Assembly (NCBI GenBank): GCA_016784305.1
Contig: JADHUY010000007.1
Coordinates: 2,340 to 26,339, forward strand
Reading direction: 5' to 3'
Source: Parcubacteria group bacterium
GTDB lineage: Bacteria; Patescibacteriota; Minisyncoccia; Phycocordibacterales; JABMNX01
DNA length: 24,000 nt
Numbering within the stretch: position 1 is the stretch's first letter; the number at the start of each line of letters is the position of its first letter. The position numbers were made by a program, and so were the translations under genes. The notes below the pieces were generated by a model. The model had not been told where the DNA came from, ran no database searches, and worked only from the letters and a program-made list of their open reading frames with translations. Positions 1 through 24,000 of this stretch are shown one piece after another.

Positions 1-81
1 GGACTTACCAGATCCGTCAATACCGTCTATTACGATAAATTTGCCAGCTTTTGCCACACCTTTTTTCCTTTGTATAGCCAT
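1..81 (-). CDS. tmk: thymidylate kinase, N-terminal fragment (CDS runs off the left edge)
   Basis: The reverse complement of 1-81 starts with ATG and reads MAIQRKKGVAKAGKFIVIDGIDGSGKS. FIVIDGIDGSGKS is the typical dTMP-kinase N-terminal P-loop. It is absent from the ORF track because it is truncated. Confidence 0.6.
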   Translation of the reverse strand, partial: MAIQRKKGVAKAGKFIVIDGIDGSGKS

Positions 82-158
82 AAGTGAAATAACTTAGTTG
101 GTATACTATACCCCACTAACCTTGTAGTGGATAACAACATCCAAACTAGAGAATATTT

Positions 159-1514
159 ATGTCATCAATCAACTCTCTAACGCACGCAACGCGGAAATTA
201 TCAAATGGCGGTATGGTTCTCGCTCTTAACGTCGGGGCAGACATTGACCCAGAGGCGCAAGCAATGCTCCAAGCTCTCCACTCGCGCTCAACTGGTGGTA
301 TAAAAGCCCATCTTGAAACACTTATTAAAAGCGGTTCAGAGAAGTTCATGTCTAGCTTTTATGTTGGCTATGGACACAAATCCATCGGAGATTGTGGTGG
401 TGGCGTTGTATTTATTGAAGGAGTCTCCATGCTTGCTGCAAAAGCTATCCAAGATTGGCGACTTTACAGCGGGCAAGAATCTTCAACCCGCTACATCGAT
501 TTTTCAAAGCAGAAATTTATAAATCCAGAAGGAAGTGACGCAGGAAATGACATCCTTGAAGAATGGCGGGACTTTTATCTTGAAAGTTTAGACCCTGTGC
601 AAAAACTTTTGAAAGAAAAATATCCTAAAGGCGAGGAAGAAAAAGAAATTACATATGACAAAGCAATAGCTGCCCGCGCATTTGATATTATGCGAGGTTT
701 TCTTCCGGCAGGAGCGTCCACAAACCTTGCGTGGTACAGCAACCTAAGACAATACGCCGACAAACTAATGCTACTTCGCCATCACCCACTTGCTGAAGTG
801 CGCGAGATTGCTTTGATGCTTGAAGAAGTTTTAGAAGAAACATTCCCTAATTCATTTGGACACAATAAGCACGAAGAGACGGAAAGCTACAACAAGTGGT
901 GGATGGAAAAATACAATTACTACACAAATGAAAATCCTAAAGAATTTGCATTAATCAGAAATGATATAGATGTAAACCAGCTAGAGAAGTATCGTGACGT
1001 ATTAGAGAAACGCCCAATGAAAACGGAGCTTCCAAAGTTTCTCTCTGAATGTGGAACTGTGCAGTTTGAGTTCCTTCTTGATTTTGGCTCATTCCGTGAC
1101 ATACAAAGACACCGCGCAGTAACACAGCTTATGCCACTTTTAACAACATCTCACGGCTTTGGGTCTTGGTACCTTAAGGAATTGCCAAAAGACCTCGTTG
1201 AAACGGCTAAAATACTGCTTAGAAAGCAAGAAGAGGCAATAAAGAAGCTTTCTGTGGATGAAAATATTGCGCAGTACTATATCTCTATGGGCTACAACCT
1301 CCCCAACCGCCTCACAGGTGATTTGCCGTCTCTTGTGTACTTAATAGAACTACGTGCCACAAGATTTGTGCATCCCACGCTTCAGCGCCGTGCAACAGAG
1401 ATGGCAAATACCCTCATGGAGGAATTCGGAAAGTCAGGCCTTGTTCTTCACCTTGATGAAGACCCTGGACGTTTTGATGTAAAAAGGGGCGAGCACGATA
1501 TAGTTAAAAAATAA
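159..1514 (+). CDS. thyX: ThyX-like flavin-dependent thymidylate synthase, unusually long (451 aa) with two Thy1-like halves
   Basis: ThyX-like motifs are present: GHKSIGDCG, SGQESSTRY, ARAFDIMRGFLPAGASTNLAWYSNLRQ and LRHHPLAEVREIA. A second half carries FRDIQRHRAV and LRATRFVHPTLQRRATEMA. Neighbouring tmk, dcd and folD fit this call. Confidence 0.7.
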   Translation: MSSINSLTHATRKLSNGGMVLALNVGADIDPEAQAMLQALHSRSTGGIKAHLETLIKSGSEKFMSSFYVGYGHKSIGDCGGGVVFIEGVSMLAAKAIQDWRLYSGQESSTRYIDFSKQKFINPEGSDAGNDILEEWRDFYLESLDPVQKLLKEKYPKGEEEKEITYDKAIAARAFDIMRGFLPAGASTNLAWYSNLRQYADKLMLLRHHPLAEVREIALMLEEVLEETFPNSFGHNKHEETESYNKWWMEKYNYYTNENPKEFALIRNDIDVNQLEKYRDVLEKRPMKTELPKFLSECGTVQFEFLLDFGSFRDIQRHRAVTQLMPLLTTSHGFGSWYLKELPKDLVETAKILLRKQEEAIKKLSVDENIAQYYISMGYNLPNRLTGDLPSLVYLIELRATRFVHPTLQRRATEMANTLMEEFGKSGLVLHLDEDPGRFDVKRGEHDIVKK

Positions 1515-1541
1515 TTTATACACTAATAAACGAAATAAAAT

Positions 1542-2219
1542 ATGGTTCTGTCAGACAAAAAAATTCTTGAACACATGAAAGCGGGCACTGTTGTAATAGA
1601 GCCCTTTATAAAAGAAAACCTCTCCACATCAAGTGTAGATTTAACCTTAGGAGAATGGTATTTCAAAGAACAACCCCCTAAAAATCACAGAACGATATTT
1701 AACCCGTACGATAAAAAAAGCGTTGACCTTGTGTGGGACACAAAGCCAAACAAAGCCGAATACGCAAAGGACGCATTTGAAAACTTTAATTTTAATTTCA
1801 AAGGGATAAACAAAAAAGATAGAGTTATCCTCCTTTCCCCAGGGGAAACCGTACTTGCTCACACAAATGAGTTTGTCGGTGGACGAGATGAGGTAACAAC
1901 AATGATGAAAGCGCGCTCCTCTTTGGGACGAGTATTTATTGAAGTATGTAAATGTGCTGGCTGGGGCGACGTTGGATATGTAAACCGTTGGACAATGGAA
2001 ATAACAAACAACTCCAGAGTACACACCATCCCCTTGGTTGTAGGCCGAAGAATTGCACAGTTAATATTTTTTGAAACAGGAGAAATATTAAAGAACGACT
2101 ACGCAAAAAAAGGAAAGTACCAAACCACAACAGATATAAAAGCACTAAAGAAAAATTGGGATCCTAAAATGATGTTGCCTCGCCTATATAAAGACAGAGA
2201 GGTCACAAAAAAGAAATAG
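1542..2219 (+). CDS. dcd: dCTP deaminase / dUTPase-superfamily protein
   Basis: The N-terminus MVLSDKKILEHMKAGTVVIEPF...SSVDLTLG and the segment LSPGETVLAHTNEFV...ARSSLGR match the Dcd family pattern. Confidence 0.8.
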   Translation: MVLSDKKILEHMKAGTVVIEPFIKENLSTSSVDLTLGEWYFKEQPPKNHRTIFNPYDKKSVDLVWDTKPNKAEYAKDAFENFNFNFKGINKKDRVILLSPGETVLAHTNEFVGGRDEVTTMMKARSSLGRVFIEVCKCAGWGDVGYVNRWTMEITNNSRVHTIPLVVGRRIAQLIFFETGEILKNDYAKKGKYQTTTDIKALKKNWDPKMMLPRLYKDREVTKKK

Positions 2220-2220
2220 A

Positions 2221-3015
2221 CTATTGTTTTTTTGCGCTAGTAACTACGTTCTTAAGAAGCATGGTTACCGCTATCGGCCCTATTCCACCTGGAACCGGCG
2301 TAAAAATACTACACTTAGTGCTACACTCTGCCTTAGCGTCACCTCTTAACTCCCCACTTGTCTCACTTGTACCAGCATCAAGTAGTGCCACCCCATCACT
2401 AATCATCTCACTGGTTATAAGTCCTGCAACGCCGGCACCAGTTACTATTATTTCTGCATCTTTGGTTGACCTCGCAAGATTATCAGTATCTATATCTGCA
2501 GTCGTTACAAGTGCGCCCACTTCTTTTAACCAATTTGCAGCTGGAATCCCAACGAGCTTACCCCTACCCACCACCAAAACTTTCTTACCTACTACATCCA
2601 CATTTCCTCTTTCAAGTACTTCCTTAATGGCCAAGACGACAGGAGACAGCATACTGCTATTCTCAGTTAACGCATCTACATCTTTCAATGGTGGAATATC
2701 ATCAAGCACCGCCTTTGTATTAATGTGTTTGGGAAGTGGAAGTTGAACAACTATGCCAGAAATACTTTCATCATCTGCATACCCCTTTACAACACCCCCA
2801 AGCTCCTCCTCAGAGATCTCTTCAGCTAGTTCTTTTGCAACCACCTCAATACCCACCTCACCCGCAATTCTTTTCTTAGTTTTTACAAACTTGCTCGTTG
2901 CAAAGTCTTCCCCCACAACAACAAGAGCCAGACGTGGTTTCCTACCAAGCCCGGCTATTTCGCCTTTTAAATTTGCCTTAATTTCCTCGGCAATTGCCTT
3001 GCCATCTACAACCAT
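2221..3015 (-). CDS. folD: bifunctional 5,10-methylene-tetrahydrofolate dehydrogenase/cyclohydrolase
   Basis: VDGKAIAEEIK...LALVVVGEDFATSKFVKTKKR...GIVVQLPLP...VVGRGKLVGIPAA...TPVPGGIGPIAVTMLL is a typical FolD sequence. Confidence 0.9.
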   Translation of the reverse strand: MVVDGKAIAEEIKANLKGEIAGLGRKPRLALVVVGEDFATSKFVKTKKRIAGEVGIEVVAKELAEEISEEELGGVVKGYADDESISGIVVQLPLPKHINTKAVLDDIPPLKDVDALTENSSMLSPVVLAIKEVLERGNVDVVGKKVLVVGRGKLVGIPAANWLKEVGALVTTADIDTDNLARSTKDAEIIVTGAGVAGLITSEMISDGVALLDAGTSETSGELRGDAKAECSTKCSIFTPVPGGIGPIAVTMLLKNVVTSAKKQ

Positions 3016-3024
3016 AATTAGGTT

Positions 3025-3450
3025 CTAGCCTTTTACTTCAATCCCCATTGAGCGCGCTGTTCCAGCGATTATTTTTGCACCCTGTTTAATGTCATTCGTA
3101 TTTAAGTCTTCAAGTTTTTTCTCTGCAATTTCTTCAAGCTGTTTTTGTGTAACAACACCAGCTTTAGTAACTAAGTTTTTACCTGACCCTTTTGGCTTTG
3201 CTATCGCCTTAAGAAGCATACGTGATGCTGGAGAAGTCTTCAAAACAAAATCAAAACTTCTATCACCATACACTGAAATCTCCACAGGTATAATATCGCC
3301 ACCCATGTCTTTGGTGTCGTTATTAAAACGATTTACGAAATCTCCAATGTTTATACCGGCTTGCCCTAGTGCAGGACCTACAGGAGGTGCGGGAGTAGCT
3401 TTGCCTGCTGGGATTTGGAGCTTTAATTTCTTTTCAACTTTTTTTGCCAT
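3025..3450 (-). CDS. rplK: 50S ribosomal protein L11
   Basis: [34 protein letters not shown] is the canonical L11 N-terminal domain. Confidence 0.95.
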
Positions 3451-3499
3451 ATTAGATTTGATTAATGAGTGTAATAAAATGGAGCGAATTTAGCAAATG

Positions 3500-4045
3500 T
3501 TATATCTTTTTAACTTGCAAGAAATCCAGTTCAACTGGAGTCTCGCGCCCAAACATAGGCACCATCACCTTTACCTTGCCTCGCTCTTCGTCCACTTCCC
3601 CAATCTTACCCTCGAGTTCTTTAAACGGCCCGTCAACAATAGAGACTACATCATCAACCGAAAGGTCTATCTTGTGCTTAACGGTTTCTGACTGCATTCG
3701 AGCAAATAGCGCATCTACTTCTTCTGTCTCAAGAGGAACTGGCTGTGTTCCTGAACCAACAAACCCAGTAACACGAGGAGTATTCCTTACTACATACCAT
3801 GAGGCGTCATCAACCACCATATCTACTAGTACGTAGCCGGGGTAAATCTTCTCTTCTTCTGTTACTCGTTTACCTCCCTTGATCTTCACCTTCTTTTCTG
3901 TTGGAACAACAATATTAAAAATCTTATTCTCCATAGCCATAGAATCAATACGTTGCCTTAAGTTTCTTGCAACCGCATTTTCGTACCCAGCATATGTATG
4001 GATTGCGTACCAACTTCTTTCTTTGTCTCCTATTTGCTTACCCAT
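3500..4045 (-). CDS. nusG: transcription termination/antitermination factor NusG
   Basis: The NGN motif WYAIHTYAGYENAV and the KOW region VVSIVDGPFKELEGKIGEVDEERGKVKVMV are present. The gene sits in the secE-nusG-rplK order. Confidence 0.95.
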   Translation of the reverse strand: MGKQIGDKERSWYAIHTYAGYENAVARNLRQRIDSMAMENKIFNIVVPTEKKVKIKGGKRVTEEEKIYPGYVLVDMVVDDASWYVVRNTPRVTGFVGSGTQPVPLETEEVDALFARMQSETVKHKIDLSVDDVVSIVDGPFKELEGKIGEVDEERGKVKVMVPMFGRETPVELDFLQVKKI

Positions 4046-4048
4046 AAT

Positions 4049-4231
4049 TTATACGAAGAAAATATCTAGTAACCTAGTAAGAATAAAATCAAAAAGTCCC
4101 AAGTAAGCCGCTGTTAAAAGCGAAATAAATATAACTAAAATAGTAAACACAGTAGCTTGGCGCCTTGTTGGCCAAGAAACGTGTTTCATCTCCCCCCTTG
4201 TATCCTTAAGATATTGTATAAGTCTGCTCAT
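4049..4231 (-). CDS. secE: preprotein translocase subunit SecE
   Basis: A 60-aa protein with the motif KHVSWPTRRQ followed by one TM helix, located directly upstream of nusG. Confidence 0.85.
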   Translation of the reverse strand: MSRLIQYLKDTRGEMKHVSWPTRRQATVFTILVIFISLLTAAYLGLFDFILTRLLDIFFV

Positions 4232-4297
4232 GTTTTATTGGTATTAAAAAACCCCTCTCGGGGCACATATAGATATTACACCAAGCCCACCAAAAGT

Positions 4298-4338
4298 CAA
4301 CAAATCGCCAAGATGCACTGCATTTTGGCGATTTGTTG
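4298..4338 (-). terminator. hairpin terminator after the SIMPL gene
   Basis: A perfect 14-bp stem (caacaaatcgccaa / ttggcgatttgttg) lies 18 nt past the stop at 4357. On the minus strand it is followed by ACTTTTGG. Confidence 0.55.
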
Positions 4339-4356
4339 TATTCCCACCTAGTCTCT

Positions 4357-5163
4357 CTACCTTATTTCGTAAGTAACGTTTACGTTTGAGACAATACGAT
4401 TTTCACCTACTGAAATCTTTGGTGCTTGTGAGACGGCACCATCTCCTCCAAACCCAAAGGACTCATACGATGCTCTATATATGTCGCCTCCTCCATATTC
4501 ATTGAAGTTCACAACGCGCACAAGCCTGACTCCCAAATCTTTTGTCAGCGCTTTAGCTTTGCTTTTAGCGTCATAAATTGCAAGTTCCCTTGCTTCTTCT
4601 TTAAGCGCATCCTCATCGTCAATCGTAAATGAAAGTCCTCCAACACTTACCTTATTATCACCAACTGACGTAATACCAGAGATAATATCTCCAGCAGAGT
4701 CTATATCGCGAACCTTAACCTGTACACTGTGTGTAAGTGTAAACCCGTCAAACTCTTGCTCGCGTGGATTACAAGGGAAAGTAATGCAAACAATTTGTAC
4801 ATACTTGTACTGTGGCTGAAGACTGTAATTGACTGTCTTAATATCTTTTTTATCAACACCGTTTTCTTTTAGGTACTCGTCCGCAAGATTTGATATACGA
4901 GCCCCTTCATCTTGTGCTTCTTTTGCGGTTTTTACTCTTTCAACTGACGTTGTGTATGTAAACGTAGCTACATCAGGCACCGCAAACACTTCTCCCTCAC
5001 CAGATACACTAATAGTGCTCATCACAGGAGTGTCCGCTCCCACAAACTGCCAACCTAGAAATTCTGTAACAGTTTTTGCACCCAGAAAAATCATTAGAAG
5101 CATCAAAACCCACAAAACTGATTTCTTCATTTTCCCATCCATCGCCTCCATTCCGTTAAACAT
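4357..5163 (-). CDS. SIMPL (DUF541) domain secreted/membrane-anchored protein
   Basis: An N-terminal TM/signal segment is present. ISVSGEGEVFAVPDVATF...AKSKAKALTKDLGVRLVRVVNFNE follows the DUF541/SIMPL pattern. Confidence 0.7.
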   Translation of the reverse strand: MFNGMEAMDGKMKKSVLWVLMLLMIFLGAKTVTEFLGWQFVGADTPVMSTISVSGEGEVFAVPDVATFTYTTSVERVKTAKEAQDEGARISNLADEYLKENGVDKKDIKTVNYSLQPQYKYVQIVCITFPCNPREQEFDGFTLTHSVQVKVRDIDSAGDIISGITSVGDNKVSVGGLSFTIDDEDALKEEARELAIYDAKSKAKALTKDLGVRLVRVVNFNEYGGGDIYRASYESFGFGGDGAVSQAPKISVGENRIVSNVNVTYEIR

Positions 5164-5213
5164 AAAAATAATAGTTAGCTTATACGCGGACAGTTTAACA
5201 CATCAACTAAGTT

Positions 5214-5978
5214 CTACAATAAATCTAAAAGTGCATCATACTCAAGAAAGCCAAATATGCTAAACCCCCACTGGACAAGAAGCCCGAAGTTATTTGTTAG
5301 AAGTAATACCCCAATAAAGACTAGGAAAACCCCGCCCACAATAGAAGTCCATTTTATATACCTATCCATCCTCTTTATATATGAAGTCGCGTGAGAAATA
5401 CCAAGAGCTACAAGGAGAAACGGCACAGCAAGTCCTGCGGAGAATACTGCAAGGAGAATAGCTCCAGAAAAAGCGGCAGAAGATGTTGAAGCAAGGAGTA
5501 AGATTGACCCTAATATTGGCCCCACACAAGGCGTCCAGCCGAAAGCAAAAGCAGAGCCAATAATAAATGAACTTGAGGGTTTCCCTATTGAGAGCCACTT
5601 TGGAGCACTTATTTTTTTCTCCTTATTTAGAAATGGAATATTTAACACTCCGAGCATAAAAAGCCCAAACAATATAACAAACAGTCCACCAGTCCTTGTG
5701 AGCCACACTCTATAAGGTACTAGTCCTTGTCCTATAACTCCCGCCAAAGTCCCAAACAATATAAATACAACAGAAAACCCAAGGATAAAGAAAACCCCAT
5801 TTAAAAATATTCTTCTTCTTACTTCTTTCTTTTTGTTTGGGTTGTTTAAATCCTCGGGCGGTACTCCACTAATAAAGCCGAGGTACCCCGGCACAAGTGG
5901 AAGCGTGCACGGGGCAAGAAAAGTTAAAAGCCCCGCAATGAATGCTGATACAATAAATCCAATTGAAAGTGGTTCCAT
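5214..5978 (-). CDS. ccdA: cytochrome c biogenesis/thiol-disulfide electron transporter CcdA (DsbD-family membrane protein)
   Basis: A polytopic membrane protein with LAPCTLPLVPGYLGFISG and WTPCVGPILGSIL, the two conserved Cys-containing motifs of CcdA/DsbD. Confidence 0.85.
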   Translation of the reverse strand: MEPLSIGFIVSAFIAGLLTFLAPCTLPLVPGYLGFISGVPPEDLNNPNKKKEVRRRIFLNGVFFILGFSVVFILFGTLAGVIGQGLVPYRVWLTRTGGLFVILFGLFMLGVLNIPFLNKEKKISAPKWLSIGKPSSSFIIGSAFAFGWTPCVGPILGSILLLASTSSAAFSGAILLAVFSAGLAVPFLLVALGISHATSYIKRMDRYIKWTSIVGGVFLVFIGVLLLTNNFGLLVQWGFSIFGFLEYDALLDLL

Positions 5979-5986
5979 TTTAATTT

Positions 5987-6529
5987 TTAAATTTCTAGTA
6001 GCATTTCCTCAATATGTTGTTTCATCTCCTCAAAACTTAACGGTCCGCGCTTGTGAAGTAGTATATCCCCGTTGTTATTAACAAATATAGTCTCTGGCAT
6101 CCCAAATCCACCAATAGATTGATAAAAACTATCTTTAGGGTCAAGCAAAAGTGTAATTCTTCCTGTGATATTTAAATCATCAGAGAATTTCTTAACTTTA
6201 TCTAAGCTTTCGGCTCTATCAATCGCAACAACCGCTATCTCATCCCGAAACATCTCCTGGAGAAGTGCGAAGTCGTGAAGCTCCTCCACACAAAACGGAC
6301 ACCATGTAGCCCAAGCGTTAACAATAGTTATGTCTTTTTCAGAGTAAGCTGAAGACACCACGCTTCTTTCATAATTCTCCAAACTAAACTCTGGAGCCCT
6401 GTCGTACTTCTCTTCTGTGACATCAGACTTTTTTGGCTCTACATTATTTCTATCTTCACTGTTTATAAATAGAAATGTCCCAACACCTACCAATATAAGT
6501 ACAGCTACCAGCCCGAGATACTTACTCAT
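5987..6529 (-). CDS. TlpA/ResA-like membrane-anchored thioredoxin-fold oxidoreductase
   Basis: An N-terminal anchor is followed by an AWATWCPFCVEE active site (CxxC) and a thioredoxin-fold tail. Confidence 0.8.
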   Translation of the reverse strand: MSKYLGLVAVLILVGVGTFLFINSEDRNNVEPKKSDVTEEKYDRAPEFSLENYERSVVSSAYSEKDITIVNAWATWCPFCVEELHDFALLQEMFRDEIAVVAIDRAESLDKVKKFSDDLNITGRITLLLDPKDSFYQSIGGFGMPETIFVNNNGDILLHKRGPLSFEEMKQHIEEMLLEI

Positions 6530-6532
6530 ACA

Positions 6533-7228
6533 TTAACTACTTAATGCGGCCTCAACTATTGATTTAATCTGCTCATATGGAAGTGCCCCACTAAACGGAA
6601 ATGTTTCACCCCTATCATTAACGACTACAACAAAAGGTGTCCCAGTGCCACCTGAAGAGAGAGCATCAGCTATGTCCTCTTCAACCTCTTTTGCAATGTC
6701 GTCTGATTCTAAACAAATCGCAAATGCCTCGCCAGAGAGCCCTAATTCACCGGCCACCCTATTAAATAAAGGCGCTCCAAGGCTGGTCTGATTTTCAAAT
6801 ATCTGGTCTGTAAACTCCCAATATGCATCATTCCCGCCAAGTTTTGCTACACATTCAGATGCAACACTTGCTCCAAACGCATTTGAATGAATTGATGTAA
6901 GAGGAAAATCTCTATAAATCCAATTTACTTCTCCGTCATACTCTTCCACAATTTGTGAAAGAGTTGGGTGAATACGAGCACAAAACGGACACTCAAAATC
7001 AGAGAACTCAATAATGGACACCCTTGCATCAACGCTTCCTCTTATATGGTCCGCCCCATCAATCTTTCTTACACTCTCTGCTGCGGCGGAGTTACTGTTC
7101 CCAAAGGAATTGTCGTCTACAACCACATCTGTTTTAGGTCCTGCTGTATAAACTGCAATGGCAATCAAAAATCCGGCAACAATGATTGACCCTGGAACTA
7201 AATACTTATTTTCTAAAGTCTTTTCCAT
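6533..7228 (-). CDS. DsbA-family thiol:disulfide oxidoreductase
   Basis: An N-terminal anchor is followed by the FSDFECPFCARIHP active site and a C-terminal GTPFVVVN motif, as in DsbA/thioredoxin_4 proteins. Confidence 0.8.
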   Translation of the reverse strand: MEKTLENKYLVPGSIIVAGFLIAIAVYTAGPKTDVVVDDNSFGNSNSAAAESVRKIDGADHIRGSVDARVSIIEFSDFECPFCARIHPTLSQIVEEYDGEVNWIYRDFPLTSIHSNAFGASVASECVAKLGGNDAYWEFTDQIFENQTSLGAPLFNRVAGELGLSGEAFAICLESDDIAKEVEEDIADALSSGGTGTPFVVVVNDRGETFPFSGALPYEQIKSIVEAALSS

Positions 7229-7230
7229 AT

Positions 7231-7860
7231 TTATCTATGCGAGGAAGGAACACCACTTTCCGGACCTCTATTTTGATAACGTTTAATAAACTCCTCTATT
7301 CGCTTTGTATCTAGCACTCCATCCTCTGGCACATCAAAGCTGTCCACTCTCCCCCACGCGGAAAGTCCAATATCCTTATCATTTTCTGAACGTGCAGAAA
7401 TAATAACAACACCTTTATCAAACTGTTTTAATTCCTCTTTAACTTCAGTGCTCACATTAGGCTTATAAGTAATCCAAACGTGCCCATGCTCTAGGTTGTG
7501 CACAACATTCCTATCATCAACCAACTCGCCCACATCATAAAAACCTAAATTCATAGTAGACGAATAATGTGAGCCAGACGTTGGTGGATTGGTTTGATAA
7601 GAGACCGCCACTCCATTTCCTACATGCTCTCTACCTTCTATTGGTGCATCCACACTAAAGTCCTCCCCACTAGGAGCACCCATTTTAGCTAAAAAATAAA
7701 TTCCGAATACAACAAGCGCTAGAACTACTAGCCAAAAAATCCACCTGAACATGCTGAGAGAACTTTTTTTCTTCTTGTTACTCTCAGTTACCTTTAAACG
7801 TCCTTCTTCACGCTCCTTTTTCTTTGCGTCATAAACTTCTTTTGCATTTAAATCTTCCAT
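7231..7860 (-). CDS. DUF3105 domain membrane-anchored protein
   Basis: NPPTSGSHY...VVHNLEHGHVWITY matches the conserved DUF3105 core as I recall it. A single N-terminal TM helix is present. Confidence 0.65.
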   Translation of the reverse strand: MEDLNAKEVYDAKKKEREEGRLKVTESNKKKKSSLSMFRWIFWLVVLALVVFGIYFLAKMGAPSGEDFSVDAPIEGREHVGNGVAVSYQTNPPTSGSHYSSTMNLGFYDVGELVDDRNVVHNLEHGHVWITYKPNVSTEVKEELKQFDKGVVIISARSENDKDIGLSAWGRVDSFDVPEDGVLDTKRIEEFIKRYQNRGPESGVPSSHR

Positions 7861-7869
7861 AGTTTTTAT

Positions 7870-8928
7870 TTACTTAAATAAGTCCGTATCATTATGTACT
7901 GCTAACCACGAAAACCAAAATCCTCCAATATATGGCAATTCTTCACCGTCTATAGACATCCTAACACCGCCAAACTCATCTTTCACTATAGTAATAGTTT
8001 CTCCAGAAAATATATCAGTGGAAATCCCTTCCTTTAGTGCCTCGGTATGATACGCCTTAAACTTTCCATTGACCTCAATCCCCAATACAAACTCTTTTTG
8101 ATGGAGCCTGTCATCGTTAAAAGTGGCACCAAATGAAACGGTGTCGTCCGTATAATAGCCTCCATAGGGGTCAGCACCATATGAACGAGACGCGCCAGTG
8201 TCTTTTGAGAGTATTTCGGTGTTTGAATGTTTTTCCCTCCACTTGCCGAAAAATACAGCATCTGATGGAATAATGTCTAACTTAGCTCCTGTCATAGGAC
8301 CCAATACCCCCTCACCTAAAACTTGAGACCAGAGAGATTCCGTATCACCGTTTCCTGTGCGATTATACATTAACAAATTTGATTTCCACAATTTCCCTGA
8401 AACCCCAAACTCCGACACAACACCGTCTATTTCCCTATCAAATACAATTCCAGTAAGACAAAGTGGACAATACGACACCAAGATATCTCTTCCATTTAGC
8501 GTGTCGTTTACAAGCTCGTGCCACACTAATATTTGATATGGATAAAATCGCGCCACCCCGTCAATTTCCACTCCAAGTCCAGGGCTTTCATCCGTCAGAA
8601 ACTCCCTAGCCTCTTTTATAGAAATAAACTTAGGCTCATCAATTGACGGTATCCCGTCTTTAGGAGGCCCACCTGAAAGTATTTCATCAAGCGGTATGGA
8701 GTGCTTAACCCCATCTGTCACAAAAACCTCGCGCACAGATGTGCGCTTCACACCCGAGTTTAATTGATTATCTGTGCTACCTGCCTCTTTCATGTTTTCT
8801 CTATTTTTACCTTCCTCTAATTTAATGGTGTCGCCCTTAGGCAGTTGGAATCTATCTCCACGATTTATTATCAAAACCCCTCCAATAAGAAGAATGAGTA
8901 TTACTATTATGGTTGTTGGGTTTCTCAT
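7870..8928 (-). CDS. DUF3179 domain protein
   Basis: DGIPSIDEPKF, ARFYPYQILVWHELVND, VSYCPLC, FGVSGKLWKSNLLMYNR and SLWSQ are the characteristic DUF3179 motifs. Confidence 0.7.
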   Translation of the reverse strand: MRNPTTIIVILILLIGGVLIINRGDRFQLPKGDTIKLEEGKNRENMKEAGSTDNQLNSGVKRTSVREVFVTDGVKHSIPLDEILSGGPPKDGIPSIDEPKFISIKEAREFLTDESPGLGVEIDGVARFYPYQILVWHELVNDTLNGRDILVSYCPLCLTGIVFDREIDGVVSEFGVSGKLWKSNLLMYNRTGNGDTESLWSQVLGEGVLGPMTGAKLDIIPSDAVFFGKWREKHSNTEILSKDTGASRSYGADPYGGYYTDDTVSFGATFNDDRLHQKEFVLGIEVNGKFKAYHTEALKEGISTDIFSGETITIVKDEFGGVRMSIDGEELPYIGGFWFSWLAVHNDTDLFK

Positions 8929-8931
8929 ACA

Positions 8932-9255
8932 TTACTTTCTAAATGATTTCATGACAGTTACTAAGTCCTTAACAAATGCGGTATTGGTAAGCTCGTAACA
9001 CGCTGATTTGCCCTCTCTAAAACATTTCACTATCCCTTTGTCCTCAAGCTTACTTAATTGATGTGACGTGGCAGAATGTGATATTCCAACTTCATCAGCA
9101 ATCTCATAAACACACATTCCATTTTTAGCACGATGAAGTAGGCACAATATCTTAAAGCGAGTAGGGTCTGAAAGTAGGCGAAACGACGTTGTCGTTCGCA
9201 CAATCCTATCTACATCTGTAATGTCTATAGTTTTCATATATGCACGTATGTTCAT
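8932..9255 (-). CDS. ArsR/SmtB-family winged-helix transcriptional regulator
   Basis: LSDPTRFKILCLL...MCVYEIADEVGISHSATSHQLSKLEDKGIV is the ArsR HTH pattern. The classical CVC metal site is reduced to a single Cys. Confidence 0.8.
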   Translation of the reverse strand: MNIRAYMKTIDITDVDRIVRTTTSFRLLSDPTRFKILCLLHRAKNGMCVYEIADEVGISHSATSHQLSKLEDKGIVKCFREGKSACYELTNTAFVKDLVTVMKSFRK

Positions 9256-9288
9256 ATATTAATACAACTGCCTTCCTTTGTAAACTCT

Positions 9289-9322
9289 CCACCACTACTT
9301 CGATTAGTCGAAGTGGCGGTGG
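9289..9322. promoter_or_regulatory. imperfect inverted repeat upstream of the ArsR-like gene, flanked by 12-nt direct repeats (candidate operator)
   Basis: The stem ccaccactacttcga / tcgaagtggcggtgg has 13 Watson-Crick pairs, 1 GU and 1 mismatch. The exact 12-mer tcatatattaat occurs at 9252-9263 (overlapping the start codon) and at 9325-9336. Confidence 0.35.
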
Positions 9323-9377
9323 AATCATATATTAATTTCATATTCTACAAACCCAATATTCTATAGCTAAGTCCAAT

Positions 9378-9427
9378 AGCACAACACCAGAACCTTGCGA
9401 TATATCGCAAGGTTCTGGTGTTGTGCT
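9378..9427. repeat. 50-nt perfect palindrome between divergent genes
   Basis: agcacaacaccagaaccttgcgata | tatcgcaaggttctggtgttgtgct, with the 25-nt arms checked base by base. The core ccttgcgatatatcgcaagg is related to the hairpin at 17530-17549. Confidence 0.9.
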
Positions 9428-9477
9428 TATTAAGTTTCTTATGTCTACGTATAACAACTCTGTGATACGATTTCAGT

Positions 9478-9786
9478 ATGTACAATCCCCAAAACCTAAA
9501 TGAGTGTGAGAAGGAGAAGAAGTATAAAAAAAGAAAGTTCGCTGACTCCGCAATGGTGGTAATTGGCGTTGTTGCATCTCTTTCAAGCATCCCGCAAGTC
9601 TTAAAGATAATAGAAACTGGCACAGTCGCCGGACTTTCTTTTGCAACACAAGCCATAGCCCTTACCACAGTTATAGCTTGGTTTTCCTATGGCATTTATA
9701 TCAAAAACAAACCGCTTATCATCACCACAGGAATATCAACAATCGTTTTATTTATTGTCATTATCCAAATGCTCTACTACGCTTAA
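9478..9786 (+). CDS. SemiSWEET-like PQ-loop small membrane transporter
   Basis: Three predicted TM helices with the SSIPQVLKIIETG PQ-loop motif. The true start may be the internal Met at 9553 (MVVIGV...). Confidence 0.65.
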   Translation: MYNPQNLNECEKEKKYKKRKFADSAMVVIGVVASLSSIPQVLKIIETGTVAGLSFATQAIALTTVIAWFSYGIYIKNKPLIITTGISTIVLFIVIIQMLYYA

Positions 9787-9872
9787 GTTCTGGACGTCGG
9801 ACGTCTAGAAGTTGGTCTACTAGTTAACACAAAAAGACCACCTGCCAAAGAAAAGTGTGCCCGAGATAACGC

Positions 9873-10622
9873 CTACAAATCTTTAAGCTCACCAACCTCC
9901 TTAATGATTTTCTCCATACTATCAAGTAAAGAGTCTTCACTAGGGTCTATTGTAACATCAGGGTTTTTTGGTATCTCATATGGATATTCCTTGTCATCCA
10001 CCTCATGTTTTATATAAATCCAATATGGATTTGCTATCTCGCTAATCTTCTTTCTTGCATCTTCAAACGGTGCTATTACAGAAACCACTACGTTGTGCCC
10101 TTGAAGGTTTAAGACTTTTGCAAGCCGTGCGACACGCAGATTATGTTCTTCGCGGTCTTCCTTACTAAAGCTCATATCCGTTGATATTGAAGCGCGCAAC
10201 TCGTCCCCATCAAGAACTATCGCATTCAATTTGTCTTTAAGGAGATACGCAATGCTAGTTTTACCTGCACCAGAGTTTCCAGTAAGCCAAACGACTCTTT
10301 TCTTGCTGTCTCTTATTTTTGTTGCAGAAATTTCTTCAGTTTGCTTGTCAACCCTAATATGACGCACACCCCAGCCAACATCACGCCCATAGCAGACATC
10401 TTTAATATCAGGTATTGGAATTACCTCAATATTTGGGTTGTCACCGTACACTTCTTTTATTCGCTTTATCCTATCTGAAACTGTGTACGGATCCTTTTCA
10501 GAAATCGGAGTGTCTCTTACCGCTATTACAACCTTACCCCCCTCATCAAGTACAACATTGATTATTTTTTGATGACCATCATGAAATGGCTGATAACGAC
10601 CTATAAAAAGAGACTTTCGCAT
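9873..10622 (-). CDS. fusion protein: cytidylyltransferase-like (NadM-type HxGH) nucleotidyltransferase + adenylylsulfate-kinase-like P-loop kinase
   Basis: The N-terminal part has FIGRYQPFHDGH and ISATKIR (the HxGH and ISSTxIR motifs). The C-terminal part has WLTGNSGAGKTSIA, LDGDELR, SKEDREEHNLR and SVIAP, as in CysC-type kinases. Confidence 0.65.
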   Translation of the reverse strand: MRKSLFIGRYQPFHDGHQKIINVVLDEGGKVVIAVRDTPISEKDPYTVSDRIKRIKEVYGDNPNIEVIPIPDIKDVCYGRDVGWGVRHIRVDKQTEEISATKIRDSKKRVVWLTGNSGAGKTSIAYLLKDKLNAIVLDGDELRASISTDMSFSKEDREEHNLRVARLAKVLNLQGHNVVVSVIAPFEDARKKISEIANPYWIYIKHEVDDKEYPYEIPKNPDVTIDPSEDSLLDSMEKIIKEVGELKDL

Positions 10623-10726
10623 ATATATATTTAAAATTAATCTGTTACCTCTACTCTAACCAGATATTGTTAAATAAGTTTTACGATTTGTAGTGTAACA
10701 CTTGTTTGGGTGCCTGACCTAGAATT

Positions 10727-10768
10727 GGCGTCAGGTCACTAACCTATTACTCCAGTATACTGGAGTAA
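10727..10768 (-). repeat. 18-nt box (ggcgtcaggtcactaacc) plus 22-nt perfect palindrome ttactccagta|tactggagtaa
   Basis: A near-identical module occurs at 17673-17721, with the box matching 17/18 and the same palindrome core. It lies downstream of tRNA-His on the minus strand. Confidence 0.85.
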
Positions 10769-10844
10769 CGCAATGTCATCTTAGTAGGGTGCACCCATCC
10801 GGGTACACTGCAGAAATCATAGTCGCTCTGCTCCTTATTTCTGG

Positions 10845-10916
10845 GTGCCTACCGGGAATTGAACCCGGATTTGAGGTTCCACAAACCTCTGTAATAACCG
10901 TTATACCATAGGCACC
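10845..10916 (-). tRNA. tRNA-His (anticodon GTG) with encoded G-1
   Basis: Manual fold of the reverse complement:
- G-1 followed by acceptor GTGCCTA/TAGGCAC.
- Anticodon arm GAGGT-TTGTGGA-ACCTC.
- T arm CCGGG-TTCAATT-CCCGG.
- Discriminator C. Confidence 0.85.
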
Positions 10917-11049
10917 ATGTCTGCTTAAATTTCCGACCGGCTTGTGTCGGTCGCACCCAAAGGGCACTTGCTGTTTGTTGCCAAGCAAAGCTTGGGCAAA
11001 CAGGTTGCAAATTTTGGCTTATTATAGCCGAAATTTGAATATAAGATAG

Positions 11050-11601
11050 CTATTTATAGTCTGGAGACTCCTCACTTATACCAGATTTATGGTTACTCAG
11101 TCTAGCTAAAGCATAAAGTAATGAGGATAGCCTGTTTAAATACGCCAGCGTGTGTTCTCCCATCTTTGCATTTTTACTCTCTACAACCTCTATTGTGCGC
11201 CTCTCGGCGCGCCTTGCTAGGGTTCTTGCTACATCAAAGCGCGAAGCTAATTCTGTTCCCCCTCCAATAAAGAATGTCTTTATTGGAGGAAGCTCCGTCT
11301 CAATATCATTTATAAGTGTTTCCATCTCTTTTAGCTTCTCCTCCTTTATAGTCTTGTCTGCGCCAGCAAGCTCCGCCTGAACAATAAAAAGGTCTTTCTG
11401 CACATCATGAACAAGTATTTCAACACTACTTCCCAAGACTGAAATATCATATTTCTCTGCCTCAACCTTAACAAGCCCAAGAAAAGAATTAAGTTCATCC
11501 AGTGTGCCAAGAGCCTCTACAACAGAAGAAGCTTTTGACATTTTCTTATCACTTCCAAAAACCTTAGTCTTCCCTTTATCTCCCTTTCCAGTAAAAAGCA
11601 T
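11050..11601 (-). CDS. PduO-type ATP:cob(I)alamin adenosyltransferase family protein
   Basis: TGKGDKGKTKVFG...VVEALGTLDELNSFLGLV...RTLARRAERR is the typical PduO/MMAB family pattern. Confidence 0.8.
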   Translation of the reverse strand: MLFTGKGDKGKTKVFGSDKKMSKASSVVEALGTLDELNSFLGLVKVEAEKYDISVLGSSVEILVHDVQKDLFIVQAELAGADKTIKEEKLKEMETLINDIETELPPIKTFFIGGGTELASRFDVARTLARRAERRTIEVVESKNAKMGEHTLAYLNRLSSLLYALARLSNHKSGISEESPDYK

Positions 11602-11634
11602 ACTCGTATTATACTAAAACAACCCATTCTTCAT

Positions 11635-13095
11635 ATGTTTTCCAAACTTAGAAAATTCAGCCTATTAGAGTCAGCCCTATCTGGACTATTTGTTGGCATC
11701 CCTTTTGTTTTCCCTCTTTTGTGGCCTTTAGTATTTGTAGGCTTTCCTCTCTATATAAACCGCATACGAAAACTCACATCATCAACTCACGCTCTTTTAA
11801 ATGGATGGATATTTGGGGCAGTATTTATTGCCACGTACTCAATACCACTATTTGATACATACCCACTTCCTGATTTCTGGGGCGTGTCTCAATACCGTGG
11901 ACTACTCTACATAGCAATAGTATGGGCCCTAACTTCAATTGTACTTGGAGTTATTCCCGCCATATGGTCACTGGTTGTAAAAAATATAAGAAATACAACA
12001 ACTTTTCTTCTCATAGCTCCACTCCTATGGGTTATTAGTGAGTATCTAAGGGCTCTTCTTCTATCCTTTTATTTAATAGGAGAAAACACAGAGCTTGGTG
12101 CAGACTTTTCATTTGGCTTTATAGGCTACACGGTAACAAATACTCAACTACTACTACTGGCAAAGTTTGGTGGTGTATATATGCTTAGCTTTGCGATTGT
12201 AGCTCTATCTGCGTACATATCGCTAATTCTTAAAGAGCGCTTGCTTGCTTACTCTAAAAGTACGATTCTATTAACCGTTTTGGCCGTATACACATTAGCA
12301 ACATTTATACTGCCACAACCTATCTCTATAACCATAAACCCAGAGGAGCCTATAGTAATAAAAGAACTGTCGGTATTTCCTGTTCCCACCACCTCTACTC
12401 TTGGGCAAGAGACTATTGAAGGAAAGACTCTCCGAACAGAAACTATTTTCTCAAAAATACTAGACGTGGTTTCATACACAGAAGACCCAATTTTATTTGT
12501 ACTACCTGAAAATTCAGACTTCATTAACAGGCTCGCATTACTCCCAACTGAAAAACAAACATTGTTTCAAAGCCAACTTAAAGACCGAGATATTACCATA
12601 GTAGATTCAAGTCCGGAGATATCTGAATGGAAGACCATATATAAAAACACTATTAGATTTTGGACGCCAGAAGGCGGAATTGTGTCCATTGGATACAAAG
12701 AAGGAATAGTTCCGTTTGGTGAGTATATGCCAGTAATATACAAAAAATTATTCTCACTATTAAGCTCCGTCCCAGAATCTTCAATAGAATCCAAAAGGCC
12801 TCACATACCAGAGAAGGACTTGATGGCAGAGCACACTATGGGTGACATAAAAATAAGCGCCCTTTCTTGTTCAGAAATATACAATCCATCTTCATACAAA
12901 AACCTAGCCAAAGACAATGCCGATATACTAGTTAACGTTGCATCTTACGCAATGTTTAACGCCGACAAAAAAGAAGGTCTTCTTATTTGGCCAGAAATAA
13001 TGGCCATGGCGAAAACCCACGCTATGTGGGCAGGCAAACCTTATGTGCAAGCATCTAATGACGCTCCTGCATTTGTTATTGTTCCTAGATTTTAA
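11635..13095 (+). CDS. lnt: apolipoprotein N-acyltransferase-like protein (polytopic N-domain + CN-hydrolase domain)
   Basis: About 7 N-terminal TM helices precede a C-terminal nitrilase-like domain with VLPENSDF (Glu) and LSCSEIYNP (Cys). Confidence 0.6.
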   Translation: MFSKLRKFSLLESALSGLFVGIPFVFPLLWPLVFVGFPLYINRIRKLTSSTHALLNGWIFGAVFIATYSIPLFDTYPLPDFWGVSQYRGLLYIAIVWALTSIVLGVIPAIWSLVVKNIRNTTTFLLIAPLLWVISEYLRALLLSFYLIGENTELGADFSFGFIGYTVTNTQLLLLAKFGGVYMLSFAIVALSAYISLILKERLLAYSKSTILLTVLAVYTLATFILPQPISITINPEEPIVIKELSVFPVPTTSTLGQETIEGKTLRTETIFSKILDVVSYTEDPILFVLPENSDFINRLALLPTEKQTLFQSQLKDRDITIVDSSPEISEWKTIYKNTIRFWTPEGGIVSIGYKEGIVPFGEYMPVIYKKLFSLLSSVPESSIESKRPHIPEKDLMAEHTMGDIKISALSCSEIYNPSSYKNLAKDNADILVNVASYAMFNADKKEGLLIWPEIMAMAKTHAMWAGKPYVQASNDAPAFVIVPRF

Positions 13096-13101
13096 GTGCA
13101 C

Positions 13102-13737
13102 CTATTTCATAAACGCAAAGCTATGATGAAATATATATGTCGCTACAGTGTAAACTCCGTATGCTATAAAAGGCGCGGCAAATACATCTATTGAGTAATG
13201 AACGTGACTAAAAAGTGTAGACGCACCGAGGAAAATTGAAACTGCAATAAAAAAATACCTTAATTTTTCTTTCTTCCAAAAGATTAAAGCGAAAAGAAAA
13301 GGTATGGCGACGTGGCCCGAAAAGAAAAGGTCCCCTCCAAATGTAGTAAGGGAGCCGATTATAGGAGACGCATCAGGATATATACCAAGGTAGGTCATGT
13401 TTATAAATGCGGCTCGGGTAAGTATTAAAAGGGCAAGAGTTAGAAGGGCAAACGGCATATGCCTAGGAAAGAACCACAAAAGACCTAATACGGTGAAAAT
13501 AAGTATGTTTGAAACCCCAAGATGAACAATGGCGGCCCACTGTGAAAGTGGAATAATTTCAAGCAGAAAGTCTTTTACTGGAAGGCCTGCATTTAGCGTC
13601 GCGAAACGACCAGCATAATAATTTATTATGTATACGAGGACCAAAGAAAATATTCCTAACCCAGAGAAAAAAACATAAGAAGATTTTTCCATGAGAGTCT
13701 CATATTCTTTTGCTATACGATAAAACTTTTGCTTCAT
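13102..13737 (-). CDS. PAP2_C / sphingomyelin-synthase-like lipid phosphotransferase
   Basis: A polytopic protein with GGDLFFSGHVAIPF and HVHYSIDVFAAPFIAY. These correspond to the SMS-family D3 (GDxxxSGH) and D4 (HYxxDV) motifs. Confidence 0.65.
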   Translation of the reverse strand: MKQKFYRIAKEYETLMEKSSYVFFSGLGIFSLVLVYIINYYAGRFATLNAGLPVKDFLLEIIPLSQWAAIVHLGVSNILIFTVLGLLWFFPRHMPFALLTLALLILTRAAFINMTYLGIYPDASPIIGSLTTFGGDLFFSGHVAIPFLFALIFWKKEKLRYFFIAVSIFLGASTLFSHVHYSIDVFAAPFIAYGVYTVATYIFHHSFAFMK

Positions 13738-14588
13738 AGTTCTTGTAGTGCAGTTAAGCGCTCAAAGTTTGCTGAAAACAAAATATGTAATATTGTCCAT
13801 GCGAAAAAATACGTTTGGTCAAACATATACACAAGAACAGGTGCAGATGAGGTATATGTGTATAGAAAATATGCCCCTATTACTAAAGTATTAACAACCA
13901 AAATATTAAATACATATTTCTTTAGTTGCCCCTTACTGACCTCAATAGAACGGAAAGTATAGAAGATATACCATCTAGCGTAATGAAAAAGAACAATAAA
14001 ACCGAGCATGGCCTCAATACTTATCTTCACGTCCATAAGGTTAACCATCACTAAAACGGCACTACTAGTAAGAATTAACATCTCAGATGCATTTAGCTCC
14101 TTTCTCTGAATCGCCTTAACAATAAATGGAAGGCTCAGAAATAAAGCAAGCAGTGGCAAGAAAAATCCAAAATCAATTGCATATCCATCTTTAAATAGAA
14201 GTGCACTGTATAAAAGCACGAATCCCACCCCAACCAGTGATCTCTCTAGAGTGAATTTAGTATGCGCCACGTAAAGCTCATCAACAAAAAAATGAATAGC
14301 AAATATTATTCCTGCCATCACAAGAAACAGTGACTCTTTTTGCGGAGCAGACAATATAAGCGCCCACAGAAACCCTAATGCGGCCGCGTATAGTAGGACA
14401 AATTTAACCCCAATCTTTCCTGCTCTCCACTGGTATATATAAGAAATGATAAAATGCGCCTGACCAAGGACAATAAATAGAGTGATTATATTGTGTGGCG
14501 CAAGTATTACTACGGCAAGGAGTGACGAAAGTAGGGCCACCATAAAACCGGTTGAACTTGCCAAAGAAACGTTTTTTGTAAGAAACAT
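13734..14588 (-). CDS. polytopic membrane protein of unknown function with intramembrane His residues
   Basis: About 9 hydrophobic segments. His motifs are GQAHFII, AIHFFVDE, LFHYARWY and TILHILF. Its stop overlaps the start of the PAP2_C gene by 4 nt. Confidence 0.5.
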   Translation of the reverse strand: MFLTKNVSLASSTGFMVALLSSLLAVVILAPHNIITLFIVLGQAHFIISYIYQWRAGKIGVKFVLLYAAALGFLWALILSAPQKESLFLVMAGIIFAIHFFVDELYVAHTKFTLERSLVGVGFVLLYSALLFKDGYAIDFGFFLPLLALFLSLPFIVKAIQRKELNASEMLILTSSAVLVMVNLMDVKISIEAMLGFIVLFHYARWYIFYTFRSIEVSKGQLKKYVFNILVVNTLVIGAYFLYTYTSSAPVLVYMFDQTYFFAWTILHILFSANFERLTALQEL

Positions 14589-14688
14589 ATGGTGCTAAAT
14601 GTATGAAATAACCAACTCTACTTTGTTGGATATTTTAGCACGAACTTTTTCCTTTTGGTGTATGACATTAAAGATAGTTCGAGTGCGT

Positions 14689-14745
14689 TTCGCCATAGCG
14701 CACAAGCTTCCAGTAGCTAAGTGGGCACCTATGCGCTATGGCGAA
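14689..14745. repeat. 14-bp perfect stem with a 29-nt loop
   Basis: ttcgccatagcgca (14689-14702) pairs with tgcgctatggcgaa (14732-14745). The loop contains gtagctaagtggg, which resembles a tRNA D-arm. Confidence 0.8.
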
Positions 14746-14965
14746 TACGTATAGTAGTCAATGTTCAACTACAAAAAAATAGCACGGTCTGTACTGGTTG
14801 TCAAGAGGTTGTAAATCAAAAACGGCTATTGTGAGCCACTTAAAGTGAATTCAAAAAACTTCTTTTCAACCAAAAACCGCGTTTTCAATTTCGTTCCCAA
14901 AAACTGTACGATTTGGGAGCCGAGCGACGCAGAATGAGCTTCTATGCATTGATTTTTCACTCTTG

Positions 14966-15049
14966 TGCCCAGGACAGGAATTGCACCTGCACGTCCGTAA
15001 GGACACTAGCCCCTCAAGCTAGCGCGTCTACTAATTCCGCCACCTGGGC
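14966..15049 (-). tRNA. tRNA-Leu (anticodon GAG), class II long variable arm
   Basis: Manual fold:
- Acceptor GCCCAGG/CCTGGGC.
- Anticodon arm CTAGC-TTGAGGG-GCTAG.
- Variable arm GTCCTTACGGAC.
- T arm GCAGG-TGCAATT-CCTGT. The T-loop reads TGC instead of the usual TTC. Confidence 0.8.
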
Positions 15050-15099
15050 CTACCAGTATTTTACCCTAACACCAACTATGCCGAAGTTGGTGTGCGTGC

Positions 15100-15729
15100 T
15101 TACTCTTTCTTTCCTAAATCAGCCTCTGGCTGATCGGACGAACTAGCAGAGCTAGTTTTAGTCTCCTTCGCGTCCTCTTTAGGAGTTTCTTCGCTAACTG
15201 CAGGGTCAGCTTCTTCAACCTTTTCTTCCTCTACTACAACCTCTTCTTTTACTTCTTCTGGCTCTGCCTCTACTTCAGCCTCCTTAGCAGCCTCTTCGGC
15301 CTCCTTTAGAGCAGCCTTTGTTTTCTCTTCGGTGTCGCTCATTGTTTTAAGATCTACTATTTGCATCCTTCTCATAGCGCGACGAATCTCGCGGGTTACT
15401 TTCTCCCTTATGTGATAAAGCTTTGCACGGCGCACCTTTGCTCGCTTAACTATTTCAACTCTATCTATCATCGGAGAATAAAGAGGATAAATCTTCTCAA
15501 CACCAATGCCCCCAGTCATTCTTCGCACAGTAAATGTTCCTCCTGCTTCATTGCCATGCTTGCGAGCTAGTACCACACCCTCAAAAGCCTGAAGCCTTGT
15601 CTTTCCTTTTTCTTGGATTTTTTGCCAAACACGAACAGTATCCCCCGGCCTTATACCGATGTTTTTTCTGTCTTCTATATTTACTGGTGAAATTACTGCC
15701 TGTTCCATATAACGAGAGTACTCTAACAC
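15100..15729 (-). CDS. rplS: 50S ribosomal protein L19 with a ~90-aa acidic C-terminal extension
   Basis: [33 protein letters not shown]...FTVRR...[19 protein letters not shown] is the L19 core. The track start is GTG, and ATG at 15708 (MEQAV...) is the likelier start. Confidence 0.9.
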
Positions 15730-15734
15730 AGCCT

Positions 15735-16463
15735 TTAGACCTCGGCAATGTTAAGCCCTTTTAGAGCGTTTTTAAAATCCTCTGGAATTGGTGCCTCAAA
15801 CTCTCCAATCTCACCAGATAGAAGTACAATTGCCAACCTGTGCGCATGAAGAGCAAGGCGATCAAAGCCAAGTGCACACTCTCTTTTTGGTGCGTAAAGT
15901 TTGTCGCACACTACTGGATAATTTATTGCCTTAAAGTGCGCACGAATTTGGTGTGTTCTTCCTGTCTTAGGATAAACTGCCATATAGCTAAATCCATTGC
16001 TTCTATTTAAAACTTCGTATTCCGTTATCGCTTCCCTCATTACTCCTCGTGCCCCTCTTTGTGCTGAGCGAAGTCTAAAGTCAGTACTGCTTTTGCCAAT
16101 AGGTCTATCAATCACACCCTTATCTAACTTCACCTCACCATACACAAACGCTCTATATTCTTTCCTAGCTTCTCGCTCCTTGAATTGCTCCTTTAAATTA
16201 ATAAACGAATCTTGTGTTTTAGCAATTATTAAAACTCCGGACGTCTCCTTATCAATCCTGTGTACAATTCCAGGCCTATCCTCACTCTCTCCTATACCCT
16301 TAATGCTCGGATATTTAGAAAGTAGCCAGTCAACAAGTGTTTTCTCATCTCCTCTTCCATCAGGGTGCATCATCAAACCTGCCGGCTTATTTATTACCAG
16401 TACATCACTATCTTCATGAATTATTTCAATGTTATTTTCCATGCCTCCGCTCCCTTTCTCCAT
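15735..16463 (-). CDS. RluA-family pseudouridine synthase (no S4 domain)
   Basis: [12 protein letters not shown]...[18 protein letters not shown]...GRTHQIRAH are the catalytic motifs of the RluA/RluD family. Confidence 0.85.
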
Positions 16464-17103
16464 ACTCCTTTAATATTGAACTAAATTCTTCCCGAGTGAA
16501 AGCTGGCCAGTATGTATCTATGAAAAAAAGTTCCGAGTAAACGGACTGCCATGTAAGAAAGCCAGATAATCTGCGCTCTCCGCCAGTGCGTATTATTATG
16601 TCTGGATCAGGTAGAGGGCTAGTCCAAAGTTCTTTTGCTATATCCTCTTCCGTCACCTCCTTTCCTTTTTTTATCAACTCATTTGTTGCGTTAACTAGTT
16701 CAGCCCGTCCACCATATGACATAGCAATAGAGAGAGTGTGCTCTTCGTTCTCCTCGGTCTCTTTTTCTGTATCGTTCATTAAATCCTGCAAATTTTGTGG
16801 AAACCTCTCTCTATCTCCAGGGAAATATATTCTTATTCCTTCTCTTTTTATCTCTTCAAGCTCGTTCTTTATAAAAGTGTAAAGAAGGTCCAATAAGTAG
16901 GCAACTTCTTCCTTTGGTCTATTCCAATTTTCCGTTGAAAGAGCGTACACGGTTAAATGTGGAACCCCTGCGTCCTTATTCCAGCCTATAACTTCCTTTA
17001 GTTTTTTTGCGCCACGTCTATGACCCTCTAGCGTTGGTAGCCCCTGCTCTTTCGCCCACCTGCGATTGCCGTCCATTATTATTCCAATAGATTTTGGTGT
17101 CAT
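16432..17103 (-). CDS. uppS: undecaprenyl-diphosphate synthase (isoprenyl transferase)
   Basis: IIMDGNRRWAK, TVYALSTENWNRP and IRTGGERRLSGFLTWQSVYSELFF are canonical UppS motifs. Confidence 0.9.
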   Translation of the reverse strand: MTPKSIGIIMDGNRRWAKEQGLPTLEGHRRGAKKLKEVIGWNKDAGVPHLTVYALSTENWNRPKEEVAYLLDLLYTFIKNELEEIKREGIRIYFPGDRERFPQNLQDLMNDTEKETEENEEHTLSIAMSYGGRAELVNATNELIKKGKEVTEEDIAKELWTSPLPDPDIIIRTGGERRLSGFLTWQSVYSELFFIDTYWPAFTREEFSSILKEYGERERRHGK

Positions 17104-17106
17104 ATA

Positions 17107-17379
17107 TCAGTAGATAATTTTAAAACCCTCAAACTCCCTGCTAGGTTCCCTCCAGTCCACACTTACGCGTAAAACACGTGCCAGAAACGGTCCCTTATTT
17201 AAATACTCTATTAATGTCTCTAAATCTTCTTCTCTTCCTTGCGCCACAACCTCAACAGAACCGTCTTGGAGATTTTCAACTGTACCACGAAGGGCAAGTG
17301 TTCGTGCCTTCCTTTGTATAAAGTCACGAAACATCACCATTTGAACCTTGCCCGAGATTTTACACTTTATTTCTTGCAT
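17107..17379 (-). CDS. acyP: acylphosphatase
   Basis: A 90-aa protein. ISGKVQMVMFRDFIQRKARTLALRGTVENLQDGSVEVVAQG fits the acylphosphatase signature. Confidence 0.8.
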   Translation of the reverse strand: MQEIKCKISGKVQMVMFRDFIQRKARTLALRGTVENLQDGSVEVVAQGREEDLETLIEYLNKGPFLARVLRVSVDWREPSREFEGFKIIY

Positions 17380-17431
17380 TCAACTAGCATACATTGAAAT
17401 ACACAATATTTTCTATATACTGCTTGTTATT

Positions 17432-17505
17432 GGGCGATTAGCTCAGTTGGCTAGAGCAGTTGATTTACACTCATCAGGTCGGGGGTTCGAATCCCTCATC
17501 GCCCA
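17432..17505 (+). tRNA. tRNA-Val (anticodon TAC)
   Basis: Manual fold:
- Acceptor GGGCGAT/ATCGCCC.
- D arm GCTC-AGTTGGCTA-GAGC.
- Anticodon loop TTTACAC.
- T arm GGGGG-TTCGAAT-CCCTC. Confidence 0.85.
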
Positions 17506-17520
17506 CACTTTTAACTCCTT

Positions 17521-17558
17521 ACACTAAAACCTTACGATGTATCGTAAGGTTTTAGTGT
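17521..17558 (+). terminator. 17-bp perfect hairpin directly after tRNA-Val
   Basis: acactaaaaccttacga-tgta-tcgtaaggttttagtgt, followed by tttaaaaa. It belongs to the CGAT-core hairpin family (see 9378-9427 and 23339-23367). Confidence 0.5.
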
Positions 17559-17567
17559 TTTAAAAAT

Positions 17568-17593
17568 TAACTTTAGAGCTAGCTCTAAAGTTA
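17568..17593. repeat. 26-nt perfect palindrome taactttagagct|agctctaaagtta
   Basis: Arms checked base by base. A related copy lies at 23461-23492. Confidence 0.9.
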
Positions 17594-17618
17594 GTTCAGA
17601 AGTTTAAACGTAAATACT

Positions 17619-17662
17619 AATTTGTACGATACCTGCCTGCGCAGGCAGGTATCGTACAAATT
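17619..17662. repeat. 44-nt perfect palindrome aatttgtacgatacctgcctgc|gcaggcaggtatcgtacaaatt
   Basis: Arms checked base by base. The second copy at 23421-23464 differs only by a compensated A>G / T>C pair. Confidence 0.95.
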
Positions 17663-17672
17663 GTGAGAGATC

Positions 17673-17721
17673 GGCGTCAGCTCACTAACCACAATTACTC
17701 CAGTATACTGGAGTAATTGTG
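17673..17721 (-). repeat. 18-nt box (ggcgtcagctcactaacc) plus 32-nt perfect palindrome cacaattactccagta|tactggagtaattgtg
   Basis: Homologous to 10727-10768. Confidence 0.9.
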
Positions 17722-17758
17722 TAAGTGGCTCCTACCCAGACTCCTTCGCAATCTTTGT

Positions 17759-17794
17759 GGCGTCAGGTTTCTAACCTGCCTGCCGGCAGGCAGG
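17759..17794 (-). repeat. third copy of the box (ggcgtcaggtttctaacc) fused to a 20-nt perfect palindrome cctgcctgcc|ggcaggcagg
   Basis: The box matches the 10727 copy at 16/18 positions. The palindrome shares the cctgcctgc/gcaggcagg core with 17631-17650 and 23433-23452. Confidence 0.85.
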
Positions 17795-17851
17795 ACTCGC
17801 AGGCTCGTTAAGGACCTCCTGCCCGGGCAAGTTTACCTTGTGGTCACCCGT

Positions 17852-17887
17852 CACTAAGTATTTTTCATGAATTCAAAATACTAAGTG
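17852..17887. repeat. 13-bp hairpin (one mismatch) cactaagtatttt...aaaatactaagtg
   Basis: 12 of 13 positions pair, with the loop tcatgaattc. On the minus strand its 3' arm supplies a CTTAGTGAC box. Confidence 0.75.
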
Positions 17888-17948
17888 CGCTCGACCCCGG
17901 CTCGCCTTCGCGCTTCGCGCAATATGGCTCCGCCTGACACCAAGGCAC

Positions 17949-17970
17949 GGAAGCAAAGTAGTTTGCTTCC
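17949..17970. repeat. 9-bp hairpin ggaagcaaa-gtag-tttgcttcc
   Basis: Related to the longer hairpin at 23089-23136 (aggcacgRaagcaaagYagtttgcttYc). Confidence 0.8.
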
Positions 17971-17971
17971 T

Positions 17972-18010
17972 AAACAAAAAGGGCGCGCAAATTGCGCGCC
18001 CTTTTTGTTT
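17972..18010. terminator. bidirectional rho-independent terminator, 19-bp perfect GC-cored stem flanked by A/T runs
   Basis: aaacaaaaagggcgcgcaa-a-ttgcgcgccctttttgttt lies immediately 3' of tRNA-Arg(TCT) on the minus strand. Confidence 0.8.
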
Positions 18011-18014
18011 ACCT

Positions 18015-18089
18015 TGGTGTCCCCACGAGGAATCGAACCTCGATCTGCAGCTTAGAAGGCTGATGCTCTATCCGTTGAGCTATAGGGAC
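18015..18089 (-). tRNA. tRNA-Arg (anticodon TCT), CCA encoded
   Basis: Manual fold:
- Acceptor GTCCCTA/TGGGGAC.
- D arm GCTC-AACGGATA-GAGC.
- Anticodon loop CTTCTAA.
- T arm CGAGG-TTCGATT-CCTCG.
- 3' end A-CCA. Confidence 0.85.
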
Positions 18090-18129
18090 CACTAAAACGT
18101 AACAAATAAACCTAATATATTAAAGCCCT

Positions 18130-18729
18130 CTAAAGAAGTACCGCACTAAAAAGTGCAACGACTATTATTGCCACTGCAATAATCGTAACGATACGGGTGT
18201 GCTTCTTAAGTATAGAAATTGCTCTCTCGCCGTATAAATGCGTCAAGTAAGCCACCAAAAAGTATCTCAAACCACGCCCCACAAGTGAAGCCAATATAAA
18301 GATTACAAAATTAATTTTGAAAAACCCGCCAGCAAGCACAAACACCTTATATGGAATAGGTGTAAACGCTGCAATGAAAACAATGAGTGCTGAATTCCCA
18401 TTAAATTGCTCACCAACTTTTGCAAACTCGTCTGTCAGTCCGTAAAAATCTACAACCCTAGCTCCAACAACGTCATAAAAAGACGCCCCTATAACGTAGC
18501 CAAACACCGCGCCTAAGACCGCAAACACTGTAGTCAAAAAAGCGTAGTACGCCCACCTCTTTGAACTGACTAAAAGAATAGCAACAAGCAAAAGATCGGG
18601 CGGAATAAAAAGAAAAGAAGACTCCGTGAAAGAAAGGAAAGCCAGCCACCATTTAGCACCGGTGCCTTCCGCACGCTCCTTAAACCATTTAACACCACGC
18701 CTTTCTTCTTTATCAAATTCTTCAAGCAT
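18130..18729 (-). CDS. YqaA/DedA-superfamily membrane protein
   Basis: FTESSFLFIPPDLLLVA and the overall 4-5 TM layout match COG1238/YqaA-type proteins. Confidence 0.65.
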   Translation of the reverse strand: MLEEFDKEERRGVKWFKERAEGTGAKWWLAFLSFTESSFLFIPPDLLLVAILLVSSKRWAYYAFLTTVFAVLGAVFGYVIGASFYDVVGARVVDFYGLTDEFAKVGEQFNGNSALIVFIAAFTPIPYKVFVLAGGFFKINFVIFILASLVGRGLRYFLVAYLTHLYGERAISILKKHTRIVTIIAVAIIVVALFSAVLL

Positions 18730-19067
18730 TATTTTATTTTGCTTCCAGCCGGAACAGGAGCATGCGGTATTAGAAGTGCAAAGTCGCCCTCTTCAGTACT
18801 TACCGCCATAATCATTCCATTACTTTCCTCTCCCTTTATAGTCCTAGTCTTTAGATTCACAACAAACGGATAAAGCTTGCCCACTATATCGTCCTCTGAT
18901 ACATATTCAGCAATACCTGAAACTATTTGCCTTGCCTCATCTCCAAAGTCTACAGAGAGTTTTAGTAATTTATCTGTTTCAGGAATACGCTCTGCACTTA
19001 ATACTTTCCCCATGCGCACATCTAGCTTCTGAAAATCCTCATAGCTAATTTCTTCTTTTGTTTCCAT
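18729..19067 (-). CDS. tRNA-binding domain protein (CsaA/Trbp111-like)
   Basis: FQKLDVRMGKVLSAERIPETDKLLKLSVDFGDEARQIVSGIAEYV...NLKTRTIKGEESNGMIMA is the OB-fold tRNA-binding domain pattern. Confidence 0.8.
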   Translation of the reverse strand: METKEEISYEDFQKLDVRMGKVLSAERIPETDKLLKLSVDFGDEARQIVSGIAEYVSEDDIVGKLYPFVVNLKTRTIKGEESNGMIMAVSTEEGDFALLIPHAPVPAGSKIK

Positions 19068-19080
19068 CTTTATTTATTTG

Positions 19081-19467
19081 TTATTTATTATTATTGAGCT
19101 TCTCAAGATATCTCTGAAGTATCAAAGCTGCTGCTACGTCATCCGTCTTTATACCCTTTGGTGCATCACGACGTGATTCAACTGATGTTAGATATTCGGG
19201 CTCAAGGTGAACCTCTACATCATTTTCTTCAAGCCCCTTTTTAAAATCTTCAACGTCAGCCATAACCCTGTTATCCACCCCCTTGAAGTCTTTGGACTCA
19301 CCTATAACAACCCTATCCACTTTCTCATCTTTTACAATATTAAGCACCTCATCTAGTGCCCCAGGTGAGCTTTCTATTATCTTGTGAGGGAAAGCCAAGA
19401 CTCCTGAGTCATCAGAAAGGGCCAGTCCAATCCTCTTAGTACCATAATCAATTCCCATAAGTTTCAT
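19081..19467 (-). CDS. ruvX: Holliday-junction-resolvase-like / pre-16S rRNA nuclease YqgF
   Basis: MKLMGIDYGTKRIGLALSD...VVIGESKD...SVESRR matches the YqgF family. Confidence 0.85.
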   Translation of the reverse strand: MKLMGIDYGTKRIGLALSDDSGVLAFPHKIIESSPGALDEVLNIVKDEKVDRVVIGESKDFKGVDNRVMADVEDFKKGLEENDVEVHLEPEYLTSVESRRDAPKGIKTDDVAAALILQRYLEKLNNNK

Positions 19468-19521
19468 AGGGCAATTGTAACAGGGTTGGCAAATTAGCGA
19501 AAAAATTGTAACAATACTCTC

Positions 19522-19604
19522 GGAGGGGTGCGGAGAATGGTATTCCAGCGGTCTTGAAAACCGTCGCGCGCAAGCGCTTGCAGGTTCGAGTCCTGTCCCC
19601 TCCG
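19522..19604 (+). tRNA. tRNA-Ser (anticodon TGA), class II
   Basis: Manual fold:
- Acceptor GGAGGGG/CCCCTCC.
- Anticodon arm GCGGT-CTTGAAA-ACCGT.
- Variable stem GCGC-GCAA-GCGC.
- T arm GCAGG-TTCGAGT-CCTGT.
- Discriminator G. Confidence 0.8.
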
Positions 19605-19609
19605 CAATT

Positions 19610-19644
19610 ACGAAAACAGGTGGCTTTATGCCACCTGTTTTCGT
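19610..19644 (+). terminator. 15-bp perfect hairpin after tRNA-Ser
   Basis: The hairpin is acgaaaacaggtggc-tttat-gccacctgttttcgt. There is no long T-run after it, so its terminator function is assumed from position only. Confidence 0.5.
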
Positions 19645-19672
19645 ACACTAAGAAAAAGTAACCAAACACCGC

Positions 19673-19909
19673 ATGCATAAAGACATAAAACTAGGAAAGT
19701 ACAAACACTACAAAGGAAAGACCTGCGAAGTAATCGGCACTGCAAACCATAGTGAGCCATTAGAACAACTGGTAGTTTATATTGACCTATCTGATTCTAA
19801 AGAGTTTGGTAAAAACGCTATGTGGGTTAGACCTCTTGAAATATTTAAAGAAGAAATAGAAGTAAATGGAGAAATGGTTCCGCGTTTTAAGTATATTACT
19901 TCAAAATAA
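19673..19909 (+). CDS. DUF1653 domain protein
   Basis: KYKHYKGKTCEVIGTANHSEPLEQLVVYIDL...MWVRPLEIF fits the DUF1653 consensus as I recall it. Confidence 0.65.
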   Translation: MHKDIKLGKYKHYKGKTCEVIGTANHSEPLEQLVVYIDLSDSKEFGKNAMWVRPLEIFKEEIEVNGEMVPRFKYITSK

Positions 19910-19958
19910 CCACACCACTCTCACATAAACTTATACACTACGTGCTACCATTTAGTTA

Positions 19959-20366
19959 ATGAACCGCGGATTTTCAATAATGGAGCTCTTAGTAGTGGTA
20001 GCAATTATAGCAATCCTCTCAAGTGGACTTATTGTAATGATTGGTAGTTCGCAACTAAAAGCTCGCGACACCGGAAGACTTGATCAGGTTAAAGAAATAC
20101 AAAAAGCTCTTTCACTGTACCAAATAGAAGTCGGTAAATTCCCCGTCCACCCAACTACTATTATCATAACAGGAGAAGACTCATTTTCCCTTGCGCTCGA
20201 GGCAAGGAATGTAATACCTGAAGTACCACCAGACCCAAATCATCCAAACAGTGTATATACTTATCAATCAGACAATAGTGGTGGCGACTACACACTTACA
20301 TTTTGTTTAGATACAGACAGTATATTTGGATACAACCAAGGCTGCGGCAACACAATAAAACCTTAA
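19959..20366 (+). CDS. type IV pilin / pseudopilin-like protein with prepilin N-terminal cleavage-methylation motif
   Basis: MNRG|FSIMELLVVVAIIAILSS has a Gly at -1, Glu at +5 and a hydrophobic helix. Confidence 0.8.
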   Translation: MNRGFSIMELLVVVAIIAILSSGLIVMIGSSQLKARDTGRLDQVKEIQKALSLYQIEVGKFPVHPTTIIITGEDSFSLALEARNVIPEVPPDPNHPNSVYTYQSDNSGGDYTLTFCLDTDSIFGYNQGCGNTIKP

Positions 20367-20375
20367 ACAATAAAT

Positions 20376-20831
20376 ATGGAACCTATACGTTGGCAAGGAT
20401 ATGAATATGAATTTAGCGAGAAGAGCGCTGACTGGTTTTGGGCGCTTGGCATTATTGCTGTATCAAGTTCAATCACAGCGATAATATTTAAAAATTTACT
20501 ATTTGCTCTTTTAATATTGATAGGTGCTCTCACCCTTGCTCTATTTGCGGCACGCAGGCCGCATTTAACACACTTTGAAGTTAACAAGAATGGCGTGGCG
20601 GTAGATCGGATACTCTATCCATACAAAACACTTGAAGCATTCACGATAGTACACGATGACGAAGATCCTAAAGTCATCATAAGTTCAGAGAAATTCCTAA
20701 TGCCCTACATTGTCATATCTCTAATTGACGTAGATATTGAAGCTCTTCAAACAATACTAAGAGAGCATCTCCCGGAAGAGGAAATAGCTGAACCAATCTC
20801 ACATAAGATATTAGAATTTTTTGGTTTCTAA
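20376..20831 (+). CDS. hypothetical two-TM membrane protein
   Basis: An ORF 9 nt after the pilin gene with two adjacent hydrophobic helices (WFWALGIIAVSSSITAIIF, LLFALLILIGALTLALFA). I recognise no family. Confidence 0.5.
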   Translation: MEPIRWQGYEYEFSEKSADWFWALGIIAVSSSITAIIFKNLLFALLILIGALTLALFAARRPHLTHFEVNKNGVAVDRILYPYKTLEAFTIVHDDEDPKVIISSEKFLMPYIVISLIDVDIEALQTILREHLPEEEIAEPISHKILEFFGF

Positions 20832-22046
20832 CTAAAACTCTTCAAAGCTAGGAGTTAATGTTACGGTCGTATTTTCTGTCCTTATATTTCTTGTAGTTTG
20901 GCACGTTAGTGTATATGTACTTTCTTCTACGATTGGTGCAGTTACTTGAGAACCATCTTTCCCTGTGGCACTAAAGTTTGGGCCTGTTACTGAACAAGAA
21001 ATAATGTCATCATCCCCAAGCGTTGACCACGTGATTAATGATGTGTCTCCTGGTTTAACCTTATCTGGGTCAGCCGAAATATCTAGAACCGGCCAGAATA
21101 CACTTACATCAACTGACGCCTGTCCTCCGTTTGAACACACTACAATAAACTGTGTATCTATTGTTGGAGAAACCTGAACAGACCCAGAGGTAGCACCTCC
21201 TGTTGAGAAATTAGAGCCAGAGCTAGATGTTGAGTTTGAACAAGACCAAGTAAGTGTCGCTGACTGGCCTAGGATTACCTCAGGTTTATTAGTTGAAAAA
21301 GATGGTGGCGTCGGCACACACCCAGATTCGGCTGGAGTACTAGCCGAGCATGAGCCATTACATTGAATGGTTCCACTGTTTGTCTGACCGCACGAGTTGG
21401 CCGCTGACTGACAACTGTTGCCATATCCGCTCGGGTTAGAAGGAGTGCTGGCAGAACATGAGCCATTACATTGGATAGCCCCGGCTGAAGTCTGTCCACA
21501 AGCATTCGCAGATGAGTAGCAAGTGTTGCCGTAGCCACTAGGATTAGATGGAGTGCTTGCGGAGCATGAACCATTACATTGGATTGTTCCGCTATTTCTT
21601 TGACCGCATGAATTATATGAAGAGTAGCAAGTATTACCGTAACCGCTAGGATTAGACGGAGTGCTTGCCGAACATGATCCATTACATTGAATGGTTCCGC
21701 TGTTTCTTTGACCGCATGAGTTACTACTTGAATAGCAGGTGTTGCCATATCCGCTTGGATTTGGCGGAGCACTGCTTACAGAGCAGTTGCCACTACAATC
21801 AATCGTGCCACTTGTTCTTTGGCTACATGAGTTGTATGAAGAATAACAGGTTTGCCCAACATTGCCTTCGCACCCACCAAAAGCACCGGCAGCATCAGCA
21901 TCAGCACCACTTCCATCCCCAGGTCCACTATCACCATCAGCAAAAACAGTCCCGACTGCTAAAAATGAAAAACTTAGGATCGCAACCGCAACGAACACAA
22001 TAAATATTAGAAATTTAAAGTGGCTATATGTATTCTTTATTATCAT
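20832..22046 (-). CDS. secreted cysteine-rich tandem-repeat surface protein with two C-terminal Ig-like/beta-sandwich-type domains
   Basis: An N-terminal signal/anchor is followed by five 36-aa units (PSNPSGYGNTCYSSxNSCGQRNSGTIQCNGSCSAST, spacing C-x6-C-x9-C-x3-C). The C-terminal ~160 aa is paralogous to the CDS at 23515-24000. Confidence 0.75.
   Translation of the reverse strand: MIIKNTYSHFKFLIFIVFVAVAILSFSFLAVGTVFADGDSGPGDGSGADADAAGAFGGCEGNVGQTCYSSYNSCSQRTSGTIDCSGNCSVSSAPPNPSGYGNTCYSSSNSCGQRNSGTIQCNGSCSASTPSNPSGYGNTCYSSYNSCGQRNSGTIQCNGSCSASTPSNPSGYGNTCYSSANACGQTSAGAIQCNGSCSASTPSNPSGYGNSCQSAANSCGQTNSGTIQCNGSCSASTPAESGCVPTPPSFSTNKPEVILGQSATLTWSCSNSTSSSGSNFSTGGATSGSVQVSPTIDTQFIVVCSNGGQASVDVSVFWPVLDISADPDKVKPGDTSLITWSTLGDDDIISCSVTGPNFSATGKDGSQVTAPIVEESTYTLTCQTTRNIRTENTTVTLTPSFEEF
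21333..21872 (-). repeat. 108-bp in-frame tandem repeat array (about 5 units) inside the Cys-rich gene
   Basis: The marker ccattacatt recurs at 21355, 21463, 21571 and 21679, an exact 108-nt period. A more diverged unit follows. Confidence 0.9.
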
Positions 22047-22135
22047 TCTCCTTATTTAATTAAAACTTAAATACCACAAACTAATAGTACCCGATTTATA
22101 CAAATATTGTACGAAACTACAAATATTTTGTGAAT

Positions 22136-22170
22136 AAAAAAATACACCGCCCAGGGGGTTCCCCAGGCGG
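22136..22170 (-). terminator. rho-independent terminator of the lipoprotein gene
   Basis: A GC hairpin (ccgcc..gggg-gtt-cccc..ggcgg) at 22147-22170 is followed on the minus strand by GTGTATTTTTTTA (T7). Confidence 0.6.
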
Positions 22171-22184
22171 CGCGACAAATCCCT

Positions 22185-22700
22185 TCAATCTTGCTCAAGC
22201 GATGTTACTTTCGCTCCACCTGTGAACTTTTTAAAGACTGTGTCCGCCGCAAACTTATTGTCGGCAAACCTGTGGATTTCAACCCACATTCTCCCGCCCT
22301 CCAAAAGCCTCATTGTTAAAAAGCGGCCATTTTTAGCGATTAGCAACTCACCAGAGGCAATACCTTCAACTTCAGCATAAACGCACCTGTCGACAAGCAT
22401 CCTCGCGTGACAATAACGAACCTTCGCCATATTGGGGGCGTCCGGCATTGGAGTGATTAACAGCAAACCACACCCTCTGCCACTGGAATTAGCAAACACT
22501 CCACGCCATTGACCAAACAATGCATTACCTTTGGGCGCATCCTCCACCTCTTTCAACCATCCCTTCTTCACACTGACTTCGCATTCTGAAAAATAAATGC
22601 GATCGGTGGCGGGGGTAAACATAGCTACCTTTGTATCAGCACAGCCAGCAAGCGATAGGAATAGAGCGGCCGCGCCAAGTAGTAATCTGTAAAACGACAT
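22185..22700 (-). CDS. lipoprotein of unknown function (lipobox LSLAGC), compositionally atypical
   Basis: A signal peptide (MSFYRLLLGAAALFLSLAG|C), a near-consensus promoter and an AAGAGGGG RBS upstream. Three 60-nt samples gave 48-57% G+C, against about 40-42% in neighbouring CDS. Confidence 0.7.
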   Translation of the reverse strand: MSFYRLLLGAAALFLSLAGCADTKVAMFTPATDRIYFSECEVSVKKGWLKEVEDAPKGNALFGQWRGVFANSSGRGCGLLLITPMPDAPNMAKVRYCHARMLVDRCVYAEVEGIASGELLIAKNGRFLTMRLLEGGRMWVEIHRFADNKFAADTVFKKFTGGAKVTSLEQD

Positions 22701-22759
22701 GGGGAATCCCCTCTTGCTATTTCAACGCCACAGTTGGCATTGAACTCTAATCTAAACAA

Positions 22760-22789
22760 ACTATACCCACAAAAGCCTTGTTTTGTCAA
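22760..22789 (-). promoter_or_regulatory. sigma70-type promoter for the lipoprotein gene
   Basis: The minus strand reads TTGACA (22789-22784), an 18-nt spacer, then TATAGT (22765-22760), about 60 nt upstream of the ATG at 22700. Confidence 0.55.
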
Positions 22790-22848
22790 GGTTTTAAGCG
22801 GTTTATCGTTGCTTATTACGAGCAAAAAGTGCTACATTCATTAACATC

Positions 22849-22920
22849 GCCCTCGTAGTTCAAGGGATAGAATACAAGTTTGCGGAACTTGCGATCCAGG
22901 TTCGAATCCTGGCGAGGGCA
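22849..22920 (+). tRNA. tRNA-Arg (anticodon GCG)
   Basis: Manual fold:
- Acceptor GCCCTCG/CGAGGGC.
- D arm GTTC-AAGGGATA-GAAT.
- Anticodon arm CAAGT-TTGCGGA-ACTTG.
- T arm CCAGG-TTCGAAT-CCTGG.
- Discriminator A. Confidence 0.8.
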
Positions 22921-22923
22921 CAT
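22908..22923 (+). repeat. 16-nt direct repeat, copy 1 (tRNA-Arg-GCG 3' end plus 3 nt)
   Basis: cctggcgagggcacat is identical to 23080-23095. Confidence 0.9.
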
Positions 22924-22948
22924 GAGTGAGGCACGAGCGAATGTGCCC
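22916..22948 (+). repeat. 8-bp hairpin that uses the tRNA-Arg(GCG) 3' end as its left arm
   Basis: The left arm is gggcacat (22916-22923). The loop is gagtgaggcacgagcga. The right arm is atgtgccc (22941-22948). Confidence 0.7.
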
Positions 22949-22953
22949 GAGGA

Positions 22954-22975
22954 GAAGTGTGCTTGCGCACACTTC
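22954..22975. repeat. 9-bp perfect hairpin gaagtgtgc-ttgc-gcacacttc
   Basis: Checked base by base. Confidence 0.85.
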
Positions 22976-23079
22976 GTCAGGATTCGAACGCCGGAACATG
23001 TCCCGAGGTCTACGAGGGACAGTGAGGTGTGTCCCGCGGTACTTAGCGAGTTTACGAGCTTAGTGACCGTCAGGACGAA

Positions 23080-23095
23080 CCTGGCGAGGGCACAT
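23080..23095 (+). repeat. 16-nt direct repeat, copy 2, preceded by a degenerate T-arm
   Basis: cctggcgagggcacat is preceded by gtcaggacgaa, compared with ccaggttcgaat in the real tRNA. The segment 23063-23093 folds as about 12 bp of stacked helices (GTGACC+GTCAGG / CCTGGC+GGGCAC). Confidence 0.85.
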
Positions 23096-23136
23096 AGGCA
23101 CGAAAGCAAAGCAGTTTGCTTTCGTGCCTATGTGCC
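23089..23136. repeat. 22-bp perfect hairpin ggcacataggcacgaaagcaaa-gcag-tttgctttcgtgcctatgtgcc
   Basis: Checked base by base. It is homologous to 17946-17970, with G>A / C>T changes that keep the pairing. Confidence 0.9.
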
Positions 23137-23148
23137 AAACGGAATGAT

Positions 23149-23177
23149 GTTTCTTTCTCTTTCCTAAAGAAAGAAAC
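23149..23177. repeat. 10-bp hairpin gtttctttct-ctttcctaa-agaaagaaac
   Basis: Checked base by base. Confidence 0.8.
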
Positions 23178-23209
23178 GAATGAGTTCGGGGAGGGAGTTC
23201 TTGGGAACG

Positions 23210-23233
23210 TAGTGACCTAGAAACTCGACCCCA
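23210..23233 (+). repeat. direct repeat copy 1: tagtgacctagaaactcgacccca
   Basis: The first 15 nt are identical to 23302-23316, and 21 of 24 nt match overall. It carries the TAGTGACC box. Confidence 0.85.
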
Positions 23234-23301
23234 CAATTGCACCCATCACTAACTCGCTATCGCTGCTAAGCGATGTGTGGTCGAATCCTATTTATAAAAC
23301 A

Positions 23302-23325
23302 TAGTGACCTAGAAACCCAACTCCA
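23302..23325 (+). repeat. direct repeat copy 2: tagtgacctagaaacccaactcca
   Basis: See 23210-23233. The copies are spaced 92 nt apart. Confidence 0.85.
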
Positions 23326-23338
23326 AATCTTAAAACAT

Positions 23339-23367
23339 AAAACCATACGATATATCATAGTGGTTTT
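23339..23367. repeat. imperfect hairpin aaaaccatacgatatatcatagtggtttt (CGAT-core family)
   Basis: Resembles 17526-17553 (aaaaccttacgatgtatcgtaaggtttt) but has a bulge and a mismatch. Confidence 0.6.
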
Positions 23368-23420
23368 GTGTTTCAATAATTAACTCTTGAGTTGATTCAA
23401 TAGTAACAGACAAACACCTA

Positions 23421-23464
23421 AATTTGTGCGATACCTGCCTGCGCAGGCAGGTATCGCACAAATT
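23421..23464. repeat. 44-nt perfect palindrome aatttgtgcgatacctgcctgc|gcaggcaggtatcgcacaaatt
   Basis: The second copy of 17619-17662. It probably also serves as the terminator of the minus-strand gene that ends at 23515. Confidence 0.95.
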
Positions 23465-23492
23465 AACTCCAGAGCTAGCTCTAGAGTTAATT
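23461..23492. repeat. 32-nt palindrome (one mismatch) aattaactccagagct|agctctagagttaatt
   Basis: Related to 17568-17593. It overlaps the previous palindrome by the 4 nt aatt. Confidence 0.85.
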
Positions 23493-23514
23493 CTGTACAC
23501 TTCAAAAATTAAAT

Positions 23515-24000
23515 TTAAAACTCCTCAAACGCAGGCACTAGCTTCACAGTTGCGTCCACAGACAAAGTATTCTCTGTTGTAGGACACGTAAGTGTGTACG
23601 TACTCTCCTCGGTTATGGGTGCTGTCACCTTTGAGCCACTCTTTCCACTTGCAAAGAAATTAGGACCAGAGACTGAACAAGAAAGAATGTCATCATCCCC
23701 TAGTGTTGACCAGGTGATTAATGAAACATTCTCCGCTTTCACTCTCGTTGGATTAGCTGAAATATTTAATACTGGCCAAAATACATTTACGTTAACAAAG
23801 TTCTGTCCCCCATTGGAGCAAATCACCGTAAATTGCGTACTTATAACTGGAGAAACTACTACAGAGCCAGAAGGCGCACCACCAGTTGAGAAGTTCACAC
23901 CCGAACTTGATGTTGAGTCTACACAAGCAAATGTAAGAGTTGCGGAGTTCCCTCCGATTATAGATATGTTGCCTCCAGGTCCACTACCACCATTTCCAGA
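23515..24000 (-). CDS. paralog of the Cys-rich surface protein, C-terminal part (CDS continues past the right edge)
   Basis: The frame stays open to position 24000. It reads SGNGGSGPGGNISIIGGNSATLTFACVDSTSSSGVNFSTGG... and aligns with VILGQSATLTWSCSNSTSSSGSNFSTGG... of the 20832-22046 protein. Both proteins end in FEEF. The M at 23898 in the ORF track is an internal GTG. Confidence 0.8.
   Translation of the reverse strand, partial: SGNGGSGPGGNISIIGGNSATLTFACVDSTSSSGVNFSTGGAPSGSVVVSPVISTQFTVICSNGGQNFVNVNVFWPVLNISANPTRVKAENVSLITWSTLGDDDILSCSVSGPNFFASGKSGSKVTAPITEESTYTLTCPTTENTLSVDATVKLVPAFEEF

Follow-up and report, generated by a model that had tools for sequence, protein, structure and literature searches.

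The hairpin-rich tract between the convergent genes for tRNA-Val(tac) and tRNA-Arg(tct) (positions 17506-18014 of the window, i.e., of the whole 24,000-nucleotide stretch analyzed here) is neither a single large non-coding RNA nor a set of random hairpins. The reading that best explains the tract as a whole, and one to which we give somewhat better than even credence, is that it is a composite in which palindromes beside tRNA-Val adjoin a partly decayed tandem array of protein-less miniature inserts on the tRNA-Arg(tct) strand. The units in this array belong to a family with a covarying fold that is in none of the RNA catalogs searched (Rfam 15), i.e., it was previously uncatalogued. An earlier note on this DNA had suggested one or more structured RNAs here, which holds for a ~100-nt module (17838-17936, minus strand) and its degenerate relatives but not for anything ROOL/GOLLD-like or tract-spanning. 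Its second suggestion, a nest of miniature palindromic mobile elements, captured the tandem array of tiny inserts but not their kind: these are not MITE-like, because constant terminal inverted repeats are absent and the boundaries are copies of tRNA 3' ends that start in the T-loop, and the flanking inverted segments are tRNA- or trailer-derived and vary from site to site.

The tract and its two sides

The left border of the tract is tRNA-Val(tac) (17432-17506, plus strand; ARAGORN, and Rfam tRNA at 68.4 bits), with a promoter-like TTGAAA/TATACT at 17394-17421, and the array is anchored on tRNA-Arg(tct) (18015-18089, minus strand; CCA encoded; ARAGORN and Rfam). The gap is gene-free, as had been claimed (0 ORFs of ≥60 aa within 17380-18129), and all nine hairpins listed in the earlier note are present, at 17521-17558, 17565-17596, 17619-17662, 17690-17721, 17775-17794, 17789-17823, 17852-17887, 17949-17970 and 17971-18011. 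Folding energies of the 508-nt tract are -228.5 kcal/mol for the plus and -239.6 kcal/mol for the minus strand, as compared with -133 and -145 kcal/mol for its shuffles (z = -15.5 and -14.6). Its right half is indeed the more GC-rich (0.48-0.535 vs. 0.38-0.47 in 200-nt windows to either side, 16500-19000), and misassembly of repeats is ruled out by L071, a contig from another sample that has zero differences over the whole interval. The description of the surroundings as otherwise tightly packed needs qualification, as the tract is not the sole gap: 593 bp 3' of tRNA-Arg(gcg) (22922-23514) hold only short, apparently spurious overlapping ORFs (60-97 aa) and have repeat modules in common with the tract, and gaps of 220-376 bp lie 3' of tRNA-His and tRNA-Leu. 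ARAGORN finds six tRNAs only in the window, and a tmRNA or tRNA-like gene across the whole tract was dismissed on that result.

Palindromes make up the left third of the tract. H1 (17521-17558; 18-nt arms, then TTTTAAAAA with TTTT) is probably a bidirectional terminator of tRNA-Val and has a homologous copy at 23338-23366. H2 (17565-17596; 16-nt arms with one G-T position) has an 88% identical copy at 23460-23493 and a degenerate one at ~23378-23400, and its central part (17568-17593) has the features of an intrinsic terminator (G+C-rich hairpin plus T-run), terminator-like on the minus strand. H3 (17619-17662) is a 44-nt perfect palindrome with 22-nt perfect arms, and in its 95% identical copy (23421-23464) a compensatory A/T to G/C change leaves the palindrome perfect. 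The H1-H3 block (17521-17662) is duplicated once in the window, at 23338-23493 (repeat match of 17525-17662 with 23338-23464), and all three of these large palindromes would serve as bidirectional terminators. At the other end of the tract, 17971-18011 is a bidirectional intrinsic terminator (20-nt arms, A-tract and T-tract, terminator features on both strands) that appears as an insertion relative to the closest relatives (L002-L007), which lack it. The unit bodies between (17665-17945) do not have the G+C-rich hairpin and T-run of an intrinsic terminator.

Read on the minus strand, tRNA-Arg(tct) is followed first by the bidirectional terminator, then by a small hairpin that is conserved, and then by two to three units in tandem. 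The small hairpin (AGGAAGCAAACUACUUUGCUUCC, 17949-17971, minus strand) is a stem with a CUNC-type loop and recurs as GCAAACUGCUUUGC between terminator and unit in L002, L020, L029, L030, L037, L049 and L054. Next comes, in inverted orientation, a copy of the 3' end of tRNA-Arg with its trailer (CCTTGGTGTC, 17936-17945, minus strand) that pairs with 18012-18021, a pairing altered on both sides in relatives (GACGCAAAGG with CCTTTGCGTC). The canonical unit (17838-17936, minus strand; 94.8 bits, E = 1e-22 with our model R1) has a ~100-nt two-domain fold, with P1, a GGA/GA internal loop, P2 and a variable hairpin in domain 1, and P3, P4 and then a long stem with a conserved U.U mismatch in domain 2. 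Overlapping the 3' strand of its P3 is GACCACAAGGTAAAC (17831-17845, minus strand), a direct but degenerate copy of the 3' end and trailer of tRNA-Arg (GACACCAAGGTAAAC).

Beyond lie more decayed members, likewise on the minus strand. A partial unit consisting of the second domain alone (17759-17830) ends in TTAGAAACCTGACGCC, carries the 20-nt palindrome 17775-17794 as an insertion and is homologous to complete units in two relatives (L019:8328-8420 and L002:11061-11147). A degenerate unit of "subfamily 3" (17673-17757; GGGTAGGAGCCACTTAC, hairpin 17690-17721, then GTTAGTGAGCTGACGCC) aligns (alignment A5) with L019, L002, L040 and the unit behind tRNA-His; the region gives a weak R1 match (17669-17777; 12.7 bits, E = 0.1) and a repeat match (17670-17716 with 10724-10768). 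Next to this unit lies GATCTCTC (17665-17672), an eroded remnant of a displaced tRNA-Arg(tct) T-loop and 3' part of the T-stem (GATTCCTCG in the tRNA), recognized by alignment with intact displaced copies in L002 and L040.

Three of the six tRNA genes in the window (His, Arg-tct and Arg-gcg) carry units. Behind tRNA-Arg(gcg), on the plus strand, a sister array (22976-23095) holds an inverted T-arm copy (22976-22997), a divergent unit (22988-23080; R1 16.7 bits, E = 0.01) and a displaced tRNA 3' copy (CCTGGCGAGGGCACAT, 23080-23095), with a second divergent unit at 23136-23236 (R1 21.9 bits, E = 5e-4). The subfamily-3 unit behind tRNA-His (10707-10800, minus strand) ends in GTTAGTGACCTGACGCC, then the displaced tRNA-His 3' end AATTCTAGGTCAGGCACCCA (10707-10726).

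A covarying family at tRNA 3' flanks

Relatives were gathered by flanking-protein search and contig look-ups; searching the flanking protein against species-representative genomes gave no close relatives. Conservation of the canonical unit reaches much further than that of its surroundings: at 74% identity in the flanking protein, relatives still give it 95 bits, and elements of the same plan lie 3' of tRNA-Arg(tct) in L020 (58% protein identity; weak R1 match, 16 bits) and L019 (53%; a different subfamily, 29.9 bits). Exact 19-20-mers of the canonical unit occur at 17 Patescibacteria genome loci, from a scan of 185,579 species genomes of all phyla, and at 22 metagenome loci, i.e., this exact motif is found behind tRNA genes in 39 further Patescibacteria contigs; among the 17 genome records (15 genomes), 15 have one match, and two genomes have two each.

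Aligning the unit with relatives and testing for covariation, as the earlier note had proposed, revealed paired positions that covary. Specifically, in the unit alignment (A3) 98.2% of cells pair, 9 of 26 pairs are altered on both sides, and the covariation score is 0.294 vs. 0.075 in shuffles (0/500 reach 0.294) and ≤0.065 with slid partners. The middle pair of P1 alone occurs as GC (11), CG (9), AU (3) and UA (2), and P1 and P2 are kept in divergent subfamilies with additional pair types. The module most likely folds on the tRNA strand, a call that rests mainly on folding energies (sense better than antisense in 26/26 units; mean 7 kcal/mol, p = 3e-8). Counts of G.U against A.C cells were set aside as a strand indicator, as P3 contains a single invariant G.U pair and without it they are uninformative (15 vs. 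12). A universal closing helix between the 5' and 3' flanks was also dismissed (significant in 6/27 units).

Linkage to tRNA 3' flanks is strict. In Patescibacteria contigs, 50 of 51 R1 matches have a tRNA or tmRNA gene 32-536 nt upstream in the same orientation (26/26 of the canonical units tested and 24/25 of the divergent matches), and the hosts span at least 13 tRNA types (Ala, Arg with two anticodons, Asp, Gln, Glu, Gly, Ile, Lys, Met, Tyr, and Val with two anticodons) plus tmRNA. When all 74 tRNAs in the loci were scanned over 700 nt downstream, 20 had a displaced copy of their own 3' end at +73 to +505 nt, in 13 tRNA types and many genomes. Identity nearly always starts within the T-loop, mostly at C56/R57, and ends at the discriminator plus 0-6 nt. 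The segment duplicated at inserts is an 18-25-nt tRNA 3' end, unlike the short target-site duplication of a MITE. Displaced copies that start at T-loop 56/57 are a signature of site-specific insertion into tRNA genes. As in Islander-type elements, the crossover has a fixed sublocation (the T-loop), and an intact tRNA with a direct displaced 3' fragment is present at tRNA-His (10707-10726) and tRNA-Arg(gcg) (23080-23095), while tRNA-Arg(tct) in the window has its eroded remnant only. The inserts so bounded measure ~120-290 bp and lack a protein gene. Every displaced copy in L002-L038 and the window, where the scan reached 6 kb downstream, falls within about 0.5 kb of its tRNA.

Both empty and filled sites occur, and their content differs from strain to strain. 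In L018, which is less closely related than the sibling strain L001, the same two convergent tRNAs stand 44 nt apart with one hairpin, an empty site and exactly the state envisaged by the earlier remark that one terminator per tRNA would be enough, while L019 has a different unit subfamily at tRNA-Arg(tct). The sibling strain L001 is ~99.9% identical to the window up to the displaced tRNA copy 23080-23095, then diverges abruptly and carries another unit in place of 23136-23236. Together with the empty site, this bears out the suggestion of a recombination hotspot, although homologous recombination of the ordinary kind, anchored on the conserved tRNA copy, would also account for the L001 breakpoint, since identity is only about 85% in the gene that follows.

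Database searches identified no known element. Only tRNAs pass the Rfam 15 gathering score in the window, and the same holds for 12 related loci; permissive scans of the tract and one clean unit returned chance hairpins far below threshold. Families without a match include ROOL, GOLLD, tmRNA, SRP, 6S, Y RNA/YrlA, small ribozymes, and HEARO and related models, and by eye none of kink-turn, box C/D, T-box, SRP, Y-RNA, hammerhead or group II domain V fits the conserved loops. The motif is absent from IMG/VR and other viral contigs (2.9 million; chance or coding matches at most) and from phage and plasmid collections (blastn), and a phage or plasmid attP origin was dismissed on these scans. Units contain no ORF. 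Neither the neighbors of the 17 loci nor six downstream ORFs at six loci include an integrase; these neighbor genes are mutually unrelated, and those in the window itself are housekeeping genes. Near tRNA-Leu, relatives have a truncated serine-recombinase Zn-ribbon ORF and a LAGLIDADG ORF, both unrelated to the units. A full-text literature search gave no description of the element.

Proposed origin and rival readings

We favor, with confidence a little beyond an even split, an origin of the tract's tRNA-Arg side in repeated tiny insertions into the tRNA gene, each with a conserved folded module; this is the best account of that side as a whole. A unit would most likely enter by site-specific recombination in the T-loop (crossover at 56/57), bringing a replacement tRNA 3' end and trailer, a terminator hairpin lengthened by an inverted trailer copy and the ~100-nt two-domain structured module. 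The former 3' end of the tRNA would end up further downstream as the displaced copy, and repeated insertion, erosion and recombination would build the array. On recombinase type, module transcription and the role of the RNA we infer the following: the recombinase would come in trans, the module would most likely be transcribed by read-through, as an extension on the 3' side of the tRNA, and its role is probably to maintain or spread the element itself. Several points speak against this account. Tyrosine integrases act poorly on double-stranded circles as small as 120-290 bp. The tRNA and its unit are usually separated by a T-run hairpin, which should curb read-through, and no internal promoter-like site was found. 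Most canonical units are followed by ...GGGTGACC-ACAAAG rather than a clean displaced tRNA copy, a sequence that looks like a fossil tRNA end and trailer absorbed into helix P3. That the units form a self-contained, Patescibacteria-specific class of protein-less mobile RNA-like elements, homing to the T-loop of tRNA and tmRNA genes and expressed off tRNA promoters, with a ~100-nt module active as a recombination cofactor or, via the tRNA-antisense flank, as template or guide, we regard as doubtful.

Among the rivals, an unlikely one that nonetheless deserves weight is that the units are domesticated small RNAs serving the host, i.e., dicistronic tRNA-ncRNA precursors freed by tRNA-processing enzymes, with recombination between tRNA flanks leaving the tRNA-end copies as side products. 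Units always share the strand of the tRNA and lie very near it, their core is strongly conserved among lineages whose proteins are only about 50-60% identical, the exact motif is mostly single per record (15/17), and tRNA-Arg and unit are not separated by a terminator in the closest relatives. Precedents come from E. coli, whose tRNA operons give 3' external transcribed spacer RNAs, and from plants, where an entry in the reference list of PMC12045711 concerns dicistronic tRNA-snoRNA genes processed by RNase Z. The units are, however, sporadic (the exact motif at only 17 Patescibacteria loci among 185,579 species genomes), lie behind different tRNAs in different genomes, occur in tandem, in several subfamilies and in decay, and are missing from the empty site in L018, and the constant T-loop 56/57 junction is hard to obtain without site-specific insertion. 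Less probable again is a view of the units as deletion scars of larger integrated elements (prophages, islands), in which the conserved sequence is fused attP arms, i.e., protein-binding DNA rather than folded RNA. Unit size is near that of lambda-type attP (about 240 bp), and regenerated tRNAs with displaced fragments are classical marks of integrated islands (PMC4383910; tycheposon preprint). But P1, P2, the variable hairpin and the distal long stem keep pairing while their sequence is free, which points to selection on a fold rather than on binding sites; the spacing of the long inverted repeat differs among units; and the 0.5-kb limit on displaced copies (L002-L038 and the window, scanned over 6 kb), the lack of integrase fragments in the neighbors examined and the motif's absence from viral, phage and plasmid collections all count against such scars.

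A still slimmer chance attaches to an RNA-guided or RNA-templated mobile element in which insertion is directed or primed by a stretch that precedes the core and is antisense to the tRNA's 3' end. This 5' flank forms pairs with the tail and trailer of the tRNA ahead of it (20/26 units at z < -2), complementarity is greater to the cognate than to non-cognate tRNAs (p = 2e-7), the inverted T-arm, where present, abuts P1 with a fixed 1-nt spacer, L001 has a perfect 21-23-nt antisense copy, and the inserts are RNA-sized. A "guide" complementary to the mature tRNA nevertheless proved weak, as just 8/45 units have ≥8 nt of perfect complementarity to it; the remaining units complement only the trailer and last acceptor bases, and the trailer is absent from the mature tRNA. 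The inverted copies are more simply explained by extension of terminator palindromes, long perfect palindromes also occur in the window away from tRNA flanks (e.g., 4298-4338 and 9378-9427), and no reverse transcriptase or RNA-guided recombinase is nearby. It is very improbable that ordinary terminators, REP-like palindromes or chance hairpins without further organization account for the tract. H1-H3 and 17971-18011 do behave as bidirectional terminators, other gene ends in the window also bear long palindromes, and for 17521-17662 and 17971-18011 this explanation is adequate; for 17665-17971 it is refuted, as it leaves unexplained the 94.8-bit covarying match, the conservation in the Patescibacteria contigs sampled, the tRNA linkage and the displaced tRNA ends.

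Known systems and significance

The proposed insertions share features with several known systems. In Islander-type tRNA/tmRNA islands and prophages (tyrosine integrases), too, the element regenerates the tRNA and leaves a direct displaced 3' fragment (PMC4383910), and T-loop crossover, tmRNA targets and stacked tandem insertions are likewise found, but those islands are kilobases long, whereas the units span 120-290 bp, lack integrase and ORF and have a covarying RNA-like fold as their body. No kilobase-scale element bounded by tRNA repeats was detected over 6 kb downstream in L002-L038 and the window, or over 700 nt elsewhere. Like the arrays here, Prochlorococcus tycheposons arise in compact genomes and a marine setting, repeated integration at one tRNA shifts older elements outward and partial tRNAs remain as footprints; tycheposons differ in encoding tyrosine recombinases and cargo, with no conserved ~100-nt structured module described, where the units are protein-less. 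CIMEs (cis-mobilizable elements), kilobase-sized deletion derivatives of integrative elements with identifiable parents, are non-autonomous, with recombination sites flanking a recombinase-less body and mobilization in trans presumed; the units, by contrast, have no known parent element and a conserved fold as body.

Other comparisons concern the RNA and the hairpins. Dicistronic tRNA-ncRNA genes also place a small structured RNA immediately behind a tRNA and in its orientation, where it could borrow promoter and processing, but have no flanking displaced tRNA ends and do not move among tRNA genes. ROOL and GOLLD are often tRNA-adjacent as well, but are single RNAs of 500-800 nt with their own Rfam models, which have no match here even at E up to 10. 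The tract resembles REP/BIME elements in its intergenic palindromic modules reused in mosaic order, the H1-H3 block recurring once more within the window; REPs, however, are short, scattered at many gene ends and dependent on a RAYT transposase, while the units are tRNA-specific, oriented, about 100 nt long and two-domained. Integron attC sites have the form R''-L''...L'-R' (RYYYAAC ... GTTRRRY) with extrahelical bases, one per cassette, and inspection of the unit ends (GTGACC, CTGACRCC, GTCAGG) against this consensus found no core/inverse-core pair. No recombinase or nuclease gene was seen to adjoin the units in the loci examined, as it does IS110-type bridge RNAs and OMEGA guide RNAs; those RNAs also have guide loops that match target and donor, whereas long complementarity to the tRNA is confined to 8/45 units.

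Patescibacteria genomes are among the smallest and densest of bacteria. If the insertion account is true, tRNA 3' flanks would be the main sites of recombination and turnover in these genomes, and tRNA-gene targeting could be sustained by gene-less elements of only about 150 bp. The units would constitute a new covarying RNA family, ready for Rfam, with which annotators could explain "empty" intergenic DNA and contig breaks in candidate phyla radiation (CPR) assemblies, and would give experimentalists a defined RNA to seek in metatranscriptomes. Were the mobile RNA-like reading also true, these elements would be a bacterial counterpart of tRNA-linked SINE- or retrozyme-like elements.

Hairpin-rich tracts behind tRNA genes

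The tract between tRNA-Val(tac) (17432–17506, +) and tRNA-Arg(tct) (18015–18089, −) is free of ORFs of 60 aa or more (17380–18129), as the earlier note had claimed, and all nine hairpins listed there lie where they were placed, five being perfect or near-perfect palindromes. Its right half is indeed GC-rich (GC up to 0.48–0.535). Over 508 nt the folding energy is −228.5 kcal/mol (+) and −239.6 kcal/mol (−), against about −133 and −145 kcal/mol for dinucleotide shuffles (z about −15). Misassembly of repeats, which the note had raised as a refutation, can be dismissed because L071 (ERZ24794644 NODE_16073), assembled independently from a different sample, shows 0 differences across the tract. Over window positions 14107–20379, that contig is identical apart from one substitution at 19988 and 46 clustered in 18415–18935, covering the VTT-domain and tRNA-binding genes; the cluster resembles a short patch imported by recombination.

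The tract is not, however, the sole gap in a tightly packed genome, as the note had implied: further gaps of 220–376 bp lie behind tRNA-His and tRNA-Leu, and a longer hairpin-rich tract (22922–23514, 593 bp), whose ORFs are short, overlapping and apparently spurious, lies behind tRNA-Arg(gcg). The latter contains two or more divergent units (a unit being a ~100-nt two-domain RNA-like module behind a tRNA gene), a displaced tRNA 3′ copy (23080–23095), a palindrome with 22-nt arms (23089–23136), a 28-nt direct repeat (23206–23233 and 23298–23325) and a copy (23338–23493) of H1–H3, the three large palindromes beside tRNA-Val. Between 17525–17662 and 23338–23464 identity is 75%, and the 44-nt palindrome stays perfect through compensatory change. 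Shorter repeats link 17670–17716 to 10724–10768, downstream of tRNA-His, and 17938–17968 to 23091–23121; the motif GGCGTCAG(G/C)T(C/T)(A/T)CTAACC occurs three times.

A covariance model of canonical units (R1) matched the window at 17838–17936 (−; 94.8 bits, E = 1e-22), 23136–23236 (+; 21.9 bits, E = 5e-4), 22988–23080 (+; 16.7 bits, E = 0.01) and 17669–17777 (−; 12.7 bits, E = 0.1), these four stronger matches each being co-oriented with the adjacent tRNA-Arg. Direct alignment joined 17673–17757 and the tRNA-His unit in one subfamily, ending GTTAGTGAGCTGACRCC, which adjoins the 3′ part of the tRNA T-loop. From the R1 matches and direct alignment, the tract therefore reads, on the minus strand, as tRNA-Arg, then a bidirectional terminator (inserted, by comparison with the closest relatives), a small hairpin GCAAACUNCUUUGC, the trailer in inverted copy, the canonical unit, the fossil end of a tRNA with trailer, a half unit with a palindrome inserted, a subfamily-3 unit, an eroded tRNA remnant GATCTCTC and three palindromes, the last probably being the tRNA-Val terminator. 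Two features recur at many loci, in the window at 17949–17971 and 17619–17662: terminator hairpin loops in these genomes are repeatedly CUGC(G), and a small hairpin GCAAACUGCUUUGC stands between terminator and unit in many genomes.

Elsewhere in the window, the divergent intergenic region 9256–9477 carries a 50-nt perfect palindrome (9378–9427), a CTCCACCA-type tRNA/tmRNA-like 3′ end with hairpin and inverted copy (9287–9326) and a weak R1 match (9374–9464, −; 9.5 bits), and may be a unit remnant without an adjoining tRNA. Four tandem 108-nt repeats, 66–76% identical (21333–21807), lie inside an ORF of 404 aa (20832–22046, −) that found no match in a Pfam search; the encoded protein would carry repeats of 36 aa each.

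A covarying fold across Patescibacteria

The fold consensus, drawn from an alignment (A3) of 26 distinct canonical units, has two domains. Domain 1 runs from P1 (G-N-C with G-N-C) through a conserved internal loop, GGA/GA, to P2 and a variable hairpin. In Domain 2, P3 (GGUCG with UGACC, including one invariant G.U pair) and P4 are followed by a conserved U.U mismatch, then by a long stem that covaries distally (UUUU/AAAA vs AAUU/AAUU) and a GA-rich terminal loop. In A3, pairing holds in 98.2% of cells and nine pairs changed on both sides. The covariation score of 0.294 compares with 0.075 in shuffles (0/500 reach 0.294) and at most 0.065 with slid partners; support for the fold is strong. P1 and P2 are kept in divergent subfamilies, which add pair types such as AAC/GUU, AUC/GAU and GUG/CAC. 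In 26/26 units folding is more stable on the sense strand than on the antisense (mean difference 7 kcal/mol); G.U versus A.C counts gave no strand information after removal of the invariant G.U pair.

An exact core 20-mer occurred at 18 loci among 185,579 species genomes, 17 of the 18 in Patescibacteria, and an exact 19-mer from the other arm at 22 metagenome loci. In all checkable loci the core lies 41–240 nt downstream of a same-strand tRNA (Ala, Arg and Val, the last two with two anticodons each, Asp, Gln, Glu, Gly, Ile, Lys or Tyr) or tmRNA. Of the divergent units found with the model, 24 of 25 likewise stand behind a same-strand tRNA. The sole model match with no detectable tRNA upstream (L023, 4194–4291) has an inverted T-arm-like flank and, after it, an AATTTCC... 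copy; the gene upstream may be a tRNA/tmRNA that is atypical or has decayed. The common plan runs from tRNA through trailer, terminator-like hairpin and inverted trailer copy (sometimes reaching the acceptor stem and T-arm) to the core, followed by a displaced tRNA 3′-end copy or by trailer-like ACAAAG and the next unit. In another Patescibacteria contig (L029, 6682–6941, −), Rfam detects a group I intron at 69.6 bits.

The same site in relatives

By its flanking proteins, the window belongs to the Paceibacteria/Kaiserbacteria group of Patescibacteria. The order RuvX, tRNA-binding protein, VTT protein, [tRNA-Arg ... tRNA-Val], acylphosphatase, UppS is shared by marine relatives with 74% identity in the VTT-domain protein, in which the gap measures 735–775 bp. 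The ~220 nt directly 3′ of tRNA-Arg, on its strand, are conserved far above the remaining gap and show compensatory changes (GACACCAAGG/CCTTGGTGTC to GACGCAAAGG/CCTTTGCGTC; GCGCGAAGCGCG to CCCGCTTTGGCGGG). A 58% relative (L020) has a similarly built element behind tRNA-Arg(tct), visible by eye and weakly by R1, and a 53% relative (L019) another unit subfamily with a displaced tRNA copy. In a 55% relative (L018, 7574–7767), the convergent tRNA-Arg(tct) and tRNA-Val stand 44 nt apart with one bidirectional hairpin common to both; this is the empty site.

In the VTT–acylphosphatase interval of the closest relatives (L002–L007), tRNA-Val, inverted in the window, is co-oriented with tRNA-Arg and preceded by a 25-nt partial copy of its 5′ end and a hairpin; the final 19 nt of tRNA-Arg open a perfect direct repeat of ~85 nt. 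One of them (L002, 13668–15174) has a LAGLIDADG-domain ORF between the L19 gene and tRNA-Leu, and a truncated serine-recombinase Zn-ribbon ORF overlapping the tRNA-Leu 3′ end, both without counterpart in the window.

Turnover is visible between close strains. A contig of a sibling strain (L001, ERZ24794645 NODE_85927) compared with window 17698–23763 has five mismatches over 5.4 kb (17698–23095) and diverges abruptly, exactly past the displaced tRNA-Arg(gcg) copy ending at 23095, into a different unit of the family, which carries the 3′ half of the tRNA as a perfect antisense copy; identity in the gene beyond is only about 85%. The breakpoint shows recombination, and site-specific and homologous exchange both fit. 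The contig itself ends inside a palindrome at about 17698.

Probable insertion at the T-loop

Displaced 3′ copies, found for 20/74 tRNAs across loci, lie 73–505 nt downstream, start nearly always within the T-loop (mostly C56/R57) and end at the discriminator plus 0–6 nt; none was seen beyond ~0.5 kb (search range 6 kb downstream in one scan, 700 nt in the other). Elements integrated in tRNA genes are defined by a regenerated target and a displaced fragment (PMC4383910). The units resemble these and tycheposon arrays in both respects, but unlike them have inserts of only about 120–290 bp without an ORF, and no integrase was found among neighbouring genes. We favour the reading that the units are miniature non-autonomous insertions entering at the T-loop, each of which would replace the 3′ end of the tRNA and bring in a terminator and a structured module. 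A double copy behind tRNA-Gln at another locus (L022, about +190 to +440), where a degenerate second tRNA-Gln (D-arm and anticodon-arm copy, T-arm interrupted) precedes a second displaced 3′ copy, indicates successive insertions. A weak point is that unit circles would be too small to suit classical integrases well; that the units are instead scars of attP arms seems unlikely, and an RNA-guided or RNA-templated element slightly more so.

The best account of the inverted copies is that terminator palindromes were extended outward, because the window also has long perfect palindromes away from tRNA flanks, most units are complementary to the trailer only, and only 8/45 have at least 8 nt complementary to the mature tRNA. 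That the units are plain terminators is very improbable. Expression of the module, if any, would depend on transcription that reads through from the promoter of the tRNA; the module showed no promoter-like site of its own, and the terminator between tRNA and unit is a weak point of this reading. A domesticated small RNA linked to the tRNA is the least improbable of these alternatives, at a minor share of our belief.

No family matches were found in Rfam 15, IMG/VR or phage and plasmid collections, and no description of these units in the literature searched. Integration footprints at tRNA genes are already known as a kind; what is not previously known is a phylum-wide, protein-less unit of ~150 bp with a covarying two-domain fold.

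Follow-up and report, generated by a model that had tools for sequence, protein, structure and literature searches.

A 24,000-nt stretch of a Parcubacteria group bacterium genome (hereafter, the window) carries three copies of an 18-nt box that each adjoin a perfect palindrome, which raises the question of what kind of element these boxes belong to. The window comes from a cellular genome and has six tRNA genes (ARAGORN) and small housekeeping genes (ThyX, FolD, L11, NusG, L19, UppS, RuvX, and others); the flanking DedA/VTT protein marks the source as a metagenome-assembled genome (MAG) of the Parcubacteria/Paceibacteria, within the CPR. The pattern GGCGTCAGNTNNCTAACC has exactly three matches in it, all on the plus strand (10727-10744, 17673-17690, and 17759-17776), and no match in 100 dinucleotide-preserving shuffles of the window: The three box copies are real and far beyond chance. 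The identity of 16-17 out of 18 positions that a sequence-only reading had reported holds for two pairs of copies (17/18 and 16/18), but not for the third (15/18). Sequence reading and repeat analysis bore out its perfect palindromes of 22 nt (10747-10768), 32 nt (17690-17721), and 20 nt (17775-17794), as well as a core of 22-23 nt, TTACTCCAGTATACTGGAGTAA, that two of them have in common. These two are homologous, so that the word “unrelated,” which had been applied to the palindromes, does not hold for them; the third is GC-rich and distinct, as described, and represents a secondary insertion, given that the homologous units in loci L028, L029, and L004 lack it. All five of the reported shorter versions of the box are present, but they form a heterogeneous set: Those at 17850-17858 and 23059-23068 correspond to the box as a helix strand (see below) of two additional units, 23210 falls within the tip and 3′ strand of another unit, and 23302 belongs to a duplicated fragment (repeat analysis). 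The one at 23245-23253 has the opposite orientation and is not accounted for by the unit scheme described below. Box copies and short versions alike are intergenic and adjoin tRNA genes, as had been noted.

In tRNA-strand orientation, the box (GGUUAGUGAGCUGACGCC) forms one half of a conserved helix, P3: It supplies the 3′ strand, and the 5′ strand, GGGCAGGAGCCACUUACC, lies on the far side of the palindrome. A constant box fused to unrelated palindromes, as originally proposed, is thus better described as a helix whose tip varies, and this alters the way in which “box plus swappable palindrome” repeats of this kind should be parsed; for the copy at 17673, the 5′ strand of the helix lies beyond the palindrome, at 17722-17738. 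The element as a whole is ~120-135 nt long, has three helices, and contains no ORF. A full unit is a three-way junction made of a closing helix P1, a hairpin P2 on an invariant CGGAG, and P3, where P1 is an antisense segment paired with a duplicated part of the tRNA. The order in the Patescibacteria copies is an intact tRNA, followed by its trailer and a terminator-like hairpin; then, in exact reverse complement, the T-loop and T-stem 3′ strand (e.g., GGAGAAUCGAA) or, alternatively, the reverse complement of the tRNA 3′ end and trailer; then AAG-N-CGGAG and a hairpin; then GGCGAG-N-CCGGGCAGGAGCCACUU(A/C)C and a variable hairpin; and lastly the box GGUUAGUGAGCUGACGCC and a direct tRNA copy that starts at C56 and ends shortly beyond the 3′ end. 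P3 reads GGC-AGG-AGC-CACUUACC (variable tip) GGUUAGUG-A-GCU-GAC-GCC, with a conserved U.U mismatch, a bulged A, and a 3x3 internal loop (AGG/GAC). Terminal inverted repeats are absent, the sole inverted repeat being the target-derived P1, and P1 is itself not universal, since the antisense segment of L025 pairs with the real tRNA end and not with the unit’s own 3′ repeat.

Folding and covariation both support this architecture. Single-sequence folds yielded the same three-way junction, with z = −4.7 to −10. In a MAFFT alignment of nine copies, where no structure was used in fitting, 85.8% of the cells were paired, versus 70.8% upon shuffling; 16 pairs had changed on both sides, 0 of 500 shuffles scored as high, and slid controls were 33-43% paired. 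For 17 copies, 88.2% of the cells were paired (67% upon shuffling) in an alignment that was fitted to a covariance model; here, 25 of the 30 pairs covaried, and once more none of 500 shuffles scored as high and slid controls gave 33-43%. G.U pairs outnumbered A.C pairs on the tRNA-sense strand (18 versus 6). The compensatory changes go beyond both shuffled and slid controls, and the element is a structured single-stranded nucleic acid; the U.U mismatch being kept on one strand indicates that its functional form is single-stranded.

P3 comes in covarying sub-types with an unchanging U.U mismatch, bulged A, and AGG/GAC loop: a B-type (AGC-CACUUACC / GGUUAGUG-A-GCU), an A-type (AAGUU-CUUAG / CUUAG-A-AACUU), and a further type (CCG-CACUUA / UUAGUG-A-CGG). 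Its tips are a few exchangeable types, one of which (CCAGUAUACUGG) occurs in L015 and L021 as well as in the window, accompanied by compensatory changes below the tip. The motif GCGAAGC, a DNA mini-hairpin of high stability, is found repeatedly, both in P2 and in the tips of P3. A hairpin module located 5′ of the anti-tRNA segment in the window is also found in L004, L014, L019, L025, and L029.

Five units, each matched by our covariance model CM R1 (see below), lie in the window behind tRNA-His, tRNA-Arg(tct), and tRNA-Arg(gcg), and the units of the window fold as other copies do. Downstream of the intact, CCA-encoding tRNA-Arg(tct) (18015..18089, minus strand; ARAGORN; Rfam tRNA, 68.8 bits), there are three units. 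A bidirectional intrinsic terminator palindrome (17971..18011, no strand assigned; repeat analysis and terminator scan) separates the tRNA from unit 1 and, together with the tRNA 3′ end and trailer (18006-18021) and the anti-tRNA segment (17936-17945), makes up a longer interrupted palindrome; the small hairpin module GGAAGCAAACUACUUUGCUUCC-GUG (17946..17970, minus strand, read from the sequence) sits directly 5′ of the anti-tRNA segment. Unit 1 (17829..17949, minus strand; CM R1 42.9 bits, E = 2.6e-11) is a complete three-helix unit, composed, all on the minus strand, of the anti-tRNA segment CCUUGGUGUC (17936-17945), complementary to the tRNA end and trailer, P2 (17899-17934), and P3 (17842-17898, including the short box at 17850-17858), as well as a copy of the tRNA trailer (17831-17845; repeat analysis), and its minimum free energy (MFE) fold is the three-way junction (z = −3.5). 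Unit 2 (17759..17828, minus strand) is an A-type P3 only, identified by homology to the A-type P3 in L028, L029, and L004: Box copy 3 (17759-17776) is its 3′ strand, 17807-17827 is its 5′ strand, and the 20-nt GC palindrome is inserted at 17775-17794; its own MFE fold was not significant (z = −1.2). Unit 3 (17660..17758, minus strand) is of the B-type and scored 60.6 bits with CM R1 (E = 1e-16 over 17660-17782). It contains a decayed copy of the tRNA T-loop/T-stem (17662-17672), box copy 2 as the P3 3′ strand (17673-17690), the 32-nt palindrome as the tip (17690-17721), the P3 5′ strand GGGUAGGAGCCACUUAC (17722-17738), and a shortened junction/P2 (17739-17758); the fold of 17668-17742 on the minus strand is a canonical P3 (z = −6.0).

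The unit behind the intact tRNA-His (10843..10915, minus strand; ARAGORN, Rfam) is decayed (10708..10842, minus strand; CM R1 15.3 bits over 10713-10847, E = 0.007, filters off). Its 5′ half (10769-10842) is degenerate, followed by the tip palindrome of P3 (10747-10768) and box copy 1 (10727-10744), directly after which lies an imperfect duplicate of the tRNA-His 3′ part, AAUUCUAGGUCAGGCACCC (10708-10726), where the real tRNA-His end reads CAAUUCCCGGUAGGCACCC. The pairing of the GTGA of the box with a downstream CAC arm, which had been pointed out earlier as a property of two copies, is in this copy a folding of the box region onto the decayed duplicate. Behind the intact tRNA-Arg(gcg) (22849..22921, plus strand; ARAGORN, Rfam), a first unit (22975..23095, plus strand; CM R1 14.2 bits over 22975-23089, E = 0.014) starts with the anti-tRNA segment GUCAGGAUUCGAA (22976-22988), 12 nt of which are complementary to the T-loop/T-stem, and continues with P2, a minimal P3 with the box variant GCUUAGUGACCGUCAGGA (23058-23075), and a duplicate of the tRNA 3′ part of 16-20 nt (23076-23095), the box variant being followed by CGAACCUGGCGAGGGCACAU. 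A second unit with an A-type P3 (23123..23246, plus strand; CM R1 30.2 bits, E = 1.9e-7, filters off), the one whose tip and 3′ strand include the site at 23210, is preceded by a 48-nt palindrome (23089-23136) that embeds the hairpin module. Further downstream, the fragment at 23298..23325 (plus strand) is a duplicated 3′ half of an A-type P3, 86% identical to 23206-23233. The intergenic regions of this genome are also full of other repeated palindromes.

The element is by no means confined to the window: We count ~30 copies in ~15 Patescibacteria (Paceibacteria) genomes. A scan of one genome per species (185,579 species) for the box in tRNA-sense orientation returned 12 loci, seven of them in Patescibacteria and with one common architecture, even though only a minor fraction of the searched bases belongs to this group; four further loci came from a metagenome scan. 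Two of the 12 were leucine-rich-repeat (LRR) coding arrays (V-S-D-L-T-P) in unrelated phyla, which are chance matches, and three (Azophilus, archaeal, and Hyphomicrobiales) were isolated single matches with no tRNA gene in the stretch examined, which we took as chance. The covariance model CM R1, built from nine copies, gave E-values down to 1e-36, including for copies outside its training set, namely, those behind tRNA-Met in L015 (94.5 bits), tRNA-Glu in L017 (72 bits), tRNA-Phe in L027 (71 bits), tRNA-Val (68.9 bits) and tRNA-Arg(tct) (49.1 bits) in L028, tRNA-His (62.7 bits) and tRNA-Leu (57.3 bits) in L029, and tRNA-Ser in L031 (32.2 bits). All CM R1 matches with E < 1e-5 lie behind a tRNA and on the tRNA strand, with first-in-array units located 33-78 nt downstream of the tRNA gene, and units occur at no fewer than 17 isoacceptors (at least 17). 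Cores are nearly identical in hosts whose flanking proteins are only ~53-58% identical. Scanning the window against Rfam 15 at gathering score returned tRNAs only, permissive Rfam scans of 17380-18130, L013, L015, and L019 returned tRNAs and noise only, and the literature that we searched contained no description of such an element. We conclude that this structured family, linked to tRNA genes in Paceibacteria, had not been annotated before. To our knowledge, the CPR/Patescibacteria have tiny genomes, few recognised mobile elements, and almost no characterised noncoding RNAs.

The flanks of the units derive from the upstream tRNA, which is intact and complete in every case. The 3′ flank is a direct copy that runs from C56 (the start in most copies) to 1-7 nt past the tRNA 3′ end, and the 5′ flank is an inverted copy of the T-loop and T-stem 3′ strand (ending ...UCGAA, from T54) or of the 3′ end and trailer, where both flanks pair with each other to form P1. 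The direct repeats are 18-24 nt long and the antisense matches 8-18 nt, compared to a longest common substring of 5.5 nt on average (95th percentile, 7 nt) in random windows. Two of the suggestions of the sequence-only reading are borne out here: The box does lie, like a recombination site, at a junction with duplicated sequence, and the element does have a guide-like segment complementary to the tRNA.

Comparing orthologous tRNA loci in syntenic regions, we observed that units are present at some and absent from others. At Arg(tct), the window (three units), its marine relative (one or two), and L028 (one) are filled, and L029 and L030 are empty; at His, the window and L029 are filled and L030 is empty; Leu(gag) is filled in L029 (two units), Val(tac) in L028, and Ser(tga) in L031, each being empty in the others. 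L030 has none of its five tRNAs filled, and in L029 and L030 the tRNA-Arg and tRNA-Val converge at a distance of 35-44 nt with a plain terminator in between. The closest relative of the window is a marine “Ca. Pacebacteria” with 74% amino acid identity and the same gene order (RuvX, tRNA-binding protein, VTT, tRNA-Arg(tct), tRNA-Val, acylphosphatase, and UppS). Within this marine population, the spacer behind tRNA-Arg(tct) is polymorphic, with one or two units (alleles L009 versus L004). Compared with the short allele, the long one contains ~245 nt more, and an exact 77-nt direct repeat, made up of the last ~14-20 nt of the tRNA and 63 nt of downstream hairpins, bounds this additional DNA. The box lies at the right-hand end of the addition, immediately ahead of the tRNA-end duplicate; the 77-nt repeat fits a deletion by homologous recombination equally well as an insertion.

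We consider, with a probability of roughly 0.6, that the element is mobile and non-autonomous, takes tRNA genes as its targets, and acts as a folded single strand. That it is mobile is the most likely explanation, and the tandem arrays, P3-only fragments, and decayed copies of the window are the product that repeated arrival and decay are expected to leave. The T-loop or the 3′ end of the tRNA would be where the element inserts or, in the form of a small circle, is integrated; the tRNA would stay intact because its 3′ part is duplicated, and new arrivals would push older units downstream, where they would decay. More speculatively, it may act as a folded single strand of tRNA-sense polarity, as RNA or single-stranded DNA (ssDNA), with the antisense segment serving as a target guide and an enzyme being supplied in trans. 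Three routes can be envisaged. In the first, a small circle carrying the tRNA part, terminator, antisense copy, and core would recombine with the tRNA 3′ part in the chromosome by a single crossover, which would yield exactly the observed order. In the second, the cut would be staggered, falling in the T-loop on one strand and shortly after the tRNA end on the other. The third is a reaction that is target-primed or mediated by RNA. The antisense segment reaches T54, two bases beyond the junction, which is how a guide spanning a reaction site at 55/56 might be expected to look. The direct repeats are usually exact and the antisense segments contain mismatches (L014, L024, L026, and L027), a pattern that may be compatible with a duplication made at insertion and an inherited guide.

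Among known systems, we rate a miniature tRNA-targeting integrative element as the closest kind. Like such elements and their integrase-less derivatives, among them genomic islands, tycheposons, and cis-mobilizable elements, the units have a tRNA 3′ repeat that starts in the T-loop, leave an intact tRNA, and stack, with the older ones decaying. Unlike them, they are only ~130-250 nt long and gene-less, with no integrase nearby, and have a conserved folded core plus an inverted copy of the target; moreover, one core family lies behind at least 17 tRNAs, and the T-loop is not preserved at the junction. The units share with MITEs and with REP/BIME, BOX, Correia, and RPE repeats that they are short, noncoding, hairpin-forming, multi-copy, and intergenic and that they consist of recombining modules (in this genome the GC palindrome, the GCAAACUGCUUUGC hairpin, and the tips of P3). 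They differ from these in having neither terminal inverted repeats nor a short target duplication of fixed size, the duplication being 18-24 nt and anchored on tRNA landmarks, and in being strictly tied to tRNA genes and to one strand, with target-derived flanks in both orientations. The family is one of two things, a miniature integrative element of a new type or a new system guided by RNA; in either case, it can serve as a marker for tRNA-locus dynamics in CPR genomes, where the units are a cause of assembly breaks.

A bolder form of the mobile-element reading, which we regard as doubtful, is that the ~130-nt ORF-less folded RNA or ssDNA is itself the active part, guided to tRNA genes by its T-arm-complementary segment. 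Joining would then occur at T-loop position 55/56 or the tRNA 3′ end, through ribozyme-like chemistry or an RNA-guided enzyme acting in trans. There is a formal resemblance to the internal guide of group I introns, IS110 bridge RNA, and tigRNA, in that a scaffold carries short variable segments that match the target, and, as with the tandem spacers of TIGR-Tas (PMC12045711), one segment can pair with each DNA strand. Stem-loop arrays whose palindromes vary are also reported there for CPR bacteria (PMC12045711). The present units measure ~130 nt versus 36 nt for the TIGR array units; unlike in dual guides, their two target-derived segments overlap and pair mutually instead of matching adjacent sites; and, unlike guide RNAs, the units come with no Nop/Tas, IS110 recombinase, or intron core. 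Pfam scans of the ORFs of the window revealed no transposase, integrase, or reverse transcriptase, nor did the window contain a Nop/Tas or Cas domain. Across the element-bearing loci of 8-20 kb, including the ORFs that adjoin units, we found no recombinase, integrase, transposase, or reverse transcriptase, no IS110-type DEDD/Tnp recombinase ORF adjoining a unit in any locus, and, by all-versus-all BLAST among the loci, no protein family common to them; three patterns likewise gave no match to a viral carrier in 2.9 million viral contigs (IMG/VR). An intrinsic terminator usually stands between the tRNA and the unit, so that cotranscription with the tRNA is doubtful, and we found no promoter for the units. 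The terminators, the missing promoter, the pairing in L025, and the absence of a cis enzyme or viral carrier count against a simple RNA model. If this reading is true, the unit would parasitise the tRNA genes of minimal CPR genomes, programmed by its guide and self-neutralising, with the duplicated tail keeping the target functional. The units present a compact natural scaffold-plus-guide architecture that is open to direct testing.

An alternative to mobility, possible but in our view unlikely, is that the units are a host noncoding RNA gene family tied to tRNA expression, for instance an antisense regulator that sequesters the T-arm/3′ end of the pre-tRNA, an RNase III processing or insulator structure, or a T-arm/acceptor decoy. 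The excess of G.U over A.C pairs on the sense strand would suit such an RNA, as would the strong conservation of structure and sequence between hosts with flanking proteins as diverged as noted above and the fact that the antisense segment in some copies matches the real upstream tRNA better than the unit’s own repeat (L017, 18/18; L025). A host gene would not, however, be expected to be patchy at orthologous tRNAs, down to zero of five in L030, to be polymorphic for presence and absence within one marine population, to form the tandem arrays, decayed copies, and P3-only fragments of the window, or to lie downstream of terminators. Furthermore, nearly identical cores behind at least 17 different tRNAs require movement between loci.

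Scars of larger elements provide another reading, which we judge improbable: The units would be attR remnants of integrative elements or prophages, left by a tyrosine integrase with a T-loop crossover, and the core would be a surviving attP arm. Integration of this kind classically leaves direct repeats that span the tRNA from T-loop to 3′ end, and such repeats are observed here, at 18-24 nt against a chance level of ~5.5 nt. In tycheposons, which are integrase-borne elements at tRNA genes, arrivals stack and older ones decay (10.1101/2020.12.28.424599), and successive integrations push older att copies downstream in the same way. The unit of L021 is separated from any tRNA by at least 3 kb, which include a Fic gene. 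Against this reading stand the uniformly small size of the ~30 copies, with an integrase in none, and the lack of any match to three patterns in the 2.9 million viral contigs. The sequence left of the junction (..GCUGACGC|C56) is, moreover, unlike the T-stem 5′ arm, and the T-loop is broken at the junction (GCC|GAUU versus UUC|GAUU, with a left arm GAGCUGACGC that does not resemble the T-stem 5′ strand), unlike a core site, where inverted arm-type repeats enclose an overlap that both partners share identically, which for a T-loop integrase would be the T-stem arms and the T-loop. At least 17 tRNA specificities would call for many integrases in genomes of 0.6-1 Mb, and covariation and a one-strand U.U mismatch are unexpected for duplex att arms.

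We find it very unlikely that the units are ends or miniature derivatives (PATE/REP-like) of IS200/IS605 or another HUH ssDNA transposon, with P3 as the recognised subterminal hairpin. P3 is an imperfect hairpin with a conserved mismatch whose foot lies ~10 nt from the right boundary, a position and shape that we take to be much like those of the IS608 right end. As in IS200/IS605 and other palindrome-associated elements, an imperfect hairpin lies near the unit end and features are strand-specific; GCGAAGC recurs in P2 and in the tips of P3, and the target abuts the universal T-loop GTTC. Such elements make no target duplication, in contrast to the 18-24 nt repeats of these tRNA-linked units; no TnpA (the Y1 transposase), TnpB, or RAYT gene was found in the examined loci, and no left-end hairpin with matching features was identified.

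Several specific identities were rejected along the way. SRP RNA, RNase P RNA, tmRNA, and 6S RNA (for 17722-17975) had no Rfam or ARAGORN match, and there are several tRNA-specific copies; a split or intron-containing tRNA does not agree with an upstream tRNA that is complete every time; and the hammerhead (CUGANGA/GAAA) and kink-turn motifs do not fit, as compared by eye. A CRISPR or TIGR array was rejected, as the units are irregularly spaced and the regular 66-nt box-matching arrays are LRR protein-coding repeats. A duplicate made from mature tRNA with added CCA is not supported, as CCA occurs only in L019. Chance similarity, local duplication, and ordinary terminator hairpins are already refuted, notwithstanding the many repeated palindromes between genes of this genome and the box matches in LRR coding repeats of other phyla, by the expectation of zero chance matches in the window, by the common architecture in ~15 genomes with CM E-values down to 1e-36 beyond the training copies, and by box-attached hairpins without T-runs. 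The sequence-only reading had itself named beforehand a purely local duplication and membership of a described Rfam family as what would speak against it; recurrence across these genomes argues against the former, and the box has no Rfam match. It was likewise right that these hairpins are not plain terminators: They do not show the GC-rich hairpin with a direct T-run of an intrinsic terminator, and a terminator scan of 17380-18130 called, instead of the box-attached hairpins, only those at 17983-17999 and 17568-17593.

Two perfect palindromes of 44 nt each were found in the window, at 17619-17662 and at 23421-23464, and these differ from one another by an A>G change with a compensating T>C change, which leaves both of them perfect. 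Their common centre, CCTGCCTGC|GCAGGCAGG, was found again as the 20-nt GC palindrome at 17775-17794, and it also occurs in the tip of helix P3 (the variable palindrome that the box adjoins) of the unit in L031. The CCTGCCTGC|GCAGGCAGG palindrome looks like a small module that spreads independently. At both loci, the 44-nt palindromes adjoin a member of a second palindrome family, AACTTTAGAGCTAGCTCTAAAGTT (17564-17597 and 23460-23493), with the order of the two differing between the loci. The window further holds a perfect 50-nt palindrome at 9378-9427, between an ArsR-like gene and a SWEET/PQ-loop gene, with its core, CCTTGCGATATATCGCAAGG, related both to the terminator of tRNA-Val (17527-17552) and to a P3 tip found in the marine 'Ca. 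Pacebacteria' relative.

We also observed terminator palindromes that would be perfect if they were not interrupted by a hairpin module, GGAAGCAAACUGCUUUGCUUCC(GUG), located directly 5' of the antisense segment, i.e., the inverted copy of part of the upstream tRNA that flanks the unit. This module is present at 17946-17970 and 23097-23130 of the window as well as in L004 (the marine relative), L014, L019, L025, and L029, and at the tRNA-Arg(gcg) locus the loop of its hairpin is inverted. These repeated hairpins fragment assemblies: L001, an ENA contig from an independent assembly of the source organism, ends at window position ~17698, within the 32-nt palindrome.

At L021 (5305-7845), a stretch of at least 3 kb upstream of a canonical unit carries a Fic/DOC gene and two small ORFs of unknown function. 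The repeat of this unit resembles the 3' end of tRNA-Ser, and no tRNA gene was found within the 8-kb stretch; the upstream sequence could represent a larger island that was inserted at this same tRNA. In the window, the short box GTTAGTGAT at 23245-23253 is oriented opposite to the adjacent tRNA-Arg(gcg) and was not called by the covariance model. Box matches in L016 (3300-5000) and L020 (1146-1794) were dismissed as chance, as they fall in leucine-rich-repeat coding sequence (..VSDLTPLANL..) of Planctomycetia and Pseudomonadota that is arranged in arrays with a 66-nt period; such arrays could mislead pattern searches. A coding repeat of the window itself, 108 nt (36 amino acids) long and present four times in tandem (21333-21807), lies within a 404-amino acid ORF (20832-22046) that has no Pfam match.

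Among the six tRNA genes of the window, only tRNA-Arg(tct) (18015-18089) encodes its 3' CCA. The orientation of tRNA-Val varies by lineage (window 17432-17506 versus L004 11280-11354, L028, L029, and L030): tRNA-Val and tRNA-Arg converge in the window and in L029 and L030, whereas in L028 and the marine relative the two genes point the same way. At about 310-350, L014 contains a mini tRNA-like pseudogene that joins the start of the acceptor/D-arm (GCCCGTAGCTCAG) to the T-loop and 3' end with nothing in between; L022, from the same MAG, lacks ~110 nt that include this pseudogene. In the marine relative, a 25-nt duplicate of the 5' part of tRNA-Val lies upstream of the tRNA-Val gene.

Follow-up and report, generated by a model that had tools for sequence, protein, structure and literature searches.

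Small structured elements in the 3' part of Patescibacteria tRNA genes, including a candidate insertion cassette after tRNA-Arg(TCT)

What follows the tRNA-Arg(TCT) gene of a Parcubacteria group bacterium (contig JADHUY010000007.1), where the end of the tRNA recurs downstream and also appears inverted? An earlier note on the window (the whole stretch of DNA analyzed here, 24,000 nucleotides), made from sequence alone, had claimed that the 3' end and trailer of this tRNA are repeated around an inverted copy, and that the locus parallels those of tRNA-Arg(GCG) and tRNA-His. Patescibacteria genomes are tiny, their tRNA genes are single-copy, and very little is known of their mobile DNA. The locus belongs to a family whose small, structured members occupy the 3' part of tRNA genes in Patescibacteria (Paceibacterota, Kaiserbacteria). 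With moderate confidence, we favor the reading that the stretch directly after the tRNA (E1) is an old copy of a family of non-coding, non-autonomous cassettes that insert into tRNA genes. Coordinates of all features are listed in Table 1.

The strings and coordinates quoted in that note all check out, with corrections needed to one hairpin's pair count and to the extent of the repeat. The claims that held are the tRNA end GGGGACACCAAGGTAAAC (18024-18007), the box CTTAGTGAC (17858-17850), the complementarity of GACACCAAGG (17936-17945) to CCTTGGTGTC (18012-18021), the hairpin at 17949-17970, the terminator at 17972-18010, which a terminator scan also detects, and a count of 40 G+C within 17881-17940 (the window averages 41% G+C). 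The hairpin at 17852-17887 is correctly placed but has 12 pairs and one T.T mismatch, not 13 pairs. The downstream string GGGTGACCACAAGGTAAAC (17849-17831) is present as well but is not wholly a tRNA copy: GGGTGACC, which had been read as one, is the element's own terminal box, whose last 3 nt pair with an internal GGT in a pairing that covaries across the family, and the segment GGGTGAC does not derive from the tRNA either. What truly repeats is A(C)CAAGGTAAAC, in which CAAGGTAAAC is the claimed 10-nt exact core, of which just nine letters had been spelled out. The target-derived repeat of E1 is confined to the match of ACAAGGTAAAC (17841-17831) with A73-CCA-AGGTAAAC (18018-18007).

Table 1. 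Features of the tRNA-associated elements in the window. Strand and supporting evidence are given where available.
Feature	Position	Strand	Evidence or remark
tRNA-Arg(TCT), intact, CCA encoded, target gene	18015-18089	-	ARAGORN; Rfam tRNA 68.8 bits
E1, favored reading: old cassette copy after tRNA-Arg(TCT)	17831-18014	-	
E1 target copy 1: A73-CCA + trailer ACCAAGGTAAAC	18007-18018	-	sequence
GAC 5' of E1 target copy 1, also mirrored in inverted copy	18021-18019	-	
E1 intrinsic-terminator hairpin (repeat I15)	17972-18010	-	terminator scan agrees
E1 H2 hairpin GGAAGCAAACTACTTTGCTTCC	17949-17970	-	family-conserved module
E1 inverted target copy CCTTGGT+GTC	17936-17945	-	reverse complement of GAC followed by ACCAAGG
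E1 core	17842-17935	-	covariance model 78.9 bits + covariation
E1 core 5' domain: GGC-G-GA-GCC, hairpin A, GGC-GA-GCC	17899-17934	-	
E1 hairpin B, long, irregular	17852-17887	-	
E1 terminal box CTTAGTGACGGGTGACC	17842-17858	-	
E1 target copy 3 ACAAGGTAAAC	17831-17841	-	copy 1 less one C
E2, older, 5'-truncated	17753-17827	-	covariance model 24.7 bits
E2 core, ends in GGTTAGAAACCTGACGCC, then ACAAAG (discriminator-type remnant)	17759-17827	-	
E3, older, 5'-truncated	17663-17744	-	covariance model 37.3 bits
E3 core, ends in GGTTAGTGAGCTGACGCC, then GATCTCTCAC	17673-17744	-	
tRNA-Arg(GCG) + T-loop-type element	22849-23095	+	covariance model 56.2 bits
First GCG element copy 1	22904-22923	+	
First GCG element inverted T-loop copy	22976-22988	+	
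First GCG element core	22989-23076	+	
First GCG element copy 3, GAA-CCTGGCGAGGGCACAT	23077-23095	+	
Second GCG element, discriminator-type	23099-23240	+	covariance model 31.7 bits
Second GCG element H2	23099-23126	+	
Second GCG element inverted copy CCTATGT+GCC	23127-23136	+	
Second GCG element core, copy ACA.. from 23233	23137-23232	+	
tRNA-His	10843-10915	-	decayed element alongside, whole locus 10707-10915
His core remnant, ends in GGTTAGTGACCTGACGCC	10727-10803	-	
His decayed T-loop-type copy AATTCTAGGTCAGGCACCCA	10707-10726	-	

The claim that the Arg(TCT), Arg(GCG) and His loci share an architecture is supported. A covariance model scores the TCT element at 78.9 bits and the GCG element at 56.2 bits, and a search with it gave three more window copies (17673-17758, 17759-17828 and 23166-23232). 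The window has arrays of three elements at Arg(TCT) and two at Arg(GCG). The His element is a decayed member, with only 4 bits against the model and a 44-nt block in common with 17670-17717. We rejected TGGGTGC in the His element as an inverted target copy; the alignment identifies it as a decayed core segment, GGGCAGGAGCC. The parallel with Arg(GCG) can be refined: the counterpart of the TCT element is the second GCG element, which contains the hairpin previously placed at 23089-23136, whereas in the first GCG element the target copy begins in the T-loop rather than at the discriminator. The exact direct repeat is 16 nt at GCG and 10 nt at TCT. After E3, GATCTCTCAC is a decayed T-loop-type copy of GATTCCTCGT, and the full repeat is kept in the orthologous copy at locus L025.

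The simplest alternative is ordinary spacer with chance resemblance to the tRNA and unrelated terminator hairpins. In its favor, the exact runs at TCT are no longer than 10 nt, for the direct copy as for the inverted one. Against it, by our own arithmetic the chance of a given 10-mer recurring in 700 nt is p ~7e-4, and the 194-nt TCT stretch has a folding z of -9.9, with a minimum-free-energy structure that includes pairing of the tRNA end with the inverted copy. In addition, the five window copies found with the covariance model have E-values of 1e-19 to 1e-5, the same architecture occurs at 30 isoacceptors and 59 loci, an upstream control is almost empty, and the element is conserved in the nearest relative. 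There, the orthologous TCT stretch is 84% identical, compared to 89% for the tRNA and 45% further downstream, and is not unconserved spacer; the 29-nt center of the E1 terminator (17978-18006) is missing from it. Chance is all but excluded.

A covariance model built from 12 copies (R1) identified 82 non-identical cores across 59 Patescibacteria loci, placing the element beside tRNAs on dozens of other contigs. Of the 82 cores, 53 have a same-strand tRNA no more than 150 nt upstream, a location for which about 1% of strand positions qualify. The tRNA-adjacent cores represent 30 isoacceptors, and core orientation is always that of the tRNA. Among 22 non-redundant tRNAs of the window's clade, 10 have 9 nt or more of their 3' end directly repeated downstream, in contrast to 1 of 22 in the equal-sized upstream control. 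Unit size is nearly uniform, at 130-200 nt for those without genes. A first metagenome pattern, GCCACTTNC..GGTTAGTGASCTGACGCC, gave 0 matches, though it fits known loci; a second, covering subfamilies, recovered metagenome loci. The pattern that retrieved loci L031-L150 requires CCGGGCAGGAG and CTGACGCCRA, and the conservation of these two strings is therefore partly ascertainment.

Following the direction of the tRNA, the parts are arranged as intact tRNA, terminator, inverted copy (often split by the hairpin H2), core, and exact direct copy. An exact 16-40-nt copy of upstream sequence follows 35 cores, and in 29 of the 35 NGTTC, which forms the T-loop's 5' part, stands before the upstream copy; the direct copy usually begins at T-loop position 57. 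The repeats vary in length (16 to >40 nt), and in some cases the terminator is part of them. E1 belongs to a second class, whose direct copy begins at position 73, the discriminator. Whichever the class, the inverted copy extends 3 nt beyond the direct copy; in E1 it spans 3 nt past the insertion point, as it is the reverse complement of GAC followed by ACCAAGG. In T-loop-type copies the inverted copy meets the core through GAA, and in discriminator-type copies the triplet before the core is the complement of the local 3 nt, namely GTC in E1 and L025 and GCC in the second GCG element; GTG in L031 and GCT in L076 are interpreted likewise. We rejected GAA as core sequence, since discriminator-type copies have GTC or GCC at this place, each in agreement with its own target. 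In the consensus, GAA is followed by AGNCGGAG at one junction and CTGACGCC by RANNC at the other. At the right junction (..GACGCC followed by GATTC..), T-loop positions 54-55 are GC, not TT. Where the direct repeat is perfect, the inverted copy is usually already degenerate beyond 8-11 nt. The geometry itself, with direct copy, inverted copy and 3-nt offset, is shown. We also rejected an origin as reverse-transcribed copies of mature tRNA stopping at m1A58, because the copies contain non-CCA trailer bases. Some cores precede the 3' half of a different tRNA, and for this reason the elements may mediate rearrangements.

The secondary structure of the core is also shown. It is ~95 nt long and has two structured domains with strongly covarying helices. 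In alignments fitted to the covariance model (79 distinct sequences), standard pairs occupy 97.4% of pair cells, compared to 75.6% in shuffles and 23-48% with slid partners, and cells changed on both sides number 160 vs. 36 in shuffles. In the 5' domain, a GGA/GA loop is flanked by two 3-bp helices that covary. A further pairing joins the terminal GCC to an internal GGC, with covarying forms GGT/ACC, GGG/CCC and GTC/GAC; in E1, hairpin B is closed by GGT (within 17888-17898) pairing with ACC (17842-17844). Unpaired segments of the core are highly conserved. On the tRNA-sense strand there are 14 G.T cells and 5 A.C cells. H2 is conserved as GCAAA-CTGC/CTAC-TTTGC and is also present in L017, L020, L025, L063, L090, L108 and the second GCG element (23099-23126). 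In several independent tRNA contexts it lies where the acceptor and T-stem parts of the inverted copy meet. Hairpins A and B are unlike each other, and the left-junction hairpins are unrelated terminators.

Such a fold could instead belong to a functional host non-coding RNA or a cis-acting, tRNA-linked RNA module, the repeats reflecting a need of the RNA to pair with the neighboring tRNA end or to imitate it. In one variant, a tRNA-like RNA is formed in which inverted copy, H2 and direct copy rebuild an acceptor/T minihelix and the core replaces the T-loop; in another, a 3'-trailer structure controls tRNA maturation or termination. The fixed orientation, the strong covariation, an internal loop (GGA/GA) typical of RNA motifs, the conserved unpaired segments, the excess of G.T over A.C cells and the recurrent position of H2 all speak for it. 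So does conservation of E1 at near-tRNA level between two species (84% identity, where the flanking DedA proteins are 74% identical), with compensating changes in the inverted copy: that of the relative, CCTTTGC+GTC, fits its own tRNA end, GAC followed by GCAAAGG. The inverted copy differs at two positions, each difference exactly offsetting one in the tRNA end; the direct copy tracks one of the two. It is possible that this conservation and co-variation reflect a host-level function rather than selfish mobility. Against a host RNA, a strong terminator usually separates tRNA from core and no promoter was detected, most copies are degenerate in that section of the inverted copy where the acceptor stem would form, the element is missing from many tRNAs and occupancy differs between orthologs, truncated and decayed copies heap up in arrays, a 2.4-kb cargo can fit inside a unit, and there is no Rfam match. 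We consider this explanation unlikely.

Searches for known relatives returned little. Rfam 15 detected only tRNAs in the window, and only tRNAs plus one group I intron in six canonical loci; scans of both Arg loci at permissive E-values gave hairpin noise far under gathering scores. A known RNA family is rejected, with no Rfam match at gathering or permissive thresholds. There was no blastn match to 50,697 phage and 72,556 plasmid records, and the box pattern did not match viral contigs. The H2 pattern matches five viral contigs, most likely as chance hairpins. Apart from the cargo at locus L072, the units contain no ORF. Pfam annotation of the window neighborhood yielded housekeeping genes only, and when the 287 ORFs located up to 4 kb from a core were clustered, only housekeeping families emerged. 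No integrase lies in or near any of the 59 loci, no recombinase family recurs within 4 kb of cores in 60 loci, and no tnpA (Y1 HUH transposase) or tnpB was seen near elements. Nor does the full-text literature searched contain a description of such elements; with no match there, in Rfam or in the phage and plasmid collections, the family is apparently undescribed. A TnpB/omega-RNA-like reading (scaffold plus 3' guide, with T-loop TTC as TAM) was rejected because a filled locus keeps TTC and target, which would be self-targeting, and because discriminator-type sites have no common TAM.

These results bear on a third alternative, that the units are scars of integrase-mediated integration of phages, plasmids or islands, the repeats being attL/attR, the core an attP arm and the rest deleted. 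Direct repeats from the T-loop to the 3' end are reportedly the classical signature of tRNA-gene integration (Williams, 2002, Nucleic Acids Res). Consistent with this, the repeats run from the T-loop to just beyond the tRNA 3' end, their length of 16 to >40 nt fits attP/attB identity blocks and not staggered cuts, and locus L072 holds 2.4 kb of genes between repeats. However, no integrase lies in or near the loci surveyed, the near-uniform small size is not expected from random deletion, and a strand-specific covarying fold ending exactly at the junction is not needed by duplex arm-type sites. The usual 7-bp T-loop overlap is not common to both junctions, since the first T-loop bases of the right junction are GCC, not TTC. 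The inverted copy and the 3-nt offset are left unaccounted for, and the phage, plasmid and viral searches gave no blastn or box match. We regard integration scars as very unlikely.

Arrays, patchy orthologous occupancy and one cargo-bearing copy are shown. Near-identical cores occur at different tRNAs of one genome (e.g., Tyr and Trp in OZ244961.1), and the 106-nt cores of L017 and L020 have few differences, yet stand at different tRNAs in different MAGs. Many tRNAs have no element, and occupancy differs between orthologs: tRNA-Val(TAC) and tRNA-Ser(TGA) have no element in the window or in L025, in contrast to the filled sites of L030 and L079. In tandem arrays, where truncated and decayed copies accumulate, each unit has a distinct terminator. 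L063 shows the unit duplicated in tandem, and young copies stand at, for example, L079, L109, L134 and L016. In L072, 2.4 kb with two ORFs (a methyltransferase and an unknown protein) lie between copy 1 and the inverted copy, followed by the core and a 17-nt copy 3. Filled-versus-empty polymorphism was not found among contigs 99.4-100% identical to the window, which all keep the His and TCT elements and differ only after 23096. No circular form of the element was found.

Under the favored cassette model, the element would bring a replacement 3' part of the tRNA, keeping the tRNA intact, together with its own terminator. Next would come the same 3' part in inverted form, often interrupted by H2, plus a triplet complementary to the one just 5' of the insertion point, then the ~95-nt core and, after the cassette, the displaced original 3' part. 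Insertion would usually be at C56/R57 of the T-loop, and at C72/R73 in the second class, including E1. New cassettes would enter beside the intact tRNA and displace older ones downstream, therefore producing arrays. We infer that strand-specific, site-specific recombination moves the cassette as one piece, with the folded core as recombination site. Two paired trinucleotides would mark the junctions (NNN' with target NNN, and internal GGC with terminal GCC), although their role as cleavage sites is inferred; by analogy, this junction logic resembles IS200/IS605 ends or integron attC sites. Catalysis would be in trans, by an enzyme not encoded nearby. The mechanism is only inferred because no recombinase has been linked to the elements. 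A referee could object that no mobilizing enzyme, circular form or close-strain filled/empty polymorphism was found, and that a move to a different tRNA should break that tRNA, because the cassette carries its own tRNA 3' part; the matching of direct and inverted copies to each new target has no explanation. Degenerate inverted copies beside perfect direct repeats are also unpredicted by one simultaneous origin, unless palindromes decay faster.

A bolder reading is possible but tentative: a new site-specific insertion system in Patescibacteria, with its enzyme yet to be found, in which ~95 nt of folded single-stranded DNA or RNA may mark the ends and read the target by pairing across the insertion point. 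A single family could then insert into at least 30 different tRNA genes, at the T-loop or the 3' end, restoring the tRNA, stacking, and sometimes carrying genes, which would amount to a tRNA-based, guide-assisted analogue of integron cassettes. If the cassette model is true, a compact, structure-defined element enters essential tRNA genes without breaking them, using one scaffold for many tRNAs, which would be a new model of target recognition by small mobile elements. The precise junctions (direct copy, inverted copy, 3-nt offset and covarying end-pairing) yield hypotheses testable in vitro. On a practical level, metagenome assembly breaks at the elements, inside which contigs L001 and L009 end or diverge, and the partial tRNA copies that the elements create can mislead annotation.

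Compared to known systems, the cassettes share with islands and prophages of tyrosine integrases a target in the tRNA 3' part, beginning in the T-loop or 3' end, an element-borne copy that rebuilds the tRNA and leaves the displaced original as a direct repeat (the repeat test is met), and successive integrations that lead to tandem arrays. They differ in being gene-less units of 130-200 nt that fail the integrase test, in lacking a 6-8-bp overlap common to both junctions (also not met), in having a covarying core that ends at the junction and an extra inverted target copy, and in that one core family serves at least 30 tRNA isoacceptors. Like MITEs (Correia, Rickettsia palindromic elements), they are short, non-coding, repeated, structured and dispersed in compact genomes, without a transposase of their own. 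In contrast to MITEs, they have no terminal inverted repeats of their own (AGNCGGAG.. and ..CTGACGCC are not mutually inverted) and no fixed-length target duplication (16 to >=40 nt), and they strictly target one tRNA-gene position in fixed orientation.

With IS200/IS605, PATEs and REP/BIME they have in common small non-autonomous units set by strand-specific imperfect hairpins. As in IS200/IS605, the 3' boundary lies a few nt past a conserved hairpin, orientation to the target strand is fixed, a boundary trinucleotide pairs with a 5' "guide" (GGC/GCC, covarying, with an inferred role in cleavage), and a second trinucleotide (GAA etc.) can pair with the three nucleotides on the 5' side of the target's insertion point. 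Unlike IS200/IS605, the cassette has two dissimilar hairpins and unconserved left-hand hairpins, failing the test of similar subterminal hairpins; it has long direct and inverted target copies, which IS200/IS605 do not make; cargo lies between the left junction and left "guide," not between hairpins; and no tnpA/tnpB gene was seen nearby. Integron arrays differ in starting from attI rather than a tRNA gene (C56/R57 or C72/R73), and the cassette crossover fails the test of a GTTRRRY/RYYYAAC core site. No intI-like gene is adjacent to the arrays beginning at tRNA genes, no recombinase is in their flanks, the flanking copies are tRNA-specific and 16-40 nt long, most units are empty, and the core has two structured domains. 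Like attC, the core is a non-coding, strand-specific site, weakly conserved in sequence but conserved in fold, and is bracketed by inverted and direct crossover copies of which the inverted one crosses the crossover point. As with integron cassettes, the units lack their own recombinase gene, can carry genes (L072), and form arrays with the newest unit predicted at the entry site.

The window has 41% G+C and six tRNA genes, and comes from a Parcubacteria/Paceibacterota MAG. At its tRNA-Arg(TCT), the earlier note had proposed that the tRNA end plus trailer is repeated downstream behind a box forming one arm of a hairpin, and that an inverted copy could pair with the tRNA end around a further hairpin and a terminator. 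Its strings and coordinates at this locus all proved exact: 18024-18007 and the near-repeat 17849-17831 share CAAGGTAAAC, the box reads CTTAGTGAC, the inverted 10-mer is at 17936-17945, and the hairpin at 17949-17970 and terminator at 17972-18010 are as described. The hairpin at 17852-17887, given as 13 bp, is correctly placed and has 12 pairs plus one T.T mismatch. The pairing of the inverted copy with the tRNA end appears in the best fold of the 194-nt stretch (folding z = -9.9). One claim failed: GGGTGAC, said to resemble GGGGAC as a tRNA copy, is element sequence, because the ACC that ends the element pairs with a GGT inside it. Among non-redundant tRNAs on related contigs, 10 of 22 are followed downstream by a direct repeat of 9 nt or more from the gene's own 3' end, compared to 1 in the upstream control.

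Repeats within the window already connect this locus to those at tRNA-Arg(GCG) and tRNA-His. Scanning one genome per species for the box GGTTAGTGASCTGACGCC gave hits at six Patescibacteria loci; in the clearest of these, an exact 18-21-nt repeat of the adjacent upstream tRNA's 3' part, beginning in the T-loop, comes after the box. Twelve cores (the ~95-nt conserved folded part of the cassette) align well with one another, and RNAalifold folds them into one long irregular hairpin, closed by pairing of an internal GGC with the element's final three bases. The covariance model built from these cores, R1, finds five copies in the window: E1 to E3 at tRNA-Arg(TCT), and GCG-1 and GCG-2 at tRNA-Arg(GCG). 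The decayed cassette at tRNA-His scores just 4 bits, yet has a 44-nt block in common with E3. A second sequence pattern, applied to metagenomes, yielded 120 contigs, and R1 over all loci recovered 82 non-identical cores at 59 loci, covering 30 isoacceptors. Of these cores, 53 lie at most 150 nt downstream of a same-strand tRNA, compared to about 1% of strand positions that qualify. Since the second pattern fixes CCGGGCAGGAG and CTGACGCCRA, conservation of these two segments is partly built in; the association with tRNAs is not.

Positions of the features discussed (in the window unless a locus is named), with R1 scores and identity between the window and its nearest relative.
Feature	Position	Strand	R1 (bits)	Identity to relative
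tRNA-Arg(TCT)	18015-18089	minus		65/73 (89%)
E1	17842-17937	minus	78.9	140/166 (84%)
Sequence past E1				45%
E2	17759-17828	minus	24.7	
E3	17673-17758	minus	37.3	
GCG-1	22987-23076	plus	56.2	
GCG-2	23166-23232	plus	31.7	
44-nt palindrome	17618-17662, 23421-23465			
34-nt palindrome	17564-17597, 23460-23493			
50-nt palindrome	9378-9427			
ORF overlapping 50-nt palindrome	9345-9668	minus		
ORF overlapping 50-nt palindrome	9478-9786	plus		
108-nt tandem repeats	21333-21807			
ORF with 108-nt repeats	20832-22046			
Paralogous ORF	23515-23898			
Cargo-bearing unit at tRNA-Pro	L072:3964-6579	minus		
tRNA-Phe(GAA) with intron	L090:4200-4700	minus		
Masked bases	L019:263-570			
Partial tRNA-Val(TAC)	L025:11190-11225			
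Intact tRNA-Val(TAC)	L025:11280-11354			
ORF with Zn_ribbon_recom match	L024:14374-15174	minus		

On the tRNA sense strand, the canonical unit begins with the intact tRNA through T54-T55-C56, followed by copy 1, from R57 to 1-6 nt or more beyond the discriminator; a terminator hairpin, different in each unit; copy 2, which repeats the 3' part in inverted orientation and is often interrupted between acceptor and T-stem by the conserved hairpin H2 (GCAAA-CTGC-TTTGC); GAA; the core (AGNCGGAG, hairpin A, GAG-N-CCGGGCAGGAG-CCACTTA.., variable hairpin B, ..TTAGTGAGCTGACGCC); and copy 3, with the same sequence as copy 1. An exact 16-40-nt copy of upstream sequence directly follows 35 cores, and in 29 of the 35 the upstream copy is preceded by NGTTC. 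A second class, inserted between C72 and R73, includes E1, GCG-2, the copies at the nearest-relative locus (L025), and those at L031 and L076. E1 has the tRNA end GAC, then copy 1 (ACCAAGGTAAAC), terminator, H2, inverted copy CCTTGGT+GTC, a core ending CTTAGTGACGGGTGACC, and copy 3 (ACAAGGTAAAC). In the copies checked, the pre-core triplet (GTC in E1 and L025, GCC in GCG-2) complements the three bases that precede the insertion site; GTG in L031 and GCT in L076 are read as the same kind of complement. Because these triplets complement their own site, the 3 nt by which the inverted copy is extended come from the target in both classes. Placement in tRNA genes is orientation-specific and at two defined positions, copy 1 restores the tRNA, and direct and inverted target copies occur with a 3-nt offset. 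The folded core terminates exactly at the right junction, its final trinucleotide paired internally.

The core fold is supported by covariation. In 79 distinct sequences, 97.4% of pair cells hold standard pairs, compared to 75.6% in shuffles and 23-48% with partners slid, and 160 cells are altered on both sides (36 in shuffles). The paired fraction is somewhat inflated because the alignments were fitted to the model; this matters less for the slid controls and for how many pair types occur. Both 3-bp helices of the 5' domain covary, the inner as GCC/GGC (12 times), GTC/GAC (5), GGC/GCC (4), CCC/GGG (4), and others, the outer as GGC/GCC, GAC/GTC, and GCC/GGC; between them lie a conserved G and a tandem G.A loop. 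An excess of G.T over A.C cells (14 vs. 5) mildly indicates that it is the tRNA-sense strand which folds.

The nearest relative, from a marine Pacebacteria lineage (DedA protein 74% identical to the window's), has the same gene order and E1 at Arg(TCT). Differences within E1 fall at the tips of hairpins A and B, with stems kept, and 29 additional nt in the window complete a terminator. The tRNA ends in GACACCAAGG in the window and GACGCAAAGG in the relative; both changes are matched by compensating changes in the inverted copy, and copy 3 follows one. This could reflect selection on pairing at the locus, or site-specific insertion that took place independently, or was refreshed, in each lineage; the two cannot be separated. 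Elsewhere in L025, the intact tRNA-Val(TAC) gene is preceded at a distance of ~60 nt by a partial copy of its 5' part (GGGCGCTTAGCTCAGTTGGCTAGAG..); here the 5' side is duplicated, and not the 3' side as in the cassettes. The relative's tRNA-Leu(GAG) has its 3' end overlapped by an ORF with a weak match to Zn_ribbon_recom, a domain of large serine recombinases (L024; equivalents in L027-L029), and a LAGLIDADG-like ORF ahead of the gene; the window's tRNA-Leu has neither.

Strains 99.4-100% identical to the window all contain the cassettes and differ only past 23096. Compared to window 23096-23520, L001:1-640 and L009:1-95 (strains 99.6-99.8% identical) diverge completely past the second tRNA-Arg(GCG)-end copy, with other hairpins, another core, the 3' half of some other tRNA, and a perfect 23-nt inverted copy of the tRNA-Arg(GCG) 3' part (GTGCCCTCGCCAGGATTCGAA). 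Both break or switch within palindrome 23089-23136.

The window has further repeats. The distal ends of both element arrays carry a 44-nt perfect palindrome (AATTTGTRCGATACCTGCCTGCGCAGGCAGGTATCGYACAAATT; copies 95% identical) and a neighboring 34-nt palindrome, neither of which is matched by the core covariance model. A perfect 50-nt palindrome (25-nt arms, no spacer) overlaps two ORFs, and strain contigs over 9375-9431 show a 58-nt secondary match, 96.6% identical, in opposite orientation. Four 108-nt tandem repeats encode the Cys/Ser/Gly-rich repeat of a secreted-looking 404-aa protein, whose C-terminal part has a paralogue adjoining the variable region.

Occupancy is patchy: tRNA-Val(TAC) and tRNA-Ser(TGA) are filled in OZ244961.1 and L079, and empty in the window and nearest relative. 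Near-identical cores occur at Tyr and Trp within one genome, and 106-nt cores in two MAGs differ at few positions and sit at different tRNAs. In the arrays at L079, L127, and the window's TCT and GCG loci, the best-preserved unit adjoins the tRNA and each unit has a distinct terminator; L063 is one unit duplicated in tandem. In a cargo-bearing unit at tRNA-Pro (L072), copy 1 is followed by 2.4 kb holding a Methyltransf_11 methyltransferase ORF and a 351-aa ORF that matches nothing in Pfam. Small GC-rich hairpins come next, and the unit ends with inverted copy, core, and 17-nt copy 3. At L090, a tRNA-Phe(GAA) with a group I intron in its anticodon loop (Rfam Intron_gpI, 80.8 bits) was missed by ARAGORN, yet a complete cassette follows it. 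Some cores are joined to the 3' half of another tRNA (L019 Val, L001), as recombination between dispersed cores would produce. A stretch of ~308 masked bases (N) in L019 falls exactly between two tRNA-Glu 3'-part copies, where one would expect a second cassette.

A host or cis-acting RNA, possibly tRNA-like, would fit the GA loop, which is RNA-like, and the conservation of E1 at close to tRNA level; terminators ahead of the core, the patchy occupancy, and the piling up of decayed copies make it unlikely. That the units are scars of integrase-borne elements is suggested by the T-loop repeats, but is very unlikely: no integrase was found, the units are uniformly small, and the sequence at the junction speaks against it. 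No recombinase gene was found in the units and surrounding genes examined. With moderate confidence, we prefer to infer a non-autonomous cassette: copy 1, terminator, inverted copy, and core would move together, inserted by strand- and site-specific recombination with the folded core as recombination site and the enzyme supplied in trans. The details are much weaker than the general model, which leaves unexplained how copies 1 and 2 match each new tRNA, as well as why copy 2 is degenerate past 8-11 nt in units that keep a perfect copy 3.

The family has no match in Rfam 15 or in phage, plasmid, and viral collections, and such elements are not described in the full-text literature searched. The evidence favors a small non-autonomous site-specific insertion element, with unusual junction geometry and a broad target range, although the insertion mechanism is inferred. 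MITEs, attC sites, IS200/IS605 ends, and integrase islands each have traits in common with the cassettes, yet for every one of these systems the cassettes miss at least one defining criterion. By analogy, their paired trinucleotides at both junctions resemble the cleavage-site/guide pairing of IS200/IS605 ends, and the flanking of the core by an inverted and a direct copy, together with array formation and the carriage of genes in some cases, resembles integron cassettes.

Follow-up and report, generated by a model that had tools for sequence, protein, structure and literature searches.

Downstream of its tRNA-Arg(GCG) gene, the Parcubacteria group bacterium studied here carries a second copy of the 3' end of that gene, and the question raised by this locus is what kind of element, RNA or accident such a duplicate represents. 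In the analysed stretch of 24,000 nucleotides (hereafter, the window), the 16-mer CCTGGCGAGGGCACAT, which covers the 3' strands of both the T-stem and the acceptor stem together with A73 and CAT, has only two exact copies on the + strand (22908-22923 and 23080-23095), and tolerating up to two mismatches yields no additional site. The chance expectation is a mean of 0.03 matches over 100 dinucleotide-preserving shuffles, none of which reached two, and the direct repeat described in the original prediction is hence borne out. The two hairpins that had been noticed between the repeats are likewise present (22916-22923/22941-22948, GGGCACAT / ATGTGCCC, and 22954-22962/22967-22975), as are the tRNA-like fragments ggattcgaac (22980-22989) and tctacgaggga (+ strand), and the 156 bp between the repeats contain no plausible ORF.

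This DNA had been parsed as a cassette of 156 bp between two repeats, a view that had to be revised, because the second repeat belongs to the closing stem of the element itself. The true unit is composed of IR-L, a core and IR-R (22941/22976-23095), and the resulting element, E1 (Table 1), is about 128 nt long, has the second copy of the tRNA end as its right arm and is present in all four of the strain contigs that reach that far. IR-L complements positions 59-60 of the T-loop (ATTCGAA / AATCGAA) and must therefore be the reverse complement of the tRNA 3' half and not a derivative of its 5' strands, which leads us to reject an internally deleted tRNA duplicate as the origin of the second unit. 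The T part of IR-L departs from the complement of TTCGAATCCTGGC by a single C-to-T change, through which a G-U pair is retained. A hairpin at the position of H0 is also found in the orthologous tRNA-Arg(GCG) loci L128, L138, L146 and L149, and related lineages carry an element at tRNA-Arg(GCG) with a hairpin at the matching IR-L site. The 3' junction of the E1 core is degenerate, with GTCAGGACGAA where the family has CTGACGCC-GAAT, and the copy of the window is an old and partly degenerate one. The minihelix of about 12 bp that had been predicted from the CTTAGTGACC box and the second copy was not upheld: folded alone, 23059-23100 gives a z-score of only -2.6, and conserved pairing is rejected by this solo fold, by covariation and by the alignment to R1, a covariance model derived from 31 Patescibacteria elements that follow tRNA genes. 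In the family, CUUAGUGAC forms the 3' strand of the covarying helix P3, the partner of which, GGUACUUAG, lies upstream. E1 is followed in tandem by a second element, E2; the ATGTGCC that ends the perfect hairpin between both is the truncated antisense copy that opens E2, this antisense copy being full length in strains L001 and L003 (ATGTGCCCTCGCCAGGATTCGAAAG), and a further remnant of the 3' motif lies beyond E2 at 23302-23316.

Table 1. Features of the tRNA-Arg(GCG) locus and of the related copies in the window (positions are those of the window)
Feature	Position	Strand	Source
tRNA-Arg(GCG), intact	22849..22921	+	ARAGORN; Rfam RF00005, 65 bits
tRNA-Arg(GCG) landmarks	T54 = 22901, T55 = 22902, C56 = 22903, A73 = 22920	+	sequence
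S, first (functional) copy: T-loop C56 to acceptor 3' strand, A73, CAT	22903..22923	+	sequence
IR-L acceptor part ATGTGCCC, reverse complement of GGGCACAT (22916-22923)	22941..22948	+	sequence
Hairpin H0, GAAGTGTGC-TTGC-GCACACTTC, inside IR-L at the acceptor/T-stem boundary	22954..22975	+	sequence
IR-L T part GTCAGGATTCGAA, reverse complement of TTCGAATCCTGGC (T54 onward)	22976..22988	+	
E1, whole element, 35 bits, E = 2e-9 in 51 kb	22968..23095	+	R1
E1 core	22989..23079	+	R1 alignment; family consensus
E1 core, P2 region CGCCGGA...	inner hairpin 23000-23020	+	
E1 core, P3/P4 GGTACTTAGCGAG..CGAGCTTAGTGACC	23040-23068	+	
IR-R, second sense copy of tRNA 3' end, exact 16-mer, E1 right arm	23080..23095	+	
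Perfect 22-bp hairpin; 5' arm starts in IR-R (GGCACAT), 3' arm ends ATGTGCC	23089..23136	+	
E2, second tandem element, 42 bits, 3' motif TAGTGACCTAGAAAC at 23210-23224	23116..23252	+	R1
Element behind tRNA-Arg(TCT) (tRNA 18015-18089, -), 35 bits	17823..17956	-	R1, ARAGORN
Parts of the tRNA-Arg(TCT) element: antisense CCTTGGTGTC; core start AGGCGGAGCC; motif CTTAGTGAC; tail CAAGGTAAAC	antisense 17936-17945; tail 17831-17840	-	
Third tandem element of the tRNA-Arg(TCT) array, 40 bits, with GGGTAGGAGCCAC and GGTTAGTGAGCTGACGCC	17654..17766	-	R1
Degenerate element behind tRNA-His (tRNA 10843-10915, -)	10707..10842	-	2.3 bits only

The recurrence of this architecture at two other tRNA genes of the window, also part of the original prediction, proved to be real, and the arrangement is no one-off accident. 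Tail copies are found on the - strand at tRNA-Arg(TCT), where CAAGGTAAAC occurs at 18007-18016 and again downstream of the gene, and at tRNA-His, where AGGCACCCA occurs at 10842-10850 and 10707-10715. R1 identifies E1 and three more copies in the window, and the window contains at least five family copies in all. Between the two model matches of the tRNA-Arg(TCT) array lies a copy devoid of P2 (about 17759-17827, CCCGGGCAGGAGG ... GGTTAGAAACCTGACGCC), and the tRNA-His element has lost P2 and retains the P4 hairpin, GGTTAGTGACCTGACGCC (10727-10744) and the tail copy.

These copies belong to what is apparently an undescribed and large family of small, structured non-coding elements that lie behind tRNA and tmRNA genes, on the strand of the respective gene, in the Patescibacteria (CPR); queries of the literature by topic and by motif sequence returned nothing relevant to such elements. 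Family members measure about 110-190 nt and follow a fixed order, in which the 3' end of the host gene (S) is succeeded by an optional terminator hairpin, an inverted copy of S that stops at T-loop position 54 (S'), the core and a direct copy of S, so that the tRNA end occurs in sense, antisense and again sense orientation. Pairing of the two additional copies yields a long hairpin in which the core takes the place of the 'loop'. S' includes T54-T55, with ATTCGAA, AATCGAA, ACTTGAA or AATTGCA following the T-loop of each particular tRNA, and its acceptor half is often decayed. Of 46 direct copies, 35 begin at C56, and this left edge is the only fixed one, the length of the direct repeat ranging from 13 to 91 nt with a mode of 19-21 nt. 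A scan with the 3' motif yielded about 78 Patescibacteria sites, every one with the upstream signature ..CCGGGCAGGAGSCACTTA.., although the conservation of the motif is overstated because most loci were found by exact 16-mer. In more than 40 cases the sequence 3' of CTGACGCC is the 3' end of the upstream tRNA itself. Of 41 second copies, 24 match the tRNA without a difference, while the adjoining trailers agree no better than at random, and CCA is encoded by 11 of 46 second copies versus 3 of 46 first copies (p = 0.04). A terminator separates tRNA and element in many loci, and many copies have their own terminator directly after them. The coreless form expected from simple fold-back at the T-arm, with S' joined to S from position 61, was not observed at the loci examined.

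In 677 kb of CPR loci, R1 finds 118 matches, 69 of which have a tRNA on the same strand within 120 nt upstream and only one of which lies near a tRNA on the opposite strand. The host tRNAs represent 17 amino-acid classes, and family elements are also found downstream of tmRNA genes and of ftsZ, where the end of the coding sequence is copied over 36 of 36 nt and a long antisense copy is present in two genomes. Among the CPR-locus tRNAs that had not been used for locus discovery, a copy of the gene's own 3' end lies within 260 nt downstream in 18 of 74 cases and upstream in none of the 74. The presence/absence polymorphism that had been proposed as a check also exists, since orthologous tRNA-Arg(GCG) loci carry an element in L128, L138, L146 and L149 and none in L134 and L172; a metagenome scan with the tRNA-Arg 3' half returned mostly unrelated (e.g. 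high-GC) tRNAs and about 12 informative CPR loci. The positions behind ftsZ and tRNA-Arg(GCG) are kept between genomes. The tandem second element varies among strains, with a perfect Arg-type S' and a foreign tail in L003, and the P4 hairpin has been swapped between strains. In a similar vein, the core types behind syntenic tRNA-Arg(TCT), tRNA-His and tRNA-Leu genes differ between genomes, and several unrelated-looking cores share one S'-X-S frame. The suggestion of tRNA-end-targeting miniature elements or of tRNA-trailer minihelix RNAs came close to the data, which reveal a family of small elements tied to tRNA 3' ends.

The core presents the signature of a conserved structured RNA. Its helices (P2, a GGC/GCC clamp, P3 and P4) covary; on the A2 alignment, the fitting of which to the model inclines pair counts towards structure, 92.9% of cells pair, versus 73.4% in shuffles and 22-42% with partners slid, and compensatory changes, found in 25 of 26 pairs, support such a structure. 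RNAalifold, run on a MAFFT alignment, predicts helices that were later confirmed on the model-fitted alignment. At the core junctions hardly any nucleotide varies, even between very distant classes, and G-U pairs outnumber A-C mismatches in the core helices (45 versus 15), a bias that is, next to the same-strand coupling to tRNAs, the only indirect sign that the element may be transcribed and accumulate as RNA. Searches of Rfam 15 returned only tRNAs for the window, at both gathering and permissive E-values, and only tRNA and tmRNA for the canonical copies, that of L102 having no match at E <= 10. Inspection by eye also failed to assign the core to known modules. CUGA and GAAA are present as in the hammerhead ribozyme, but A9 and the order of the helices do not fit and Rfam gives no match; an AGC triad and a bulged A recall domain V of group II introns, with the wrong geometry; GAAAGUCCGGGC is similar to P4 of RNase P and lacks the partner strand; and a TnpB omega-RNA, with scaffold and flank-derived 3' guide, is at odds with the lack of TnpB and the presence of an antisense arm. 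The integron attC site (GTTRRRY), IS200/IS605 ends, the IS110 bridge RNA, retron a1/a2 and the K-turn do not fit either.

The explanation that we put forward, and to which we would assign an even balance of belief and doubt, is that of a small, cassette-like element without integrase that rebuilds the tRNA end from a local template and folds as RNA. Such an element would move, or at the least duplicate, without encoding an integrase; it would anchor at the T-loop sequence, and the tRNA would stay intact because the 3' end of the host gene would be rebuilt from the local template. This logic would be like that of tRNA-integrating islands, except that the arms would come from local copying and would not travel with the element. 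As the most likely origin of the arms, we envisage that DNA synthesis folds back or switches template at hairpins and at the palindromic TTCGAA, a process that would yield an inverted-middle triplication; alternatively, the arms might be produced by a trans-acting enzyme through a 2-nt staggered cut at T54-T55. Read-through from the tRNA promoter would transcribe the element, and selection would act on the core as a folded RNA, perhaps a module that binds a protein or is catalytic. Template switching at short inverted repeats is a documented source of inverted-middle triplications, and the CPR element shares with ODIRA the sense-antisense-sense order, the turn-around hairpins, the variable repeat length and the chimeric junctions (PMC11790251). 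ODIRA events, however, are kilobases long, sporadic and devoid of a conserved insert (PMC11790251), whereas the second junction of the CPR element always holds the conserved structured core and maps to T54/C56. The first junction corresponds to the terminator hairpin; the core at the second is not present upstream and is not predicted by a simple template-switch model, which on its own leaves both the origin of the core and the 2-nt offset between S' and S unexplained. No enzyme, donor intermediate or demonstrably recent transposition was found; we infer the mobility of the element solely from its distribution, and its mode of movement and the role of its core are inferred as well.

A serious competitor, though in our view a rather unlikely one, is a host-beneficial, tRNA-like non-coding RNA gene that does not move. 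S' and S would form a helix akin to acceptor and T-stem, H0 would take the place of the tRNA body and the T-loop would be expanded by the core. The transcript would be released like a tRNA, by RNase P, a 3' nuclease and the CCA-adding enzyme; the core would serve as a protein-binding site or have a part in tRNA metabolism, and new copies would be made by local duplication and retained by selection. Non-tRNA RNAs processed by tRNA enzymes are known, such as mascRNA, the viral TLS or the tRNA-like domain of tmRNA, and the CPR element resembles them in its acceptor/T-stem-like helix, its discriminator base and its sometimes encoded 3' CCA; it differs in that its helix copies the neighbouring tRNA exactly, processing by tRNA enzymes being putative. 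Strong covariation and the invariant junction nucleotides in distant CPR classes, together with the compensatory stem changes that surround a conserved loop in ftsZ-linked copies, resemble long-term purifying selection on an RNA useful to the host and favour this alternative. The identity of the tail up to N73 next to randomised trailers is also more easily explained by selection on the tail than by insertion history, and the G-U bias on the tRNA strand, the excess of encoded CCA in second copies, the placement of H0 exactly at the acceptor/T-stem junction, the shared locations behind ftsZ and tRNA-Arg(GCG) and the terminators that follow many copies all point in the same direction. Against it stand the variation in presence, absence and core type at orthologous tRNAs, the tandem arrays and degenerate copies (e.g. 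the tRNA-His element), the frequent decay of the acceptor half of S', the terminators dividing tRNA and element and the equivalent copying of the end of ftsZ, a protein-coding gene in which tRNA mimicry would be senseless. Moreover, the T-loop of the element is not a loop: positions 56-60 take part in base pairs and accommodate the inserted core, so that a tRNA elbow is absent. The tyrT distal repeats of E. coli (rtT RNA, RF00391) offer a partial parallel, in that the tRNA 3' end is repeated as a short downstream copy within the same transcription unit and an RNA is released. rtT, however, is a locus-specific tandem repeat of enterobacteria without the antisense copy or the phylum-wide conserved core of the CPR element, for which Rfam gives no rtT match.

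A bolder and doubtful reading would see here a new class of RNA-structured element whose conserved core lies between arms re-templated from whichever gene precedes it, be it as a T-loop cassette or as a set of tRNA-like RNAs. The former could be self-propagating through a novel insertion chemistry, by means of a 2-nt staggered break at T54-T55 or of targeting by a ribozyme or an RNA guide in which the antisense and sense arms act as programmable guides; the latter could be phylum-wide and tRNA-specific, and could serve tRNA maturation or protection where the RNA-processing machinery is minimal.

The original prediction likened the repeat to the classic scar of site-specific integration. Islands mediated by tyrosine integrases target the 3' part of tRNA and tmRNA genes, with a T-loop sublocation class, as catalogued in the Islander database (PMC4383910), and in a CIME-like remnant of such islands or of prophages the target would have been regenerated as the first copy and the displaced fragment left as the second. 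The exact 16-mer, and a family copy that starts at C56, do conform to a displaced 3' fragment; as in islands, the gene remains intact through its doubled 3' end, the repeat starts in the T-loop, like att sites of that class, and tmRNA is also targeted (PMC4383910). We nonetheless regard this origin as very unlikely, for it is contradicted on its defining features. Islands use few targets and carry their own att copy, whereas the CPR element, at 110-190 nt and without integrase or cargo, places one core family behind at least 17 tRNA classes, tmRNA and ftsZ, copies its repeat from the local gene each time, always includes an inverted copy, starts at a fixed C56 and encloses a conserved, covarying module instead of random debris. 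No integrase is found in or near any copy of the window, and the Pfam scan of 30 window ORFs, among which those with matches belong to other, mostly housekeeping, families and several have none, detected no integrase, transposase or reverse transcriptase. Viral contigs lack the element as well: searched with two motifs, they gave four chance matches and no R1 match. A MITE or other non-autonomous DNA transposon was also rejected: the arms vary by locus and equal the 3' end of the host gene, constant terminal inverted repeats are lacking and the direct repeat does not have the fixed length of a target-site duplication. REP/BIME, Correia and Rickettsia palindromic elements are likewise small, non-coding, multi-copy and hairpin-forming sequences, co-transcribed with their neighbours and found in reduced or symbiont genomes, those of Rickettsia also landing in tmRNA and protein genes. 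These palindromic repeats, however, have constant terminal repeats of their own and short target duplications of fixed length, unlike the locus-specific, host-derived arms of the CPR element, with their left edge fixed at a T-loop nucleotide.

It is similarly improbable that the element acts as an intron of the T-loop or as an alternative 3' half, in which case the tRNA body would pair with the second copy in read-through transcripts and the segment between T55 and the second C56 would be looped out or removed. The nesting is geometrically consistent, with S pairing with S' inside the T-loop, and the tRNA-Arg(TCT) of L027 lacks the first 3' end and is recovered only once a 116-nt element is removed. 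L027, which can equally be explained as a deletion-derived pseudogene, is nevertheless the only case in which the sole tRNA copy is interrupted; in the window and in all other tested pairs that yield a tRNA an intact tRNA precedes the element, and splicing is thus not needed, nor did Rfam searches reveal any signature of a splicing enzyme or ribozyme. Finally, a chance repeat or an assembly duplication, in favour of which it can only be said that metagenome contigs often break near such repeats, is refuted by the shuffle expectation, by identical junctions in four independent assemblies and by the recovery of the family in more than 70 genomes.

Genomes of the Patescibacteria are tiny, about 0.6-1 Mb, and under strong reduction, and between about one quarter and one half of the sampled tRNA genes have 110-250 nt of element material behind them, often in tandem arrays. 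In practical terms, these repeats break metagenomic contigs, can cause false calls of 'split' or missing tRNAs, as in L027, and could deceive island finders based on displaced tRNA fragments. The fixed breakpoints at T54 and C56 and the locally templated arms provide a testable entry to a new mechanism of insertion or duplication. A covarying core that is kept across the whole radiation would point to a selfish element of great success or else to an as yet unknown aspect of tRNA and tmRNA biology in a majority lineage that is uncultivated.

The duplication of the tRNA-Arg(GCG) 3' end bore up on inspection: the 16-mer CCTGGCGAGGGCACAT is present in two exact copies on the same strand, which are its only matches in the window when up to two mismatches are allowed. 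Chance and assembly artefact are excluded as its source, shuffled sequences giving a mean of 0.03 matches and all four strain contigs that extend to the copy carrying it; by our own arithmetic, a direct repeat of 16 exact nucleotides with its copies at most 200 nt apart is expected about 1e-3 times in the whole 24 kb. The 156 bp between the repeats are non-random and contain, directly after the tRNA, an interrupted reverse complement of its own 3' half, the two parts of which jointly mirror TTCGAATCCTGGCGAGGGCACAT. In an isolated fold of 22900-23140, the tRNA 3' half is base-paired to the antisense copy (z = -10.8). Both hairpins that the original prediction had described here are found in the sequence, and so are its tRNA-like fragments and the repeats that it reported at tRNA-Arg(TCT) and tRNA-His. 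The minihelix that it drew between CUUAGUGAC and the second repeat did not survive, because CUUAGUGAC is the 3' strand of helix P3 in this copy and the local fold (z = -2.6) is hence not the conserved one. The motif (T/G)TAGTGA(C/G)C occurs within the window only in the three tRNA-downstream spacers, on the tRNA strand every time.

Coordinates of the elements and neighbouring features, with bit scores under the covariance model R1
Feature	Sequence	Position	Strand	Score
tRNA-Arg(GCG)	window	22849-22921		
16-mer CCTGGCGAGGGCACAT, first copy	window	22908-22923		
Antisense copy, first part ATGTGCCC	window	22941-22948		
Hairpin inserted in antisense copy	window	22954-22975		
Antisense copy, last part GTCAGGATTCGAA	window	22976-22988		
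16-mer CCTGGCGAGGGCACAT, second copy	window	23080-23095		
Element behind tRNA-Arg(GCG)	window	22968-23095	+	35 bits
Second element	window	23116-23252	+	42 bits
Element	window	17823-17956	-	35 bits
Element	window	17654-17766	-	40 bits
Palindrome 1 AATTTGTRCGATACCTGCCTGCGCAGGCAGGTATCGYACAAATT	window	17619-17662 and 23421-23464		
Palindrome 2 AATTAACTYYAGAGCTAGCTCTRRAGTTA	window	17564-17597 and 23460-23493		
Hairpin AAAACCTTACGAT-AT-ATCGTAAGGTTTT	window	17521-17558 and 23339-23366		
Tandem 108-nt repeats	window	21333-21807		
ORF, 404 aa	window	20832-22046	-	
Palindrome, 25+25 nt	window	9378-9427		
ORF, 107 aa	window	9345-9668	-	
tRNA-Arg(TCT) with element in T-loop	L027	2599-2770		
tmRNA	L009	1090-1485		
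tmRNA and two tandem elements	L009	1090-1885		
Element behind ftsZ	L059	5613-5976		
Element behind ftsZ	L115	1175-1545		
Element behind ftsZ	L032	2027-2418		

Read 5' to 3' on the tRNA strand, a tRNA ending in S (the 3' end of the host gene) is followed by a trailer, often with a terminator hairpin (t), by S' (the tRNA in reverse complement, from the 3' end as far back as T54), by AG at the start of the core, by the core itself and by a second copy of S starting at C56. The core comprises P2 (NCGGAG..GAGYCCG, with a variable inner hairpin), the junction GGGCAGG, P3 (AGSCACU / AGUG-A-SCU), P4 (a variable hairpin with frequent tandem G-A) and a terminal CUGACGC. S' carries the T-loop complement of each tRNA (ATTCGAA for TTCGAAT, AATCGAA for TTCGATT, ACTTGAA for TTCAAGT and, in the initiator, AATTGCA for TGCAATT), and is thus a reverse complement rather than a copy of the tRNA 5' strands. 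In 35 of 46 pairs the left boundary of the direct repeat falls on C56. The modal repeat length is 19-21 nt, with an end 1-3 nt past N73; five loci extend the repeat by 17-77 nt into trailer and terminator, to a total of at most 91 nt. Since S' stops at T54 and S starts at C56, S' extends 2 nt beyond S (T54, T55). In many copies, including the window copy behind tRNA-Arg(GCG) and those at the orthologous loci L128, L138, L146 and L149, S' is interrupted precisely where acceptor and T-stem meet by a hairpin (H0, often GCAAA-loop-UUUGC). The architecture is therefore sense-antisense-sense, with fixed breakpoints in the T-loop.

The core is conserved and covarying. From 31 elements aligned with MAFFT, RNAalifold predicts P1-P4 together with a GGC/GCC clamp, and 13 of the 26 pairs show compensatory changes. 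Across 118 matches to model R1, whose alignment is fitted to the model, a caveat for pairing counts and G-U/A-C ratio alike, 92.9% of cells are paired (73.4% in shuffles, 22-42% with partners slid), 25 of 26 pairs show compensatory changes (shuffle mean 17.6) and core helices hold 45 G-U against 15 A-C. This excess of G-U over A-C speaks for an RNA, or failing that for a single strand, with the polarity of the tRNA, and the core has probably been selected as RNA. No Rfam family matched, even with a 128-bit canonical copy as query, and no description of the family was found in Rfam 15 or in the literature outside subscription journals.

A scan for TTAGTGASCTGACGCC across one genome per species (596 Gb) matched at least 116 stretches of DNA. 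Among the matches listed, about 78 sites share the upstream context ..GAGYCCGGGCAGGAGSCACTTA-hairpin-, and their records are labelled Patescibacteria (CPR), Saccharibacteria, Paceibacteria, Kaiserbacteria, Spechtbacterales, Parcubacteria or Minisyncoccia, or are unclassified MAGs; listed matches in other phyla lack this context and are the noise expected of a 16-mer in 596 Gb (several hundred, by our estimate). At most of the listed sites a same-strand tRNA ends 110-200 nt upstream and a copy of its own 3' end follows CTGACGCC. The model, the E-values of which are rough, gave its 118 matches in 677 kb of CPR loci: 69 begin no more than 120 nt past a same-strand tRNA, another 18, tandem copies, begin 121-400 nt from one, and a single match lies near an opposite-strand tRNA. 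An element lies downstream of 73 of 147 tRNAs in 17 amino-acid classes, a fraction inflated by the ascertainment of loci through an exact 16-mer. Bystander tRNAs have their own 3' end copied, in sense or antisense, downstream in 18 of 74 cases and upstream in none of 74. The original expectation of something other than a one-off accident was borne out. In L009, a tmRNA identified through Rfam precedes two tandem elements that copy its T-arm and acceptor 3' end, the copy having the CCA that the gene lacks; L021, L065, L012 and L022 appear similar, judged by eye only. The element also sits directly behind ftsZ in three genomes, where antisense and sense copies of the final ~30-36 coding nucleotides (..DWGAVPAFLRRSKLK*) flank the core, with a 36/36-nt copy in L059 and a ~30-nt antisense copy with diverged tail in L115 and L032; the target GCGGTTCCCGC is T-arm-like. 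No element was found in IMG/VR. The distribution is multi-copy and phylum-wide, and tied to tRNA and tmRNA 3' ends. Most tRNA genes in the CPR loci L008-L119 end in N73-C-A, not in CCA or nothing (e.g. ACAAAA, GCAATG, TCACGA).

The window genome belongs to the Patescibacteria, of the Paceibacteria/Parcubacteria type, and its L19, RluD and UppS are syntenic with their counterparts in L027, L031, L036 and L041 and share 50-69% identity with them. A copy without P2 lies between the two minus-strand elements of the window, and the tRNA-His copy is degenerate (2.3 bits). Two long perfect palindromes are shared by the tRNA-Arg(TCT) and tRNA-Arg(GCG) spacers at 95% and 88% identity; their GC centre, CCTGCCTGC..GCAGGCAGG, recurs in L030, L074, L112, L136 and L177, at various positions within elements or beside tRNAs, and appears to be a further mini-hairpin with a mobility of its own. 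The hairpin AAAACCTTACGAT-AT-ATCGTAAGGTTTT, free-standing in the window spacers, forms the P4 tip in elements of L059, L085 and L100, and hairpin tips seem to be exchangeable modules. Elsewhere in the window, at least four tandem 108-nt (36-aa) repeats of 66-76% identity lie inside an ORF without Pfam match, probably encoding a repetitive surface protein, and a perfect palindrome with zero spacer falls within or beside a 107-aa ORF, likewise without Pfam match.

The family is polymorphic and encodes no enzyme in cis. Orthologous tRNA-Arg(GCG) genes are filled in L128, L138, L146 and L149 and empty in L134 and L172. Strain contigs diverge right behind the shared copy: in L001 and L003 a complete second element follows, with an S' perfectly complementary to the tRNA itself over 25 nt and a tail from another gene, and in L002 a P4 hairpin has been replaced wholesale. 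Several independent metagenome assemblies of this organism break inside or just past elements (contig ends of L001-L006, window ~23095-23216), so that assemblies of CPR genomes seem to be broken up by these repeats at tRNA loci. The S'-X-S frame at T54/C56 is shared by at least four further core types, found in L013 (Pro), L031 (Leu and His), L035 (Trp), L075 (Gly) and L104 (Arg). Dissimilar cores between S' (..TCGAA) and S (CGAAT..) also lie in L128, L138, L146 and L149 (Arg(GCG)), and core types differ among syntenic loci at tRNA-Arg(TCT), tRNA-His and tRNA-Leu(GAG). One recurring alternative, GAAG-TTTGAG..hairpin..GAAAC-TGTACCG-hairpin-GAATCC, resembles the 5' half of the window element (GGAACATGTCC..). 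The tRNA-Arg(TCT) of L027 escapes ARAGORN, since its T-loop is occupied by the element and an intact first 3' end is missing; with the element removed, and only then, the junction of ...GAGGTTCGAT with TCCTCGCGGGGCTA gives a perfect tRNA, and the gene may be either a pseudogene or a genuine bacterial T-loop intervening sequence.

The E. coli tyrT/rtT repeats, the REP, Correia and Rickettsia palindromic elements, and tRNA-like structures each have one feature in common with the family and differ in the rest. The classic scar of site-specific integration, as first proposed, fails on its defining features. With islands integrated at tRNA and tmRNA genes (PMC4383910) the family shares the logic of a regenerated target 3' end and a displaced fragment, but it differs from them in its small size, lack of an integrase, multiple targets (17 tRNA classes and ftsZ), inverted copy and structured core. 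An att sequence brought along by the element could not account for 17 tRNA classes and ftsZ, and we infer that each site itself serves as the template for the arms. The likeliest origin of an inverted middle copy bounded by hairpins would be fold-back or template switching in DNA synthesis, a documented source of inverted triplications (PMC11790251), which the palindromic TTCGAA would assist here. The 2-nt offset alternatively suggests a staggered cut at T54-T55 by a putative trans-acting enzyme.

Several observations speak for constraint. In 24 of 41 loci the second copy is identical to the tRNA throughout (19 of 19 positions), and in 31 of 41 it matches at 18 positions or more, whereas the trailers beside it show random identity, except in seven loci where the trailer is duplicated too. 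The T-stem half of S' remains complementary, whereas the acceptor half is often decayed. CCA is encoded by 11 of 46 second copies against 3 of 46 first copies (p = 0.04), which is suggestive only. In the ftsZ-linked Kaiserbacteria loci L115 and L032 the loop GCUAUUCCUAAUGC is kept and the stems are compensated. These constraint data favour a tRNA-like RNA useful to the host, and the turnover data favour a selfish cassette; the two readings are compatible, as turnover and constraint would both be expected of a domesticated element.
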